A DNA stretch of 64,000 nt from Deltaproteobacteria bacterium (GTDB taxonomy: Bacteria; Myxococcota_A; Polyangia; Fen-1088). Positions 1-64,000 of the stretch are shown one piece after another; the stretch's first letter is position 1; each line of letters begins with the position of its first letter. The notes below the pieces were generated by a model that was not told the DNA's origin, did not search any database, and was given only the letters and a program-made list of their open reading frames with translations. The position numbers were made by a program, and so were the translations under genes. Location: assembly GCA_033763315.1 (NCBI GenBank), contig JANRKS010000032.1, positions 512,001 to 576,000 of the forward strand. Reading direction: 5' to 3'.

Positions 1-2
1 TG

Positions 3-239
3 GCGGGATGTGATGAGGCAGACAAGATCTTCGATTGCCAAAGCGTCTGCGATCGTTACAAGAGCTGTTTCAACAACTCCTACGATGTGGGCGCCTGTCG
101 CGATCGTTGCAAATCGAAGGCTGACGCCGATAAAGACTTCGAGAAGAAGGCGGATGCCTGCGAGTCATGCATCGATGATAGGTCGTGCACATCCGCGACG
201 TTTAATTGCGCGACTGAATGCGCCTCTATCGTTCCCTAA
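3..239 (+). CDS. 3' part of a Cys-rich small lipoprotein (5'-truncated by window edge; not in ORF track)
   Basis: Manual translation from position 3: AGCDEADKIFDCQSVCDRYKSCF...ACRDRCKSK...ACESCIDDRSCTSATFNCATECASIVP*; AGC is lipobox-like; CxxxC spacing. Confidence 0.75.
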   Translation, partial: AGCDEADKIFDCQSVCDRYKSCFNNSYDVGACRDRCKSKADADKDFEKKADACESCIDDRSCTSATFNCATECASIVP

Positions 240-254
240 TTGCGAGGTGACGTG

Positions 255-407
255 ATGCTTTGGACAGTAGCTGTAATCTTGTTGGTCCTTTGGGCCTTAG
301 GCATGGTGACCTCATACACTGTGGGCGGGTTCGTCCACATTCTTTTGGTCGCCGCCGTGATCGTGGTCTTGGTGCGTTTGATTCAGGGCCGCGCACCGTT
401 AAGATGA
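255..407 (+). CDS. lmo0937-family (DUF5670-like) small membrane protein, 50 aa (not in ORF track)
   Basis: MLWTVAVILLVLWALGMVTSYTVGGFVHILLVAAVIVVLVRLIQGRAPLR; SD GAGGTG at 244-249. Confidence 0.85.
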   Translation: MLWTVAVILLVLWALGMVTSYTVGGFVHILLVAAVIVVLVRLIQGRAPLR

Positions 408-420
408 AGAGCCAAAGATG

Positions 421-465
421 AAAGAGAAAGGCCGCCTTGGGAACTCCAAAGCGGCCTTTCTCTTT
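421..465. terminator. Bidirectional intrinsic terminator between convergent genes
   Basis: Perfect 15-bp inverted repeat AAAGAGAAAGGCCGC (421-435) / GCGGCCTTTCTCTTT (451-465). Confidence 0.85.
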
Positions 466-491
466 ACCACCAAGCCGAACAACCAAAGGGC

Positions 492-725
492 TCAGTGACG
501 GCGCCTGCCGCCCATGTGCCCCACGGCCCAGCCCACCATCACCCCGCCTAACAGCGCGCGCCAGGGCATACGAGCCACCCACATGCGCCAGCTTCCGAGG
601 TCTTCGACGTGCGTCTTCAGCAACGTCACCGATTCGGTGAATCGCTTGCGATGAATGTCCACCTCGTCTTCGATTCGCTTAAGTTCCTGGTTCTGTGTCA
701 GAAACAGATTGTCTGCGTCGCTCAT
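492..725 (-). CDS. Small tail-anchored protein (YqjK/DUF3618-like)
   Basis: Coiled-coil N-terminus, PWRALLGGVMVGWAVG TM and basic tail; follows the YqjE-like gene. Confidence 0.6.
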   Translation of the reverse strand: MSDADNLFLTQNQELKRIEDEVDIHRKRFTESVTLLKTHVEDLGSWRMWVARMPWRALLGGVMVGWAVGHMGGRRRH

Positions 726-736
726 CGTTTTCCCCT

Positions 737-1156
737 TTAACGCGCGGTTGAGACCGCTGCCTCAACTTGACGCACGCTTTCGTTCACTGAAGCGCGTGTT
801 TGATCCATGGGAGCGATGTGTTTGAGTTGCGACAGTGTGAGCAAGGCACCAACGATCCCCACCACGGCGTTAGCCGCGGCCACGATTGCTAGCCCCCAGC
901 CCCAACCTAACAAACGCGCCAACCCGGCGGCTGCCGCTGCGCACCCAAACAAATAGGCCACGGCCACAAGGGGAGCAAACAAAGCGAGTTTGGCCGCGCG
1001 TTTAATAAAATTCCGCGCGTCCAAAGTGATCTCGGTTTTGGCCAAACGAATTTGCGCGCCAACCAGATCAACCAGCGACTCCAATGTATGTCGCGTCAGC
1101 GACGCCACCCCAGATTCTTGTTCTCTCATCGCTCTTTCGGACACGGCTAACCTCAC
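737..1156 (-). CDS. YqjE-like 'phage holin family' (holin_3_6/DUF1469) membrane protein
   Basis: LVGAQIRLAKTE motif, two TM helices, P..T..SVNE tail; GTGA overlap with upstream gene. Confidence 0.75.
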   Translation of the reverse strand: MRLAVSERAMREQESGVASLTRHTLESLVDLVGAQIRLAKTEITLDARNFIKRAAKLALFAPLVAVAYLFGCAAAAAGLARLLGWGWGLAIVAAANAVVGIVGALLTLSQLKHIAPMDQTRASVNESVRQVEAAVSTAR

Positions 1157-1425
1157 TCTGTGGCAGGTTCGCGTTGGCGTCCGTTCTGCGCGAACAGCTG
1201 TCCGCCCAGCTCCATGCCCCCACGAACAATCACGGGCAACGACACCGCTCGCAACGCAAAGCGCGTGGCCGTTCCCAACACGCGTGCGGTCAAGCTGGAA
1301 AACAATCCGCCGCCCAGCACGTAACCAACGCCCACGCCGATCAGCGTTGTGCGAATGGGGTTCTCTTCAACCTCCTTGCGCACGTATTGCTGAACTTCAT
1401 CCCATGTCTTGCGCGGTGAATTCAT
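1153..1425 (-). CDS. Small ElaB-like membrane protein
   Basis: MNSPRKTWDEVQQYVRKEVEENPIRTTLIGVGVGYVLGGGL; ATG 1425 chosen to avoid overlap with the upstream gene. Confidence 0.6.
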   Translation of the reverse strand: MNSPRKTWDEVQQYVRKEVEENPIRTTLIGVGVGYVLGGGLFSSLTARVLGTATRFALRAVSLPVIVRGGMELGGQLFAQNGRQREPATE

Positions 1426-1462
1426 CAAGGCGGTGCTCCCTCGCTTGCCCTTGCCAACTTGC

Positions 1463-1690
1463 TCACGCATAGCGGGCCACCTTTGCCAAAAGGAAACCAA
1501 CGGCAAACGCACCAATCAAGCAGGTGCCTGGCTTTTCCCGGATGAGCGTCTCAGCCTTGGCCTTCCAATCGTTGGCAACGTCACGGGCTTCTTCCATGCG
1601 CTTTGGGAAGTCTTCCGCAAAAGACTGCACGGTCTCCGTGGCCTCTTTGACCTTGTCGCCAACTGAATTCTTTGTTTCGTTAAATCCCAT
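1463..1690 (-). CDS. ElaB/YqjD/DUF883-family tail-anchored protein
   Basis: Charged helix then LIREKPGTCLIGAFAVGFLLAKVAR; SD AAGGA. Confidence 0.8.
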   Translation of the reverse strand: MGFNETKNSVGDKVKEATETVQSFAEDFPKRMEEARDVANDWKAKAETLIREKPGTCLIGAFAVGFLLAKVARYA

Positions 1691-1724
1691 GGTGTTCCTT
1701 TCGTGAGTTGCAAGCGAACACCGC

Positions 1725-1740
1725 TACAAGACCTGTGCCA
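1725..1740 (-). promoter_or_regulatory. sigma54-type -24/-12 element (ElaB-like operon)
   Basis: Minus strand TGGCAC-AGGTC-TTGTA. Confidence 0.65.
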
Positions 1741-1870
1741 AGCGCGGGCGGGCGGGCGCAGCCCCAACGCGTCCCGCCGTGGTTACCAGGATGAACCGTT
1801 GCGCTGTGGTGGTTACACTCCGCGCTCGCTATATGCTCTGCGAAAGTCGCCGGCCCTTTATGGAGCTTGG

Positions 1871-1886
1871 TGGCCTGTAACGTGCA
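1871..1886 (+). promoter_or_regulatory. sigma54-type element (AI-2E pair)
   Basis: TGGCCT-GTAAC-GTGCA, GG-N10-GC spacing. Confidence 0.6.
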
Positions 1887-1899
1887 TTGTAGGTAACCA

Positions 1900-3120
1900 G
1901 TGGCCAGTTGGAAATTTGCTTGGGTAACGTGGCGACGAACACTGCTTTTGCTGCTGATCTTGCTGTCTGGAATAGGCATCGCGTGGCTGTTGGTGCTCTC
2001 CGCCCAAATGCTGTTGGCGGTGTTCCTGGGCCTCATCCTTGCCGTCGCCATCCGGCCGGTGACTGAACTGCTCACCAAGGCCGGCTTGTCGCGCGCGTTG
2101 GCCACGGGCGCCGTATTTTTGGTTTTGGGAGCGGCTTTGGTCTTTGCCGTGGTGTTGGCGATGCCGTTGGTAGAAGCGCAGGCCGAATCATTTTGGGCCT
2201 CGGCGCCGGCTGCCTGCAGACGCACCGCCACGTGGCTTCCCACCAGTCTCTTGGGCGAAAGCCGCATTCATGAGGTGGCCACGGCTTGTACAGCGCTTGT
2301 CAGGCGCAAAAACGCGCCTTCACAGGTTGCGGTGTCGTATCTTGCCACGCTGCCTCATGTGGCTTGGACGTTGACCATCATCCTCGGCGTGGCGTTTGTG
2401 TGGACGCGCGATCGAGAGAACCTCCTTCGTTCGTTCACGATGTTCGCCAACGAGTCGCGCCGGGACGCGTGGCGCACGTTTTGTGAGCTGGTGGAGGCCC
2501 GTTTGGGTGCCTTCTTACGTGCCCAGTTGGCGCTGTCGGGTCTCGTGGCGGTGGTCGTGGGCGCTTTCTGTTGGTCGCTCGGCATTCCCAATGTGCTGCT
2601 GGTGATGGCGTTGGCGGCGGTGGGCGAGGCGTTTCCCGTCGTTGGGCCTTTGGTGGTGGGCGGGTTGATGTTGGCGTCGGTGGTGGGGCCGCAGCCGCAC
2701 CTGGTGGTGGCGGTGATTGTGTTCTGCGTGGTGCTGCGCGGCTTTGTGGATTATCTCTTCATGCCGCTGTTGGTTCGACGCACGGCCGACGTAAACCCCT
2801 TGCTGCTGTTGCTATGCATCTTGGGTTTGGGCGCGGCCAGTGGGTTTTTAGGCGTGGCTGCGGCCGCTCCCGCGGCGGCGATCATTCAACTGGTGTTGTC
2901 ATTGTCGATGGAAACCACGCGCAGCACAAAGGAGGGCGGCGATCGCGGTCATTGGGCGGTGCTTGGCTACCAAGCGCACGTCACGGCGCTGTCAGCCCGC
3001 CGTCTAGGGCGCGATCGTATTGCGAAAGGCCAAGAAGCCTCGCTTGAGGACGCGTTGGAATCGCTGGCCATGGACCTCCGTAAGGATGTGGCGGCGCGGG
3101 CGGAAGGGATCCGGTCGTGA
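1900..3120 (+). CDS. AI-2E (PerM) family transporter
   Basis: Multi-TM; LAVAIRPV, LGAFLRAQL, GEAFPVVGP, YLFMPLLV motifs. Confidence 0.8.
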   Translation: MASWKFAWVTWRRTLLLLLILLSGIGIAWLLVLSAQMLLAVFLGLILAVAIRPVTELLTKAGLSRALATGAVFLVLGAALVFAVVLAMPLVEAQAESFWASAPAACRRTATWLPTSLLGESRIHEVATACTALVRRKNAPSQVAVSYLATLPHVAWTLTIILGVAFVWTRDRENLLRSFTMFANESRRDAWRTFCELVEARLGAFLRAQLALSGLVAVVVGAFCWSLGIPNVLLVMALAAVGEAFPVVGPLVVGGLMLASVVGPQPHLVVAVIVFCVVLRGFVDYLFMPLLVRRTADVNPLLLLLCILGLGAASGFLGVAAAAPAAAIIQLVLSLSMETTRSTKEGGDRGHWAVLGYQAHVTALSARRLGRDRIAKGQEASLEDALESLAMDLRKDVAARAEGIRS

Positions 3121-4244
3121 AGGCCACGCTCCAGTCAGTGATGGTTGTGGCGTTAACGCTTTCGGGGTTGATGCTGCTTTACGCGCTTTTGCCGCTGCTG
3201 GTGACGTGTTTGGTGGCCCTTGCCTTGGCGTCCACAGCGGAGACGATCGTGCGAGGCTGGACGCGCCGAGGCGTGGGGCGCGGCCTGGCGGTCCTTATGA
3301 CGTATGTTTTGGGCATCGCCGTCGTGGCTCTGCTGGCGGTGGCGATTGTGCCAACGTTAAGCGCGGAGCTGTCCGCGTTGGCCAAAAACGCCGTTCCGCT
3401 TTATGCCGACTTTGTGAATGATTGGCATGCACGGGGCGGGCTGTTGGCGCTTATCGCAACGGCGCTGCCTGGCAAGCTCGTCGTGGAGCAGGCGTTGGCG
3501 TTTCACTGGCAAGACGTATTTAAAAGCCTGCTGTTGTTTGGTGAATCCACGGCTTCGGCGGTGGTGGTGCTGGTGCTGGCGGTCTACTGGTCGATTCACC
3601 GCGCACACTTAACGGCCGCCGTGCATGGTTTGTGGCCCGCGCAACACCGGGCCATCGTGCGCAGGACTTTGGGGCAGGTGGAGGTGGCCTTGGGCTTTCA
3701 CGTCGTGGTCGAGGCCGTCGCTTCGCTGATTACATTGACCATGGTGTTCTCGGTTGCCGCCGCTCAAGGGCTGCATTACCCGGTGTTGCTGAGCGTGGCG
3801 GTCGCCTTGCTGCGCTTGATTCCGTTTTTGGGGCCACCGTTGTGCATCGTGTGCGGCATCGTCGCTGGCCAAGGGGCAAATTCCACGGCGGCCATCGTTT
3901 CGCCGTTGGCCATCTTGGCCATTGAACGTTTGTCCAATGCACTGGCCAATAACATGCTGGGGCACCGCAAACACAACGCTTTCCTCGTGTTGATCCTCTG
4001 CGTGGCGGCCGTTCGCCTTGAGGGTTGGGTTGGCCTGCTGATGGCGCCCGCCCTGGCCAGCGTTGTAGAGGTGATGGCCGCTTTGTGGCGCACGCCGAAG
4101 CACAACCTGCTTGAAGGGGAAACGTTATCACAGCGGCTTGAGGCTCTGGAGGCGGCCGTGGAACGCGAAGGCGGAGCGCGCGCACGCAAACTGGCGCCGC
4201 TTGTCAGCCGTTTGTCCTCGTTGATCAGCCTGCAAAGAGACTGA
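3117..4244 (+). CDS. AI-2E family transporter (divergent paralog)
   Basis: Multi-TM; LRLIPFLGP, GWVGLLMAPALA; GTGA overlap. Confidence 0.75.
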   Translation: MKATLQSVMVVALTLSGLMLLYALLPLLVTCLVALALASTAETIVRGWTRRGVGRGLAVLMTYVLGIAVVALLAVAIVPTLSAELSALAKNAVPLYADFVNDWHARGGLLALIATALPGKLVVEQALAFHWQDVFKSLLLFGESTASAVVVLVLAVYWSIHRAHLTAAVHGLWPAQHRAIVRRTLGQVEVALGFHVVVEAVASLITLTMVFSVAAAQGLHYPVLLSVAVALLRLIPFLGPPLCIVCGIVAGQGANSTAAIVSPLAILAIERLSNALANNMLGHRKHNAFLVLILCVAAVRLEGWVGLLMAPALASVVEVMAALWRTPKHNLLEGETLSQRLEALEAAVEREGGARARKLAPLVSRLSSLISLQRD

Positions 4245-5382
4245 TGCGGTTCGCGATTGCGGAGAACCACGCCCGCGCGTGCGTTTGAACCGATTCCCAC
4301 CGCACATCGAAGCGGCTCAAAAGCACCCAACTCGTGATGGCACCCACGGCCAATCCCAAAATGGCCAGGCCGAACCCATTCCAAAGCGACGCGCGGCGCG
4401 AGCGCACGTTCACCGTTGTCTCGAAACTGCGCTGCGGGCCAATGCGGATCGCGCGAATGGACTCCATCGGCTCCAACGACGTGGCCGTGAGATCGACAGA
4501 CGCGTTGATTGCGTCTTCCAGAGCTTGGGCGAACGCCATAACCGTGGCATAGCGATCGTCGGGCAATTTCGACAACGCCCGCGAAATAACGCTGGCCACC
4601 GATTGCGGCACCGAGGCCGGAAAAGGTCGGATGGGGCTGTTCACCACGGCGTAAAGCACGGCCACTGGCGTTTGCGCGTCGAACGGCAGGTCACCGGTTA
4701 AAAGCAAGTAGGCCATGATCGCCAGCGAGAACTGATCCGAGCGACCGTCGATCTCGCGCTGCCCTTGGGCTTGCTCTGGTGACATGAAGTGCGGGGTTCC
4801 CATGAGAACTTCATGCGCCGTCACACGCGAGGTTTTGTGGCTGATCGAAATGCCGAAGTCGATGACCTTAACAAAGTTGTCCTGGCCGGGGGCGCTGATC
4901 AGCACCACGTTCTCAGGCTTAAGATCTCTGTGCACAATACCCACGTCGTGCGCCGCTTGCAGAGCCGAAGCCACTTGCTTGATGATGCGCGCCGTGCGTC
5001 GGGGGCCAAAAGGCTTGCGTGGTTCAACGAACACGCTGAGATCTTCGCCGTCCAGATACTCCATCACCAAATAGGGAGCACCGGAGGGCGTGAAGTTAAA
5101 GTCGATGACCTGAACAACGTTCGGGTGTCGTAAAGTGGCGAGAATCTCAGCTTCGCGACGAAAGCGCGCGTAGTTCTCGTCTGAGTTATTCAACTCTTTG
5201 GTCAACACCTTGGCCACGTAGTGACCAGGCAAACGCGTGTGTCGGCAAAGATAAACCTCTCCCATGCCACCCACCGCCAGCCGGCGCTTGACGCGATAAG
5301 AGCCACCCAACACTTCGCCGGGGCCGAACGTCCAGTCCGGCTCCTTCGGTGTTTCGTGTTTCGTCTGCTGCTTGGAGGCCAT
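4225..5382 (-). CDS. Hanks-type Ser/Thr protein kinase with C-terminal TM
   Basis: GGMGEVY, VAK, HRDLKPEN, DFG, GTPHFMSPEQ. Confidence 0.95.
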   Translation of the reverse strand: MASKQQTKHETPKEPDWTFGPGEVLGGSYRVKRRLAVGGMGEVYLCRHTRLPGHYVAKVLTKELNNSDENYARFRREAEILATLRHPNVVQVIDFNFTPSGAPYLVMEYLDGEDLSVFVEPRKPFGPRRTARIIKQVASALQAAHDVGIVHRDLKPENVVLISAPGQDNFVKVIDFGISISHKTSRVTAHEVLMGTPHFMSPEQAQGQREIDGRSDQFSLAIMAYLLLTGDLPFDAQTPVAVLYAVVNSPIRPFPASVPQSVASVISRALSKLPDDRYATVMAFAQALEDAINASVDLTATSLEPMESIRAIRIGPQRSFETTVNVRSRRASLWNGFGLAILGLAVGAITSWVLLSRFDVRWESVQTHARAWFSAIANRISLFAG

Positions 5383-5555
5383 CACAACTCAACCTCTTCA
5401 GCAGTCACAGGGTGTTTCGGGCGCACCACCAGGCTCGCGCACGCCGTTGCCACCGCAACGGCTAAGAAGGCGTGAACAAACCCGTGGAACGCATGCGATG
5501 ACAGCACCGCAACAACCCAGATTGTGAACATAACCGCGCTAATGGCCCACGACAT
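5382..5555 (-). CDS. Divergent lmo0937-like small membrane protein, 57 aa (not in ORF track)
   Basis: MSWAISAVMFTIWVVAVLSSHAFHGFVHAFLAVAVATACASLVVRPKHPVTAEEVEL; SD GAGGA; TGATG coupling to kinase. Confidence 0.7.
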   Translation of the reverse strand: MSWAISAVMFTIWVVAVLSSHAFHGFVHAFLAVAVATACASLVVRPKHPVTAEEVEL

Positions 5556-5581
5556 GTGAAAGATTCCTCAATCGTGGGTGA

Positions 5582-5597
5582 TACAAGAACGAGGCCA
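5582..5597 (-). promoter_or_regulatory. sigma54-type element (small protein-kinase operon)
   Basis: Minus strand TGGCCT-CGTTC-TTGTA. Confidence 0.6.
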
Positions 5598-5678
5598 ATC
5601 ACAAAGGGGCGCTTTTTGCCCGGAATAATGAAGGATTTTGGCCCTTGCCACTACGCCAGTTACCAGCCCGTGCCAGCG

Positions 5679-7088
5679 CTAGCGAAGCTTTTCCCACAGT
5701 GTTTTGCGGGCGATGCCGAGCAGGTCAGCGGCCTTGGCGCGCTTGCCGCCGGTGGCGGTCAACGCACGGCCCAGGTATTCACGCTCGAATTCACGAACAG
5801 CCACAGCCAACGGTTTTAGTTCTCCCGAGGCGCCTTCCACGGCGGCAAACTGCGCTGAACGCGGTCGCACGGCTTCAGTGATGCTCACGGGCAGGTGATT
5901 GAAATCAATCGTCTGTCCGCCAGCGAGCACCGTCGCGTGTTCGATGGCATGTTGGAACTCACGCACGTTGCCAGGAAACTCGTATTGCTTTAGAGCCATC
6001 CACGCCGCCGGCGTCAACGTTGGCAACTCGGAGCCGGGCGGCTTAAAGCGCTCGAGCAAGTGTCGCAACAGCAGCGGCATGTCGCCGGGACGTTCGCGCA
6101 ACGGTGGCAACGGAATCTCGATGACGTTGATCCGGTAGAATAAGTCTTCGCGGAACGCGCCGGTCTTGGTCAGATCGCGCAGCGTACGGTGCGTGGCAGA
6201 AACGATTCGCACGTCCACCTTCACGGTGATGTTCGTGCCCAAGGGTTCAAACGTTCCTTCCTGTAGCACGCGCAACAGTTTTGCTTGTGCATGCAAAGGC
6301 AACTCACCGATTTCGTCCAAGAACAGCGTTCCACCATCGGCGGCTTTGAATCGCCCATCACGCTTCTTGACGGCGCCCGTAAATGCGCCACGTTCGTGGC
6401 CGAACAACTCAGCTTCGATCAGGTTCTCAGCCAGCGCGCCGCAGTTAACGGCGACGAACGGCCCCTTTGAACGCGGGGAACCTTCGTGGATCATGCGCGC
6501 CACAAGTTCTTTGCCGGTGCCGCTTTCGCCCGTGATGAGGACGGGGGCATCGCTTTGCGACACCATGCGTACCATCTCCTTCACGCGGCGGATGGGGGGC
6601 GACTCACCGACCAACGTGGTGCCGCCCGTCACCTGACCGGTGGCCAGTTGCGACCGGATCTGTTCAAGTTCGGACTTGAGTCCCAGGTGTTCGCTGATAT
6701 GCGTCAGCTGAATGAGAAGTTCTTCGATGTCGAAGGGCTTGGTCAGATAGTCGTAGGCGCCTTCCTTGAGGGCAGCCACGGCGTCAGTGACCTGGCCATA
6801 AGCCGTCATCATGATGACCTTCGTTTGAGGGGATTCACTACGCACGTGTCTTAGAAGCGATAGCCCCTCAACTTTGGGCAGTCTCACATCGGTAATCACA
6901 ACGTCGAAGACATTGTGTTCCAGTTGCCCGAGGGCCTCAGACCCATCGGCAGCCGTTTCGACCACGTATCCTGCTTCTCGCAGAGCGTCCTCAAGGACAC
7001 CTCGTAACTCAGGTTCGTCGTCAACCAATAGGATTCGCAATGATTTCCCCTGCGCTTCGGCGGGTTGAGAGAGTTTTGCTTGGGTCAT
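5679..7088 (-). CDS. sigma54-dependent response regulator (NtrC/AtoC-type enhancer-binding protein)
   Basis: REC (ILLVDDE...DVRLP...YLTKPF), GESGTGKE, GAFTGA, FPGNVRE, Fis-type HTH; ATG 7088. Confidence 0.95.
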   Translation of the reverse strand: MTQAKLSQPAEAQGKSLRILLVDDEPELRGVLEDALREAGYVVETAADGSEALGQLEHNVFDVVITDVRLPKVEGLSLLRHVRSESPQTKVIMMTAYGQVTDAVAALKEGAYDYLTKPFDIEELLIQLTHISEHLGLKSELEQIRSQLATGQVTGGTTLVGESPPIRRVKEMVRMVSQSDAPVLITGESGTGKELVARMIHEGSPRSKGPFVAVNCGALAENLIEAELFGHERGAFTGAVKKRDGRFKAADGGTLFLDEIGELPLHAQAKLLRVLQEGTFEPLGTNITVKVDVRIVSATHRTLRDLTKTGAFREDLFYRINVIEIPLPPLRERPGDMPLLLRHLLERFKPPGSELPTLTPAAWMALKQYEFPGNVREFQHAIEHATVLAGGQTIDFNHLPVSITEAVRPRSAQFAAVEGASGELKPLAVAVREFEREYLGRALTATGGKRAKAADLLGIARKTLWEKLR

Positions 7089-7180
7089 TCTGTCGGCCTC
7101 GATGATACTTTTCGGTAACGCCAGGTACCGATGTGGTAACACTCTGAATCCGTTCCGGCGCGTTTGCCGGCGATTTCTCC

Positions 7181-7196
7181 TGGCACACCGCTTGTA
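7181..7196 (+). promoter_or_regulatory. sigma54-type element (CHASE kinase)
   Basis: TGGCAC-ACCGC-TTGTA. Confidence 0.6.
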
Positions 7197-7198
7197 AC

Positions 7199-7214
7199 TA
7201 CAAGAACCGTGCCT
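7199..7214 (-). promoter_or_regulatory. sigma54-type element (activator gene), face-to-face with the previous element
   Basis: Minus strand AGGCAC-GGTTC-TTGTA. Confidence 0.55.
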
Positions 7215-7259
7215 TTTTTCTCCCACTCCCACGTCGATGACGTCGCGCATGAGGAACGC

Positions 7260-9050
7260 GTGCCGCGTATCAGTTCCATCCGGCGTGGCCTTCTGCGTGA
7301 GACATGGCTGGCGTACGTGGTGTTTGCCGCCGCGCTTTTGATCACCGTACTTTTGACCAGCGCGTTTTTGAAGGGCGAGCAGGAGCGCCAGGCCTTGGAG
7401 GCACAGAAGCAGGCCATCGACGTTCAGAACCGCTTCGCGACGAGGATGGGTCGCAATATGACAGCGCTCGTCGGCGGCGCGGCGTTGTTTGGTGTGGATG
7501 CCCGTTTGACGCCCGCGGAATTCAGAAATTTCGCTCGCAGTTTGCAGCGCTTCGGCGCCCTTGATGGCGTTCTCGCGTTGGGCTTTTGCCCCCGCGTGAC
7601 GGCGCAAGAGCTGCCGGGGTATTGGGCAACCGTCAAACAGCGCGTGCCCGGCTTTCACGTGTGGCCCGAGGACGCTCGCGATGAGTACTTCCCTGTTGAG
7701 CTCATCGAACCGTTGACGGAGCAGAACCGTAAAGTGATTGGCTACAACATGCACGCCGAAGCCGTGCGCAAAGCAGCCGTGGAGTTCGCCAGAAAGCATG
7801 GTGAGCCCGCCGCTTCGGGACGCTTGTCGCTGTTGCAAGATCAAGGCAAACAGGGCCGCTTCGGCTTCGTAATCTATGTGCCCATTTATCAGCGCGGCGT
7901 AGAGCCGGGCTCTGCCGACGAGCGTGGCGCCGGGCTGGTGGGGTTCATCTTTGCGGCCTACCGGGCGGATGATCTTGTTGCTTGGATCCTATCCGCTGCC
8001 GAGCGCGCCACTTTCGCCGTGCAGTTGTTCACGGGGCCGAGGGACGCCGCCGAAGCGCTTTACCAAAGCCCTTTGCCTGAAGGCAGCGAGCTGATTTCAA
8101 GCCGCTCACTCGGAGTGGGCGGGCGCGATCTAACCTTGAGCCTTTACCTTAAACCACACGCGGTCTCTGCTTGGGATTCGGAGTTGATCGTCAGCGCTGC
8201 GTTGGGCGTCATCGTTAGCTTGCTGTTATTCTTGGTGCTGCGAACTCAAGTGCAGGCTCGGCTCAAGGCTGTCACAAACGCGGCTCATCTGCGCGAAGCG
8301 CGAGCGACGGCCGTGCGCAACTTGCGCGCGCGTGAAACCTTTCTGTCTGTGGCGTCGCATGAATTGAAGACGCCTTTGACCGCGTTGCAGCTGCAGGTTG
8401 ATTCGCTCGCCATGTCCTTGGCGAACGCTGCGCCCGTGGACCTTGATCGACTGCGCGCTCGCGCCGACAACATTGGCCGCCAAACAAAAAGGTTGGGGTC
8501 ACTGGTTGAGGATCTGCTGGATGTCTCGCAGGTCAGCGCCTCACCCCTATCGCTGCAGTTGGAGAACACAAGCCTTGTACCACTGATTCAAGACGTCATA
8601 GATTCATTCGCTACGGCGGCGAAGCAAGCGCACAGCGAGGTGCGGTTCGAGGCCGATGACGATGCCTTGTCCGGTATGTGGGACCGGCGACGGTTGCAGA
8701 AGGTGATCTCGACCCTGGTGTCGAACGCCATCAAATACGGTTGTGGACGTCCCATCGTGCTGACTGCCAAGCGAGAAGACGCGAACGCAGTGATCACTGT
8801 GAGCGACCATGGCATCGGCATCGCGCAAGCGGATCAAGAGCGCATCTTCGGCCGGTTTGAACGGGCCGTTTCGCCAAAGCACTTCGGCGGCATGGGCCTC
8901 GGCCTTTGGATTGCTCGCGCGATTGTGGAATCCATGGGCGGAACGATTCGCGTGGCCAGCTCACCCGGCGCGGGCGCCACCTTTGTGGTTTCGTTACCAG
9001 CAGCCTCGGCCGATTTGCAGGCCTCAGGCGATGCGATGGGCGCCGCGTAA
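7260..9050 (+). CDS. CHASE-domain sensor histidine kinase
   Basis: TM-CHASE (IEPL..N..VIGYNM, GFVIYVPIY)-TM, SHELKTPL, NAIKY, DHGIGI, GMGLGL; GTG 7260 after GAGGA (start uncertain). Confidence 0.9.
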   Translation: MPRISSIRRGLLRETWLAYVVFAAALLITVLLTSAFLKGEQERQALEAQKQAIDVQNRFATRMGRNMTALVGGAALFGVDARLTPAEFRNFARSLQRFGALDGVLALGFCPRVTAQELPGYWATVKQRVPGFHVWPEDARDEYFPVELIEPLTEQNRKVIGYNMHAEAVRKAAVEFARKHGEPAASGRLSLLQDQGKQGRFGFVIYVPIYQRGVEPGSADERGAGLVGFIFAAYRADDLVAWILSAAERATFAVQLFTGPRDAAEALYQSPLPEGSELISSRSLGVGGRDLTLSLYLKPHAVSAWDSELIVSAALGVIVSLLLFLVLRTQVQARLKAVTNAAHLREARATAVRNLRARETFLSVASHELKTPLTALQLQVDSLAMSLANAAPVDLDRLRARADNIGRQTKRLGSLVEDLLDVSQVSASPLSLQLENTSLVPLIQDVIDSFATAAKQAHSEVRFEADDDALSGMWDRRRLQKVISTLVSNAIKYGCGRPIVLTAKREDANAVITVSDHGIGIAQADQERIFGRFERAVSPKHFGGMGLGLWIARAIVESMGGTIRVASSPGAGATFVVSLPAASADLQASGDAMGAA

Positions 9051-9097
9051 GCAGCGCCCATCGTGGTCGCGGTCGTTCTTAGCGTATCTTAAGGCTT

Positions 9098-9625
9098 TCA
9101 AACGTTTGGCGAAGGGCGTTTGATGGTCTTCGCCCGGCCGTTGCGTGCTTTGCCGCTCGTCTCTTGCAAGTCCGTCAGACGCTCGCGCATTTGTTCCGCC
9201 AGTCGATCCAACTCGTCTGATGATAGGTCCTGCGACACTTGAGGAAACAGCGACTGCTCTTCCTCTTCCACATGGTGTTCCACTTGCTCCTGAAGAACGC
9301 TTACGGTGGCTTTGAGCATTTCGTCGCCGGCGCTCATGGCTTCGACGTCCGCGATCAGGCGCTTCACAGACAAGTGTTCAACCGCGGCTTCAGCCACAAG
9401 ATCCTCCGTGTCTTGCGTGCGTGCGGCTGGGTAAAAGATCTCCTCTTCGATCACGGCGTGTTGCGTGAGCCGATCACAAATCGTTCGCGCCGCCAGATAC
9501 GCGTTCTCACTGGCCGGATCATCCTCTGCAAGTTCATCGAATTGATCGAACAGCTCTTCCACCTCACGGTGTTGGGCCTCCAGCATGTCGATGGCACTCA
9601 CGTTGTCGTTCTGTTGCTTTTTCAT
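9098..9625 (-). CDS. Hemerythrin (HHE) domain protein
   Basis: HREVEELF, HAVIEEEIFYP, EH, HHVEEEEQSLFP. Confidence 0.9.
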   Translation of the reverse strand: MKKQQNDNVSAIDMLEAQHREVEELFDQFDELAEDDPASENAYLAARTICDRLTQHAVIEEEIFYPAARTQDTEDLVAEAAVEHLSVKRLIADVEAMSAGDEMLKATVSVLQEQVEHHVEEEEQSLFPQVSQDLSSDELDRLAEQMRERLTDLQETSGKARNGRAKTIKRPSPNV

Positions 9626-9650
9626 CGTCGTTTCCCCCAGCGGTCATCCG

Positions 9651-9666
9651 TGCAACCGCCGTTCCA
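9651..9666 (-). promoter_or_regulatory. sigma54 promoter (hemerythrin)
   Basis: Minus strand TGGAAC-GGCGG-TTGCA. Confidence 0.7.
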
Positions 9667-9783
9667 GCGGCGCGGGCGGACGTGCCACCGAATTCATGTG
9701 CTGGCGGTAACGGTTTGGGCCTCGCGGTGTAAAACGAGTAACCGTCCGGTGAGTTTGAAGAATGAAAAGCGCTGCACAAACTT

Positions 9784-9799
9784 TGGCACGTTTCTCGAA
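9784..9799 (+). promoter_or_regulatory. sigma54-type element with weak -12 (treY)
   Basis: TGGCAC-GTTTC-TCGAA. Confidence 0.4.
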
Positions 9800-9816
9800 A
9801 GGGACGCGTGGCCATT

Positions 9817-12645
9817 ATGGCTGATTCCGCTCCCGTACTCACGTATCGCATTCAAGTGAGCCGCGCCTTTGACCTAAGGCGTGTTGGCGATCTGCTTCCG
9901 TACTTGCATAAGCTCGGCGTCAGTCACCTGCACCTTTCGCCGCTGTATAAAGCGATGCCCGGTAGCAACCACGGTTACGATGTTATCGATCACAGTTGTT
10001 TGAACCCCGACGTTGGCACCGAAGAGGAGCTACAAAAAGTGGCTGAAGGCGCCCAACAACTTCAGATGGGGTTGATCTTAGATTTGGTGCCCAATCACAT
10101 GTGCATTGCCAGCGCTGCGAACCGGCAGTGGCAGGATGTGCTCGAAAACGGCCCCAGCGCTGCAGCCGCAGCCTTTTTCGACATCGATTGGGGGCCCCCG
10201 AAAGCTGAACTTGTGAACAAGGTGCTGCTGCCGATCCTTGGCGCTCAATTTGGATTCGAGCTTGAGCGTGGCGCCCTGGAAGTGATCGAGCAGGCGGGTG
10301 TGTTTGTGTTGCGGTACGGCAGTTTGATGCTGCCGTTGGCGCCGCCCTCCTGGCAGCTCATCCTGCAGCCGTGGTGGAAAGCTGTGCGGGCCCAAGAGGG
10401 CCAAGATGGTCCCAACGCCATCGAAATTGAAAGCATCCTGCGCGCCGTCACCCACTGGCCCACAGACGGCGGCCCGCGCGCGTGGCGACACGAACGCGAG
10501 GCGATGGCACGCCGGATCACGCAGCTGTGCCAAGACGATCAGGTGGCGCAAGAGCTTGAACGGCAGCTGGTGCTCATCAACGGCACGCCTGGCGAACCTT
10601 CGAGTTTCGATCGGTTGGAACAGCTCATCGGCCTGCAACACTATCGTTTGGCGAACTGGCGGGTGGCGGCGCACGAGATCAACTACAGGCGCTTCTTTGA
10701 CGTGGACGCGCTCGCAGCGATCCGCGTGGATGACGACGCCGTCTTCGATGCGGTTCACGCCTTACCGCAGCGTTGGCTCGCCAACGGATGGCTCAGTGGT
10801 TTTAGAATCGATCACGTGGATGGCCTTCGCGAGCCACAAGCGTACCTAGATCGGCTGCGCGACCTTGTGCCGCACAAGACGCCTTACGTGGTCGTGGAGA
10901 AGATCTTAAGCCCCGGCGAATCACTGCCTGATTCTTGGAGCGCTTCGGGAACCACCGGATACGAACACCTGGCCTCTGTGGCGAATGTGTTGGTGGACGT
11001 GGAGCAAGCGTGGCGCGTGCGCGAAGCCTGGCGAACGCTGACAGGCTCCGAGGCGGGCTACAAGGACGTGGCTTATGAATCGAAGCGCCTCATCTTGGGC
11101 AGCAGCTTTGCAGGTGAGCTCACTGTGTTGGGGCGACGTTTGGACCGCTTGTCAGAGCAGCATCGTTACAGCCGTGACTTCACCTTGGCGAGCCTTACGG
11201 ATTGCTTGCGCGAGGTGATCGCTTGCTTTCCCGTGTACCGAACCTATGTCACCGAGAGCACGAGCGACGTCACGGATCGCGACGCCCGCATGATCACGCT
11301 GGCCCTCGAAGAGGCGCAACGACGCAACCCCGTCACAAACCAAAGTCTGTTCGATTTCATGCGCGACGTTTTGATGTTGCGTGATCCGGGAGGGCTGACC
11401 GCCGATCAAATGCAAGAGCGCAAGGACTTCGTGCTGCGCTTCCAACAGCTGACCGGACCCGTGACGGCCAAAGGCCTCGAAGATACGGCGTTCTATCGAT
11501 ACTTTCCGCTTTTGGGGCTATCTGAGGTGGGCGTGAATCCAGACCACCTGGGCGTGTCTGTGGATGAATTTCATTTCGTGCAGCGGTTGCGCGCCGAAAC
11601 GCGCCCCAAGGGCTTATCGGCGTCGGCCACACACGACACCAAGCGGGGCGAAGACGCTCGGGCGAGGCTGTGCGTTTTGTCGGAGATTGCCCCCGAATGG
11701 GTGCAAACTGTGTTGCGCTGGCGGGAGCTGAACGCGCCTTTGCGAGTTCACCACGCAGGCAAGTATGCGCCCGACGACATCACCGAGACTTTCATTTATC
11801 AATCGCTGCTTGGCGGCTGCCCACCGGAAGGGTTGGATGTGTCCGGTGATTTTCCCTCGCGCTTTAAGGCTTCGTTGCATAAGGCCCTTGCGGAAGCCAA
11901 ACGCGACACAAGCTGGACCAACCCTGACAAAGCCTATGAGGCCGCGATCGATCGCTATGTTGACGCCTTATTGTCCGAGGAGAAGAGCACCGCTTTCTTG
12001 GCCGATTTTCGCGCCTTCTTTCTGCGCCTGAAAGTGCCAGGCGTGCTCAACAGCTTGGCGCAGGTGATCTTGAAATTTGCGTGCCCCGGCGTACCCGAGC
12101 TTTACCAAGGCACTGAAGGCTGGGATCATTCCTTCGTCGATCCGGACAACCGTCGTCCCGTGGCTTTCGAAACTCTGGGCGCGCGGTTGTCAGCCGTTGC
12201 CGACGCCCCTGTGTCTGCCGAACAGGTGGCCATGTGGCTGCAGAAGCCGGACGATGGCTTGATAAAAATGCTGGTCACCCAGCGCTGCGCGCAGCTTCGG
12301 CACCAGCGCGCGGCTGCGTTAGAAAGCCACCGCTATGAAGTTTGTCGCGTATGGGGGCCACTGGCTCGTCACGTGGTGGCGTTTGCGCGTGGCTACCCGG
12401 GGCAAAGGGTGATCGCCTTGGTGGGGCGGTTGTTTGGCGAGCTGTCGAAAGACGGAGTGGTGCCGACGGGGAAGGCCTGGTCTGAAACGTTCGTGGATGT
12501 TGCCGAACTTATACCGCAGGCTCGGTACGTGAACGTGTTAACCGGCGAAGCGATCATCCCTGGAACGAACAATGGTGCCCAAGGTTTCGCTCTTGACCAA
12601 ACCTTCACGACGCTACCGTTCGCGCTCATCCGCGAAGAAACGTGA
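9817..12645 (+). CDS. treY: Malto-oligosyltrehalose synthase (GH13)
   Basis: TYRIQ, GSNHGYDV, DLVPNHM, INYRRFFD, RIDHVDGL, VVEKIL, ATHDTKRGED, PGVPELYQG, VDPDNRRPV. Confidence 0.95.
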   Translation: MADSAPVLTYRIQVSRAFDLRRVGDLLPYLHKLGVSHLHLSPLYKAMPGSNHGYDVIDHSCLNPDVGTEEELQKVAEGAQQLQMGLILDLVPNHMCIASAANRQWQDVLENGPSAAAAAFFDIDWGPPKAELVNKVLLPILGAQFGFELERGALEVIEQAGVFVLRYGSLMLPLAPPSWQLILQPWWKAVRAQEGQDGPNAIEIESILRAVTHWPTDGGPRAWRHEREAMARRITQLCQDDQVAQELERQLVLINGTPGEPSSFDRLEQLIGLQHYRLANWRVAAHEINYRRFFDVDALAAIRVDDDAVFDAVHALPQRWLANGWLSGFRIDHVDGLREPQAYLDRLRDLVPHKTPYVVVEKILSPGESLPDSWSASGTTGYEHLASVANVLVDVEQAWRVREAWRTLTGSEAGYKDVAYESKRLILGSSFAGELTVLGRRLDRLSEQHRYSRDFTLASLTDCLREVIACFPVYRTYVTESTSDVTDRDARMITLALEEAQRRNPVTNQSLFDFMRDVLMLRDPGGLTADQMQERKDFVLRFQQLTGPVTAKGLEDTAFYRYFPLLGLSEVGVNPDHLGVSVDEFHFVQRLRAETRPKGLSASATHDTKRGEDARARLCVLSEIAPEWVQTVLRWRELNAPLRVHHAGKYAPDDITETFIYQSLLGGCPPEGLDVSGDFPSRFKASLHKALAEAKRDTSWTNPDKAYEAAIDRYVDALLSEEKSTAFLADFRAFFLRLKVPGVLNSLAQVILKFACPGVPELYQGTEGWDHSFVDPDNRRPVAFETLGARLSAVADAPVSAEQVAMWLQKPDDGLIKMLVTQRCAQLRHQRAAALESHRYEVCRVWGPLARHVVAFARGYPGQRVIALVGRLFGELSKDGVVPTGKAWSETFVDVAELIPQARYVNVLTGEAIIPGTNNGAQGFALDQTFTTLPFALIREET

Positions 12646-12657
12646 CGTAGAGGTACC

Positions 12658-12673
12658 CGGCACGAATCATGCT
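12658..12673 (+). promoter_or_regulatory. sigma54 promoter (nucleotidyltransferase)
   Basis: CGGCAC-GAATC-ATGCT; supports ATG 12702 as the true start. Confidence 0.65.
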
Positions 12674-12701
12674 TATTGAGCTTGGACGCAGGAGGTCCCT
12701 C

Positions 12702-13640
12702 ATGAAAGCAGTGCCAGCCAAGACGCGAAACCTTTGGGCGATTGTTTTAGCCGGCGGCAAGGGCGCTCGCATTTCGCCCTTGAGTCGCAAGCTTATTGGG
12801 CAAGAGGTGCCGAAGCAGTACCTGCCTTTGTTGAGCTCGAAACGCAGCCTTTTGCAAGAAACCCAGGATCGCTTGGCGTCGTTGGTGCCGCAGGAGCGCA
12901 CCGTGGTGGTGGTGGCGAAAGAATGGGCTTCGTTGGCCGCCAAGCAGCTGCAAGAATACCCTGGTGTGCGCATTGTGCCCCAGCCTGCTGATCGCGGCAC
13001 CACAGCCGGGATCATGTTGCCGCTGTGCCACGTGTTGGCGCATGATCCTCAGGCCGAGGTGCTCATTTCACCGTCGGACCATCACATCGAGCGCCCCGAA
13101 GCCTTGTATGAAGCTGTCGCGCAGATTCGCCAAACAATTCAAGAGTCGCCGCGTGACATCGGCATCTTGGGCATCAAGGCCGAGCACCCCGCGACTGATC
13201 TGGGGTGGATTGAGCCTGGCCAACCTGTGCAGAATTGCCGACGCATCAAAGGGTTTATAGAGAAGCCCGACAGCGAAACGGCGCGCGCGCTTTATAAGGC
13301 ACAGGCCCTATGGAATACCATGATCTTAATGGGCCGCGCCTCGTCTCTTTGGGCCACCGTGTTGCGTGGCAATGAAACGATTCCCTCTTTGTTCGAGCCT
13401 TACATTCAGCAGTTGGTGCAATCGCCATTGTCCGCTGTGGGCTTTGCTGATCGCATTTACGAGCAGATGCCCAACGTTGATTTCAGTTCGGGCGTGCTTG
13501 AGAGGGCCGACAACTTGTTTGTGGCAACCTTAGAGAGGGCAGGGTGGTTCGATTGTGGAACCCCTGAGCGCTTGTTCGACTGGCTACGGCGGACACCAAG
13601 CAGCGACAGTCCGTTTCGGCGTTTGATGGATGCCGCATAG
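12702..13640 (+). CDS. Mannose-1-phosphate guanylyltransferase-like sugar-phosphate nucleotidyltransferase
   Basis: AIVLAGGKGAR, PKQY, PSDH, GWIEPG, FIEKP, WFDCG; SD AGGAGG. Confidence 0.85.
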   Translation: MKAVPAKTRNLWAIVLAGGKGARISPLSRKLIGQEVPKQYLPLLSSKRSLLQETQDRLASLVPQERTVVVVAKEWASLAAKQLQEYPGVRIVPQPADRGTTAGIMLPLCHVLAHDPQAEVLISPSDHHIERPEALYEAVAQIRQTIQESPRDIGILGIKAEHPATDLGWIEPGQPVQNCRRIKGFIEKPDSETARALYKAQALWNTMILMGRASSLWATVLRGNETIPSLFEPYIQQLVQSPLSAVGFADRIYEQMPNVDFSSGVLERADNLFVATLERAGWFDCGTPERLFDWLRRTPSSDSPFRRLMDAA

Positions 13641-13649
13641 CCAAAGACG

Positions 13650-13963
13650 TGTGCGTCCTCCGCTACAGGTGTCACCACTTCGTAGCGTCAGGAGCTCTAA
13701 GCGCAGTCGCTGACCATTCCACGCGCAGGCTCATCTGGAGGGGCCCATCCCCCCGACAAAACACTGGGCCGTCGCCTGCGTCATCGTGTTTTCGAAAACG
13801 CTGGACGCCGAGGCGGTGCACCCCGGCGTCCTCACTCAAACCCGTCGCCTCTACCCCACCGCCAAACTCCCACGCCACCCAATCCCTTTACACCGCCCAG
13901 CCACACCTACCGTACCCCTGCACCTAACCCCCAGTCCTCCCCATCACCATCCCCGTTTCGTGC
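13650..13963 (-). ncRNA. Candidate sigma54-dependent G-rich small RNA (boundaries inferred)
   Basis: Gene-free gap downstream of a sigma54 element; G-rich, C-poor 5' ~110 nt, then several inverted repeats. Confidence 0.45.
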
Positions 13964-13973
13964 CCTCCTAATA

Positions 13974-13989
13974 TTCAAGTCACATGCCA
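13974..13989 (-). promoter_or_regulatory. sigma54-type element pointing into non-coding gap
   Basis: Minus strand TGGCAT-GTGAC-TTGAA. Confidence 0.6.
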
Positions 13990-14099
13990 ACGCAACGCCC
14001 GCCGTTTGGGTCGACAAAAGCCGCTCATTCAACGGAGCGCCGTCCCAAAGCCGTTACGCGCATCGTGGTTCGGTAACGTCGTGCACCTCCGCAGATCGT

Positions 14100-14115
14100 C
14101 GGCATACGCCCTGCA
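14100..14115 (+). promoter_or_regulatory. sigma54 promoter (tspO-tamA-tamB)
   Basis: CGGCAT-ACGCC-CTGCA. Confidence 0.6.
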
Positions 14116-14133
14116 CATACGATTGCCGAGGCA

Positions 14134-14640
14134 ATGAAGACAGTGAACAACACATCGGAAACAACTCGCAAACGCAGCTGGGTTTGGGGCGCAGCGGCCG
14201 TGGTGGGAGCCACCATCGGAGCTGCTGCTTTGGGTGCAACAACGTCTCGCCCCGGCTTGTGGTATCACCAGTTAAGGAAGCCGGTGGGAACACCACCCAA
14301 CGCCGCTTTTGGTCCGGTGTGGACTTTGCTCTACATGGGCATCGCCTATGCCGGTGTCCGTTTGGTGAGAGCCCCCGCCTCACCTGAGCGCAGCAAAGCG
14401 CTCGCGTGGTGGAGCACACAGCTCGCGCTCAACGCCGCTTGGTCGCCAGTGTTCTTCGGCGTGAAACAGCCAGCGGCCGCGATGGTGATCATCGGTGCTT
14501 TGGTGCCTGCGATTGCCGCCACAACAAATGCCGCCCGTAAGGTGGATGGTCCCAGCGCCGTGTTGATGTTGCCGTACTTGGCGTGGACCTCGTACGCAAC
14601 GTATTTGAACGCCGGCATCTTGCTGAAGAACCACGTCTAG
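14134..14640 (+). CDS. tspO: TspO/MBR family protein
   Basis: WYHQLRKP..TPP..FGPVWTLLY, LNAAWSPVFFG, PYLAWTSYATYLN. Confidence 0.95.
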   Translation: MKTVNNTSETTRKRSWVWGAAAVVGATIGAAALGATTSRPGLWYHQLRKPVGTPPNAAFGPVWTLLYMGIAYAGVRLVRAPASPERSKALAWWSTQLALNAAWSPVFFGVKQPAAAMVIIGALVPAIAATTNAARKVDGPSAVLMLPYLAWTSYATYLNAGILLKNHV

Positions 14641-14642
14641 CA

Positions 14643-16730
14643 ATGCCTGCTGATCCCTCGAAGCCCGCTCGACGTGGCTGCGGCCCCGGCTTGCTCCTCG
14701 TCCTCCTTACATTGACGCTGATTGGCTGTGCCCAGAAGCAAACGCCTGCGGGGCCGCAGGTGAAGGCGCTTGATATCGAGGGCAACAAGGCCGTAAGCGA
14801 TCGCGCGATCAAAAAGAAGATCGTCATGGAAGCCACGGGCTGGTGGCCCTTTGCAAAGAAAAAGTACTTCGACCCTGTTAGCTGGCACAAAGACAAAGAG
14901 CGCATCAAACGTTTCTATGAAACCCAGGGGTTTTATAAGGCGGAAGTGAGCGTGTCTGATGTGCCGCCCGCCACCCGGCGCGACACGAACGAAAAGGTGG
15001 CCTTGCAAGCCAAAGTGGCTGAAGGGCCACGCTTCGTTTTGGAGACGTTGGCGATCGAAGGCCTCGACGGCGTGCCACCCAAGGTGAAAACGCTTCTGAC
15101 CGAGGATCTTCCTTTGGTGAAGGGCAAGCCGTTCACGGAGGCGGCGTGGGCCGAAGCGAAGAATTCACTGCTTCATGGTCTGCGCAACGCCGGGTTTGGC
15201 GAAGCCGAAGTCAAGGGTATGGCACGCGTGGATTTGGACACGAACGCCGTGCACGCGACGATCCGCGTGGCACCTGGAACCAGTTACAAGTTTGCCGCTC
15301 CTGTTGTGGTGCCCGAATCGCATCCCAAGGTGGATCCCGAATTCATCCGTCAACAGGTGCTGTTGGCCGCGCCTGTGGGTGCACCTTACTCGGAAGAAGA
15401 CGTGGAGGAAGCCACGAGCCGCGTGGCCGCGATGGGCGTGTTCTCGCGCGCGGAAGTGCACCCCGATTTTGAACACGCGTCGCAGGGCGCCGTGCCTCTG
15501 CGGGTGGAGACAGATACAGCGCCGTTTCACACGCTACGCCTGGGTGGTGGCGCGGGGTTTGATCAGGTGCGCAATGAGTTGAGGTTGATCAGCGACTGGT
15601 CCGATCGCAATTTCCTAGGCGGCTTGCGCATCTTGCGCATCCAATCGAAAGTGGGTTGGGCGTTCCTTCCAGACGTGCTTACCAACGTCAGAGGCGATAA
15701 GGCGCTCACCGTGCGCAGCGGCCCCATCGCAAGCTTGCGAACCGAGTTTGAACAACCCCGCTTTTTGGGTAAGCCATCGCTGAAGCTCACCGTGCGCGCG
15801 GAGGGTGAGCGTCAGTTGCAGGAGGCATTCAAGGCATCGACAGGTCGGGCCGGCCCCGAAGTGCAGTGGTTGATCCGATCCAAGTTGCGCTTGTCGGTGG
15901 GGTACACGCTTGATGGCTCTTACCTGGAGACGTTGGCGGCCATCAATCCGATCTCGGCACCGATCGTTTTAGGCTGCGACAATGAAGAAACAAAGTGTTT
16001 GCGATGGCTATCGTTCGTGTCCCAGCGCCTGGTTTACGATCGACGAGACAACCCCCTTGAACCCAAACGAGGTTTCTTTGCAGACTTCGAGCTTCAAGAA
16101 GGTGGCGGGCCCCTGCAAGGCAATTTCACGTATCTGCGCGCCATTCTTGATCTGCGGGTCTATGAGACGTGGGACGATTTTACGCTGTCGGCGCGCTTTC
16201 AGGCTGGATCGCTTTGGAACCCCGCCAACGATCCCGACAAGACGCCCATCTCGCAGCGCTTGTTCGCGGGTGGCGGTATGTCAATGCGCGGCTTCGGGTA
16301 CCGGCGATTCTCGCCGTTGTTGCCCGTGTTTGAAACACCGACCAGCGAGGACGCGGCGTACGTGCCGATTGGTGGGAACGGACTTGTTTTGGGGGCGCTG
16401 GAGGCGCGCTATGGCATGACCGAAGTCCTGGGACTCGCCACGTTCTACGACGCCGCCAACGTCACGCACAAGGCGTTGACCGTGGAAGGCATCGGATCGT
16501 TTCAGCACGCGCTCGGCATTGGTTTGCGGTGGAAAACGCCCGTGGGGCTGTTTCGTTTCGATGTGGCCCGTCGCTTGCCGGGTGGCGTGGTGCGGGACGT
16601 GATTGGGCCCGAGGCGGCGCGCGTGGGCACGGTTAGCGAGGACAGCAGCTGCTTTGGCATCGGCGGAGGCGGCAGCACGCTGCCCGATGGTGCGTGCCAG
16701 ATCCACCTTTCGATTGGAGAGTCATTCTGA
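14643..16730 (+). CDS. tamA: Omp85 TamA/TamL-like protein (lipoprotein signal, POTRA domains, beta-barrel)
   Basis: LTLIGC lipobox, RFYETQGFY, FAGGGMSMRGF, GLRWKTPVG, C-terminal HLSIGESF. Confidence 0.85.
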   Translation: MPADPSKPARRGCGPGLLLVLLTLTLIGCAQKQTPAGPQVKALDIEGNKAVSDRAIKKKIVMEATGWWPFAKKKYFDPVSWHKDKERIKRFYETQGFYKAEVSVSDVPPATRRDTNEKVALQAKVAEGPRFVLETLAIEGLDGVPPKVKTLLTEDLPLVKGKPFTEAAWAEAKNSLLHGLRNAGFGEAEVKGMARVDLDTNAVHATIRVAPGTSYKFAAPVVVPESHPKVDPEFIRQQVLLAAPVGAPYSEEDVEEATSRVAAMGVFSRAEVHPDFEHASQGAVPLRVETDTAPFHTLRLGGGAGFDQVRNELRLISDWSDRNFLGGLRILRIQSKVGWAFLPDVLTNVRGDKALTVRSGPIASLRTEFEQPRFLGKPSLKLTVRAEGERQLQEAFKASTGRAGPEVQWLIRSKLRLSVGYTLDGSYLETLAAINPISAPIVLGCDNEETKCLRWLSFVSQRLVYDRRDNPLEPKRGFFADFELQEGGGPLQGNFTYLRAILDLRVYETWDDFTLSARFQAGSLWNPANDPDKTPISQRLFAGGGMSMRGFGYRRFSPLLPVFETPTSEDAAYVPIGGNGLVLGALEARYGMTEVLGLATFYDAANVTHKALTVEGIGSFQHALGIGLRWKTPVGLFRFDVARRLPGGVVRDVIGPEAARVGTVSEDSSCFGIGGGGSTLPDGACQIHLSIGESF

Positions 16731-19700
16731 TGCGTGTGTTGCGCTGGTTGGGCTTAGGCGTGTTGTTGTTGATTGTGTTGGTGGCCGGCGCCGCGGCGTA
16801 CGCGGTATCGCATCACGGGCTCAACACACTGGCGCAATGGGGGCTCAAGAGATACAACGCCACCTTCGTGGGGCAAGTGCAAGTGCGTGAACTGCAGCGC
16901 CACGGCACGGCGCTCACGCTTCTTGATGTTTCGGTTCTCTACAACGGTGTTGTGGTTGCGCACGTAGATCAAGTGAAGGTGCAGCCTCACTGGAAGACGC
17001 TGCGGCCACAGAACATCAGCATCGATACGTTCGATCTGTTGCGACCAACCTTGTTGCTGCAGAAGGATGCAGCGGACGGAAAGTTCACGGTGGCCAAGGC
17101 CCTGGAGCCTAAGCAGGAAGAACCCAAGAAAGACTCCAGTCACAAGAAGAGCAACCCGCCGAAGGTCACTCTGGGGCGCCTACACGTAGAAAATGCGGCT
17201 GTCCGCTATGTGGGGCCGCCCCAAGAACTGGCGGTGGCCAAGATTGATTTAGATGTTCACGCGAGTGTAGCGTGGCCTCGCATCGAAGCGCTGACCGTGA
17301 GTGTGGCTGGCCAACTTGAAAAGCCCGACAGGCTTCCCTTCCGCCTGCGCGCGGAGGCGCAAGGGTTAGCACCCGAGGGGCTAAACGGGCACGTGGCGTT
17401 GTCTGTGGACAATGGCGTCGTGCAAGGCATCGCGTTCAAAGACGTGGCGATCGATGCCGCCGTGAAAGATGGCATCGCCACCATCGCTCGTTTGCAAGCC
17501 AATGTGGATGGAAACGAGCTGCGTGTATCAGGACGCGCAGGGCCATGGAAGACGCTTCTCACGCCGTTCGCTGTAAACGCGTCCGTTGAGCTTGCTGATC
17601 TTGCGGGGACGGCAAGCCGGCTTCGCACGTTTGGCGTTGATGTGCCGCCGCTGGCTGGATCGGGCGAACTTACGGTGAACGCCGAAGGAACACCGCTTGC
17701 GCCCGTGGTAAAGGCCACAGGAAAGTTTGCGCAACTGCAGGCCGACACCATGCGCGTCGAAGCGCTGGCCCTGTCACCAATAACGGGCGGCAAGCTGCAA
17801 AACGAACACCGTTTGGTGTTGCAGGGTGTGCAAGTGGACAAGCAGGCCTTAGGTACGTTGACGGTGCAGGCAGGGCTTCTTAAGGGGATGACGCTGCAAG
17901 GAACGCTCTTGGTGCAACACCCCGGTGCGAACGTGCAAGCCAGGTATGAGCTCCCGCTCTTGGCTTTGAAGGCGGACAACACCGTGCCGCTGCCGTTAAG
18001 CTTCGACGTCACCGCCACCGTCCCCTCAATCACAAAAGCGGCGCGCGCGTTCGGCGTCCGCGGCCCACCGCTTGAGGGCAATGTCCAGGCGACGCTGTCA
18101 GTAAGCGGCACCTTGGGCGGTCCCGCCTTTCCTGACGTGAATGTGAAGGTAGAAGCCAGGCGCCTCCGTCTTGGGCAGCAATCCCTAGGCGATGTGGCCG
18201 CCACGGTTCTCATGCCAGCGGGGCAAAGCCTGGCGGCCGAGGTGGATTTCACAAACCCGCAGGCGATCCAGCGCTCTCACATACGCTTGCGGGGACGATG
18301 GCGTCGCCCCCTCGACGTTCGCGATGCACAAGCGTGGCGCGCCGCGATCATGCGGATGACGTTCGACACCGATGTGGATGTGAAAGGTGCCGACCTCGCT
18401 GCTTTGAAAACGTTGGCGCAGCCCTCGCTTCCGCCAACATCCTTGGCCGCCTTTGAAGGCTTACAGGGCGATGCGGCTTTGCAGATGCACGCGAAGGGAT
18501 CGATGACCAGCGTGCAGGGCCAACTGGACCTCGTGGTGCACGAAGTGCGCACGAATCGGTTTCCCGCCACCAACATTACGTTGCAAACGAACATCATGCC
18601 AGCCCGTTCAAACTTGGACCTGCGCGTGGACACTGTGGCCAAGGTGAACAACCTCCAACTGGCGGAACGTTCAGACGTTCGTTTTCGCGGCCGATGGCGG
18701 ACGCCCGGCAACCTGCAGAACCCGAACGCCTGGCGCGCCGCCATTATGCGCATGACGTATGACGCCGACGTTGACGTCAAAGGCGTTGACCTTGCTGTGC
18801 TCAAAACACTGGCGGCGGCAACGGCACGCCCAGGGGCTTTGGCAGCCTTGGAAGGGCTGAAAGGCCGCGCGGGGCTGCAAGCTCATGCGAAGGGATCTTT
18901 GCAATCGGCCCAAGGCACCTTGAGCCTGCTCGTGGACCGTGCGCGCACGAACCGCTTCCCAGCGACGAACGTGAATTTGCAGGCAAACCTCACAACGACG
19001 GATGCGAACCTGTCTTTACGGATAGACACCGTTGCCAAAGGCAACGCCGCGCGTTTGGTGATGTTGACCGCGCAAGGCAGGCCCGCGGGCCGCATGCTTG
19101 ATGTGAAGGCTTGGCAGCACGCAGACGTGCAGTGGCAAGCGGAGCTTGGGCCCCTGCGCATGCAGCAGATCCAGTCGTTCGCGCCAGAGCCATCGCAGTT
19201 CACGATGGAACCAATGCAGGGACGGTTTCATGCGTTGATGAGTGGCAAGGGAACCTTGCCGGCGCCCAACGCGCACGTCGAGGTCACAGTGTCGCAAATC
19301 AAGCGCGGTACGCGCGCGCTGGGCGAGATCGATATCAAGGCTGACTACGAAAAGATGATCCCTAAGCTAGTGGCCCACCTAACCAGCGCCAATGGTGGCA
19401 CCTTTGACGTGAACGTTCACACCACGAGACCTTTGCCATTGGCACCCCTGCCGGCGCGTGAAGCTTTGCCCCCCACGAATGTGAACGTGACGGCCACGGC
19501 GTTCAACCTGGCCCTGTTCGACGGCTGGATCGAGAGCTTGCGTGGCGTGGGCGGCATGATGAATGGACACCTCAACGTCGGTGGCACCATGGCGGCGCCC
19601 AAATTCGAGGGCAACCTATCGGTAAAAGATGGATCGGTCGAGGTCATAGAAGTCGCCCGCTTCGAAGACATTGATGTACGGATGAAAGCCGCGCCGGGGC

Positions 19701-20860
19701 AGTTGATTCTTGAAGCTTTCAATTTTGAAAGTGGTGCGGGGCGGGGTGAGATGACGGCCAAACTTGAACGCACGGGTAAGGACGCTATGGCGCTCACAGG
19801 CGCGTTGAAGCTGCGCCGGTTTCCTTTGCAGGCGCCGCAACGAAAGTTGGGCGAGCTTGACCTCAACGCCGGCTGGAAAGGCACCGTTACCTTGAGCAAG
19901 CTCACGATCGAGCCTTTGCATATTCGAGAAGCGCGGGTCTATGCCGAGCGCGCCAAAGCAAAAGCCCTGCAGGATCTCGATCGACCCGACGACCTGGTGT
20001 TGTTCAATGGCGGGCAACCCGCCACGAAGGCCGAGCGCAAAAAGTATGCTGGCCTCGTCGCCAAAGAGGCCGTGAGGGACGATCAGGCGAACGCGGTGGC
20101 GCCTGCGGGCCTCGCGCTGCCTGCGTTGGGATCGTATCCCATGTTCATCCACGTCAAAGCGCCGCGCAACATATGGGTTCGCGGCGATGACGGTTCGCTT
20201 GAGTTGGGGCTAGGCGACAACTTCCGCATCGAGCGTGAGGACGGTCTTGAGATCTATGGCTCCGTCTTCGTGAGGCGCGGCCGTGTGAGTGTGCTGGGCC
20301 GCGCTTTCGAGATCCGCGATACGTCTGAAGTGAAGTTCATGGGAGAACCGGGCAACCCACAGTTGGATTGCACCGTTGACCACTTCAACGACCAAGAGCA
20401 AGTGCAGATTACGATCACAGTGAAAGGCAGGGCCGAGAATTTGAACGTGAAATTCACGTCGAATCCGCCGTTGGCGCAGACCGAGATCCTTTCTATTTTA
20501 CTTACGGGCCGCAGGGAACCTGTGGGCGCGGGCGGCGCGCGAGGGGGTGGGGGCCAGCCCCAGCAGCAGGCGGCCGCTTTGGCCGGCGGCATGTTGGCTT
20601 CCAAACTGCGCGGAACGATTCTCCGCCGTTTGCCGGTGGATGTTCTTTCGATCAGCGCCAATGCAATTGAGGCCGGGACGTACGTCACCGATCGGCTGTA
20701 TGTTGGGTATGTCCGCCGTCTTCTGGCGCAGCCTTGGCGTTATGAGAACCAAAACGCTCTGCACCTTGAATATCAACTGACGCCGCGCTGGAGCTTCGAA
20801 GGTGAATACGGCGACGTTGGTTCAGGCAGCGGCGATTTGGTGTGGAAGAAAAACTATTGA
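16730..20860 (+). CDS. tamB: TamB/AsmA-like translocation and assembly protein
   Basis: N-terminal TM, beta-rich body, DUF490-like end (GTYVTDRLYVGY...EYQLTPRW...GDLVWKKNY); TGATG coupling to tamA. Confidence 0.9.
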   Translation: MRVLRWLGLGVLLLIVLVAGAAAYAVSHHGLNTLAQWGLKRYNATFVGQVQVRELQRHGTALTLLDVSVLYNGVVVAHVDQVKVQPHWKTLRPQNISIDTFDLLRPTLLLQKDAADGKFTVAKALEPKQEEPKKDSSHKKSNPPKVTLGRLHVENAAVRYVGPPQELAVAKIDLDVHASVAWPRIEALTVSVAGQLEKPDRLPFRLRAEAQGLAPEGLNGHVALSVDNGVVQGIAFKDVAIDAAVKDGIATIARLQANVDGNELRVSGRAGPWKTLLTPFAVNASVELADLAGTASRLRTFGVDVPPLAGSGELTVNAEGTPLAPVVKATGKFAQLQADTMRVEALALSPITGGKLQNEHRLVLQGVQVDKQALGTLTVQAGLLKGMTLQGTLLVQHPGANVQARYELPLLALKADNTVPLPLSFDVTATVPSITKAARAFGVRGPPLEGNVQATLSVSGTLGGPAFPDVNVKVEARRLRLGQQSLGDVAATVLMPAGQSLAAEVDFTNPQAIQRSHIRLRGRWRRPLDVRDAQAWRAAIMRMTFDTDVDVKGADLAALKTLAQPSLPPTSLAAFEGLQGDAALQMHAKGSMTSVQGQLDLVVHEVRTNRFPATNITLQTNIMPARSNLDLRVDTVAKVNNLQLAERSDVRFRGRWRTPGNLQNPNAWRAAIMRMTYDADVDVKGVDLAVLKTLAAATARPGALAALEGLKGRAGLQAHAKGSLQSAQGTLSLLVDRARTNRFPATNVNLQANLTTTDANLSLRIDTVAKGNAARLVMLTAQGRPAGRMLDVKAWQHADVQWQAELGPLRMQQIQSFAPEPSQFTMEPMQGRFHALMSGKGTLPAPNAHVEVTVSQIKRGTRALGEIDIKADYEKMIPKLVAHLTSANGGTFDVNVHTTRPLPLAPLPAREALPPTNVNVTATAFNLALFDGWIESLRGVGGMMNGHLNVGGTMAAPKFEGNLSVKDGSVEVIEVARFEDIDVRMKAAPGQLILEAFNFESGAGRGEMTAKLERTGKDAMALTGALKLRRFPLQAPQRKLGELDLNAGWKGTVTLSKLTIEPLHIREARVYAERAKAKALQDLDRPDDLVLFNGGQPATKAERKKYAGLVAKEAVRDDQANAVAPAGLALPALGSYPMFIHVKAPRNIWVRGDDGSLELGLGDNFRIEREDGLEIYGSVFVRRGRVSVLGRAFEIRDTSEVKFMGEPGNPQLDCTVDHFNDQEQVQITITVKGRAENLNVKFTSNPPLAQTEILSILLTGRREPVGAGGARGGGGQPQQQAAALAGGMLASKLRGTILRRLPVDVLSISANAIEAGTYVTDRLYVGYVRRLLAQPWRYENQNALHLEYQLTPRWSFEGEYGDVGSGSGDLVWKKNY
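18272..19039 (+). repeat. Internal tandem duplication in tamB (period 396 nt, 132 aa)
   Basis: Both copies share RGRWR, AWRAAIMRMT, DVDVKGxDLAxLKTLA, HAKGS, RTNRFPATN, DTVAK. Confidence 0.9.
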
Positions 20861-20963
20861 TGGTTGTGTAACGGCAGACCCGCCCGTTACCGCCCTGACA
20901 CGCATTTTCTGAAAATCGAAGGCCATCTGAGTGTAAGTGGGGCCGATGCACATGTGTCGCAAG

Positions 20964-20979
20964 TGGCACGAGACTTGAA
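20964..20979 (+). promoter_or_regulatory. sigma54-type element (glsB-like operon)
   Basis: TGGCAC-GAGAC-TTGAA. Confidence 0.6.
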
Positions 20980-21033
20980 TTAGTGCAGGTCGTTCACATC
21001 GACAAAACGACACTCTAACAGGAGCAAAGAGCT

Positions 21034-21306
21034 ATGAATCCAGCGTACGGCATCATCATGTGGGTCATTATTGGGGCATTGGCAGGTTGGATCGGCAGCA
21101 AGATCATGGGTACCGACGCTCGCCAAGGTGGTTTGGCCAACATCATCATCGGCATCATCGGCGCTGTGGTTGGTGGCTTCATTGCCCGCGCTGTCTTCGG
21201 TGATAGTTCGTCAAACAACGGATTCATCGCCAGCACGGTTGTGGCGCTGTTGGGCTCCATCATCGTCATCGGCATTTGGAAAGCGTTGTCACGACGCACA
21301 GCCTGA
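21034..21306 (+). CDS. GlsB/YeaQ/YmgE family stress membrane protein
   Basis: WVIIGALAGWIGSKIM...NIIIGIIGAVVGG; SD AGGAG. Confidence 0.92.
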   Translation: MNPAYGIIMWVIIGALAGWIGSKIMGTDARQGGLANIIIGIIGAVVGGFIARAVFGDSSSNNGFIASTVVALLGSIIVIGIWKALSRRTA

Positions 21307-21349
21307 GCCGGTGATTATCTTTATTTAGAAAAGCTTATTTTGGGGGCGG

Positions 21350-22492
21350 GTGGCGATGTCACGAGGCGGACGAAGGGCGTTAATCGCGCTGGGGGTGGTT
21401 ATAGGTGTCTGCCTTTTGATTCGGGTGGTTCTTGACCCGCTGGCGACGTGGGCGATTCGTCGCCAGCTCAAGAAAACACCTGGTATGGATGGCGTTATTG
21501 CCGGTGCGCACGTTTCAATTGTGCCGCCGGGTTTGACGATTGATCGCCTAAAGTTGATCGAAGTGCCTGGCGGTTCGTGGAAAGAGCCGCTGTTCTACGC
21601 AGAACGCATTGAGGGCGGTTTGTTGTGGCGCGCCCTGTTTGAGGGCGATTTGGTGATGAAGGCACGAATCGAGAAGCCGAAGGTTGTGGTTTACCGCCGT
21701 GCCAAATCGAAGGCCAGCAAAGGCATTGATCTGGCAACCATGCTCGAGAAGCAAGCGCCCGTGAAGGTGGCACGCATTGAAGTGGTTGATGGCGAGCTGA
21801 CGCTTGCAGCGGGCGAAGGCAAGGACAACCCCACTATATGGCTGCATGATTTTGAGATCGTGGCGCAGAACCTGGCTTCGCGAAAAGATCTGGGCGAAGG
21901 GCGTCCTGCCACGGTAATGGCGCGCGGAAAGCTGCAACGCACGGCCACGGTCGAAATGTTCGCAACATTGGATCCGTGGAATAAGGGCCTCAATTTTTCT
22001 GGGCGTGCTTCCATGCGCGGCCTTGGCGGTTCGGACATCAATGGATTGCTTGCGGCCAAGGGCGATATGGTCCTTAAAGCAGGCACGGTTGATCTGTTCT
22101 CTGAATTCGACGTGCGCAAAGGTGTGATCTCGGGCGGCGTGAAACCCGTGCTCAAGAACATCGAAGTGCGCTCTGCCGATGACGGTTTGTGGAACCGTTT
22201 CAAGGCGTGGGTGGTGGATGAATCCTTGGACATTCTGTCTGACGACGTGCCAGGCAGGGACGCTGTGGCCACTGTGGTCCCCTTGAAGGGGCGCATCGAT
22301 GCGCCGGAGGCGCAAATTACGCCTGCGATCATCGGCGTCATTCGCAATGCATTTGTGGTGGGCCTGCGTTCTGGGTTTTCACATTTGCCGCCGCCGCAGG
22401 CCGGCGAAAAAGAATCCACCGTGAAACAGATCAAAGAGGGCCTCGATCGTAAGAAGGGGCCCCCAGAGGCACAACCAAGCAAGAAGTCATGA
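21350..22492 (+). CDS. DUF748-domain (AsmA-like) protein
   Basis: N-terminal TM; GTVDLFSE, ISGGVKPVLKNI, ATVVPLKGRI, VIRNAFV. Confidence 0.75.
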   Translation: MAMSRGGRRALIALGVVIGVCLLIRVVLDPLATWAIRRQLKKTPGMDGVIAGAHVSIVPPGLTIDRLKLIEVPGGSWKEPLFYAERIEGGLLWRALFEGDLVMKARIEKPKVVVYRRAKSKASKGIDLATMLEKQAPVKVARIEVVDGELTLAAGEGKDNPTIWLHDFEIVAQNLASRKDLGEGRPATVMARGKLQRTATVEMFATLDPWNKGLNFSGRASMRGLGGSDINGLLAAKGDMVLKAGTVDLFSEFDVRKGVISGGVKPVLKNIEVRSADDGLWNRFKAWVVDESLDILSDDVPGRDAVATVVPLKGRIDAPEAQITPAIIGVIRNAFVVGLRSGFSHLPPPQAGEKESTVKQIKEGLDRKKGPPEAQPSKKS

Positions 22493-22914
22493 TGTACGCA
22501 TTTGTGAAACGCGCTCTGTTTATCGGATTGATGGTCATCGCGCCTGGGGCCTGCAGCCACACCAAAGAAGTGGAAAGCGGATCGGAGGCCAGCAAGGCAG
22601 CGAAGCCCGAGAAACAAGACAATGCCGCCACCTCATCGACCAGGGCCAAGCCGGCCTCGCGTGGCCGGGGAAACGACGACGTCCCGTTGGCCAGCGACCC
22701 GCTACGGATGCTGACACCCGAGGGCCAAAAGGCTTTGCGTGAAGAACTTAAGCGCCGCGACTTGTTGCAAGAGCAAGGGTCAGTGCCAGCGGCCCTGCGC
22801 AAGTTTCAAGCGTCGCAAGGCATTCCCGAGACGGGCATGCCCGACGATGAGACGCTCAAACGGTTGGGGCTTGATCCAAACGATGTGGTTGTGCGGGTGC
22901 GCCCCGCGACGTAG
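22489..22914 (+). CDS. Lipoprotein with peptidoglycan-binding domain
   Basis: GAC lipobox; ALRKFQASQGIPETGMPDDETLKRLGL. Confidence 0.8.
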   Translation: MMYAFVKRALFIGLMVIAPGACSHTKEVESGSEASKAAKPEKQDNAATSSTRAKPASRGRGNDDVPLASDPLRMLTPEGQKALREELKRRDLLQEQGSVPAALRKFQASQGIPETGMPDDETLKRLGLDPNDVVVRVRPAT

Positions 22915-23938
22915 TTTTGCTTTTGGTCTCTGCGGTGTGGCCAGCGACCACGTCGTGAACAAAGCGCAGCTTGGCGATGGCCGCCGCTGACAACGCGAAG
23001 GGATACCAATCCAGGTGACCCATCGAACGGTTCAGCCCGTTGAGCGCGAACGTCAACGGATACCAGTAGGCCATCATCGCGTCGAATTTGTCGCCTGGAG
23101 CGGCGGGCAACTTCAGCTTCTCGGTGTCAGCGCCGGTTGTGGGATCCTTGCGCGGCCGCAATTGCACGCCGTATGAACGCCCGGTGTCCACGGCGTCAAC
23201 GATGTGAAGATAATGCGCCCATGTTTCCGCCCAGTCTTCCCAGGGGTGCATGGATGCATAGGCGCTCACGCAGCGGCTGCTCCAGTCAGGCGGCGCGCCC
23301 TCTGAATAGTGCCGCTTAAGCGCCTCATCATAGCTTACGCGTTCATCGCCAAACACCTCGCGAAATCCCGCCAAGCGGCTCTCTGAAGGCGCCACCAGCA
23401 AATCCCAATAATAGTGACCCACCTCGTGTCGCAGGTGGCCGAGCAGCGTTCGGTAAGGTTCACCAAGGCTCAACCGCAACGTCTCGCGAAAAGGGCTGTC
23501 AGCCTCCTTCACGTTAAGCGTGATGACGCCGTCGGCGTGTCCCGTGATCACAGGGGCTCCGTCTTGCGGCATCAACAGATCGAAGGTCAATCCCGATGGT
23601 GACTGCAGCTTTGATTGGATGGGCAGCTTCAGATCCAAAAGCTCGTACACCAAGCGCCGCTTGGCGGCTTCAATCTTCTGCCACCCTAACCGTGCATCTG
23701 CGTCGGCTTTGTTGGGAATGGTTCGGTTGAGGCTGCAACACACGCACAACGAATCTTCGGCGGGTGCCAGCCAATTGCAGCCCCCGTCCGCGAAGTTCGC
23801 ACAACGCTTGTGCTCCGTTGTCACCACAACCAATCCTGCGGCCGTCGGGTCAAACGCCAGAGAAGTTTGGCAATGCACGCATTGCACGTTCTCGAAATAG
23901 CTGACTTCTTCACACTGTGGACACGCAAAAAGCCTCAT
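22856..23938 (-). CDS. Putative zinc-binding metallopeptidase (zinc ribbon plus DUF2248-type)
   Basis: CPQC/CVHC, TGHADGVIT, EPYRTLLGHLRHEVGHYYW, HPWEDWAETWAHYLH. Confidence 0.85.
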   Translation of the reverse strand: MRLFACPQCEEVSYFENVQCVHCQTSLAFDPTAAGLVVVTTEHKRCANFADGGCNWLAPAEDSLCVCCSLNRTIPNKADADARLGWQKIEAAKRRLVYELLDLKLPIQSKLQSPSGLTFDLLMPQDGAPVITGHADGVITLNVKEADSPFRETLRLSLGEPYRTLLGHLRHEVGHYYWDLLVAPSESRLAGFREVFGDERVSYDEALKRHYSEGAPPDWSSRCVSAYASMHPWEDWAETWAHYLHIVDAVDTGRSYGVQLRPRKDPTTGADTEKLKLPAAPGDKFDAMMAYWYPLTFALNGLNRSMGHLDWYPFALSAAAIAKLRFVHDVVAGHTAETKSKTTSRGAPAQPHRLDQAPTV

Positions 23939-23953
23939 TGCGATGGGGGTGAG

Positions 23954-23969
23954 TGCAAGGCATGTGCCC
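23954..23969 (-). promoter_or_regulatory. sigma54 promoter (metallopeptidase)
   Basis: Minus strand GGGCAC-ATGCC-TTGCA. Confidence 0.7.
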
Positions 23970-24094
23970 CCTCTATGTGACATTTCAAGTCGCCTAGGAA
24001 CGATCGCTGTATCGCCCGTGTTACGGTTGAGGACTCACGTGCATGGGCGGTAACGGTCCTTGGGCACCTCGCCTCATTTAGGCAACATCCAGAT

Positions 24095-24110
24095 TGGCAC
24101 GGACCTTGTT
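24095..24110 (+). promoter_or_regulatory. sigma54-type element (PLD-VTT/EEP)
   Basis: TGGCAC-GGACC-TTGTT. Confidence 0.6.
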
Positions 24111-24122
24111 ATCGGTGGTCAC

Positions 24123-26273
24123 ATGCGCCTTGAGCCAGGAAAAACCTGCTGGACCGTGGAGACCGGAAGCCAAGTGAAGCTGCTCGTTGATGCGGCCGCT
24201 TACTACGAAGACCTGCGGCGGTCCTGCACACGCGCGCGCCACAGCATTTATCTGCTGGGCTGGGACATCGATTCGCGAACGCCGCTGCACGGTGAGCGAC
24301 CGCCCGATGACGGACTGCCGGCGCAGTTGCTGCCGTTTCTTACGGCGCTACTCGAACGCACGCCCAGCCTGAACGTTTACATCCTCGCGTGGGACTTCGC
24401 GTTGTTGTACGTGTGGGAACGGCAAACCTTGCCCTCCTACCGCTTCGCATGGGAAGGTCACGAGCGGCTCACATTTCGGATGGATGATCATCACCCGCCA
24501 GGGGCCTCACATCATCAGAAGATGGTCGTCATCGACGATGCGGTGGCGTTTTGTGGCGGGATCGATCTAACACTGGCGCGGTGGGATACGAACGCGCACC
24601 TGGCGAACGACCCGCGGCGAACGACGCCCGACGGGAACACTCACCATCCCATGCACGACGCACAACTGGCGGTGTCGGGCCCCGCGGCCCGCAAGCTTGG
24701 AGACTTGTTTCGGGAACGTTGGCGCTGCGCTCAAGACACTTCGTTGCCCGCGCCGCCGCTGGGCCAGCTTGCCCTCGACCATGCGGAGCTGACGGACGTG
24801 AAGGTCGGGATTTGCCGAACCATGTGCCACGATGAAAGCCAATGCATCACCGAGGTGGAGGCGCTGACCGTCACCGCCATCCGCGAAGCCAAGGAACACA
24901 TTTACATCGAGAACCAATATCTCTCGTCGGCCGCCGTGGGTCGTGCCCTGCAGGAAAGTCTGAGCCAACCGCAGGGGCCCGAAATCCTCATCGTGCTGCC
25001 CAAGGCCGAATCCGGCTGGCTGGAACAAGAGTCGATGGGATTGCTTAAACAGCGGCTGTTGGCAGGCCTTCGTAAGGCCGACGTGGGAAAACGGCTGCGC
25101 GTGCTTTATCCATTTGTTCGTGCCGAAGACGGACGCGAGGTTGACGTTTACGTGCACAGCAAACTCGTGTTCGTGGATCACCAGTTCGCCAAAGTTGGAT
25201 CTTCGAATCTGAGCAATCGATCGATGCGGCTCGACAGCGAGTGTGACCTTGCCATCTTGGCCTACGGCAATGGCACTGTGAGCCGCGCCATCGCCGGGTG
25301 GCGCGCGCGCTTGTTGGCGGAGCACCTGGGGCTGACGGTTGAGCACGTTGAACAGGGCCTGCAGGAACAAGGCATGCTGGCCTTTATTGACACTCAGGCA
25401 AAGAACGAGCGCGGCCTTCGGCCGGTTCCTGAAACGGTGATCACGGATCCCAATTTTGATTTCAGCGTTTACGACGGCGTGTTCTCCGATCCTGAAAAGC
25501 CGCTCAGTGCCGAAGCTTTGTTGGGCGAAGCCATGCCCGAGCCGCAACGGCGCTTGGTGCGCAGCACGTTGGCGCTATACACCGTGGTGGCGCTCGTCAT
25601 CTTGGGCGGCCTAGTGGCCGCGAAGCTCGGCTGGCTGTCGCCGCAGGTCACGGCGGCTGCCGCCTGGTTTCACGCAAAGCTTGAGCCCTACCTGGACTCG
25701 CTGCCCGGTTGGATTGGCTTGGGCTTGGCCACAGCTTTGGTCACCAGCGTGTTTGTGCCGCTTAGTATAACGATGGCCACCGTGTGCGTGCTGACGCCCG
25801 GTTGGCCCGCCTTCGGCATTCTCTTTTCGGGCGCGCTCTCTGCTGCCCTTGGCACCTACTGGGTGGGGCGTTTGTTCCTGCAAGAGCTGCATATACCGTG
25901 GCTGCAGCGGCGCACCCAAAAGCTGCGGCCGCGCCTTCGCCATGGCGGCTTCCTGGCTGTGCTCATTGCACGCTTGGTGCCCGTCGGCAGCTTCACCTTG
26001 ATCAATCTCGTGGCCGGTGCCTTGCGTATTCCTTTTCCAGCGTACGCGTTAGCCAATGCCGTTGGCTTGTTACCGGGCATCACCTTGATGTCGCTGCTCT
26101 CCGGGAGGTTTGCGGCCTACTGGCAGCACGCCAACACACGCAACGCTGTGGTCGCGGGGTTGTCTGTGTGCCTTTTGTTGGGCGGCTTCGCTCTCATCGG
26201 CTACTTGGTGCGCCGACAACTGGGGGCCCGTCGATCACGTGGCGACGTGGCGCCTGTGCAGGAAGGTGCGTAG
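24123..26273 (+). CDS. Phospholipase D (two HKD) fused to VTT/DedA-like membrane domain
   Basis: HHQKMVVID and HSKLVFVD; C-terminal RLVPVGSFTLINLVAG. Confidence 0.9.
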   Translation: MRLEPGKTCWTVETGSQVKLLVDAAAYYEDLRRSCTRARHSIYLLGWDIDSRTPLHGERPPDDGLPAQLLPFLTALLERTPSLNVYILAWDFALLYVWERQTLPSYRFAWEGHERLTFRMDDHHPPGASHHQKMVVIDDAVAFCGGIDLTLARWDTNAHLANDPRRTTPDGNTHHPMHDAQLAVSGPAARKLGDLFRERWRCAQDTSLPAPPLGQLALDHAELTDVKVGICRTMCHDESQCITEVEALTVTAIREAKEHIYIENQYLSSAAVGRALQESLSQPQGPEILIVLPKAESGWLEQESMGLLKQRLLAGLRKADVGKRLRVLYPFVRAEDGREVDVYVHSKLVFVDHQFAKVGSSNLSNRSMRLDSECDLAILAYGNGTVSRAIAGWRARLLAEHLGLTVEHVEQGLQEQGMLAFIDTQAKNERGLRPVPETVITDPNFDFSVYDGVFSDPEKPLSAEALLGEAMPEPQRRLVRSTLALYTVVALVILGGLVAAKLGWLSPQVTAAAAWFHAKLEPYLDSLPGWIGLGLATALVTSVFVPLSITMATVCVLTPGWPAFGILFSGALSAALGTYWVGRLFLQELHIPWLQRRTQKLRPRLRHGGFLAVLIARLVPVGSFTLINLVAGALRIPFPAYALANAVGLLPGITLMSLLSGRFAAYWQHANTRNAVVAGLSVCLLLGGFALIGYLVRRQLGARRSRGDVAPVQEGA

Positions 26274-26275
26274 CG

Positions 26276-27001
26276 TTGGCTTGCTCGTTGCGGGTTGGGA
26301 CCTATAACGTCCACGGGTGCGTTGGCACCGACGGCGCGTTCTCTGTGGCACGGGTGGCCCAGGTCATCTGTGAGCTCAACGTGCATCTCATTGGTCTGCA
26401 GGAGATTCATTGTGCTTCGGCGTCGGAGCACCGCGAGCTTGATGAATTGGCGACGCTTACGGGCTTGTTGCCTGTCAACGGCGGCGTGCGCCTGAACCAC
26501 CGTGGTTACTACGGCAATGCGCTGCTTACCAAGTTGCCCGTCCTGTCCCAGGCACGCATTGACTTGACTGTGAAAGGGCGCGAGCCACGTGGTGCGTTGG
26601 ACGTGGTGTTGGCCGCTTCTGAAGGGCGGCAGTTGCGCGTGATCGTCACGCACCTCGGACTGGCCGCCTGGGAACGACGCGAACAAGCGCGGCGGTTGGT
26701 GTCGGCATTGGCCGCCACGGCGTCTACGCATGCGGCAACGATTTTGCTGGGTGATTTGAACGAATGGCTGCTGTGGGGTCGCCCCTTGCGGTGGCTACAC
26801 GCCGCTTTGGGCAAAAGCGCGCACCTCGGAACGTTTCCGTCGCACCTGCCCGTCTTGGCGCTGGATCGCATCTGGGTGAACCCACGGTCGGTGCTGCGCA
26901 AAACAACACGACGTTGGACGGCTAAGACGCGGGTGGCGTCCGATCATTTGCCGCTGGTGGGGGAGCTCACGTTGCCGGAGCATCCGACGAAGACAGCTTA
27001 G
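26276..27001 (+). CDS. Endonuclease/exonuclease/phosphatase family protein (YbhP-like)
   Basis: TYNVHG, GLQE, YGNALL, THLGL, GDLNEW, LDRIW, ASDHLP; TTG start inferred. Confidence 0.88.
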   Translation: MACSLRVGTYNVHGCVGTDGAFSVARVAQVICELNVHLIGLQEIHCASASEHRELDELATLTGLLPVNGGVRLNHRGYYGNALLTKLPVLSQARIDLTVKGREPRGALDVVLAASEGRQLRVIVTHLGLAAWERREQARRLVSALAATASTHAATILLGDLNEWLLWGRPLRWLHAALGKSAHLGTFPSHLPVLALDRIWVNPRSVLRKTTRRWTAKTRVASDHLPLVGELTLPEHPTKTA

Positions 27002-28847
27002 CCAAAACTTCGTTGAGAGCGGCGAGTTCAACCGGTTTGACCAAATGATGATCAAACCCAGCCCCTTTGGACTGCCGCTTGTCCTCTTCACTGCCCCAGC
27101 CTGTCAACGCCACAAGCATCACATTGGCGAGCTGTGCATGGGCGCGCAACGCACGCCCAACGTCATAGCCGCTGATGCCTGGAAGTCCGATGTCGCAAAA
27201 CACCAGCTGTGGTTGAAACACGGCGGCTTTCTCAAGCGCCGCTTCGCCTGAGTAAACGGCCACACTGTGGTGCCCTAACCCTTCAAGCAACATGGCCAAC
27301 AGGTCCGCGCCATCCTCGTTGTCATCAACGACTAGCACGCGTAGAGCTGGCGACTGAGGCCGCACGCTTGGCTTGGTTGGGCTGCCATTCGGCTCGTCTA
27401 TGCTTAACAACGCCGGAAGGTTTACAATAAAGGTGCTGCCTTGTCCCAGGCCACCGCTGCGCGCTTCCACTTTGCCCCCATGCTTTTCCACCAGACGCTT
27501 TACCAAAGCGAGGCCGATGCCCAAGCCGCCTTGCGATCTATGCAACGTGCGGTTCACTTGCGCGAACATGGTAAAAACATCCGGCAGCAGCTCGGGCGGT
27601 ATCCCGTAGCCATTGTCCTGCACCTGCAACACAGCCGCGTCGTCTTGCCGCTGCAGGGTAAGATCGATGCGCCCACCTTCACTCGTGTATTTGGAGGCGT
27701 TGTTTAAGATGTTGCTCAACACTTGAGCCAGCCGTGTGGCGTCGCCATCGACCCACACGGGCGTGGGCGGTGTGGCCACCGTCAATGTGTGTTTGGCGGC
27801 GTCGATGAACGGCCGGCATCCCTCAACCGCAACGTCGATCACCTCGCGCAGGTCGATGCGCTGTTTCTTCAACACCACCTTGCCACTGGTGATGCGCGAG
27901 ACGTCCAGCAAATCATCAACCAGACGAATCAAGTGCGCCAACTGGCGCCCCATCATGGTGCGTACTCTTTCGCTTTCCTTCGCATCGGAGGTGGAGTTCA
28001 GAACCTCGAGGCCTGTGCGAATGGGCGCCAAAGGATTGCGAAGTTCATGAGCCAGCGTGGCCAAAAACTCATCTTTGCGTCGATCGGCGTCCCGCACCGC
28101 CTGTTCTGCAATCTTGCGAGCCGTGATGTCTTGAGTGACCGCCAACACGTTCTCAACTTCACCGTACGCATCGCGCTCCGGAACGATCCGTGAAGCAAAA
28201 TGGCACGGGCCTGCAGGCGTTGTGTAGCTGAATTCAAGGGAGCGTGGCGTGCCGGTTTCAAATACGGAGCCCAGGGCCTCCTCCCATAGATCGCAAAGAT
28301 CGCTGGGCATTCCCAGCTCGCGGTTCGTCTTGCCCAAAAAGGCTGAGGGCAGCAGGTTCGTGGCCTGCGTGACGGCAGAGCTGACGAAGAGATGTCTGAA
28401 ATGGCGATCAAAGCGCGCCAGCACATCAGGGCTCGTGTCTGTCAGCGCCTGCAACTCACGATCGCGTGCACGCAACCGCTCTTCGGCCGCCACTTGCTCG
28501 GTGATGTCCGTGTGCGTCCCGATCCACGCAACGATGGCGCCGCTTTCATCCCTGATGGGATTGGCAATGCTCAAAAATGGCCTGTACTTCCCATCGGAAC
28601 CCTGCAGGTGCAGAACTTTGCGCAAGGGTTGGCCGGTGCTCAATGATCGCCGCCAACGCTCAACCGTGTCGGCCAGTTCGTCAGGCCTGTGCACGGCTTG
28701 CCATGCCCAACCCAGTGACGATTCTTGGGTTTGCCCCGTGTACTCAAGCCACCGGTCATTAAACCAAAGCATGCCGCCGTTGGCGTCACCCATCCACGCC
28801 AATTGGGGAATGGCGTTGGCGAGCATGCGGAAGTTCAATGCGTCCAT
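26967..28847 (-). CDS. Cytoplasmic hybrid histidine kinase (PAS-PAS-HisKA-HATPase-REC)
   Basis: PAS motifs, LAHELRNPL, NNASKY, GGLGIGL, VLVVDDN, DIGLP, HLVKP. Confidence 0.93.
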   Translation of the reverse strand: MDALNFRMLANAIPQLAWMGDANGGMLWFNDRWLEYTGQTQESSLGWAWQAVHRPDELADTVERWRRSLSTGQPLRKVLHLQGSDGKYRPFLSIANPIRDESGAIVAWIGTHTDITEQVAAEERLRARDRELQALTDTSPDVLARFDRHFRHLFVSSAVTQATNLLPSAFLGKTNRELGMPSDLCDLWEEALGSVFETGTPRSLEFSYTTPAGPCHFASRIVPERDAYGEVENVLAVTQDITARKIAEQAVRDADRRKDEFLATLAHELRNPLAPIRTGLEVLNSTSDAKESERVRTMMGRQLAHLIRLVDDLLDVSRITSGKVVLKKQRIDLREVIDVAVEGCRPFIDAAKHTLTVATPPTPVWVDGDATRLAQVLSNILNNASKYTSEGGRIDLTLQRQDDAAVLQVQDNGYGIPPELLPDVFTMFAQVNRTLHRSQGGLGIGLALVKRLVEKHGGKVEARSGGLGQGSTFIVNLPALLSIDEPNGSPTKPSVRPQSPALRVLVVDDNEDGADLLAMLLEGLGHHSVAVYSGEAALEKAAVFQPQLVFCDIGLPGISGYDVGRALRAHAQLANVMLVALTGWGSEEDKRQSKGAGFDHHLVKPVELAALNEVLAKLSSSDAPAT

Positions 28848-28964
28848 CGGAGCGCAGGCAGACTAGCATGGCCGTTTCTTGTGGACTACATGGCCAAAGG
28901 CGCGTGCCGAGTGCAAGCGCGTGGCGCCGGCATGACGCTATAGTATCTGCTGGCCCACCAAGGC

Positions 28965-31900
28965 ATGAGCAACGAGTTTTCCAACGGGTTACAAGTCTTT
29001 CACCCCGCCGTCCGGGACTGGTTCACGCGTTCCTTTGCCGCACCCACCCGGGCGCAGACGCTTGGTTGGCCTGCCATCGCTGCAGGGCAATGGACCTTGA
29101 TTTTCGCACCCACGGGCAGCGGAAAAACGTTGACGGCCTTTTTGTGGGCGCTCGATCGTTTGATGTTCACCCCGCGCCCTGCAAAGGAAAGGCGTTGCAG
29201 GGTTATCTATGTTTCGCCTCTGAAGGCCTTGGCCATCGACGTTGAGCGAAACTTGCGCGCGCCCTTGGCCGGCATCGCCAACGTTGCCACTGAACGTGGC
29301 GACGCGTTTACCATCCCGCAAATTGCCATACGCACAGGCGACACCCCGCAGTCAGAGCGGGCGCGGTTCCTCAGAGATCCGGCCGACATTCTGATCACGA
29401 CGCCGGAATCGCTTTACCTCATGATGACGTCGAACGCGCGCGACGTGTTGCAAGGCACAGAAACGATCATCATCGACGAAATTCACGCGCTGGTGCCCAA
29501 CAAACGTGGCGCGCACATGATGCTTTCGATTGAACGCTTGGCATTGCGATGCACTAAGCCGCCCCAGCGGCTGGGCCTATCGGCCACGCAACGGCCGTTG
29601 GATGAAGTGTCGCGCTTTCTGGCGGGTCCCACCCGTCCCGTCACGATCATCGACACGCAGGAGAAGAAGAAGCTTTCGCTGCAGGTGGAAGTGCCGATCG
29701 AAGATATGGCACGTTTGGCGGAAGCCACGCTGGTCAGCGGCCCGGCGGCGGCGGGGCCACGTTCACCATCGCTATGGCCCGCGATTCATCCGCGCTTGCT
29801 GGAGCTCATTCGCGCGCACACGTCGACCCTGATCTTTGTCAACTCGCGACGCTTGGCGGAACGCTTGGCCACCGCGCTCAATGAGTTGGCGGGTGAGCCG
29901 TTGGTCCAAGCGCACCATGGTTCCATCGCGCGTGCGCAGCGTGTCCTTATTGAAGATGCTCTAAAGTCGGGCCGGTTGCCTGCGCTCGTCGCCACGTCCT
30001 CGCTCGAATTGGGGATCGATATGGGCGCGATCGACCTTGTGATCCAGATCGAAGCGCCGCCCTCCATCGCTTCGGGATTGCAACGCATCGGGCGCGCCAG
30101 CCACCAGGTGGGCGCGCGGTCTGAAGGCATTTTGGTGCCAAAATTTAGGGGCGATCTGGTGGCGTGCGCCGCGGTGGTGGAGGCGATGCGTGAAGGCGCA
30201 ATCGAGCCCACCCGGTACTTGCGCAACCCGCTCGATGTGTTGGCGCAGCAGCTTGTGGCCATGGTGGCGATGGACCCTTGGTCTGTCGACGCGCTGTTTG
30301 AAGCCGTTCGTGCGACGGCGCCTTACGCCGACCTATCGCGCGGCAGTTTCGACGGCGTCCTCGACATGTTGTCCGGGCTCTATCCGTCAGACGAATTCGC
30401 TGAGCTGCGGCCACGTGTCACGTGGGATCGTGTGGCCGGCACGCTGACGGCACGGCAAAGCGCGAAGCGGGTGGCCATCATCAGTGGTGGCACCATTCCA
30501 GACCGTGGGCTCTACGGTGTGTTCTTGATGGGCGCCGAGAAACGCTCGCAGGCGCGGGTCGGTGAATTGGACGAAGAGATGGTGTTCGAATCGTCACCCG
30601 GCGATACATTCATGTTGGGCGCCTCCACATGGCGAATTGAAGAGATCACACACGACCGTGTGATGGTCACGCCGGCACCGGGGCAGCCTGGGAAGATGCC
30701 CTTTTGGAAAGCGGATGCGGCCGATCGAAGCGTTCCCTTTGGTGAAGCGATCGGCAAGCTCGTGCGAGAGATCGGAGAAGCGGCGCCCGAGGCCGCGTTG
30801 GCGCGGCTGACCACGCGCCACAACCTGGACATCAAGGCGGCGCACAATTTTTTGCAGTATCTGCGCGATCAGGTGGAAGCCACGGGTGTGGTGCCTGACG
30901 ATCGCACCATCGTCATCGAGCGTGTGAAAGACGATTTAGGCGATTGGCGCGTGTGCGTTCTGTCGCCGTGGGGTGGCAAGGTGCACGCGCCGTGGGCCAT
31001 GGCCGTCACCGCGAAGGTGCGCAATGAACTGCAGATCGAAGTGGAAACGATGTGGAGCGACGACGGCTTCATCGTGCGTTTCCCCGACACAGAAAACGCA
31101 CCGGCTGCTGACTTGTTGTTGCCAACGTCCGATGAAGTGGAAGGACTGGTGTTGCGTCAATTGGGTGCCAGTGCCCTGTTTGCCGCGAAGTTTCGCGAAG
31201 CCGCCGCGCGGGCCTTGTTGCTGCCGCGGGTGCGCATCGCTGGCCGGACGCCGCTGTGGCAACAGCGAAAAAAAGCCTACGATCTTTTGCAGGTCGCCTC
31301 TCGATTTGGGTCTTTCCCAATTTTGCTTGAAGCTTATCGCGAAACGCTGCGCGATGTGTTTGACGTCCAAGCGCTGGTTGAACTGACGAAGAAAATTGGC
31401 GCCCGCGTGATTCGCGTGCACACAGTGGACACACAAAAGCCTTCGCCGTTTGCGTCGTCGGTGCTGTTTCGATACGTCGCCAACTTTCTTTACGACGGCG
31501 ATGCGCCTTTGGCCGAACGCCGGGCCCAGACGCTGGCCATCGATCAGTCACAGCTGCGCGAACTGCTGGGGGAACCCGAGCTGCGTGAGTTGCTTGACGC
31601 AGATTCATTGACGCAAACGGAACTTGAGCTGCAACACCTGGCCGAAGGGCGCAAGATCACCAGCGCCGATGGCCTGCATGATTTGTTGATCCGCTTAGGT
31701 GATCTGAACGCAAGCGAGCTTCGCGCGCGCAGCTCGGTGGACGTGTCGCCATGGCTCGCTGAGCTGCAAAAGCAACGTCGCATCATCGAGGTGACGGTGG
31801 CAGCGCAACCACGGTTCATCGCCGTTGAAGACGCTTCCCGGTACCGAGATGCCTTGGGCACACCCTTGCCACCAGGGCTTGCCGATCGCTATCTGCAATC

Positions 31901-33356
31901 CGTTGACGATCCTGTGGCAGATCTCGTGTTGCGCTTCGCGCGCACGCACGGACCCTTCACGGCACAAGATCTGTCGAGCCGCTATGGGTTGGGGGTGGCC
32001 GTCGCCACGCTGACGTTGAAACGGTTGGCCGAACGTGGGCGCGTGCTGGAGGGGGAGTTTCGCCCGACCGGCACGCAGCGCGAATGGTGTGAGCAAGACG
32101 TCCTGCGTACGATTCGGCGGCGCTCGCTTGCCAAACTCCGCAAAGAAGCTGAGCCCGTTGATCCGCCGGCCCTCGCGCGGCTTTATGCAAGTTGGCAGGG
32201 CGTTACGCGCAAGCGGCGCGGCCTAGACGCATTGCTCGAAGTCATCGAGTCCCTGCAAGGCACACCGATGGCTGCATCGATCTTCGAGCAAGACATCCTG
32301 GCCGCGCGTCTTATAGATTATCGACCTTCCGATCTCGATACGCTCTCAGCGGCCGGCGAAATCGTGTGGGTGGGGGTGGAGCCGCTTGGCAACAACGACG
32401 GCCGCATTGCTTTATACCTCACCGATCACCTGCCCGCGTTGTCGCAGCCACAAGCGGCGGAGGATGCGCCGCTGCTCACGCATCTACGTGCACGGGGCGC
32501 GTCGTTCTTCAGCGACATGCAGTATGAGTTAGGGGGCTTTCCCGGTAAGTTGGTGGATGTTTTGTGGGATCTGGTGTGGAAGGGCCTGGTGACCAACGAT
32601 ACCTTTCACTCGTTGCGCGCCTTCACGAAGCCCAAGCTGCCCCAACGAACCGCACCGCGCTTTCGGTCGCGTCGTGTGGCCGCTCCGTCCACCGAAGGGC
32701 GTTGGTCACTCGTGCCACGCACGCAAGTCACTGACACCCAACGTTGCAAGGCCTTGGCTCAACAACTCTTGGCTCGCTATGGCCTTGTTACGCGTGAAGG
32801 CGCCGCCGCAGAGAATCTTGTGGGTGGCTTCTCTGCGATTTATCCCGTGCTCAAAGCCATGGAGGAAGCGGGCAAAGTGCGGCGTGGTTATTTCGTGACC
32901 GGTCTTGGCGCCCTGCAGTTTGCGACGGGCGGTGCCATTGATCTGCTGCGCGTGCTCAAGGATGAGCCCGAGAAGCCTGAGACACTGATCTTGGCCGCCA
33001 CGGATCCCGCAAACCCCTATGGCGCCGTTTTGCCGTGGCCGTCATCCATGTTCTCGCTTTCGCGCAGTGTGGGCGCGCATGTGATCTTGGTCAACGGCGT
33101 GATGACCTGTTATGTGCCACGCGGGGAAAAGCAGCTGTATGTGTTTTTGCCCGAGGACGACCCGCAACGCACCGTTGCCGCGCGCGAAGTGGCGAACACA
33201 CTTGCCGCATTGGTGAAGCAGGGGCACCGACGTGCGCTGCTGATCGCGCTTGTGAATGATGAATCGGTGGGCCGTTCACCACTAGCGCCGTTTTTGGCGC
33301 AAGCCGGTTTCGTCCCCACAGCGGTGGGATATCAGATTCGCGTGACCAATGCCTGA
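28965..33356 (+). CDS. lhr: Full-length Lhr ATP-dependent helicase
   Basis: APTGSGKT, DEIH, GLSAT, HHGS, SLELGIDMG, QRIGRA, C-terminal LARYG...RRGYF; 1463 aa. Confidence 0.93.
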   Translation: MSNEFSNGLQVFHPAVRDWFTRSFAAPTRAQTLGWPAIAAGQWTLIFAPTGSGKTLTAFLWALDRLMFTPRPAKERRCRVIYVSPLKALAIDVERNLRAPLAGIANVATERGDAFTIPQIAIRTGDTPQSERARFLRDPADILITTPESLYLMMTSNARDVLQGTETIIIDEIHALVPNKRGAHMMLSIERLALRCTKPPQRLGLSATQRPLDEVSRFLAGPTRPVTIIDTQEKKKLSLQVEVPIEDMARLAEATLVSGPAAAGPRSPSLWPAIHPRLLELIRAHTSTLIFVNSRRLAERLATALNELAGEPLVQAHHGSIARAQRVLIEDALKSGRLPALVATSSLELGIDMGAIDLVIQIEAPPSIASGLQRIGRASHQVGARSEGILVPKFRGDLVACAAVVEAMREGAIEPTRYLRNPLDVLAQQLVAMVAMDPWSVDALFEAVRATAPYADLSRGSFDGVLDMLSGLYPSDEFAELRPRVTWDRVAGTLTARQSAKRVAIISGGTIPDRGLYGVFLMGAEKRSQARVGELDEEMVFESSPGDTFMLGASTWRIEEITHDRVMVTPAPGQPGKMPFWKADAADRSVPFGEAIGKLVREIGEAAPEAALARLTTRHNLDIKAAHNFLQYLRDQVEATGVVPDDRTIVIERVKDDLGDWRVCVLSPWGGKVHAPWAMAVTAKVRNELQIEVETMWSDDGFIVRFPDTENAPAADLLLPTSDEVEGLVLRQLGASALFAAKFREAAARALLLPRVRIAGRTPLWQQRKKAYDLLQVASRFGSFPILLEAYRETLRDVFDVQALVELTKKIGARVIRVHTVDTQKPSPFASSVLFRYVANFLYDGDAPLAERRAQTLAIDQSQLRELLGEPELRELLDADSLTQTELELQHLAEGRKITSADGLHDLLIRLGDLNASELRARSSVDVSPWLAELQKQRRIIEVTVAAQPRFIAVEDASRYRDALGTPLPPGLADRYLQSVDDPVADLVLRFARTHGPFTAQDLSSRYGLGVAVATLTLKRLAERGRVLEGEFRPTGTQREWCEQDVLRTIRRRSLAKLRKEAEPVDPPALARLYASWQGVTRKRRGLDALLEVIESLQGTPMAASIFEQDILAARLIDYRPSDLDTLSAAGEIVWVGVEPLGNNDGRIALYLTDHLPALSQPQAAEDAPLLTHLRARGASFFSDMQYELGGFPGKLVDVLWDLVWKGLVTNDTFHSLRAFTKPKLPQRTAPRFRSRRVAAPSTEGRWSLVPRTQVTDTQRCKALAQQLLARYGLVTREGAAAENLVGGFSAIYPVLKAMEEAGKVRRGYFVTGLGALQFATGGAIDLLRVLKDEPEKPETLILAATDPANPYGAVLPWPSSMFSLSRSVGAHVILVNGVMTCYVPRGEKQLYVFLPEDDPQRTVAAREVANTLAALVKQGHRRALLIALVNDESVGRSPLAPFLAQAGFVPTAVGYQIRVTNA

Positions 33357-34170
33357 AGGCGATACGATTCACCGTGCTGCACACACCCTGAATTTGGCGT
33401 TAGCAGGCCAAACCGTGACTTCGTTTGCCAGTGTGTTTCCCGCGCTCTTGCGCAGGGATGAGGACCATCCCTTGGTGGGCCGCGTGGTCGAACGTGTTTA
33501 CGCCCTTGGCAAGAACCTATTGATGCAGTTCTCTGGCGACCTGTTTTTGCGGACGCATATGCGCATGCATGGCAGCTGGCACATCTATAAGCCTGGCGAG
33601 CGTTGGCAGCGTCCCCGCGATGAGATGCGCATTGTTATCGAAACGCCGGCGTGGGTCGCGGTGGCGTTCGCTGTGCCGGTGGCTGAGTTTCATTCTGCGG
33701 CCTCGCTGCAGCAGCAAGAAGATGTGCGTCTGATTGGGCCTGATTTCGCTGCAGAGACGTTTGATTTCGATGAGGCCAAACGCCGCGTGCAGGCGCGCCC
33801 CACAGAAGAGATCGCCGATGTGCTTCTGAACCAGCGTGTGGTGGCGGGCCTTGGCAACGAATACAAAAGTGAGGTCCTATTCATTGCTAAGGTGCATCCG
33901 TTCGCCTTGGTGCAAGCGGTTCCTGATGCGGCGCTCATGAAGGTGCTCGAGACGGGGCGCAAACTGATGCTGGCCAACACGGCACCGGGCGCACGTGGGC
34001 GCGTGACAACGTTTAGCCTTGATCCAAGGCAAGCCCAATACGTTTACGAGCGCAGTGGTAAGCCCTGCCGGCGTTGCGGGGCTAGGATTCGCTTTGCTCG
34101 TCAGGGTCCCAACGCACGCGTGACGTTCTGGTGTGAGCCCTGCCAATCGACCGGGGCACCTGCGCGCTAA
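33349..34170 (+). CDS. nei: Fpg/Nei family DNA glycosylase/AP lyase
   Basis: MPEGD N-terminus, H2TH (LLNQRVVAGLGNEYKSE), zinc finger CRRC...CEPCQ. Confidence 0.92.
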   Translation: MPEGDTIHRAAHTLNLALAGQTVTSFASVFPALLRRDEDHPLVGRVVERVYALGKNLLMQFSGDLFLRTHMRMHGSWHIYKPGERWQRPRDEMRIVIETPAWVAVAFAVPVAEFHSAASLQQQEDVRLIGPDFAAETFDFDEAKRRVQARPTEEIADVLLNQRVVAGLGNEYKSEVLFIAKVHPFALVQAVPDAALMKVLETGRKLMLANTAPGARGRVTTFSLDPRQAQYVYERSGKPCRRCGARIRFARQGPNARVTFWCEPCQSTGAPAR

Positions 34171-35261
34171 CTGGATTCCGCCGTTTCGCTCTCCGCCGTT
34201 TCTTGCTTCCACAGTTGCAAGAGCGTGAAGAACAAACTCAAAGCCAAGGGCCCGGCCACCAACCCGATCGCACCGAACAACGCCACACCACCCAACAGGG
34301 AGAAAAACACCACCGCTCCGTGCAGCTGCTCTTTGCCCTTGGTCAGCAGTGGCCTCACCACGTTATCCACCACGCCAACCACCAAGGTGGCCCATGCGGC
34401 CAAAAACAAGGCCGAATACAGATGCCCCGTGGCATACAGCAGCAGCGCGAGTGGCAGCGCCACCAGCGCGGTGCCGATGGCAGGGAAGAACGAAGTAAAG
34501 AACGTGAGCAGGCCAAAGAAGAAAGCCTGGGGCACGTGCGCGATGAAATAGCCAATGGTGGCAACCGCGGCTTGCGCCAACGCGGTCAGCAGGTTGCCGC
34601 CAAGGACAACGCGAGCTGATTGACGAAAGCGCACCAGCACTTGCCTCGTTCGATCCGATCGCAGCGGAACGTTGTTGTTAGCCCATCGTCGCAAACCGGG
34701 CCCATCCGCAAACAGGAAGAACATGGCCACGGTCATCAATGCATATTGAGTGACGAAGGCACCGAGCACAGTCAAGCCGCCCATCGCCCGACGCGCCAGC
34801 GAGCCCGACGCCCCCAAAGTTTGCCCGATGTCTTTCGGCAAAGTGACGGTGTAATCAAGCAGCCGTGAAGCGAAGGGCTCAGGCAGCTTCATGAGCAGCT
34901 CTTTGTACTTGCCTTCGTCGATGAAACCGCGCACGACGTAAAGAGCGTCATCCGCTTGCGAAATGGCGATGGCCACCAGCAACGCAATCGGTGCCAGAAT
35001 CAAAACATTGGTGCCCACCGTCATTACCGTTGCCGCCAACCAACGCCGCCCCCGAAACGTGCGAACCAGCTTTTCCTGAATGCCGTTGAGCCCCGCGGTG
35101 ATCACGGCGGCCAGCAACAACGGTTGCCACAGCGGCAGGAGCAATGCGGCGATCAGCGCCCCGCTCGCCATCAGGGCCCAGAAGGTGAAGCGTCGTTCCG
35201 TTGTGGGTGGTGCAACGACCAAGTGTGGCTCCTCCGGATTCACTTTCGTTCGTAGTGGCAC
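34167..35261 (-). CDS. AI-2E family transporter (YdiK-like)
   Basis: SFFPAIGTALV, DNVVRP, FSLLGG...FGAIGLVAGP. Confidence 0.9.
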   Translation of the reverse strand: MPLRTKVNPEEPHLVVAPPTTERRFTFWALMASGALIAALLLPLWQPLLLAAVITAGLNGIQEKLVRTFRGRRWLAATVMTVGTNVLILAPIALLVAIAISQADDALYVVRGFIDEGKYKELLMKLPEPFASRLLDYTVTLPKDIGQTLGASGSLARRAMGGLTVLGAFVTQYALMTVAMFFLFADGPGLRRWANNNVPLRSDRTRQVLVRFRQSARVVLGGNLLTALAQAAVATIGYFIAHVPQAFFFGLLTFFTSFFPAIGTALVALPLALLLYATGHLYSALFLAAWATLVVGVVDNVVRPLLTKGKEQLHGAVVFFSLLGGVALFGAIGLVAGPLALSLFFTLLQLWKQETAESETAESS

Positions 35262-35275
35262 AGCCCCCCATTATA

Positions 35276-35291
35276 TGCACGGGATGTGCCC
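35276..35291 (-). promoter_or_regulatory. sigma54 promoter (AI-2E)
   Basis: Minus strand GGGCAC-ATCCC-GTGCA. Confidence 0.6.
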
Positions 35292-35296
35292 GAAGT

Positions 35297-35312
35297 TGGC
35301 GCAAACAGTGCA
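35297..35312 (+). promoter_or_regulatory. sigma54 promoter (aminotransferase), back-to-back with the previous one
   Basis: TGGCGC-AAACA-GTGCA. Confidence 0.6.
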
Positions 35313-35380
35313 AGGAAACCCAGCAAGGGCACCTGTCGTTTGCGAACCTGCGGCAAAAGGGCCGCGAAACCATACGAAAT

Positions 35381-36532
35381 ATGACCTGGAACCCCAAACT
35401 TTCTTCGGCAACGGCGCGGTTTGAGCACATGGCGCGTGAGGCGGCAAGCGATCCCGACGTCATCACTTTGGGGGCAGGCCTACCGGCAGAGGAAACGCTT
35501 CCGTCGGCCGAGCTTTCACAAGCCTTCGCGCGAGTGATGTCGTCGCCAAAGTTGGCTTCCGAAGCTTTGCAGTATGGGTGGCCCGAAGGCGCCGCGCCTT
35601 TGCGTGAATACATCGCGCACCGGCTCGCTGCACGCGGGGCCACGGTTGAACCCGACGAGGTGATCGTGACCAGCGGTGCCCAACAGGCGTTGGCCTTGAT
35701 CGTGTCCGCTTTGAAACCGCTGTTACCGTCCAGCAAGTTGCAGATCAACGTGGGTGAACGCTCCTATGCCGGTGCACTTGAACTGTTCAGGGCGCACGGT
35801 TTTGCGTGCGTGGTAGAACCCGCGCCCGTTGTCTATGCGATGCCCGCGCTCGCCAACCCAGGCGGCGAAAGAGGGTTGGGCCCTTCCCCTTCACCATCGT
35901 CGCAGCCTGGCACCTGGTTCCTTGAAGACGATGCCTATGCTGATCTCAGCTTTGATGGGCGCACGCCGCGTTCATGGTTGGCGATCAATCGCTGCAGCGT
36001 CTTTCACGTGGGCACGCTTTCGAAAACTGTGTGTCCTGGTCTTCGGGTGGGTTGGGTCGTCCCGCCTCCTGCGCTGGCACGATCGATGTTGCATCTAAAA
36101 CGTGAAGCCGACATTCAAACAGCGGGCTTAGGTCAAAGCACCGCCCTAGCGTTCTTGCAGGCAAACGACTTCGACGAACGCCTCGCGCGTCTGCGCACCT
36201 TTTACGCCACCCGTGCCGACGCTTTGATGTCGGCCCTGCGGACGCATCTGCCATCTTGGCGCTTCGTTGAACCAGAAGGAGGCTTTTCGCTGTGGGCCGA
36301 GCCGGATGTGCCCCTACAAGAAGCAGGCTTTGTGGCCGCGTGTTTGGAAGCCGGCGTGAGCCTCGACCCCGGTTCGGCTTGTCGTCCTGTTTCGCCCGGC
36401 CAGGAGCACACGATCGCGCCGGGGCTGCGCTTATGTTTTTCCAGCCAAAGTGAACGACGGTTACAAGCAGGCACGCGACGCTTGGCTCGCGCCTACGCAC
36501 GCTTGGCCGCCTCCGTCGTCAAGCCTGCTTAA
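35381..36532 (+). CDS. PLP-dependent class I/II aminotransferase (LysN/ARO8-like)
   Basis: LQYG, TSGAQQAL, EDDAY, GTLSKTVCPGLRVGW, PEGGFSLW. Confidence 0.88.
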   Translation: MTWNPKLSSATARFEHMAREAASDPDVITLGAGLPAEETLPSAELSQAFARVMSSPKLASEALQYGWPEGAAPLREYIAHRLAARGATVEPDEVIVTSGAQQALALIVSALKPLLPSSKLQINVGERSYAGALELFRAHGFACVVEPAPVVYAMPALANPGGERGLGPSPSPSSQPGTWFLEDDAYADLSFDGRTPRSWLAINRCSVFHVGTLSKTVCPGLRVGWVVPPPALARSMLHLKREADIQTAGLGQSTALAFLQANDFDERLARLRTFYATRADALMSALRTHLPSWRFVEPEGGFSLWAEPDVPLQEAGFVAACLEAGVSLDPGSACRPVSPGQEHTIAPGLRLCFSSQSERRLQAGTRRLARAYARLAASVVKPA

Positions 36533-37053
36533 GGCGCGGCCACAATGGCCACGTTGCCCGCTTCGTTCCACCGGTGTGCGAACTCATCGAAGCGTTGCAC
36601 CACGTAGCCACGCTGCGGATCGATCAACATCAGTTTCGATGCCACGGGCGACGTGCCCACAACCACAACGAAGTGACCATAGCGCCGCTGGTTCTCGTCC
36701 ATCGCCACGCCAACGATCACAGGGCGTCCCTTGGCCGTTTCGTTCTGCAGATCGCCGATGGATCCGGCGATAACAAACGCGAGCAACCCTGACGCTTCCA
36801 ACGCTTGTTTGATTTGCCCCGCGCGCACGCCATTGTCGCCGGTTTTCATGGCGACGGGCACGGGTTTATCCCAATGGGCCACCACCATTTGCGCCGCCGC
36901 CAGGCCGCACGCGCGGCGGTCCGTTTGAATCACGGGCGTGATGTGTGGCACCACGTTCCACGCGTCTTGCGTGGCCAGTGTTGGTGGTTGGTTCACAACC
37001 GCGGGAGCGCAAGCGCCCAAACCCAACACCACGCCCAGCAGCCAGAACTTCAC
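36529..37053 (-). CDS. Stand-alone C39-like cysteine peptidase lipoprotein
   Basis: LGAC lipobox; QTDRRACGLAA, GRPVIV, GHFVVVVG, LIDP (Q/C/H/D residues). Confidence 0.85.
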   Translation of the reverse strand: MKFWLLGVVLGLGACAPAVVNQPPTLATQDAWNVVPHITPVIQTDRRACGLAAAQMVVAHWDKPVPVAMKTGDNGVRAGQIKQALEASGLLAFVIAGSIGDLQNETAKGRPVIVGVAMDENQRRYGHFVVVVGTSPVASKLMLIDPQRGYVVQRFDEFAHRWNEAGNVAIVAAP

Positions 37054-37364
37054 AGCACCACGATCAAGATCACCAACAACAACACGATGGCCGCGGTGGA
37101 GCCGCCAATGTAGAGCCCGGCGCCGCCGCCCTCAAAGTTCTTTTGGGTCGTCGCCATCTGTTCGCGCCCTTGATAAGTTTGCACGAACGCCGCACGGTCT
37201 TGGCTGCTGTTGGCTAACTCAGCATTCCCCGCTGGGCTGGGCGGCGTTGGTTGAACGGCCACGCCTGCTGTCTCCGTGGGCGAGCCCCACGCGGGCATGC
37301 CTTGCACACACAACCACAGTCCACCCAAACCGATCGCTGTTTTCATCCATGTACTGGCTGTCAT
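37050..37364 (-). CDS. Exported small protein with FEGG motif and hydrophobic C-terminal tail (putative C39 substrate)
   Basis: Signal peptide ending PAWG; ...YQGRE...KNFEGG-GAGLYIGGSTAAIVLLLVILIVVL; GTGA coupling to peptidase. Confidence 0.75.
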   Translation of the reverse strand: MTASTWMKTAIGLGGLWLCVQGMPAWGSPTETAGVAVQPTPPSPAGNAELANSSQDRAAFVQTYQGREQMATTQKNFEGGGAGLYIGGSTAAIVLLLVILIVVL

Positions 37365-37404
37365 TTGTCCGTCCTCGTACTGGCTGTCATTTGTCCGTCC
37401 TCGT
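37351..37404. repeat. Perfect 26-bp tandem duplication of RBS plus start codon
   Basis: GTACTGGCTGTCATTTGTCCGTCCTC at 37351-37376 and 37377-37402. Confidence 0.95.
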
Positions 37405-37688
37405 TAGGCCGCCGCACTTAGCTCGGACCATTGCGGCCCTTGCAACACTGCAGGTTTTTCAGGGCGATGGCTGCCAATGCACTTCGCCAATGTCTTCGAG
37501 TCCCATGCTGCATCGATCGCCGTCACAGGCACGGTTGTGCGTGCGCCGTTGGCATCGAACACAGCCACACTTGCCACCCCTTTCGCCGAAGCGACGCGTT
37601 TTGCAGCCGCCACGGTGAACCACATAGGCACGGTCACCATGGCTGGTGCCGCGGCCTTCCCCTCAATCCTGTATGCCCCCGTCTTCAT
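37404..37688 (-). CDS. Small protein, possibly a degenerate single CBS domain
   Basis: VTVPMWFTVAAAKRVASAKGVASVAVFDANG resembles the CBS pattern; ATG 37688 lies downstream of a sigma54 element. Confidence 0.5.
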   Translation of the reverse strand: MKTGAYRIEGKAAAPAMVTVPMWFTVAAAKRVASAKGVASVAVFDANGARTTVPVTAIDAAWDSKTLAKCIGSHRPEKPAVLQGPQWSELSAAA

Positions 37689-37703
37689 CTTGCCGAACAG
37701 CAA

Positions 37704-37719
37704 TACAAAAAGCGTGCCG
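37704..37719 (-). promoter_or_regulatory. sigma54-type element (CBS-like/precursor/C39 operon)
   Basis: Minus strand CGGCAC-GCTTT-TTGTA. Confidence 0.6.
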
Positions 37720-37785
37720 CAACAAAAGGCGACCCAGCACTGGTATAAAGGGCGTGCGTTGCCAGGCTTTCCTCGCTCACGTTTC

Positions 37786-37977
37786 GTGCTTTGGATTATG
37801 GTTTCTGTGGCGGTTGCTGCCGCCGCGTGGGCTGTCTATCGCCTGCGTTGCGACGGCCGCCCGCCGCTAAACAATGGAAACTGCCCCGATCCCAGCGAAG
37901 AAGCGGACCCGTCAAGCCTCAAACAAGGCTCCATTCCCGGCAACCGTGACGGTACGCCGGGGCAACAGATCCGCTAA
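37786..37977 (+). CDS. Possible small membrane protein
   Basis: VLWIMVSVAVAAAAWAVYRLR hydrophobic N-terminus fills a gap; no clear RBS. Confidence 0.3.
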   Translation: MLWIMVSVAVAAAAWAVYRLRCDGRPPLNNGNCPDPSEEADPSSLKQGSIPGNRDGTPGQQIR

Positions 37978-39011
37978 GCCCTGTGCACCCACAGAGCGGC
38001 CATGGATTGCCGCGAAGGGCGTTCAACCGCGCACGTCTCTGTAACCAGCACATCGACGAGTTCCGCAGGTGTAACGTCGAACGAAGGATTGAAGGCTGCC
38101 GAACCCGCGGGAGCGATGGCCGTGCCTGCAAACATCGTTACCTCTTGCGGGGGACGCTGCTCGATGGGGATCTGTTCGCCGTCACTGAGCGCCCCATCGA
38201 TGGTGGAAGTCGGCGCCACCACCATGAACTTGACCCCATGATGGCGGGCCAAGATCGCCAAGGGATATGTGCCCACTTTGTTCGCCACATCGCCGTTGGC
38301 AGCCACGCGATCCGCGCCAACGATCACCCATTGCACTTGGCCCTGGCGAAACAACGTGGCCGCGGCGCTTTCGGTGCTCACGCAGAAGGGGATGCCTTCT
38401 TGCTGCAACTCCCAAGCGGTCAAACGCGTGCCTTGCATCCACGGACGTGTTTCACCCACGAAGGCTTGCTGCAGGTGACCTCGCCGAAACGCTTCACGTA
38501 CCACCGCCAAAGACGTGCCTTCACCGCCTGTGGCCAGGGCGCCGGCGTTGCAATGCGTGTAGACGTTTGAGCCGGCCGTGATGAAAGCGGCGCCCCGCTG
38601 GCCCATCGCCGCGCATGCCGCGCGATCTTCGGCTGCGATCGCGTGCGCTTCGGCCAAGAGCCTTGCCACCAAGCTTGTCTCAACGTCGCGGTGATCATGA
38701 GCTTGCCAAACACGCCGCATGCGCCGCAAAGCCCAAAACAGATTCACCGCCGTGGGTCGCGAGGCTGCCAAGATCTCCACATCAGCGTTGATGGCTGCGG
38801 CGTTGCTGCCGTGCTGTTGCGCCGCCAACACCACCGCATACGCCGCCGTGATTCCGATGGCAGGCGCGCCACGCACCACCATATCTTTGATGGCGGTGGC
38901 CACGCCCTTCGCATCGACAAAATCGAGGTAGCAAACGTTGTGGGGCAACAAACGTTGATCCAGCAGGCGCAAGCGCTCGCCGGACCACAACACAGGCGAG
39001 GGCGTCTTCAT
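37974..39011 (-). CDS. mtnA: S-methyl-5-thioribose-1-phosphate isomerase
   Basis: LLDQRLLP, MVVRGAPAIG, RPTAVNL, THCNAGALAT, ETRP..QGTRLT, VANKVGT, NPSFDVTP. Confidence 0.95.
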   Translation of the reverse strand: MKTPSPVLWSGERLRLLDQRLLPHNVCYLDFVDAKGVATAIKDMVVRGAPAIGITAAYAVVLAAQQHGSNAAAINADVEILAASRPTAVNLFWALRRMRRVWQAHDHRDVETSLVARLLAEAHAIAAEDRAACAAMGQRGAAFITAGSNVYTHCNAGALATGGEGTSLAVVREAFRRGHLQQAFVGETRPWMQGTRLTAWELQQEGIPFCVSTESAAATLFRQGQVQWVIVGADRVAANGDVANKVGTYPLAILARHHGVKFMVVAPTSTIDGALSDGEQIPIEQRPPQEVTMFAGTAIAPAGSAAFNPSFDVTPAELVDVLVTETCAVERPSRQSMAALWVHRA

Positions 39012-39454
39012 AACGGGTCGTAGGTGGTGAAGATAAAGTCTTGAGCTGCGGCTTTGGCGTGGCAATCCATGCATTTGCTCTGGGGGACGGGCACGCGCTC
39101 GTGGCCTTCGTTGTCGAAGTTGCGCGTGTACTCATCCCAGCGCCATCGGCCTTCTTGTTTGCGTGCCGTTGCCACCAACCACGTGTAAGCCACGCCAGGC
39201 CGGCGCGATTCCTTCACGATGATCGTACCGTCAGGAAAGGGCCTCGTGTTGGCCAACAGCACCGGCAAATCAACGTTGCAGGCGAAGACGTTCTTGATGC
39301 CCTTGTGGGGATCGCCCTCATACGGAGGGATCGGGTCTTTGTTCAAACGCACGCACGTGGGCGCCGTTTGATAACCTTCGATGTCAGCGGGCAGCGTTTC
39401 TCCGCAGGCCGCCACGAGGGCCAGCGCCAGGGCCAAACCGATTCGCCAGAACAT
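39008..39454 (-). CDS. Cytochrome P460-family c-type cytochrome lipoprotein
   Basis: VAAC lipobox, FPDGTIIVKE, C-terminal CMDCH...DFIFT. Confidence 0.75.
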   Translation of the reverse strand: MFWRIGLALALALVAACGETLPADIEGYQTAPTCVRLNKDPIPPYEGDPHKGIKNVFACNVDLPVLLANTRPFPDGTIIVKESRRPGVAYTWLVATARKQEGRWRWDEYTRNFDNEGHERVPVPQSKCMDCHAKAAAQDFIFTTYDPL

Positions 39455-39477
39455 TGGGCGCAGTGTAGCCCGAAGGT

Positions 39478-40029
39478 GTGCGTATCAGGGTATTATCTGT
39501 GTCGATGTTTGGCCTACGCCTGATGACATTTGTCCACGCTTCGTTGGCGTTTGCGGCCCCGGTGCAGGTCGCCGCCAGCGTTGAGGGGATGCCGCGGCCC
39601 ACGGTGGGGTTTGGGCTTGGCCCCGCGGTGTTGTTGAAGTCGCAGTCGCACGCGGTTTCGCATTTGATCAAACCTTTGGCCTCGCTGTACGTGCGCTGGC
39701 CTTGGCGTGAGCGTTTTGAATTTGGCGCGCAGGCGGTGGCACTTGCCGATGACAACCAGCACTACCGGGTGCTGGGGGCCTTGGGGCAAGCGCGTTGGCA
39801 GGCTTGGGCGCGCGGCGTGTTTTCCACTGGTTTTGCCGCAGGGCTCGGTGCTGGCCACGATGCCGACATTCTGCACGCCAACCTGCAGGGGGGCGGGATC
39901 TCCGTTTACGGCACCGCCGGCGTGGATGCCCGCTGGAATGTGGGCTCGCGCTGGGCGGTGGCGGCTGAGGTCGACACCCTCAACCTTGCCACCGTGCGCC
40001 TGGCGGCGTGCTTGTCCGTCCGGTTCTAA
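39478..40029 (+). CDS. Small outer-membrane beta-barrel-like hypothetical protein
   Basis: Signal-like N-terminus, alternating strands, terminal LSVRF; start uncertain. Confidence 0.55.
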   Translation: MRIRVLSVSMFGLRLMTFVHASLAFAAPVQVAASVEGMPRPTVGFGLGPAVLLKSQSHAVSHLIKPLASLYVRWPWRERFEFGAQAVALADDNQHYRVLGALGQARWQAWARGVFSTGFAAGLGAGHDADILHANLQGGGISVYGTAGVDARWNVGSRWAVAAEVDTLNLATVRLAACLSVRF

Positions 40030-40101
40030 GCCCAGCGGTGAAATGGCCTTGACCGCTCAGCGACGATCTCGCACACTGAAGCTGCGAATAGGAATACATC
40101 A

Positions 40102-41145
40102 ATGAATAAACATGCAAAGTCCCCTTCGTCGCCCGGCGCTCACCCTTCCTGGTCTTTTGGTGCGGGCCTCTGGATGTTCGGCCAGTTCGTTGATCGTTAT
40201 GCCTCCGACGCCTATGGCCCACCGGTGAGCACCGTGGAAGCCATCGACCGCGCTGGCCGGGTGGGATCGTTGTCTGTGTTGGACATCAACTACCCATTCA
40301 GCGAAGCCTCGATTGATGTGCCTGAAGTTAAAGCCGCGCTTGAGCGCAACCACCTGCGCGCGTGGGCCGTGACGCCTCACATCTACACGCGCGAGTTTCA
40401 AAAAGGCGCTTTCACCAACCCCGATCCCAGCGTGCGCAAAGGCGCCATCGAGCTGTGCAAAGAAGCGATTGAAGTCGCGCGCGGTTTGGGCGCCAAGTAT
40501 GTGAAGTTTTGGCCCGGCCAAGACGGTTTCGATTACCCATTTCAGGCCGATTACGGCGAGCTGTGGGATCTCACAGTGGCGGGCATCAAAGAGGTGGCCA
40601 GCGCGGATCCGAATATGCAATTCGCGATCGAATACAAGTTCAAGGAGCCACGCACTCACATGACCTTGAGCACGGCTGCACGCACGCTGCTTGCCATTGA
40701 AGAGGCCGGCTTGCCGAACGTGGGCATCGTGATGGACTTGGGCCATTCGCTGTTCGCGCAGGAAACGCCTGCAGAAGTGGTGGAACTTGTGCACCGCCGC
40801 AAGCGCTTAACAAGCGTGGAGCTCAACGACAATTGGCGGCAATGGGATGACGATCTCACGGTGGGCGCGGTGCACTTGGTCGAAACGCTTGAGTACCTGT
40901 GGGCCCTGCGCAAGATCAACTGGCAAGGCCCGCTGCTGCTGGATCAGTTTCCCTTCCGTGAAGATAGCGTCGCGGCGGCTCAACAAAGCATTGCCACGAT
41001 CAAAGCCTTGGTGCGCACGCTCGACAAGATCGACGGGGAGACCCTGCGAGCCGCACAACGCAAACAAGACGCGCTGGCCGCGCAGCGCTTGGTGCAGAAG
41101 TTGTTTCTGCAGGAGTTTGATCTGGCGGACGGGGGCCGGAAGTGA
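40102..41145 (+). CDS. apsI: D-apiose isomerase (xylose isomerase-like TIM barrel)
   Basis: FGAGLW, DRYASDAYGP, GAFTNPD, WPGQDGFDYPFQ, IEYKxxEPR, WDDDL, LDQFPFRE, resembling ApsI as recalled; context with split transketolase and FGGY kinase. Confidence 0.8.
   Translation: MNKHAKSPSSPGAHPSWSFGAGLWMFGQFVDRYASDAYGPPVSTVEAIDRAGRVGSLSVLDINYPFSEASIDVPEVKAALERNHLRAWAVTPHIYTREFQKGAFTNPDPSVRKGAIELCKEAIEVARGLGAKYVKFWPGQDGFDYPFQADYGELWDLTVAGIKEVASADPNMQFAIEYKFKEPRTHMTLSTAARTLLAIEEAGLPNVGIVMDLGHSLFAQETPAEVVELVHRRKRLTSVELNDNWRQWDDDLTVGAVHLVETLEYLWALRKINWQGPLLLDQFPFREDSVAAAQQSIATIKALVRTLDKIDGETLRAAQRKQDALAAQRLVQKLFLQEFDLADGGRK
40103..40116. promoter_or_regulatory. Candidate SorC-family operator overlapping the apsI start
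   Basis: Imperfect palindrome TGAATAAACATGCA; upstream TTGACC-N17-CACACT at 40049-40077. Confidence 0.35.
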
Positions 41146-41975
41146 ACTGGCAAGCGCCAGGCTCGCCCGCCGAGCTGCGTGCCGAAGCGCAGGCCGCTCG
41201 TCAAGACGCCCTCAACATGATCGTGGGCGCCGGCTTAGGGCACATTGGTGGTGACTTCTCGGCGCTCGACATCGTGACGGTGCTTTACGGCGCCATCTTG
41301 CGCGTCGATCCCGCGAACCCACGTGCAACCGATCGCGACCGTTTCATCATGAGCAAGGGCCACGCCACCGGTGCACTCTACGTCACCTTGGCCCGGCGCG
41401 GGTTCTTTGCCACGGAAGAGCTGCGTACCTTTGCCAAGCCGCTTTCGCGCTTGGGGGGCCACCCCGATCGCACGAAACTGCCAGGCGTGGAGGCCAACAC
41501 AGGCCCCTTAGGTCACGGTCTGCCGGTGGCGGTGGGGGCGGCCTTGGCGGCGAAGCTTTCGGGCCAAACCTATCGTTCGTTCGTGCTCACGGGCGATGGC
41601 GAGTTGCAAGAGGGCAGCAACTGGGAGGCGGCCATGACCGCAGCCCACAACAAGTTGGATAACCTTGTTGTCACGGTGGATCGCAATCACTTGCAACAAG
41701 GCGATCGCACCGAGAACACGATGGCGCTTGAATCGCTGGCAGCCAAATGGGCGGCGTTCGGTTTCGAGGTTGTGCACGTGGACGGGCACGATCATAAGGC
41801 GCTGCTCGAAGTTTACAGCCACGTTCCCGTGCGTGAAGGCAAACCCACCGTGGTGATCGCGCGCACCACCAAAGGCAAAGGCGTTAGCTTCATGGAAGAC
41901 GGCGCGGCCTGGCATCACAAAGTTCCTTCGGCCGCTGAGTGCGCGGCCGCGCTGCGCGAACTGCAAACGAGCTAA
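41142..41975 (+). CDS. aptA: Transketolase N-terminal subunit (apulose-4-phosphate transketolase A)
   Basis: GHIGG, DRFIMSKGH, TGPLGHGL, GDGELQEGSNWEA, TTKGKG. Confidence 0.8.
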   Translation: MNWQAPGSPAELRAEAQAARQDALNMIVGAGLGHIGGDFSALDIVTVLYGAILRVDPANPRATDRDRFIMSKGHATGALYVTLARRGFFATEELRTFAKPLSRLGGHPDRTKLPGVEANTGPLGHGLPVAVGAALAAKLSGQTYRSFVLTGDGELQEGSNWEAAMTAAHNKLDNLVVTVDRNHLQQGDRTENTMALESLAAKWAAFGFEVVHVDGHDHKALLEVYSHVPVREGKPTVVIARTTKGKGVSFMEDGAAWHHKVPSAAECAAALRELQTS

Positions 41976-41977
41976 AA

Positions 41978-42940
41978 ATGGAAAAACTGTTTGATTGTAG
42001 AGACGCGTTCGCCGCCACCTTGGAAGCGTTGGCCGAGCAGGATCCGCGCGTGGTGGTTGTGTGCAACGACTCGGTCGGTTCAAGCAAGCTTTCGGGTTTC
42101 AAGCAACGTTTCGCCGATCGCCTGGTGAATGTGGGCATCGCCGAACAGAACATGATCGGCGTGGCGGCGGGGCTTGCAAACGGTGGCAAAATACCGTTTG
42201 TGTGCGGCGCTTCGTGTTTCCTCACCGGTCGGGCGCTTGAACAGATCAAAGCTGATTTGGCCTACGCCAAAGCCAACGTTAAGCTGTGTGGCATGTCGAG
42301 CGGCATGGCCTACGGCGAGCTTGGGCCCACACATCATTCAATCGAAGATCTGGCGTGGACGAGGGCCATCGCTGATCTCGCAGTGGTGGTGCCTTCTGAT
42401 CCCATCGAAACGCGGGAGGCCGTTAAATTCGCGCACGCGTATACGGGGCCTGTGTTCTTGCGTCTTTCGCGCATGGGGGTGCCCGCCGTGCACACGGAAG
42501 ATTATCAGTTCGCGTTTGGCAAGGCTGATGAACTGCGCGCCGGTCACGACGTGACTTTGATCGCAAACGGCACGCTGGTCACACGCTGCTTGCAAGCGGC
42601 TCAACGGCTTGGCGACGGTGGCATCTCGGCGCGCGTGTTGAACATGCACAGCGTGCGGCCCCTGGATGATGCCGCTGTTGTTGCCGCCGCACGCGAGACG
42701 GGCGCCTTGGTCACAGTGGAAGAGCACACGACGCGTGGAGGTTTGGGCGGCGCCGTCGCTGAAGCGGTGGTGCAAGGGGCGCCTGTGCCGATGGCGATCC
42801 TGGGTGTGCCCGGCGTGTTCGCTCCCACAGGGTCGGCTGAATTTCTGTTGGACCATTTTGGCATGAGCGTGGACGGCATCGTGCAAGCCGCGCGCGGCGT
42901 GATCGCGCGCAAAGAGCCGCGGCAAAAGGCAGCTGTGTGA
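41978..42940 (+). CDS. aptB: Transketolase C-terminal subunit (apulose-4-phosphate transketolase B)
   Basis: NVGIAEQN, GPTHHSIED, VTVEEH..GGLG. Confidence 0.8.
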   Translation: MEKLFDCRDAFAATLEALAEQDPRVVVVCNDSVGSSKLSGFKQRFADRLVNVGIAEQNMIGVAAGLANGGKIPFVCGASCFLTGRALEQIKADLAYAKANVKLCGMSSGMAYGELGPTHHSIEDLAWTRAIADLAVVVPSDPIETREAVKFAHAYTGPVFLRLSRMGVPAVHTEDYQFAFGKADELRAGHDVTLIANGTLVTRCLQAAQRLGDGGISARVLNMHSVRPLDDAAVVAAARETGALVTVEEHTTRGGLGGAVAEAVVQGAPVPMAILGVPGVFAPTGSAEFLLDHFGMSVDGIVQAARGVIARKEPRQKAAV

Positions 42941-44421
42941 CGCGGCCCTATGTGCTCGCGATCGATCAAGGCACCACCAATACGAAAGTCTTGGCGGTTG
43001 ATGCCGATGGCCGCGTCTTGGCGAAGGCGTCCGAGCCTTTGCCCATCGCATACCCGGAACCGGGCTGGGTGCAGTGTGAAGCCCAGGCGCTGTGGAACAC
43101 GGTGCAATTGGCATGCGCCAAGGTGCTCGCCGAACTGCATCCCCAGCTGCCGGCGGCAATCGGGATCAGCAACCAACGTGAATCGACCCTCGCGTGGGAC
43201 AAACGCACCGGCGAGGCGTTGGGCCCTGTGGTCGTGTGGCAATGCCGGCGCTCCACGGCGTTGTGCGATCGCGTCCGTGAACACGCCAGCACCATCCACA
43301 AGATCACCGGCCTTGGCGTGGATCCGCTGTTCTCAAGCACGAAGATGCAGTGGTTGCTGCAAAACATTCCGCAAGCCGCGCGCGCGGCTTCGCAAGGCCA
43401 CTTGGCGCTCGGCACCGTGGACGCGTGGTTGTTGTGGAATCTGACGGGCGGCGCCGCGTTCGCAACCGACGCCTCCAACGCCAGCCGAACGCAGTTGTAT
43501 GGCTTGCAAAGCGGAAGCTGGGACGCCGCTATGTGTGAGCTGTTCGATGTGCCTATGCACGCGTTGCCGGAGATCAAAGCCACGAACGCCTTGTTCGGTC
43601 ACACGGCCAGCGGCTCAGGACTGCCCGCGGGCGTACCCATCTTTGCGTTGTTCGCTGATTCACACGCGGCTTTCTTTGCTCATGGCGCCACACAGGGTGG
43701 GGTGAAGGCCACGTACGGCACAGGCTCGTCTTTGTTGGCCACCACACCCCAGCTTGTTTTGTCGCAACGGGGGTTGTCATCGACGGTGGCGTGGCGGCTC
43801 CAAGGCGACGCCGCCGCGACGTTTGCGTTAGAAGGCAACGTTGCGGTCGCCGGTGCGGCCTTGCAATGGTTGGCGCAGGTGCTGTTTGGCAACGATGATG
43901 TGGCGCGCGTGGCTGCGTTGGCGGCCAGCGTTCCAGACGCCGCGGGGGTGTATTTGGTGCCTGCGTTCGTGGGCTTGGGGGCGCCGCATTGGGAACCGAA
44001 CGCGCGCGGTTTGCTGACGGGCCTCACCCGGGGCACAACCGCGGCGCACATCTGCCGGGCGGGCTTAGAATCGCTGGCTTATCAGGTCAAGGATGTGATC
44101 ACGGCGCTTGAAGCCGAGCAGGGCGCGGCTTACGCGTCTGTGTTCGCCGACGGCGGCGCCAGCGGCAACGATTCGTTGATGCAATTTCAGGCGGACACCT
44201 TAGATCGGCAGGTGTTGCGTGCGTCGCAGCCTGATCTGTCTGCCTTAGGCACCGCGTATATGGCGGGCCTCGGCGCCGGCCTGTGGAATTCCGTGAAGGA
44301 CGTCGCTGCCTTACCGAAGGATCGCCACAGCTTTGTTCCGCGTATGCCCGCCCACGTGCGCGAAACGGCCTACGAGGGGTGGAAGCGCGCCATCGCGCAA
44401 GTGCTTGAGCGCGGCCACTAA
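42937..44421 (+). CDS. aplK: FGGY carbohydrate kinase (apulose kinase)
   Basis: AIDQGTT, GISNQRES, WQCRR, NASRT, ATYGTGS, ADGG; DSHAA instead of the GlpK DQQ motif. Confidence 0.75.
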   Translation: MTRPYVLAIDQGTTNTKVLAVDADGRVLAKASEPLPIAYPEPGWVQCEAQALWNTVQLACAKVLAELHPQLPAAIGISNQRESTLAWDKRTGEALGPVVVWQCRRSTALCDRVREHASTIHKITGLGVDPLFSSTKMQWLLQNIPQAARAASQGHLALGTVDAWLLWNLTGGAAFATDASNASRTQLYGLQSGSWDAAMCELFDVPMHALPEIKATNALFGHTASGSGLPAGVPIFALFADSHAAFFAHGATQGGVKATYGTGSSLLATTPQLVLSQRGLSSTVAWRLQGDAAATFALEGNVAVAGAALQWLAQVLFGNDDVARVAALAASVPDAAGVYLVPAFVGLGAPHWEPNARGLLTGLTRGTTAAHICRAGLESLAYQVKDVITALEAEQGAAYASVFADGGASGNDSLMQFQADTLDRQVLRASQPDLSALGTAYMAGLGAGLWNSVKDVAALPKDRHSFVPRMPAHVRETAYEGWKRAIAQVLERGH

Positions 44422-44525
44422 GGGCCTACGATCACCCGCGACCGAACCACGACAGCCGCGTCGCGTTTATGCGGCGGCTGCAAACGCGGTCGAATGAAAT
44501 TCGATGCTTAGCGCACAAAAAGCCT

Positions 44526-44541
44526 TGGCCCTGCGGTTGCA
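44526..44541 (+). promoter_or_regulatory. sigma54 promoter (VWA lipoprotein)
   Basis: TGGCCC-TGCGG-TTGCA. Confidence 0.65.
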
Positions 44542-44555
44542 GTCAAGGCTTGCTC

Positions 44556-46259
44556 ATGAGCCAGACTGCGCGATTTCATCAAGCCCTTGTGTTGTGCACC
44601 GCCTTGGCCTTCGTGTTGGCCAGCGGGGCGTGTACGAGTATGGACGCGGACGAAGGATCGTGGAACGATCAGGGCACCACCAACAGCCCTACGGTTCCCG
44701 CCAATTCGGGTGCGGCCGGATCTTCGGGCACCTCCAACGCGGGTCCCTTCGTGGGTGCAGATGCCGGTGCGCCGCTGGGCTCCGGTGGGTTTTCGGGCAC
44801 GGGTGGCATGCCCGGCACCGGCGGCGGGGCTGTGGCGGCGGTGTTGCCCACGAACCCGTTCGTCAACGTGGCTCACGATCCCTTCTCCACGTTTGCGACC
44901 GACGTGGACACCGCCAGCTACGACATCTTTCGTCGTGACGTGAACCTCGGGCGGTTGCCGCAAGCCAGCCAAGTTCGGCTCGAAGAGTTCGTCAACAGCT
45001 TTGCTTATGAATACGCGGCGCCTGCACCCACCTCAGAGGTGCCGTTCGCCATTGGCATCAAGGCCGCCGTCTCACCGTTTGCTTCTGGCACCACATTGGT
45101 GCGTGTGAATGTGCAAGGCAAATCTGCGGCGGCCGTTGAGAAAAAGCCGGCCAACATCGTTTACCTCATTGACGTGTCGGGCAGCATGGCAAGCGATGAT
45201 AAGTTGCCCTTGGTCAAACAGGTGGCGCGCGCAAGCTTGGATGTCTTGTCACCCACCGATAAGGTTTCCATCGTCACCTACTCAGGGTCGACCGAACTCA
45301 AACTATCGGCTGTGCCCGCCTCTGAGAAAACAAGAATTCGCGCCGTGATTGACGGGTTGCGCGCCGCTGGTTCCACGGCGGGAGGCAGCGGCATCACGCT
45401 CGCTTATGAAGCGGCTGCCGCGGGCTTCATCCCAGGCGGCATCAACCACGTGATCATGTGCACCGATGGTGATTTCAACGTTGGCATCAGCAGCACCGAC
45501 GCGCTCGTTCGACTGATTGAGGAGAAACGCAAGACGGGGATCACCTTAACGGCGCTCGGTTTTGGCTCAGACAATTTGAACGACCTGATGATGGAACGCG
45601 TGAGCAACGCGGGCAATGGCGTGTACGCCGTGATCAGCAACGAAGGCCAAGCGGCCACTTATGTGCGCGACTCGCTGTTGTCGACCATCGTTCACATTGC
45701 CAAAGACGTGAAGATCCAAGTTGAGTTCAACCCGGCGCGCGTGGTGGCTTATCGGTTGTTGGGCTATGAAAATCGGGCCATCGCCGACACCAACTTCCGC
45801 AACGACGCCATTGATGCAGGCGAAATTGGCGCCGGCCACCGCGTGACAGCGCTTTACGAAGTGGTGCTTGTGGGAGGCGTTGTGCCGATGCCGGTCGGCG
45901 CGCCGGCGGTGCAGACGGGGGCACCTGTGGCCGGTGCGCGGGAAACGCTGGCCACCGATTTGGCGATGGTCAAGGTGCGCTACAAGTTGCCTGGCGCCAC
46001 CGAATCCGACGCCGCCCGCGAAGTGAACGGGCACCTCAGTGGTGACGAGGTTGTGCAGACCTTGGCCGCCGCAGACGCCGACACGCAGTGGGCGGCCGCG
46101 GTGGCGGCGTTTGCCGAGGTGCTCAAGGGCAGCCCGTTTGCGAACCGCGGGAACCTCGGCACCATTGCCGCGGTGGTTGAAGCTCAAAAATCGCGCGACG
46201 AAGGGCGTGGTGAATTTGCGGTGCTGTTTGCCAAAGCCGTGAAGCTGCTTGGGCAGTGA
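44556..46259 (+). CDS. YfbK-like VWA domain lipoprotein (vWF_A, DUF3520)
   Basis: SGAC lipobox, Gly-rich linker, STFATDVDTASY, DVSGSM, TDGDFNVG, YRLLGYENR, DAGEIGAGH. Confidence 0.9.
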   Translation: MSQTARFHQALVLCTALAFVLASGACTSMDADEGSWNDQGTTNSPTVPANSGAAGSSGTSNAGPFVGADAGAPLGSGGFSGTGGMPGTGGGAVAAVLPTNPFVNVAHDPFSTFATDVDTASYDIFRRDVNLGRLPQASQVRLEEFVNSFAYEYAAPAPTSEVPFAIGIKAAVSPFASGTTLVRVNVQGKSAAAVEKKPANIVYLIDVSGSMASDDKLPLVKQVARASLDVLSPTDKVSIVTYSGSTELKLSAVPASEKTRIRAVIDGLRAAGSTAGGSGITLAYEAAAAGFIPGGINHVIMCTDGDFNVGISSTDALVRLIEEKRKTGITLTALGFGSDNLNDLMMERVSNAGNGVYAVISNEGQAATYVRDSLLSTIVHIAKDVKIQVEFNPARVVAYRLLGYENRAIADTNFRNDAIDAGEIGAGHRVTALYEVVLVGGVVPMPVGAPAVQTGAPVAGARETLATDLAMVKVRYKLPGATESDAAREVNGHLSGDEVVQTLAAADADTQWAAAVAAFAEVLKGSPFANRGNLGTIAAVVEAQKSRDEGRGEFAVLFAKAVKLLGQ

Positions 46260-46262
46260 AAA

Positions 46263-46298
46263 GCGAAGCCGCCCGGGTTTTCTTGGCTTCGCGAAGCC
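46263..46298. repeat. Palindromic element or possible terminator
   Basis: GCGAAGCC (46263-70) pairs with GGCTTCGC (46285-92); GGCTTCGCGAAGCC (46285-98) is a perfect palindrome. Confidence 0.5.
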
Positions 46299-46421
46299 GC
46301 CCCCGTGTCGGCCAGCGGTGGCCGTGGTAGTGTCCACGGCCCGCTGTGACTGCACGTTATTGCCGTTTGCCGTTGTATGTAAACCCCGTTTTGGCTGCGC
46401 CCGGCTACGCTGGAGCGGCGT

Positions 46422-47432
46422 ATGTCTGAACGACCCAAACTTGCGCCTGGCGCGGGCGACGATCGACGCAGCAGCGCCGATCCGCGTGAGCTGCGCTTGC
46501 TGGCCAAAGCGGCACGCCTTTACTACGAAAAGGGCCTAAGCCAGGCCGAAATTGGCGCGATCATGGATCTCTCGCAAGCCACAGTGTCGCGTCTTCTCAA
46601 ACGCGCTTTGGATGAGAAGATCGTGCGCATCACGGTCAGCATTCCGGGCGGCACGTGCCCCGAGATCGAAGATCAGCTCGAACGCCGTTACAACATGCGC
46701 GAGGTGATCGTGGTGGACGCCGTGGGCGACGAGGCCGACACGCTCAAAGATCTAGGCGCCGCTGCTGCTTTCTACGTGGAAACAACCCTAAAGCCGGGCA
46801 CGGTGGTTGGGATCTCTTCGTGGAGCTCCACGCTGCTGGCGATGGTGGACGCCATGCACCCGCCGTTGCGCGGCGGCGGCACGAAGGTTGTGCAAATCTT
46901 GGGTGGCGTGGGCAGCCCCACCGCCGAAGTGCACGCCACGCGGTTGACGCAAAGGCTGGCGCAACTGTTGGGGGGGCAAGCGGTGTTGTTGCCTGCGCCC
47001 GGCGTGGTGGCCAGCCCAGAGACGCGGCGGGTTCTGTTAAAGGATCCCTACATCGCTGATTCGCTGCAGGCGCTTGAGCAAGTGGAGGTGGCGCTGGTGG
47101 GCATCGGGGATCTCGAACCGTCCAAGCTGCTGGCCGCCAGTGGCAACGCTTTTTCCGCGAAGGAGTTGGAAAGCCTGCAAAAGCTCGGTGCCGTGGGTGA
47201 CATTTGCCTACGGTTCTTCGACAAGGAAGGCAAGGCCGTGCCATCCAAGCTGGATGAGCGGGTGATCGGCATGTCGCTGGCGCAGCTGGCGAAAGTGCAA
47301 CGCACGGTGGGTGTGGCGGCTGGCAAACGCAAAGTGCCCGCCATCGCAGCCGCTCTGCGCGCGCGGTTGGTCAGCGTCTTGGTCACCGACAAAACCACCG
47401 CCTTAGCCATCTTGGCCCACGACGAAGCCTGA
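46422..47432 (+). CDS. SorC/LsrR-family sugar-binding transcriptional regulator
   Basis: ARLYYEKGLSQAEI..VSRLL HTH; GAVGDIC, GVAAG, LVTD. Confidence 0.92.
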   Translation: MSERPKLAPGAGDDRRSSADPRELRLLAKAARLYYEKGLSQAEIGAIMDLSQATVSRLLKRALDEKIVRITVSIPGGTCPEIEDQLERRYNMREVIVVDAVGDEADTLKDLGAAAAFYVETTLKPGTVVGISSWSSTLLAMVDAMHPPLRGGGTKVVQILGGVGSPTAEVHATRLTQRLAQLLGGQAVLLPAPGVVASPETRRVLLKDPYIADSLQALEQVEVALVGIGDLEPSKLLAASGNAFSAKELESLQKLGAVGDICLRFFDKEGKAVPSKLDERVIGMSLAQLAKVQRTVGVAAGKRKVPAIAAALRARLVSVLVTDKTTALAILAHDEA

Positions 47433-47529
47433 GTCCGTTCAGCAAATTTGCGGCAAACGAAAACTCCCCGAAACAAACAGTCGCGTACACTGTCGACGCT
47501 CGTCACAGCCGCGCTTGCTAGGAACACAT

Positions 47530-48864
47530 ATGAAACGACGTACAAAGATCATTGCCACCTTGGGCCCCGCTCTTGATGAAGGCGACGCCTTGGAGCGGTT
47601 GCTGAAGGCCGGAGCCGACGTTTTGCGCGTGAACCTTTCGCACGCTTCACCCCGGCAGCAGCTCGATCGCGTGCGGCGCGCCCGCGCCATCAAGCCCGAC
47701 GTGGCCATCTTGGTTGATTTGTGTGGCCCGAAGTTGCGTTTGGGCGAGTTGCCGCAAGAAGTTCTAGTGCAGGCCGAAGAAATGGTGATTCTGGGCGCGG
47801 GGGGCATCCCGGTTGGCGATCCCACGCTTTACGCTCGTGTGCGACCGGGTGATCCTGTCTACATCGCGGACGGCACGATTGCCTTGGAGGCGATTTCATC
47901 GGGCAGCGATTACGTCAAGTGCCGCGTGATTGTGGGCGGGACCATACGTTCGCGCAAAGGCATCAATTTGCCGTTGGATGTCTCGTCGCTGCCGTGTTTG
48001 ACCGAAAAAGACAAGGCGGATTTGGCCGACATCGATATCTTGGAGCCTGACTTCGTTGCTTTGTCTTACGTGCGCCATGAGCAAGACCTGGCGGATTTGC
48101 GCAAGCTGACCAAGTACCCCATCGTTGCGAAGATCGAAAAGCAACAGGCACTGGATCGCTTAACGCAGATCGTGGCGTCCGCTGACGCGGTGATGGTGGC
48201 GCGCGGTGATCTGGGTGTTGAGATTCCGATCGAAAAAGTGCCTGCAAACCAAAAACGTTTGATTCGCGAGGCCAACCGCGTGGGGCACGGCGTGATCACG
48301 GCGACGCAGATGCTGATGTCGATGGTGACCAACCCACTGCCCACGCGCGCCGAAGTCACCGACGTGGCCAACGCCGTTCTCGATGGCACAGACGCCGTGA
48401 TGCTTTCTGAAGAAACCGCCGTGGGCCGCGATCCGGCTGGTGCGGTCAACATGATGGCGCGCGTGCTGGCCGAAACCGAACCGCTGTTGGTGGAGCACGA
48501 AGGGCCTTCGCGCTCGATTCCCGAAAATGCCTTGGCCTACGCCGCCGCCAAGCTCGCCGAAGATTTGGACGCGGCCGCCATCGTGGCGCCCACGCGCACA
48601 GGTCTCAGCGCGCTTCGTTTGGCGGCCTTTCGCCCGAAGCGGCCGATCTTGGCTTACAGCCGTGTGCCTGCCACCACGCGACGTCTGCACATGGCGTGGG
48701 GAGTGACTCCGATCGATCTGGTTGTTCCCGAAGGCGTGGATCCTTTGCAGGCCACCCTGGACGCCGCTCGACGTGATCTGCCACCTGGCTCGCGCGTGGT
48801 GCTGCTCGACATATCGCCGATGCATCCCGGCGTGCCTTCGTTGGTCAACGCCATCACGCTTTGA
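47530..48864 (+). CDS. pyk: Pyruvate kinase
   Basis: RRTKIIATLGP, AKIEK, MVARGDLGVE, ATQM, PTRAEVTDVANAVLDGTDAVMLSEETA. Confidence 0.95.
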   Translation: MKRRTKIIATLGPALDEGDALERLLKAGADVLRVNLSHASPRQQLDRVRRARAIKPDVAILVDLCGPKLRLGELPQEVLVQAEEMVILGAGGIPVGDPTLYARVRPGDPVYIADGTIALEAISSGSDYVKCRVIVGGTIRSRKGINLPLDVSSLPCLTEKDKADLADIDILEPDFVALSYVRHEQDLADLRKLTKYPIVAKIEKQQALDRLTQIVASADAVMVARGDLGVEIPIEKVPANQKRLIREANRVGHGVITATQMLMSMVTNPLPTRAEVTDVANAVLDGTDAVMLSEETAVGRDPAGAVNMMARVLAETEPLLVEHEGPSRSIPENALAYAAAKLAEDLDAAAIVAPTRTGLSALRLAAFRPKRPILAYSRVPATTRRLHMAWGVTPIDLVVPEGVDPLQATLDAARRDLPPGSRVVLLDISPMHPGVPSLVNAITL

Positions 48865-48884
48865 AGGCTACGCGCGGTGCCTGG

Positions 48885-49706
48885 TCACAGGGGCTGCTTC
48901 GCTGTCGCGACCGTTTTTAACAGATTCAACGCTTGCTCGTGCACAAGGCCGTTGGTTGCCAACACGCGGCCTGTGCGCGCGTCAAACGTGCCGCCATCCA
49001 CATCGGATACGCGCCCCCCGGCCGCCACAACCAAGGCGGCCCCCGCGGCGATGTCCCACGATTGAATGTGGGCCTCCCAATAGCCTTCGATCCAACCCGC
49101 TGCCACAAAGGCAAGATCCAGCGCCGCCGAGCCCACCCGCCGCACGCCGTGCGTGGTGTGAATGAAGGCAGCAAATTCAGGCATGTTCGCGTTTGGTTGG
49201 CCCGCGACGTAAGGAAACCCAGTGGCAAACAATCCATGCGGCAGCGCGGCCGTATGTGAAACCGCTATCGGCATGCCATTGCGCGTGGCCCCGCCCCCCA
49301 CCATGCCCGCGAACGTCCACCCGAGCGCCGGCGCGTGCACCACGCCCACCACGGGCGCATCGTTTACGACCAAACCGATGGACACCGCAAAGAAGGGCAA
49401 GCCATGGGCGAAGTTCATCGTGCCATCCAAAGGATCCACATACCAAACGCACTTGGCGTGGCTTGGGCCAATGCGGCTGCCTTCCTCGCCCACGATGGCG
49501 TGTTCGGGAAAATCGGCGGCCAAGCGCTTCATCACCACCTCTTCGGCGCGCTTGTCATATTCAGTCACCAGGTCGGTGGGCGCGGATTTGGTTTGAGTGG
49601 CCGGTCGTTGCCCCCAGCCCTGCAACAGCACCTCGCCCGCCGCGTGTGCGGTTGCCACTGTCAACGGCAACACATTGGGGTTCAACAAAGGTGTCGTAAA
49701 GGCCAT
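48885..49706 (-). CDS. suhB: Inositol monophosphatase family protein (SuhB-like)
   Basis: DLVTEYD, GEE, DPLDGTMNF, RRVGSAALDL, WDIAAG. Confidence 0.85.
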   Translation of the reverse strand: MAFTTPLLNPNVLPLTVATAHAAGEVLLQGWGQRPATQTKSAPTDLVTEYDKRAEEVVMKRLAADFPEHAIVGEEGSRIGPSHAKCVWYVDPLDGTMNFAHGLPFFAVSIGLVVNDAPVVGVVHAPALGWTFAGMVGGGATRNGMPIAVSHTAALPHGLFATGFPYVAGQPNANMPEFAAFIHTTHGVRRVGSAALDLAFVAAGWIEGYWEAHIQSWDIAAGAALVVAAGGRVSDVDGGTFDARTGRVLATNGLVHEQALNLLKTVATAKQPL

Positions 49707-49767
49707 GCCCTCATCGATACCACGGCCCGTCGCGTCTGCGAGGGCAAAGCGCTGTTCACGCGGGTAC

Positions 49768-50856
49768 CTAGCCCACGACCGTGGGCAGCGGCGGCTCGAA
49801 GGTCTTGCTTGAATCGGCGAACACCCGCGCCCGCGCCGCGTCCAGGTGCACAACATCGCCCGCCACCAAAGCCAGCCGATCCACTTCGTCTTGCGGCATG
49901 TGCACCGAAAGCGATTCACCGCTTTGGGTGGTGACATCCACCTTGGCGATGGAGCCAGCAAACACCAGCCGCGCCACGGTCACAGGGGTGCCATAGTTGG
50001 GATCGCGGCTGATGCGCAGGTCGTGCGGCCTCACGATCGTGCGCACGGGGGAGCCATCGGGCATGCGTTCGGTGACGGTGACGTCCACGCCAGGGGCGCT
50101 CGCGCGGCCGTTGCTCACGCGACCCATCAACACGTTGGCCATGCCCACGAACGACGCCACGAAAGGCGTGCGCGGCGCTTCGTAAATTTCGCGTGGCGTG
50201 CCCACCTGGTGGATGCGTCCTCGATCAAGGACAACGATGCGATCCGATAGCTCAAGCGCCTCTTCCTGATCGTGCGTCACCATCAACGTGGTGATGTGCG
50301 TGCGTTCGTGCAATTCGCGCAGAAACTGTCGCAACTCCAACCGCACTTGCGCGTCCAAGGCGCCAAAGGGTTCATCCAGCAGCAAGATCTTGGGGTGGGG
50401 GGCCAAGGCGCGTGCAAAACCCACGCGTTGACGTTGCCCGCCTGAAAGTTGTGACGGGTAGCGATGGCCGAGCCCCTGCAGCTTTACCAGATCAAGCAGC
50501 TCTTCCACACGGGCATCGATCTGCGCTTGCTTCATCTTGCGCACGCGCAAGCCAAACGCGATGTTCTCTTTGATGTTCATGTCGGGGAACAGCGCGAAGG
50601 TTTGAAACACGAAACCAAAGCTGCGATCGCGCACGGGCGTGAAGGTGATGTCTTCGTCGCCCAAGATCACGCGGCCCTCATCGGCGGTTTCAAGGCCTGA
50701 AATCACGCGCAGAAGCGTGGTCTTGCCCGAACCCGAGGGGCCCAGCAGCGTTGTTATGCCGCCGGGGGCCGCCTCGAAGCTGGTTTCAAAGATCGCAGGT
50801 GTGCCTTTGAGCGTGAATCGTTTGGTCAGTTTTTCAACGGTCAGCGTTCGAATCAT
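49768..50856 (-). CDS. cysA: Sulfate ABC transporter ATP-binding protein
   Basis: GPSGSGKT, LSGGQRQR, LLDEPFGALD, TOBE-like end. Confidence 0.92.
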   Translation of the reverse strand: MIRTLTVEKLTKRFTLKGTPAIFETSFEAAPGGITTLLGPSGSGKTTLLRVISGLETADEGRVILGDEDITFTPVRDRSFGFVFQTFALFPDMNIKENIAFGLRVRKMKQAQIDARVEELLDLVKLQGLGHRYPSQLSGGQRQRVGFARALAPHPKILLLDEPFGALDAQVRLELRQFLRELHERTHITTLMVTHDQEEALELSDRIVVLDRGRIHQVGTPREIYEAPRTPFVASFVGMANVLMGRVSNGRASAPGVDVTVTERMPDGSPVRTIVRPHDLRISRDPNYGTPVTVARLVFAGSIAKVDVTTQSGESLSVHMPQDEVDRLALVAGDVVHLDAARARVFADSSKTFEPPLPTVVG

Positions 50857-51733
50857 GACGCAGTCCTTCTTGATACCACTCAAAAAGCTTCTTCGTGCTC
50901 AAGGTGATCACTGCCACCAAGGTTAGCAACGACGCCACGGCAAAGGCGCTCGTAAAGTCATACTCGTTGTAAAGGATTTCGACCTGCAGCGGCATCGTGT
51001 TGGTTTCGCCGCGGATGTGGCCCGAAACCACCGAAACGGCACCGAATTCACCTAACGCGCGGGCTGTGCATAACACCACACCGTAAAGCACCGCCCACTT
51101 GATCTTGGGCAGTGTGACACGAAAGAACACGGTGAAGCCGCTCGCACCCAAGGTCAGCGCGGCCTCTTCTTCATCGTTGCCAGCGGCTTCGAGGGCTGGC
51201 AGCACTTCGCGCGCCACGAAGGGGAATGTGACGAACGCGGTGGCCAGCACGATGCCCGGCAACGCAAAGATGATTTTAATGTCGTGGCTTTGCAGCCAGG
51301 GGCCAAGCAGGCCCTGCGCACCAAACAGCAGCACGAAGATAAGGCCGCTGATCACGGGCGACACGCTAAATGGCAAGTCGATCACCGTGCTGAGCAGACG
51401 CCGGCCCCAAAAGCGATGCTTGGTGAGCAGCCACGCCGCCGATACGCCGAAGATCGTGTTGGCGGGCACCACAATCAAGGCGGCAAACAACGACAAGCGA
51501 ATGGCGGCCCACGTCTCAGGGTTGGCCAGCGCGGCGGCGTATCCCGCCCAGCCTTTGCGAAAGGCCTCCACGAACACCAGCGCCAAGGGCAGGGCCACCA
51601 AGCCGCCCAATCCCACCACGGTAAACGTGATCAAGATGGCGCGCACGCCAAGCGGTTCCGTGATCACAGCCTTGTTCGCACGTCGGCGGGCCTCGGTTGA
51701 AACGGGCACCAACCCAGGAACGGCGCTAGCCAT
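50834..51733 (-). CDS. cysW: Sulfate ABC permease
   Basis: IDLPFSVSPV, GEFGAVSVVSGHIRGETNT. Confidence 0.95.
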   Translation of the reverse strand: MASAVPGLVPVSTEARRRANKAVITEPLGVRAILITFTVVGLGGLVALPLALVFVEAFRKGWAGYAAALANPETWAAIRLSLFAALIVVPANTIFGVSAAWLLTKHRFWGRRLLSTVIDLPFSVSPVISGLIFVLLFGAQGLLGPWLQSHDIKIIFALPGIVLATAFVTFPFVAREVLPALEAAGNDEEEAALTLGASGFTVFFRVTLPKIKWAVLYGVVLCTARALGEFGAVSVVSGHIRGETNTMPLQVEILYNEYDFTSAFAVASLLTLVAVITLSTKKLFEWYQEGLRHDSNADR

Positions 51734-52580
51734 TGAACGTTCGCCTCCGCAATTGCATTTGCAACAGATTCACCGCCAGCAACGTGAGGAACGATCCCGC
51801 CAACATCACCAGCGCGAGCGCTGTGGCTTCGGCGTATTGGTATTGTTCAAGCTGCGTGACGATGAGCAGCGGCACGATCTCTGTGGCGAAAGGCATGTTG
51901 CCCGAGATGAACACCACCGAACCGTATTCGCCCACGGCTCGCGCAAACGCCAAAGCAAACCCCGTGAGCAGCGCGGGCCACAAGGAAGGCAACAACACCT
52001 TGACGAAGGTTCGCCAGCGGCTGGCGCCCAACACCGCGGCGGCCTCTTCGGTTTGCGGATCCAGCGACAGCAACAGGGGCTCGACCGTGCGAATCACAAA
52101 AGGAATGCCCACGAAAATCATGGCGACGATCACGCCAATCGGCGCGAAGGCCACTTTGATCCCCCATGGTTCGAGCCAGCGGCCAATCAGCCCTTCGGGG
52201 GCGTAAAGCGTCGTCAGTGTGATGCCGGCAACCGCGGTGGGCAACGCCAAGGGCAAGTCCACCAAAGCGTCCACAAACGCACGACCTGGGAAACGGTAAC
52301 GCGCCAACGTCCATGCGAAGACCACGCCTAAAGCCAGGTTCACAAACGCCGCCACCGCCGCGCCGCCAAAGCTAAGCTTGTAAGCGGCGAGCGCGCGCGG
52401 CGAAGACACCGCCGCCCAGAAATCCGCCCACGACAAGCTGGTGGTGCGCCACACCAACGCCGCCAACGGAATCAGCACGAGCAGCGTGACGTATGAAAGC
52501 GTGATGCCAAGGGTCAGGCCGAAGCCTGGCAGCGCGGCTTTGGCGCGCGCGCGGCGGCGGCCTTTGATGAGCGCGGTCAC
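51726..52580 (-). CDS. cysT: Sulfate ABC permease
   Basis: LPGFGLTLG, VDLPLALPTAVAG, GEYGSVVFISGN. Confidence 0.95.
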   Translation of the reverse strand: MTALIKGRRRARAKAALPGFGLTLGITLSYVTLLVLIPLAALVWRTTSLSWADFWAAVSSPRALAAYKLSFGGAAVAAFVNLALGVVFAWTLARYRFPGRAFVDALVDLPLALPTAVAGITLTTLYAPEGLIGRWLEPWGIKVAFAPIGVIVAMIFVGIPFVIRTVEPLLLSLDPQTEEAAAVLGASRWRTFVKVLLPSLWPALLTGFALAFARAVGEYGSVVFISGNMPFATEIVPLLIVTQLEQYQYAEATALALVMLAGSFLTLLAVNLLQMQLRRRTFNG

Positions 52581-52589
52581 GGCGATTCT

Positions 52590-53615
52590 CTAACGTCGCG
52601 CCGTGGCGTAGATCTGGTCGAAAGAAGCGCCATCGGCAAAGTGCGCTTTTTGCGCCGCCTGCCAACCGCCGAAGTCTTTGGCCACCGTGACCAGCTCAAT
52701 CTTAGGGAATTGCGCCGCCCACTTCGCCGCCACCGCCTTGTCGCGCGGCCGATAGAAATTCTTGGCGATGATCTCTTGCGCTTGCGGGGCGTAAAGATAC
52801 CTCAAGTATTCTTGCGCCAACGCCAAGGTGCCGCGCTTGCTGGCCACCTTCTCAACCACCGCCACCGAAGGTTCGGCCAAAATGCTCAATGACGGCACAA
52901 CGATCGCGAACTTGTCAGCGCCGAATTCGCGCAGGATGAGGTGCGCTTCGCTTTCCCACGAGATCAACACATCGCCAATGCCTCGCTGGGCAAACGTGGT
53001 GGTCGCACCGCGGGCGCCTGAGTCAAGCACAGGCACGTTCTTGAACAGATCGCGAATGTAGCCTTGCGTCTTGCTGTTGTCGCCTTTCCACTGCTTGGTC
53101 GCCCAAGCCCAGGCTGCCAGGTAGTTCCACCGCGCGCCGCCCGAAGTCTTCGGGTTTGGTGTGATGACTTTGGTGCCCGCTTTGGTCAAGTCGCCCCAGT
53201 CTTTGATCCCTTTGGGGTTGTTCTTCCGCACCACGAACACAATCGTGGACGTATAAGGGGTGCTGTTGTCTGGAAGCTTGCTTTGCCAGTTCTTGGGCAG
53301 CAGGTCACTCTTCTCCGCAATGGCATCCACATCCAACGCCAAGGCCAAGGTCACCACGTCGGCGGGCAAGCCATCAATGACGGCGCGGGCCTGCTTGCCC
53401 GAACCCCCGTGGGACTGTTTGATCTGCGGCGTGGCGCCCTTGGTCTTCTTCCAGTGTTCCGTGAACAGTTTGTTGTAGTCCACGAACAGCTCACGGGTGG
53501 GATCGTACGACGCATTCAAGATGGCGTCTTCGGCGGATGCCACGCGGGAGCACCCTAGCGCAACAACAGCAGCGGCAAAAACCAGGCGGCGGGTGAACGT
53601 GAACGACCGATTCAT
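52590..53615 (-). CDS. sbp: Sulfate-binding periplasmic protein
   Basis: [45 protein letters not shown]. Confidence 0.95.
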
Positions 53616-53623
53616 AATTAGAG

Positions 53624-53652
53624 ACGGTAGTCTGGTATAGTGGACAAGTCAA
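53624..53652 (-). promoter_or_regulatory. sigma70-type promoter of sbp with palindromic operator in the spacer
   Basis: Minus strand TTGACT-N17-TACCGT, 8 nt before ATG; spacer TGTCCACTATACCAGAC. Confidence 0.6.
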
Positions 53653-53678
53653 GCAACTGTTCCGTTTGGCGGACGAAA

Positions 53679-53709
53679 GTCTTGTATTACAACAAGACCG
53701 CTTTAAACT
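53679..53709 (+). promoter_or_regulatory. Promoter/operator of the XRE gene (likely leaderless)
   Basis: TTGTAT-N16-TAAACT, 6 nt before GTG; inverted repeat GTCTTGT-N6-ACAAGAC (53679-53698). Confidence 0.5.
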
Positions 53710-53715
53710 GGAGCC

Positions 53716-54363
53716 GTGAGCACCGCAGCGAAATCCAAGACCGAAGCCAAGGCCAACCGGGGGTCCAAGCGCGAGGGGGCCATCCCTGCCGGCGACGACG
53801 TGGGGGCCGCTGACCTGACCCGCCGCATCGCGCAGCGCCTGAAATCGGAACGAGCGGCGCGCAATATGTCGTTGGATGAGTTGGCAAAGGCCTCCGGGGT
53901 CAGCCGGGCGGCGCTGTCTCAGATTGAAACGCTCAAGAGCAACCCCTCGATTGGGGTGCTTTGGAAGATCGCCGTGGGCTTGGGCTTGCCTTTCGCCGAG
54001 CTGCTGGACGAGCAACGCCACGAAGGCGCCGTCCTGCGCCGGGGTGAGACGCAGGTGCTCAAGTCGCCGGATGGCCGGTTTGAAAGCCGCCCTTTGTCGC
54101 CCGCGGGCGTCACGCCGTTCGTGGAGGTGTACGAGCTTCGGCTGGCGGCTCGCGCCCGCTATGCATCCGAAGCCCATGCGCCCGGCACGCGCGAGATCTT
54201 GGTGGTGCTCAGCGGCCTGCTGAAGGTCAGCGTTGGCGACAGCGTGTTTGAGTTGGAGCCTGGTGATTCGTTGGCGTTCGTGGCGGATCAGCCGCACGTC
54301 TACGAGAACCCCGCCAACAGCGAAGCCCGTTACCACAACGTCATCGTTTACGGACGAACATAG
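53716..54363 (+). CDS. XRE-family HTH plus cupin regulator (SutR/PuuR-like)
   Basis: SLDELAKASGVSRAALSQIE..SNPSIGVLWKIA; cupin GDSLAFVADQPHVYEN. Confidence 0.92.
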   Translation: MSTAAKSKTEAKANRGSKREGAIPAGDDVGAADLTRRIAQRLKSERAARNMSLDELAKASGVSRAALSQIETLKSNPSIGVLWKIAVGLGLPFAELLDEQRHEGAVLRRGETQVLKSPDGRFESRPLSPAGVTPFVEVYELRLAARARYASEAHAPGTREILVVLSGLLKVSVGDSVFELEPGDSLAFVADQPHVYENPANSEARYHNVIVYGRT

Positions 54364-54368
54364 GCGTT

Positions 54369-54977
54369 TCACCGGCTGGCGATGCGCGACTGCGCCGCGG
54401 CCTTACGCTCTTGCCACGCGGCGAGCACGCGACGCACGTAGGCTTGGGTTTCTCGAATGTCGGGCACGCGATCCTTTACGTTTCCTGGGCCTGCATTGTA
54501 GGCGGCGATGGCCAGCGGCCACTGGTGGTACCGCTTCATCAGACGCGAAAGATAGCGGCCGCCCGCATCCACGTTGGTTTGTGGATCGAACGGATCCAAC
54601 ACGTGCAAGTCGGCGGCGGTGCCGGGCATCAGTTGCGCGGGCCCCATCGCGCCCGTGGGCGAGATGCGATGAACTTGGTTGTTTGATTCGATCGTCACCA
54701 GCGCGGCCAGCAAGTGCCGGGGCAACTTGTGGCGCCGTTCTGTTTGTGCAATCCACGCGTCCAAATCCAGCACGTCGTGCCCTTGGCCAAGGCAGCCCGC
54801 ACGGTGGTGCGCGTAGGCAGCCAGCGCGTGTGCTTTTTGTTTCAAAAAAAACGGCGACAAAGGGAACACGGCGCTGCTGCCACAGATGGCCACCGTTAGG
54901 TTCAAAGCTGCCAATGGCGACAGCGCCACCAAGGCGACCCACAACCAGCGGTGACTTCTTGTTATTGCCTTGGCCAC
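54369..54977 (-). CDS. Lytic transglycosylase (SLT domain)
   Basis: IESN, SPTGAMGPAQLMPGTA, AAYNAGPG, ETQAYV. Confidence 0.9.
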   Translation of the reverse strand: MAKAITRSHRWLWVALVALSPLAALNLTVAICGSSAVFPLSPFFLKQKAHALAAYAHHRAGCLGQGHDVLDLDAWIAQTERRHKLPRHLLAALVTIESNNQVHRISPTGAMGPAQLMPGTAADLHVLDPFDPQTNVDAGGRYLSRLMKRYHQWPLAIAAYNAGPGNVKDRVPDIRETQAYVRRVLAAWQERKAAAQSRIASR

Positions 54978-55057
54978 GGCCGGCCAGTTTCGTCCGTTGC
55001 ACGCCTGCGCGCAAGAAACCGTATGCGCTCCGCCCCGCTTGCTAGGCTACGCACGTT

Positions 55058-55735
55058 TTGTCGTCGCCCGCGCCCATAAGAGTTCTGCTGATCGGCAACA
55101 GCCACACTCACGTCAACAATGTGCCTGCGTTGTTGCAGAAGGTACTTGTGTGGGGCACAGGGCGGCCCGTCACCTGCTTGGGCTGCACCACAGACAGCGT
55201 GAGCCTGCAATGGCACTGGAATCACCACGCGTCTCGGCGCGCGCTGGATGCAGGGCCTTACGATTTTGTCGTGTTGCAAGATCGCAGCGGTGCGCCGCTT
55301 GAAGATCCGCATTCAACGCGCACCTACGCAGGCCTGTGGTGTGACGCCGTGAAACACCACAACGCCGAACCCGTGCTCTATATGACGTGGGCCTTGGCAG
55401 ACGCGCCGCAGACACAGCGCCAGATCAGCATGGTCTACGACGAAGTGGCGGCCGCGCATGGAGCCCACGTGGCCCCGGTGGGGTTGGCCTGGCAGCGCGC
55501 GGGCTATATGGCGCACAAGCCAGCGCTTTATGATCCTGACGGGCGTCATGCGGCGCCCGCCGGATCGTTTTTGGCGGCCGCCGTTGTGGCGCAAACCATC
55601 GCCCCCGACGTGTCGTGGCGTGCCTTGCGCGAGCCGCCACCGGTGTTTGCTTCACTGTCGCCCGAACAGGTGTTGACGCTGATGAGCGTCGCCGCACAAA
55701 CAATTCTTGCACGTCTACGCCCCGCGGGGGCGTAA
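55058..55735 (+). CDS. SGNH/GDSL hydrolase-like protein
   Basis: RVLLIGNSHT, DFVVLQ, APVGLAW, DGRH. Confidence 0.75.
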   Translation: MSSPAPIRVLLIGNSHTHVNNVPALLQKVLVWGTGRPVTCLGCTTDSVSLQWHWNHHASRRALDAGPYDFVVLQDRSGAPLEDPHSTRTYAGLWCDAVKHHNAEPVLYMTWALADAPQTQRQISMVYDEVAAAHGAHVAPVGLAWQRAGYMAHKPALYDPDGRHAAPAGSFLAAAVVAQTIAPDVSWRALREPPPVFASLSPEQVLTLMSVAAQTILARLRPAGA

Positions 55736-55749
55736 CATCGTTGATTCGC

Positions 55750-56376
55750 ATGCAACGTCGTCCGCCCGCCACACACCCCGCCTCCAAGGCGAAACCATCT
55801 GACGAAGCCGATGAGTCACAGGCCGCTGCAAAAGAGGAAAAGAATTACATCACGCCCGCGGGTTACAGGCGGCTGACCGAAGAGCTCGATTACCTGCGGT
55901 TCAAGAAGCGCTCGGAGGTTGTGAGCGCGCTGTCGGACGCGGCCGCTGAAGGTGATCGTTCGGAGAACGCGGAATACATCTATCGCAAGAAGCAGTTGCG
56001 GGAGATCGACAAGCGCATTCGTTTCTTGGCGAAGCGGATCGACGTGGCGGTGGTGACCGACCCGCGCGAGCAAAAACAAACCGAGCGAGTGTTTTTCGGC
56101 GCCACCGTAACCGTGGAAGATGGCAACGGCGAACAGGCCACTTACCGCATCGTGGGGGTCGACGAGATCGACGGCGTCAACCACGCCATTTCGTGGCGAT
56201 CCCCGGTGGGCCGCGCGCTGCTGGGCAAACGGCTTGATGACACCGTGACCGTCGCCTTGAACGCAGGCGCGCGTGAGCTCACCATCGTGGAGATCTCGTA
56301 CGCCATCCCCGCCACGCAAGACAGCTCGCCCCCGGCATATCTTTCCCCCGAGCGGAAACTTTTGCCTAACCGCTAG
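55750..56376 (+). CDS. greB: Transcription elongation factor GreB
   Basis: NYITPAGY, GDRSENAEYIYRKKQLREIDKRIRFL, IVGVDE, ISWRSP. Confidence 0.95.
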   Translation: MQRRPPATHPASKAKPSDEADESQAAAKEEKNYITPAGYRRLTEELDYLRFKKRSEVVSALSDAAAEGDRSENAEYIYRKKQLREIDKRIRFLAKRIDVAVVTDPREQKQTERVFFGATVTVEDGNGEQATYRIVGVDEIDGVNHAISWRSPVGRALLGKRLDDTVTVALNAGARELTIVEISYAIPATQDSSPPAYLSPERKLLPNR

Positions 56377-56409
56377 GCCGCGCGGCGCCACGCCTTTGAC
56401 ATGTTTGTT

Positions 56410-56425
56410 CGGCCCTGATCTTGCT
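56410..56425 (+). promoter_or_regulatory. sigma54 promoter (flgF-like)
   Basis: CGGCCC-TGATC-TTGCT. Confidence 0.6.
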
Positions 56426-56466
56426 GTTGTGAAGGCACGTCGGCTTTCCGACATAGCGAGGAAATC

Positions 56467-57168
56467 ATGTCGAATGGTCTTTATGTATCAATGGCAGGCG
56501 CGGCCGCTCGGTCGGAGCAATTGGACGCGATTTCCGACAACTTAGCCAACGTGCAGACACCAGGCTTTCGGTCGACGAAGGTGGCGTTTCAATCCTTTTT
56601 GGCCTCGCCGGGTGTGACGGACAAGGTGTTTCCTGCCGCCGTGTCTTCCGGTTTGGACATGAAGCCCGGTCAGCAAGTTGTCACGGACAGCCCGATGGAC
56701 GTGGTGCCCGATGGCATGACCTTCATGGCCGTGGGGCAACCCAATGGCGCCGTTGCCTACACGCGCAATGGCGCCTTGCAAGTCATCAATAACACGTTGG
56801 TGTCGGGAGGCATGCCCGTCATGGACGTCACCGGCAAGGCGATCATGATTCCGCCAGATGGTGAACCTCGCATGGATCCCGATGGCAGCGTTTTCGTGGG
56901 CAGCCAAGTGGTGGGGCGTGTCGCTACGTTTGAGCTCAGCGGCAACATCCAGCGCTTGGGCGCCACATTGTATGCGCCAGGGCCGGGCGGTGCGGCCACC
57001 CCGGCGGCAGAGCCTGCATTGGCGGTGGGCGAGCTCGAAATGGGGTATCCGTTGGAAGCCAGCATCGGCATGATTACGGCCCAACGCAGCTACGATATGT
57101 CGATCAAAGCGCTTGAGACCTACCGCAGCCTCGACACCCGCGCCGTAGAGATTGGCCGCGTTCGCTGA
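56467..57168 (+). CDS. flgF: Flagellar basal-body rod protein FlgF/FlgG-like (orphan)
   Basis: GLYVSMAG, ISDNLANVQTPGF, YTRNG, MITAQRSY. Confidence 0.8.
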   Translation: MSNGLYVSMAGAAARSEQLDAISDNLANVQTPGFRSTKVAFQSFLASPGVTDKVFPAAVSSGLDMKPGQQVVTDSPMDVVPDGMTFMAVGQPNGAVAYTRNGALQVINNTLVSGGMPVMDVTGKAIMIPPDGEPRMDPDGSVFVGSQVVGRVATFELSGNIQRLGATLYAPGPGGAATPAAEPALAVGELEMGYPLEASIGMITAQRSYDMSIKALETYRSLDTRAVEIGRVR

Positions 57169-57354
57169 CCCTGCCGCGCGAGTTACGTTGGTTTTCCGGT
57201 TACGAAACCCGGTCGAAATGCAAAGTCGCTAACTTCTATTGCGTCGAACCGACGAGCACTTCGGCCTCGGGACGTCACGGGCGCGGCGTGACCGCGTGTG
57301 TGAACGGATGACCCTGGCAGGCTGAAGAACCCATGGGGTCAAGGAGAAGGCTTC

Positions 57355-58338
57355 GTGAAGACAATGAATTTGATCAAGGTTGGGTTGGTCGGTTGTGGGT
57401 TGTTGGGCGGCGTTGCAACGAACACAGCACGGGCGGAAGAAGCCCCTGCGACGGTAAGCGCGGTGGGCACAGCGGTGGCGCCACCCGCAGCCCCCAAACC
57501 ACCATATTCGGTGCCATGGCAACTGCGGCCAGCCGCGGCTTTAACGGTGTTACGCTCTGACACGAGCGTCGCGTTTTATGACGCTCCTGACGCTGTCACG
57601 AAAGAAGATCGCTCTGGCTCAACCATCGCCAGCACGTTCTTGGCCAGCTACAAAGTCACCCCCGATTTTTCACCGCTGTTGCGATTGGCGGTTGTGCAGA
57701 ACTCAACCCCCGATGTCAGCCCGATGGCGGCGCCCAACGCCACGTCGTTCGTGAACCCCATTGTTGGTGCAACGTACGCTCGCAACATCGGCGTGTATAA
57801 ACTTGCCGGCTTCTTAGGTGCCACTGTGCCCATTGGTTCGGGCGGCGGCGACGCGCCAGACAAAGGTGAAGCGGAGGCGTCGGCGCGCGGCATTCAAGCG
57901 CGCTCGGCGATGGACAACGCGATGTTTGCGGTGAACTACTTCACAATGATTGCCGGCGCTGACGCGGCCTATGTGGCGAACAAACTCACCGTTCAGTTCG
58001 AGTTCACAGTGCTTGAGCTTCTGCGTGCCCGCGGCCCTGACACGCAAGACAAGCGCCGCACCAATTTCACCTCAGGCGTGCATGCAGGCTACTTCGTGCT
58101 GCCGATGTTATCATTGGGCGCCGAGGTTCGTTACCAACGCTGGCTGACCGATGCGGCGCCCGTCAAAGCCAATTCCAAAGCACGCGAATCTGTGACAGTG
58201 GCGTTTGGCCCGCGGTTTCACTTTAAGGTTGGCTCCCACTGGATCCGCCCAGGCATTTCATACTCGCGCTATTTGGACGAGCCCTTCTCTAAGAGCCACT
58301 ACCAAATGTTGCAGGTCGACGTGCCATTCATCTTTTGA
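57355..58338 (+). CDS. Outer-membrane beta-barrel-like hypothetical protein
   Basis: Signal peptide (ARA), Pro-rich linker, amphipathic strands, terminal Phe; SD AAGGAG. Confidence 0.7.
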   Translation: MKTMNLIKVGLVGCGLLGGVATNTARAEEAPATVSAVGTAVAPPAAPKPPYSVPWQLRPAAALTVLRSDTSVAFYDAPDAVTKEDRSGSTIASTFLASYKVTPDFSPLLRLAVVQNSTPDVSPMAAPNATSFVNPIVGATYARNIGVYKLAGFLGATVPIGSGGGDAPDKGEAEASARGIQARSAMDNAMFAVNYFTMIAGADAAYVANKLTVQFEFTVLELLRARGPDTQDKRRTNFTSGVHAGYFVLPMLSLGAEVRYQRWLTDAAPVKANSKARESVTVAFGPRFHFKVGSHWIRPGISYSRYLDEPFSKSHYQMLQVDVPFIF

Positions 58339-58460
58339 TAGACCAAACGGCATCGCAACGTCGCTTGTCCGGTATCTGAGCCCCCGCCCTTGATGAGTCT
58401 GCGGTTTTAGGCGACTCTTGCTTGGCGCACCGCCATCTAGCGTGCGAAGGGGGGCCCAGG

Positions 58461-60302
58461 ATGTTTGAGGATATCGTTCACAAGGCGCGGTTGTCGCGGT
58501 TCGTCGAGTTGATTGAGTCCACCTTTGACGTGCGGCTGCAAGTTTGTGATGCGGCGGGCACGGCGGTTGTGGGCACGCTGCAGACGCCCGCGGCAACGTT
58601 GGCAGCGCAAGCTCCTGTGGTCGTGGGCCTCATCACCGCGGGTCGGGTGTTGGCTTATTCCGATAAGCCCGTTGACCCTCGCTTGCAGGGGTTCTTGGAG
58701 GCCCTGTCCGATCTAACCGCGGCCCTGGCGGCCTTTTCTGCCGAGGCCGGCGCCAAATCGATCGAGGTGGCGCGCACCGAAGAGCGCTTGCGGCTGGCGC
58801 TGGAGGCCACGACGGACGCGATCTGGGACTGGGACCTCACCACAAACAAAACCTACTACAGCCCGCGCTGGTACCAAATGTTGGGTTATGAGCCCGGCGC
58901 CTTTCCCTCATCCTTTGAGTCGTGGGCCGCCATGACAGACCCGCAGGACGTCGAACGCACTGTGGCCGTGGTCAATGCGGCCGTCGCCCGCGGCGAAGGG
59001 TATCATTCAGAATTTCGCATGCGGCACGCTGATGGAGGCTGGCGCGTGATCGTGGGTCGCGGCCGCGTGAGCGCGCGCGATGCCAGTGGCAAACCGATTC
59101 GCATGTCGGGCACGAACACCGATGTGACGTCGCAGCGCGAGGCGGAAAGAGAGCGCCTGCGGCTCGAAGGGGCCCTGCGACAGCGCGAGAAGCTCAGCGC
59201 CATCGGGCAGTTGGCGGGCGGCGTGGCGCACGATTTTAACAACCAGCTCACCACCGTTTTGGGCTCTGCAGAGCTATTGATGGAGTCGGTCAACAACCCG
59301 CAGGATCGGGAGCTTGTGCAGGACATCTTGGCGGCGGCTTCACGTTCTGCGGAGCTGACGCGCAAGTTGTTGTCGTTCTCGCGGCAGGGCCAAGTGCAAC
59401 GCAGTGAGATCGACGTTCATGCTTTGATCAACGAAGTGGTGGCGATGTTGCGGCGAAGCATTGATCGCCGCATTCGTTTGGAGACCGATCTGCGCGCGGC
59501 CTATCATGTGGTCAAAGGCGATTCAGCCGAGCTGCAAAACGCCATCTTGAACTTGGCGCTCAACGCGCGCGACGCCATGAGTGACGGCGGGCAGCTGACG
59601 TTTAAGACGCATAACATTTTCTTTGGCGCCAACGATCACGATCAGTTGCCCGATTTGGTGGAGGATCAGTATTTGGTGGTCGGTGTGGCGGACACAGGCC
59701 ACGGCATGTCGCCCGAAGTGCAGGCGCGCTTGTTCGAGCCGTTCTTCACCACAAAGCCCGCCGGCGTGGGCACCGGCATGGGGTTGGCATCGGTTTATGG
59801 GACCGTGAAGGCGCATCAAGGCGCCGTGCGCGTGACCACAGCGCTTGGCAAGGGAAGTGAATTTGCGGTGTATCTGCCTGTGATCGATACGAGCACGGCC
59901 GTACGTGTGCGCCGCACGTCAGATCTTCCCCAGATCCCGGCGTGCCGCGTGCTGGTGGTGGATGATGAGCCGCTCGTGCGGGAACAGTTTGCGCGATCGC
60001 TTCGCAGCCTTGGCCATCTTGCTGAAGTGGCCAGCGGGGGAGGGATTGGTGTGGCCCGCTTGCTGGCCTCCGAAAATGCATTCGACGTGGCGATCGTCGA
60101 CGTGAGCATGCCCGACATGAGCGGCCGCGAAACAATTGCGGCCATGCGCAAGGTGGCCCCACAACTGCGCTTCATCGTCACCTCTGGTTTTGCGGTGCAA
60201 GGCGAGGTGCAAGCGACGTTGGATGAAGGCGCGCGCGCGTTTATTCCGAAGCCGTTCTTCCGTTCGACCCTTGCACACGCTTTGGCCGAAGCTTTGCTGT
60301 GA
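58461..60302 (+). CDS. Hybrid histidine kinase (PAS-HisKA-HATPase-REC)
   Basis: WDWD PAS, AHDFNN, NARDAM, FEPFFTTK, GTGMGL, VLVVDDE. Confidence 0.93.
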   Translation: MFEDIVHKARLSRFVELIESTFDVRLQVCDAAGTAVVGTLQTPAATLAAQAPVVVGLITAGRVLAYSDKPVDPRLQGFLEALSDLTAALAAFSAEAGAKSIEVARTEERLRLALEATTDAIWDWDLTTNKTYYSPRWYQMLGYEPGAFPSSFESWAAMTDPQDVERTVAVVNAAVARGEGYHSEFRMRHADGGWRVIVGRGRVSARDASGKPIRMSGTNTDVTSQREAERERLRLEGALRQREKLSAIGQLAGGVAHDFNNQLTTVLGSAELLMESVNNPQDRELVQDILAAASRSAELTRKLLSFSRQGQVQRSEIDVHALINEVVAMLRRSIDRRIRLETDLRAAYHVVKGDSAELQNAILNLALNARDAMSDGGQLTFKTHNIFFGANDHDQLPDLVEDQYLVVGVADTGHGMSPEVQARLFEPFFTTKPAGVGTGMGLASVYGTVKAHQGAVRVTTALGKGSEFAVYLPVIDTSTAVRVRRTSDLPQIPACRVLVVDDEPLVREQFARSLRSLGHLAEVASGGGIGVARLLASENAFDVAIVDVSMPDMSGRETIAAMRKVAPQLRFIVTSGFAVQGEVQATLDEGARAFIPKPFFRSTLAHALAEALL

Positions 60303-60307
60303 CGAAC

Positions 60308-60907
60308 TTAGTTCTTGTAGCCTGAGGAGCGGCTGCGCCCCAAGGACCAGGGCGCCGCGTCCGCCGTGGCGTCGTCATCGTCCAACAGATCGGCAGATGT
60401 GAACCCACGCGCACGCACGGCGCGGTTTTCAACTTGAATCGTTCTTGCCACGGGCCGATCGGCTTTCTCGGTCAGCTGACGAACGATTCGCGACAGATCG
60501 CCAAGCGCGGTTTCGCTCACCCTGCAATTGGCTTCGACGGTCGACGCAATGTACGGGCGCGTGCCGAGTGCGCCCCGCAACTCGCGCGCAACCGTGGCGG
60601 CTTGCTTCGCCATGTTGCCGAGCTCCTCCACGAACGACACGATCACGGCGCGGGCCGAGGTGCCTTTGGTTGCTTCGCCAGACGCTCGAAACGTGGCTGT
60701 CGTCAGTTGCGCCGCCATGGCTTCGATGTGGTCGCACACGCTTTTTAAAGCCACCAAGCGCTGCGCCACGTCGTCGGCTTCGTTGCGAGCCAGCGACAAG
60801 GCGGCGCGGCTGTCGTCTATGATGCGGTTCGCCTGCACCTCAAGGGCGCGCGGATCCGCCTCGGGAGGCAACAACGTTCCAGGTTTCGTCGACGTGGCGT
60901 TTGACAT
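60308..60907 (-). CDS. Soluble protein with degenerate MCP signalling-like hairpin
   Basis: IEAMAAQLTTATFRASGEA...FVEELGNMAKQAATVARELR is in register with the MCP tip. Confidence 0.55.
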   Translation of the reverse strand: MSNATSTKPGTLLPPEADPRALEVQANRIIDDSRAALSLARNEADDVAQRLVALKSVCDHIEAMAAQLTTATFRASGEATKGTSARAVIVSFVEELGNMAKQAATVARELRGALGTRPYIASTVEANCRVSETALGDLSRIVRQLTEKADRPVARTIQVENRAVRARGFTSADLLDDDDATADAAPWSLGRSRSSGYKN

Positions 60908-61087
60908 GGTTGTAACCGGCACACAAATAATACCAATCCAAGTCCTACAAGCGAGCACAATCAATTGCATGTAGGTGGGGAAACGAGAACCTCAACGATT
61001 ACGTGCTAATAAGAAGGTTCCGCGCCATCGGAAAACGCCGCGGCCTTCGCCCCGCAGGGCGGCATTCGAACCAGGTCCGACAGCAAC

Positions 61088-61750
61088 ATGAGCCGAACAA
61101 TCTTGGTGGGCGACGTACACGGATGCATTGAAGAGCTTGAGGCCTTGCTCAAGGCCTGCGCCCACACGGCAGACGATCAAGTGGTGTTGGTGGGCGATCT
61201 GGTGGCCAAAGGCCCCGATTCCGCGGCGGTCGTCCAGTTGGCACGCGAATCAAGTTTCGAGGCCGTGTTGGGCAACCACGACGATCACGTGTTGTCCGTT
61301 ATTGCGGCAGGCGAGGCCTCGGCCAAACGCGCTCACCACGCGCAGGTGGCGGCAACTTTAACGAAGACAGATGTTGCCTGGCTGCAGGCGGTGCCGCTTT
61401 ACCTTGATGAATCTGTCCTTGGCCCGGGGCTTTTGGTGGTCCATGGAGGTTTGGTGCCCGGCATTCCCCTGCGCGAGCAATCTCGCAAACACTTGCTGAA
61501 CCTGCGCAGCTTTGCTGACGACGGCACGCCCTCGCGCAAGATAGAAGGCGTTCCTTGGGCGTCGCGGTGGCCCGGGCCCGCACGTGTTGTGTTTGGCCAT
61601 GATGCGCTTCGCGGCTTACAACAACACCCGCACGCCACGGGCTTAGATACTGGGTGCGTTTACGGGCACCGTCTCACCGCCTTGGTGCTGCCTGAAAACC
61701 GCTTGGTTTCCGTGGCGGCAAAGCGCGCCTATAGCGGTTTCGATACCTAA
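61088..61750 (+). CDS. Metallophosphoesterase (ApaH/PPP-like)
   Basis: GDVHG, GDLVAKGP, GNHD, VHGG, FGH, DTGCV. Confidence 0.92.
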   Translation: MSRTILVGDVHGCIEELEALLKACAHTADDQVVLVGDLVAKGPDSAAVVQLARESSFEAVLGNHDDHVLSVIAAGEASAKRAHHAQVAATLTKTDVAWLQAVPLYLDESVLGPGLLVVHGGLVPGIPLREQSRKHLLNLRSFADDGTPSRKIEGVPWASRWPGPARVVFGHDALRGLQQHPHATGLDTGCVYGHRLTALVLPENRLVSVAAKRAYSGFDT

Positions 61751-61779
61751 AGGATTGCCGGACTGCGCCGATACCCCTT

Positions 61780-62295
61780 GTGGGGTTGCATTTGCCGTTT
61801 ACACGTCGGCGCCTACTTACAGCGGGCTTAGTGCCAGTTGCCGGCTATTTCGGCAGCGCAGGGTTCGCGTGTGCGGCCGAAGCGGCGGGGCTGGTACTGG
61901 TTACAGCGGCCAAAACGCAGCTCGAGAACATCTCCGCAGGTGATTTGCGGCAGCTGTTCTTGGGAGAAACGATCCGCGACAAAGGCAACCAAAAGCTGGT
62001 GCCGTTGAACCATCAGCCCGGCAGTTTGGAACGCGGGCTTTTCGATCAGCGCGTGCTCGGCATGAGCCAAGACGAAATGGCTCGTTACTGGATCGACCAA
62101 AAAGTGCGTGGTTTGAAAGGGCCACCGCGCAACTTGGCACCCGCACAGATGGTGGCGCGTGTGGTGGAACGGTTTCCGGGCGCCGTTTCGTACCTGAGGC
62201 CGGAGCATGTGATCACGGGCCTTCGAATGGTGCGGATCGAAAACGTTGAGCCGGGCGCGGATAACTATCTGCTGGCAGACCGGGGGCGTAAATGA
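61780..62295 (+). CDS. Small single-domain binding-protein-like protein, Tat-like signal
   Basis: FTRRRLL; LRQLFLG, RGLFDQRVLG, YW...PP, PGAVSY. Confidence 0.65.
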   Translation: MGLHLPFTRRRLLTAGLVPVAGYFGSAGFACAAEAAGLVLVTAAKTQLENISAGDLRQLFLGETIRDKGNQKLVPLNHQPGSLERGLFDQRVLGMSQDEMARYWIDQKVRGLKGPPRNLAPAQMVARVVERFPGAVSYLRPEHVITGLRMVRIENVEPGADNYLLADRGRK

Positions 62296-62951
62296 AGGCT
62301 TGGCTTTGCATTGCCGTCACGGTGTTGGCCTCGGCGGGCTGCTTGTTGGACACCGACAGGCACTGTGGACCAAATCAAGATCTCACGATCGAGAACGTGT
62401 GTGTTTGCAAACCCAATGCGGTGGTGTCTGAAACCGCGGCGGGTGCGTGTGTCTTGTGCGGCCTAAATCAAGCCGTCGTGGGCGGTAAATGCCAGTGCGT
62501 TGATGGGTTTGTGGCCGCTGCCGATGGCACCTGCGCGCCCAAGCCCTCCGGCTTAGGAGACGCGTGCAACCCGGCGGCCCCTGCGTGCGGCAACGCTGAT
62601 TTCAATACATGCGTGGCAACGAGCGGAACCACGGGTTATTGCAGCAAGGCCGGCTGTGCGGCGCCCGCGGATTGCCCCACAGGTTTTGCTTGTGACACAG
62701 CCGTCACGGGCGGCGTGTGCAAGCGCGCACCGCGAGGGCAGGGCCAAGCCTGCAGCCGTGATGCGGAGTGTGCGGGCACCGAGGCTGAATTTTGTGCACC
62801 AATCATCAACCAATGTCTCGTGCAGGGTTGCGCGTTGACGGCCCCGGGCGCGTGTTTTCCCGGATACATCTGCTGCGACCTCACGGCGTTGGGCGCCGCC
62901 AAAACGGCGTGTTTGCCAGCAGATAAGCTGCCGCAAGGAAAGTGCCCATGA
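62292..62951 (+). CDS. Cys-rich lipoprotein
   Basis: SAGC lipobox, many Cys in EGF-like spacings; ATG overlaps the upstream stop. Confidence 0.8.
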   Translation: MKAWLCIAVTVLASAGCLLDTDRHCGPNQDLTIENVCVCKPNAVVSETAAGACVLCGLNQAVVGGKCQCVDGFVAAADGTCAPKPSGLGDACNPAAPACGNADFNTCVATSGTTGYCSKAGCAAPADCPTGFACDTAVTGGVCKRAPRGQGQACSRDAECAGTEAEFCAPIINQCLVQGCALTAPGACFPGYICCDLTALGAAKTACLPADKLPQGKCP

Positions 62952-64000
62952 GACGTGGTCGGCTTGCTTTTGCAGTCAGCCTCATCGTTGCGTTGGCGCA
63001 GCCGGCCGTTGCTTGGTCACAAGACACCGGCGCACGCGATGTTGTGCCGGCGGTTCCCCCGGCGTCTGCGGTGCCGGAGGCTTCTGTGGTGCCCGCGGCA
63101 GCGCCCGCGGCTGACGCTCAGACCCCCCTTGATCTCACAGCGCTTGATCCGAATTTATTGGCCGACCCAGGCGATCCCCGCGCGAATGAGGCGCGGCTCG
63201 ATATCTACGGGTTCTCTGATTTCACCTACGGCGGCTTTTACCTTCCCAAAGGCAACCGCTGGCGTGGCTATCTGAACCCGCACTCCGGGTTCGGCATCGG
63301 CAACTTGAACGTCTATTTCAAAGGCACGCTCAGCGAGCGTGCGCGCAGTTTGGTCGAGATTCGGTTCATGTATTTGCCCAGCGCATACCCGCAGGTCCAA
63401 TCGGACGGTAGCGTTAAATACACCGATACAAAAGTGCGTGATCCGCTGGAGTTAAACCGCGAGCTGCGCTGGGGCGGCATTGTGATTGAGCGAGCTTGGG
63501 TGGAGTACGAACTGCATGAGCTGCTCACGGTGAGGGCCGGGCAGTTCCTCACGCCGTATGGCATTTGGAACGTTGATCACGGCTCGCCCACAATCATCGG
63601 CATTCGCCGCCCGTTTGTGGTGACAGAGCCCTTCATTCCCGAACGTCAAACGGGCATTGAGACGTACGGCCGGCGCAGTTTTTCGAATTTGGTGGCGGGG
63701 TATCACCTCACGCTCTCCAACGGACGCGGCATTGGTGAAGAATATCTGGATCGCGATGACAACAAGGCCGTGGGCGGCCGCGCGTTTGTCACAACCATGG
63801 CCGTGGGCGAACTCACGCTGGGCGGCTCTTTTTACCGCGCCCGCCGAACCACAACCGCAGACAAGTTCACCTATGGGCCTTCGGGCGAAAAACTGTTCAC
63901 CGATCGAATCATCGAGCGCAGCCGCGAAATTGGTTTGGCGGCCGATGTGAAGTGGCGCTGGCGCAATCTGCATGTGCAAGGCGAATTGCTGGCGCGGCAA
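62948..64000 (+). CDS. Porin-like outer-membrane beta-barrel (3'-truncated; not in ORF track)
   Basis: MRRGRLAFAVSLIVALAQPAVAWSQ...LDIYGFSDF...GNLNVYF...IERAWVEY...RAGQFLTPYGIWNVDH; ATGA overlap. Confidence 0.8.
   Translation, partial: MRRGRLAFAVSLIVALAQPAVAWSQDTGARDVVPAVPPASAVPEASVVPAAAPAADAQTPLDLTALDPNLLADPGDPRANEARLDIYGFSDFTYGGFYLPKGNRWRGYLNPHSGFGIGNLNVYFKGTLSERARSLVEIRFMYLPSAYPQVQSDGSVKYTDTKVRDPLELNRELRWGGIVIERAWVEYELHELLTVRAGQFLTPYGIWNVDHGSPTIIGIRRPFVVTEPFIPERQTGIETYGRRSFSNLVAGYHLTLSNGRGIGEEYLDRDDNKAVGGRAFVTTMAVGELTLGGSFYRARRTTTADKFTYGPSGEKLFTDRIIERSREIGLAADVKWRWRNLHVQGELLARQ

Follow-up and report, generated by a model that had tools for sequence, protein, structure and literature searches.

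A candidate sigma-54-dependent, G-rich non-coding RNA gene divergent from tspO in a general-stress-like island of a Deltaproteobacteria bacterium

Overall, we believe there is about an even chance that the gene-free gap beside tspO, a stress gene, in this uncultured myxobacterium holds a sigma-54- and activator-dependent non-coding RNA gene, with a predicted transcript of about 169 nt on the minus strand, from 13963 to about 13795 of the 64-kb window (the whole stretch of DNA analysed here). A minus-strand motif of the sigma-54 type, TGGCAT-N5-TTGAA at 13989-13974 (TGGCATGTGACTTGAA), faces into a gap (13641-14133) that separates an NTP_transferase gene (12669-13640, plus strand, convergent to the candidate RNA gene) from tspO (14134-14640, plus strand). 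A preliminary description of this DNA had seen the motif aimed at a region with no credible coding sequence, and we confirm that observation. The start at 13963 is predicted from the usual distance of 12 nt from the -12 element, and the end near 13795 from a hairpin and U run. The interval first proposed for the RNA is thereby shortened: 13963-13795 stands as the candidate RNA, and the 3' half, 13650-13794, is unconserved spacer that probably lies outside it.

The comparison that carries this reading is with L067, a syntenic metagenome contig whose TspO is 79% identical, and the sole useful locus among 44 from a metagenome contig collection. L067 keeps the motif, the 29 nt that open the predicted transcript, the G-rich composition, and the hairpin with its UUUU, next to spacer that is itself 36-47% identical. 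The 5' segment (13935-13963, minus strand), a candidate specific contact or seed, is identical in 23 of 29 columns (79%), which is like the flanking coding DNA (78%); the hairpin region stands at 73% without gaps, and the spacer between the predicted RNA end and the NTP_transferase gene (13641-13794) at 42% (47% without gaps). Motif, 5' block and hairpin are thus found at 73-82% identity at 110-300 nt from the tspO promoter, in neutral surroundings of 36-47%. A search of sequencing runs matched parts of the stretch in two DNA metagenome runs and in no RNA run. The DNA occurs in river and freshwater-sediment habitats. The two DNA runs yielded short contigs from a closely related strain, and the strain fragment from one of them (X2) shows no difference in the 5' segment; all four of its differences within 13806-13962 fall in the G-rich body, including a 2-nt deletion at 13902.

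In the sigma-54 consensus, TGGCAC-N5-TTGCW, a GG at -24 is separated by exactly ten bases from a GC at -12. The RNA promoter has the GG and the spacing of the consensus, but its -12 element reads GA in place of the canonical GC (TTGAA). The identical variant precedes genes at other island promoters, and it is kept in L067, where 12 of the 16 motif positions are identical and all four differences lie in Y or N5 positions; the DNA immediately upstream of the motif is 36% identical, the neutral level. The match alone is not significant, with 2 matches in the window versus 0.67 expected and at least 2 in 16 of 100 shuffles, and it rises above chance because it is conserved in L067 and is part of a promoter cluster. 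The genome contains rpoN (one Sigma54_DBD gene), and the window encodes a candidate activator of the NtrC type with Response_reg, Sigma54_activat and HTH_8 domains (5679 to about 7100, minus strand), adjoining a CHASE histidine kinase gene. A GTTAC-N15-GTAAC pair at 14053-14077, a putative activator-binding site common to both divergent promoters, is separated from the RNA promoter by 64-88 nt and from that of tspO by 23-47 nt; the tspO promoter (CGGCAT-N5-CTGCA, a GG-N10-GC arrangement at 14100-14115, plus strand) sits 18 nt 5' of the ATG, and its core, GTCGGCATACGCCCTGCA, has the same letters in L067. The block around the site pair (14045-14095) shares 59% identity with L067, where the neutral level is 36%. 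Such GTTAC/GTAAC 5-mer pairs occur upstream in 8 of 14 promoters examined, and the distance at the RNA promoter matches that at the promoter of a GlsB-family gene (74-96 nt).

The RNA promoter is one of 12 similar promoters in a 48-kb general-stress-like island with an NtrC-type activator, and this island is the densest motif cluster of the genome, at 12 per 50 kb (C32:488-538 kb) compared with a genome mean of 2.1. Genome-wide, 18 of 85 TGGCAY-N5-TTG[A/C/T]W motifs have an SD-like site, a start codon and an ORF within 12-120 nt; eight of these 18 are in the island, four with a TTGAA or TTGAT-type -12 element, and ORFs follow scrambled control motifs in 6-14% of cases versus 20-25% for the real motifs. 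The preliminary description was also right that the promoter diverges from that of tspO in the manner of other pairs: with the tspO-proximal GG-N10-GC as its partner, it forms one of four divergent pairs in the window (7181/7214, 9666/9784, 13989/14100 and 23969/24095). GTAAC/GTTAC pairs were seen at 7181, 13989/14100 and 23969/24095, and at 9666/9784 the site was only read off; in the three pairs other than 13989/14100, both arms drive protein genes. We assign the candidate RNA gene to the sigma-54 regulon because the site pair is shared and because the three other divergent pairs are of equal build. A hemerythrin gene is a member of the regulon too. Canonical sigma-54 promoters at C17, C7 and C6 had looked like orphans, but are followed by ORFs that a crude gene caller had missed.

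At its other end the candidate RNA is bounded by a terminator-like hairpin of 12-13 bp at 13803-13831 on the minus strand (GGACGCCG../..CGGCGTCC), followed by UUUU at 13795-13798. The U run is short and offset, starting 4 nt past the hairpin here and 5 nt in L067, and the stem is conserved: of 12 pairs compared, 11 are unchanged, one is changed on one side and none is compensatory. Orientation is indicated by the fold, which gives -29.2 kcal/mol on the minus strand versus -23.4 on the plus strand in the window, and -32.0 versus -21.6 in L067, so that the minus-strand hairpin is 6-10 kcal/mol more stable; a G.U pair present in both species becomes an A.C mismatch if read on the plus strand, and the UUUU lies 3' of the hairpin on the minus strand only. 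The whole RNA, by comparison, is no more stably folded than its shuffles are (z = +0.37 and -0.49). All four inverted repeats listed in the preliminary description are present, but conservation in L067 is confined to 13803-13831 and part of the adjacent TTTTCGAAAA, and the remaining repeats lie inside the unconserved spacer.

Between the start and the hairpin, composition is the feature that is held. The tract had been described as about 110 nt of G-tracts with few C, and we find 118 nt (13963-13846, minus strand) with 65 G (55%) and 11 C (9%); in L067 the tract from predicted start to hairpin has 50% G and 8% C. GC skew falls to -0.78 at 13850-13949, where the genome's 99.99th percentile of absolute skew in 100-nt windows is 0.56. 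This is among only eight merged regions with absolute skew of at least 0.65 in the 7.6-Mb genome and, two homopolymer-like contig-end stretches excepted, is the most extreme of them, and so tops all properly assembled sequence. The extreme G>C skew begins at the predicted start site and stops at the hairpin. Within the body proper (13846-13934, minus strand), neither sequence nor length is conserved (45% of columns identical, 22 gap columns), and selection on it is argued from the composition of two sequences only, because the body aligns poorly. No repeated motif in the RNA exceeds what composition predicts, and no tandem repeats were found in the element. The earlier figure of about 10 GGA trinucleotides is exact for 13963..13650, but in the G-rich body GGA is not enriched (5 observed versus 5.7 expected from composition). 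In either species the G4Hunter score reaches 2.08 over 25 nt, the genome's 99.99th percentile, and both minimum-energy folds contain a quadruplex when ViennaRNA is run with quadruplex energies. At the same time, neither species has a canonical quadruplex motif (four runs of at least three G, loops of 1-7 nt); with loops of up to 12 nt there are two motifs in the window and one in L067, in different places. Quadruplexes also form in 92% and 73% of the respective shuffles, so the high potential follows from composition alone.

The element is narrowly distributed. Its carriers are one other species (L067) and the short contigs of one strain. A DNA search of 41 genomes returned three non-self matches, fragments of 35-46 nt; among 89 family genomes the element was found in none of the 88 others, and there were 11 non-self matches of 23-36 nt. 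Ten of these 11 were inspected (L201 was left out) and rejected, as they cover a hairpin arm only, in long, unskewed, G+C-rich stretches read as coding. The gene tspO itself is found in 7 of the 41 genomes, this one included, and the six other loci have different neighbors, with neither the skewed tract nor the strict motif; a genome contig collection yielded no TspO above 46% identity. The conservation in relatives that the preliminary description had asked for is seen in the syntenic L067 and was not found upstream of tspO in six relatives. Rfam gave no match at gathering score in the 64-kb window, and matches at E <= 10 were at chance level only (gap region and L067). The lack of a sequence match to the Myxococcus RNA Pxr, also stated at the outset, agrees with this, in that neither the window nor L067 matches any Rfam family (Pxr among them, if the library has it).

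If the gap does contain such a gene, the general pathway can be outlined. Consider a cell in which the NtrC-type enhancer-binding protein has been activated. Sigma-54 RNA polymerase would then transcribe from TGGCAT-N5-TTGAA; the likely activator is the receiver-AAA+-HTH_8 protein encoded in the window, which would bind GTTAC/GTAAC at 14053-14077. The RNA would rise with tspO and the rest of the island, because its promoter shares the site pair with the tspO promoter. Transcription would end at the conserved hairpin and UUUU, giving a product whose 5' end is conserved over 29 nt and whose long body is mostly unpaired, G-rich and C-poor. Such a product may act as RNA through its exposed G runs, the 5' end supplying specificity and the body bulk affinity, for which the partner might be C/U-rich RNA, a G-binding factor or a ligand. 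We infer the firing of the promoter, the start and end, the acting activator and the whole mode of action from the DNA sequence. The proposal of an sRNA arm of the regulon thus survives as a discrete minus-strand non-coding unit, with a conserved promoter, 5' end and hairpin and no conserved ORF; its action as a GGA sponge does not. The many GGA triplets recall CsrB/RsmZ, but here GGA stands at composition level, the triplets are not shown in hairpin loops because there is no stable fold, and CsrA was not found in the genome. Hfq was not found in the genome either. When 5912 start regions were scanned for ungapped pairing, the top score was 43 (a glycosyltransferase-like gene) versus maxima of 33-41 in 15 shuffled seeds, which is unconvincing. 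The 15 start regions of the island give -11.7 to -26.7 kcal/mol, and none stands out from the background, whose median is -22.3 and whose 5th percentile is -29.2.

Other accounts of the gap have to be weighed against this one. The promoter may be real and its product work in cis, an unlikely scheme in which convergent transcription or antisense RNA acts on read-through from the upstream operon (9808-13640, plus strand), by polymerase collision, a perfect G-rich/C-rich duplex or a stable R-loop, as a conditional operon end or an insulator before tspO. The RNA gene does converge on an operon of the same regulon, with a sigma-54-like motif of its own at 9784-9799, and the only extended complement of the RNA is its own locus, the 5' block and hairpin being single-copy in the genome. 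There is also no plus-strand terminator-like site in 13000-14700 by a consensus scan that likewise leaves the 13803-13831 hairpin unlisted, and no Rho RNA-binding domain turned up in this genome, which is 90.85% complete, or in two genomes of the same genus; it was likewise not found in 16 of 18 family genomes, and was found in 10 of 12 genomes of the other families of the class. Since Rho was not found, this lineage may need other ways of ending transcripts. Nonetheless, action in cis leaves the conserved 5' block and hairpin unexplained, as well as the keeping of composition over sequence, and read-through into tspO would do no obvious harm because the operon and tspO are in the same regulon. 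That no Rho domain was found cuts the other way for a further account, to which we give little credence, that selection is on the C-rich, G-poor plus strand, as the operon's 3' untranslated or termination region (resembling a Rho-loading site) or as a DNA element, with the motif silent or a binding site only. Rho loading sites are C-rich and G-poor, the C/G ratio here is about 6 over 118 nt, and the tract lies downstream of an operon with no evident intrinsic terminator. However, the motif and the conserved block point along the minus strand, as do the G.U pair and U run of the hairpin, and the skewed tract begins 200 nt past the stop codon, precisely at the predicted minus-strand start site.

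That the RNA is translated into a small protein or a leader peptide, from an ATG 23 nt past the motif or as a 68-aa ORF (13672-13878, read on the minus strand from 13878), appears very improbable. Several island promoters have a start codon 23-25 nt past the motif, there is an ATG at 23 nt here and a TTG at 22 nt in L067, and the first six codons are alike (MVMGRT versus MVLGRK, with TTG read as M). However, the frame runs for 8 codons in the window, where the stop is confirmed by an independent strain contig, and for 45 in L067 (from the TTG), and a G run abuts the ATG, leaving no spacing for a ribosome-binding site. For the 68-aa ORF, codon statistics are ordinary (0.20 versus a median of 0.225 for short ORFs) and do not by themselves exclude coding. 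It is nonetheless not a credible gene: it would run through the hairpin, its frame meets a stop before the hairpin in L067, where likeness ends past the hairpin, and it has no homologue in a collection of 5.8 billion proteins. The possibility, raised with the first description, that this ORF is the real product is accordingly not borne out. Homologues were also absent for a 57-aa L067 ORF (which contains the 45 codons) and for a 92-aa plus-strand ORF; the minus strand of the window has stops in all three frames, and frames shift between window and L067 on both strands, so that no reading frame is conserved. There is, finally, a small chance that the tract has no function and is a lineage-specific compositional oddity, such as a decayed insert or a mutation-biased stretch, beside the tspO control region, with the conservation a matter of overlap. 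The narrow distribution, the poorly aligning body, the lack of a structure signal, the partner proteins not found and the targets that did not emerge would all fit. Against it stand the contrast between conserved blocks and neutral surroundings at such distances from the tspO promoter, an extreme composition kept in both species despite indels, and its place as the most skewed assembled stretch in 7.6 Mb.

Enhancer-binding proteins are very numerous in the myxobacterial phylum, and hardly any sRNAs have been characterised there; we know of no sigma-54-dependent sRNA from Polyangia-like myxobacteria, nor of one with such a composition. Elsewhere, the Qrr RNAs of Vibrio are Hfq-dependent base-pairing RNAs, and CrcZ is a sigma-54-dependent decoy or sponge RNA that works with CbrB and Hfq/Crc. 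Synthesis of Qrr is described as requiring sigma-54 and the phosphorylated NtrC-type regulator LuxO bound upstream (PMC10162802, PMC11407668), which resembles the arrangement proposed for the candidate RNA, but Hfq was not found here and there is no sequence likeness. GlmY is reported as an RNA driven by sigma-54 and an enhancer-binding protein that titrates a protein, as a decoy for RapZ (PMC7073468); GlmY and CrcZ, however, have defined structured or repeated motifs and a known partner, and the candidate RNA has no motif beyond its composition. A closer setting is offered by Pxr of Myxococcus xanthus and other Cystobacterineae, described as an intergenic sRNA apparently made from a sigma-54 promoter with an enhancer-binding site (PMC5568312). 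The likeness lies in having a predicted promoter of the sigma-54 type, and in the proximity to a gene for a sigma-54-dependent response regulator (PMC5568312). Pxr, as given there, is about 108 nt long with three stable stem-loops, and the published probe implies a C-rich run in it (PMC5568312), whereas the candidate RNA is about 169 nt, G-rich, with no predicted stable fold beyond the terminator-like hairpin, and has other neighbor genes. In composition there is a likeness to the cis-acting sRNA associated with a G4 upstream of pilE in Neisseria gonorrhoeae, which is reported to have a dedicated promoter from which transcription passes through a tract that is rich in G and prone to quadruplexes, its G-rich strand being the non-template one (PMC3547852). 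That element is a single short canonical quadruplex for recombination at pilE, whereas the tract here exceeds 100 nt, has no canonical motif, and lies in a stress regulon, with a terminator-like hairpin.

A bolder proposal, which we regard as a long shot, is that the RNA represents a novel class in which composition, not sequence or fold, is selected, a quadruplex-prone bulk binder made by sigma-54 polymerase. In its less bold version it could be a sponge for C-rich RNAs. In its boldest, which we offer as an idea only, it might buffer free tetrapyrrole or heme beside TspO, a membrane protein that binds porphyrins, with which it shares a putative activator site in both species. The TspO protein family is reported to bind tetrapyrroles (PMC4926414, PMC10598825), and mitochondrial G-quadruplex non-coding RNAs have been proposed to bind and buffer heme (PMC13311188). 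Those are G-rich RNAs, as is the candidate here, paired with tspO, but they are eukaryotic and organellar, and the link is put forward as no more than an idea.

Regardless of the specific mode of action, the island, with its 12 promoters with a relaxed -12 element, its recurrent GTAAC site and its CHASE-kinase/NtrC-type pair, is interesting by itself, and hints at a way in which myxobacteria may use sigma-54 for a general stress response. The RNA, if real, would be the non-coding arm of this sigma-54-driven, general-stress-like regulon. It would also be a natural case of G-richness itself apparently being under selection in a bacterial RNA, and would provide a setting in which to study RNA regulation in a lineage where none of Hfq, CsrA and Rho was found.

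Overall, the reading that we find most likely, at about an even chance, is that the 493-nt intergenic gap at 13641-14133, which lies between an NTP_transferase gene (12669-13640, plus strand) and tspO (14134-14640, plus strand), holds a stress-induced noncoding RNA of about 169 nt that would depend on sigma-54 and an enhancer-binding protein and be controlled together with tspO through a shared activator site. The window covers C32:512001-576000 of a metagenome-assembled genome of 7.63 Mb (40 contigs, 60.6% G+C, completeness 90.85%). The genome has one rpoN gene; its product shares 72-75% identity with RpoN of metagenome-assembled genomes that carry the labels Myxococcales, 'delta proteobacterium' or Proteobacteria, and 63-65% with that of Haliangiales assemblies, and because of these identities we place it among the myxobacteria outside the Myxococcus group. 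The NTP_transferase gene ends an operon (9808-13640, plus strand) that also encodes a protein of 945 aa carrying the catalytic domain of alpha-amylases; the operon converges on the putative RNA gene and, within the stress regulon, may serve a pathway for compatible solutes or glycans.

The sigma-54-like motif that the preliminary description had placed here, TGGCATGTGACTTGAA, is present at 13989-13974 on the minus strand. Taken by itself, the match is within chance: the window has two where 0.67 would be expected, a count that 16 of 100 shuffles reach. Behind the motif, a stretch of 118 nt (13963-13846 on the minus strand) contains 65 G and 11 C, and GC skew there falls to -0.78, the 99.99th percentile of its absolute value being 0.56 across 100-nt windows of the genome. 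This exceeds all other properly assembled 100-nt windows and is comparable only at two contig ends, C8:190,750-191,077 and C19:1-240. Those ends are made of homopolymer-like C or G/T runs; they are probably assembly or sequencing artefacts, misleading for genome-wide scans of skew or quadruplexes. Runs of three or more G in the G-rich body number nine, against 8.8 expected from composition. No tandem repeats were found at the locus, and the four inverted repeats named earlier are all present.

DNA searches of 40 relatives and of another 88 genomes from the family gave no homologue of the gap, and at six other tspO loci in relatives the neighbours differ and the skewed tract is absent. The element occurs in one other species, represented by a single metagenome contig (L067, 2034 nt) with the identical order of NTP_transferase (3-839), a 549-nt gap and tspO, whose protein is 79% identical to TspO of the window. 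The two gaps align as a mosaic of conserved and neutral parts. The motif is identical at 12 of 16 positions, all four differences falling at Y and N5 positions, and the 29 nt that follow, at the 5' end of the putative transcript, are 79% identical, a level like the 78% of flanking coding DNA. Without gaps, the hairpin region reaches 73%; a block at about 14045-14095 reaches 59%, and the core of a tspO-proximal GG-N10-GC motif is identical; just upstream of tspO in two more distant relatives, GG-N10-G[C/T] can be read by eye. The neutral parts, 13990-14044 and 13641-13789, are 36% and 42% identical (the latter 47% without gaps). The G-rich body aligns poorly (45%, 22 gap columns), and despite this its composition is kept in L067, where G makes up 50% and C 8% of a tract of 163 nt. 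Short contigs of a strain about 97% identical, from a river metagenome, cover 13806-13962 and differ there only in the G-rich body, where three positions (13861, 13887, 13888) are changed and 2 nt are deleted at 13902. Of the interval first proposed, 13650..13989, the part at 13650-13794 is unconserved against L067.

The hairpin (arms 13803-13813 and 13821-13831) is more stable as minus-strand than as plus-strand RNA, at -29.2 versus -23.4 kcal/mol in the window and -32.0 versus -21.6 kcal/mol in L067, a difference due to G.U pairs, one of which is common to both species and becomes an A.C mismatch on the opposite strand. The consensus has 12 pairs: 11 are the same in both species, one has a one-sided change (U-G to U-A) and none a double change, and the evidence is therefore conservation, not covariation. 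UUUU lies 4-5 nt past the stem on the minus strand in both species, and no U run follows the stem on the plus strand in the window; the putative terminator is imperfect. The skewed tract is thus bracketed exactly by a conserved promoter-like motif and a conserved terminator-like hairpin, both minus-oriented. Transcription usually starts 12 nt from the -12 element; on this basis the RNA would start at 13963, end at about 13795 (169 nt) and measure about 205-210 nt in L067.

We also considered a protein product. All three minus-strand frames have stops within the G-rich tract in the window, and frames on the plus strand go in and out of register from one species to the other. A frame starting at an ATG 23 nt past the motif has 8 codons in the window, its stop being present in the strain contig too, and 45 in L067 (from TTG). 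The 68-aa open reading frame at 13878-13672 shares with L067 only its hairpin-encoded residues; in L067 a stop interrupts it just upstream of them, and the downstream part is unrelated. Neither it nor the 57-aa frame of L067 nor a 92-aa plus-strand frame has a homologue among 5.8 billion clustered proteins or a Pfam family. The codon statistics of the 68-aa frame (0.20 per codon) are not non-coding by themselves, so it is on how the two species compare that we reject it as a gene.

Genome-wide, the relaxed motif [CT]GGCA[CT]-N5-[CT]TG[ACT][AT] is matched 325 times (2.1 per 50 kb), 12 of them in a 48-kb island at C32:488,275-536,095 (window -23,725 to 24,095), the densest cluster in the genome; the best window of any other contig has seven. 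Island motifs other than the putative RNA promoter lie 8-74 nt ahead of reading frames, which encode, among others, a BON-domain protein, DUF2383, a CBS pair, YtxH, TspO, a CHASE histidine kinase, a PLD/VTT protein and a 90-aa GlsB/YeaQ/YmgE-type protein (Pfam Transgly_assoc; 21034-21306, plus). The motif of the last, TGGCACGAGACTTGAA (20964-20979), stands 54 nt ahead of its gene and is identical to the RNA promoter motif at 14 of 16 positions. Looser motifs precede a hemerythrin gene (TGGAAC-N5-TTGCA, 9666-9651, minus), the alpha-amylase-family/NTP_transferase operon (TGGCAC-N5-TCGAA, 9784-9799) and a Peptidase_Mx gene (23969, minus). The island's -12 elements read TTGAA, TTGTA, TTGCT, TTGCA, CTGCA or TTGTT, so GA at -12 is a local habit and not an exception. 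In a stricter test, TGGCAY-N5-TTG[A/C/T]W had to be followed within 12-120 nt by a Shine-Dalgarno-like site, then an ATG or GTG, then a frame that is 60 aa or longer and biased to G+C at third positions; 18 of 85 motifs pass, eight of them in the island; pass rates are 20-25% against 6-14% for scrambled control motifs.

As the preliminary description had it, the RNA promoter diverges from that of tspO like other pairs: the window has four (7181/7214, 9666/9784, 13989/14100 and 23969/24095), with protein genes behind both arms in all except 13989/14100. Pairs of GTAAC/GTTAC, 5-mers with a genomic frequency of 0.61 per kb, occur within 220 nt upstream of 8 of 14 promoters examined, in six intergenic regions. 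Such sites recur 23-100 nt upstream of island promoters, often between divergent ones (window positions 7115, 7137, 9707, 14053, 14073, 20868, 20886, 24023 and 24050, with more upstream on the contig); the count shows a pair for three of the four divergent promoter pairs, the site at 9666/9784 having only been read from the sequence. These pairs are probably an enhancer-binding-protein site, and in three more distant relatives CGTTACG-like sites can be read by eye ahead of tspO. The pair at 14053-14077 is 64-88 nt from the RNA promoter and 23-47 nt from that of tspO; the former distance resembles that at the GlsB-family gene (74-96 nt) and is the more typical, and from this one site RNA and tspO would be jointly controlled. 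The obvious candidate binder is an NtrC-type receiver-AAA+-HTH_8 protein (5679-7844, minus). Its frame and that of the divergent CHASE kinase gene (7164-9050, plus) share about 680 nt; one or both of the listed starts must therefore be set too far upstream, and the true start of the activator gene is probably near 7090. Between the two genes, at 7181-7214, opposite-strand sigma-54-like motifs overlap as a near-palindrome.

The overall fold of the RNA is no better than shuffled (z = +0.37 in the window, -0.49 in L067). A C content of 9% leaves room for few Watson-Crick pairs, so that outside the terminator most of the RNA would be open or joined through G-G contacts. It has a high propensity for quadruplexes: the G4Hunter score is 2.08 over 25 nt in both species and, in the window, 1.55 over 100 nt, values that reach or pass the 99.99th percentile of the genome, and ViennaRNA with quadruplex energies predicts a quadruplex in both minimum-energy folds. 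At the same time, the predicted quadruplexes fall in different places, no canonical motif with loops of up to 7 is present in either species, and same-composition shuffles also form one (92% for the window, 73% for L067); what is conserved is therefore composition and a specific 5' end. The proposed GGA sponge finds no backing: the count of about 10 GGA is correct for 13963..13650, the G-rich body has five against 5.7 +/- 1.7 expected from composition, and CsrA was not found in the genome; nor was Hfq. The RNA may act as a quadruplex or by base pairing; no target stood out in target prediction. Alternatively, the C-rich plus strand could be a loading site for Rho. This reading is weakened by a search for the Rho RNA-binding domain in this genome and 30 relatives: neither this genome nor the two of the same genus gave a match, and 16 of 18 family genomes also lacked one, against 10 of 12 genomes with the domain in other families of the class. 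Rho may have been lost lineage-wide or diverged strongly. The same result lends interest to a possible role in cis, in ending transcripts of the convergent operon.

The small RNA reading set out in the preliminary description is supported to the limit of comparative sequence analysis. Neither version of the RNA matches a known family in Rfam. Its kind is already known: Pxr of Myxococcus is reported to be read from a sigma-54 promoter (PMC5568312), and Qrr (PMC10162802) and GlmY (PMC7073468) are further examples. The extreme G-rich, C-depleted make-up of the putative RNA is unusual. A Pxr oligonucleotide probe in the methods of the first paper is G-rich, so Pxr itself has a C-rich run, and in principle our RNA could pair with RNAs carrying such a run. 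The putative RNA gene lies within the island of sigma-54-like promoters. The genes of that island, on our own reading, resemble general-stress regulons of other bacteria, and the island suggests a general stress response run by sigma-54 in this myxobacterium.
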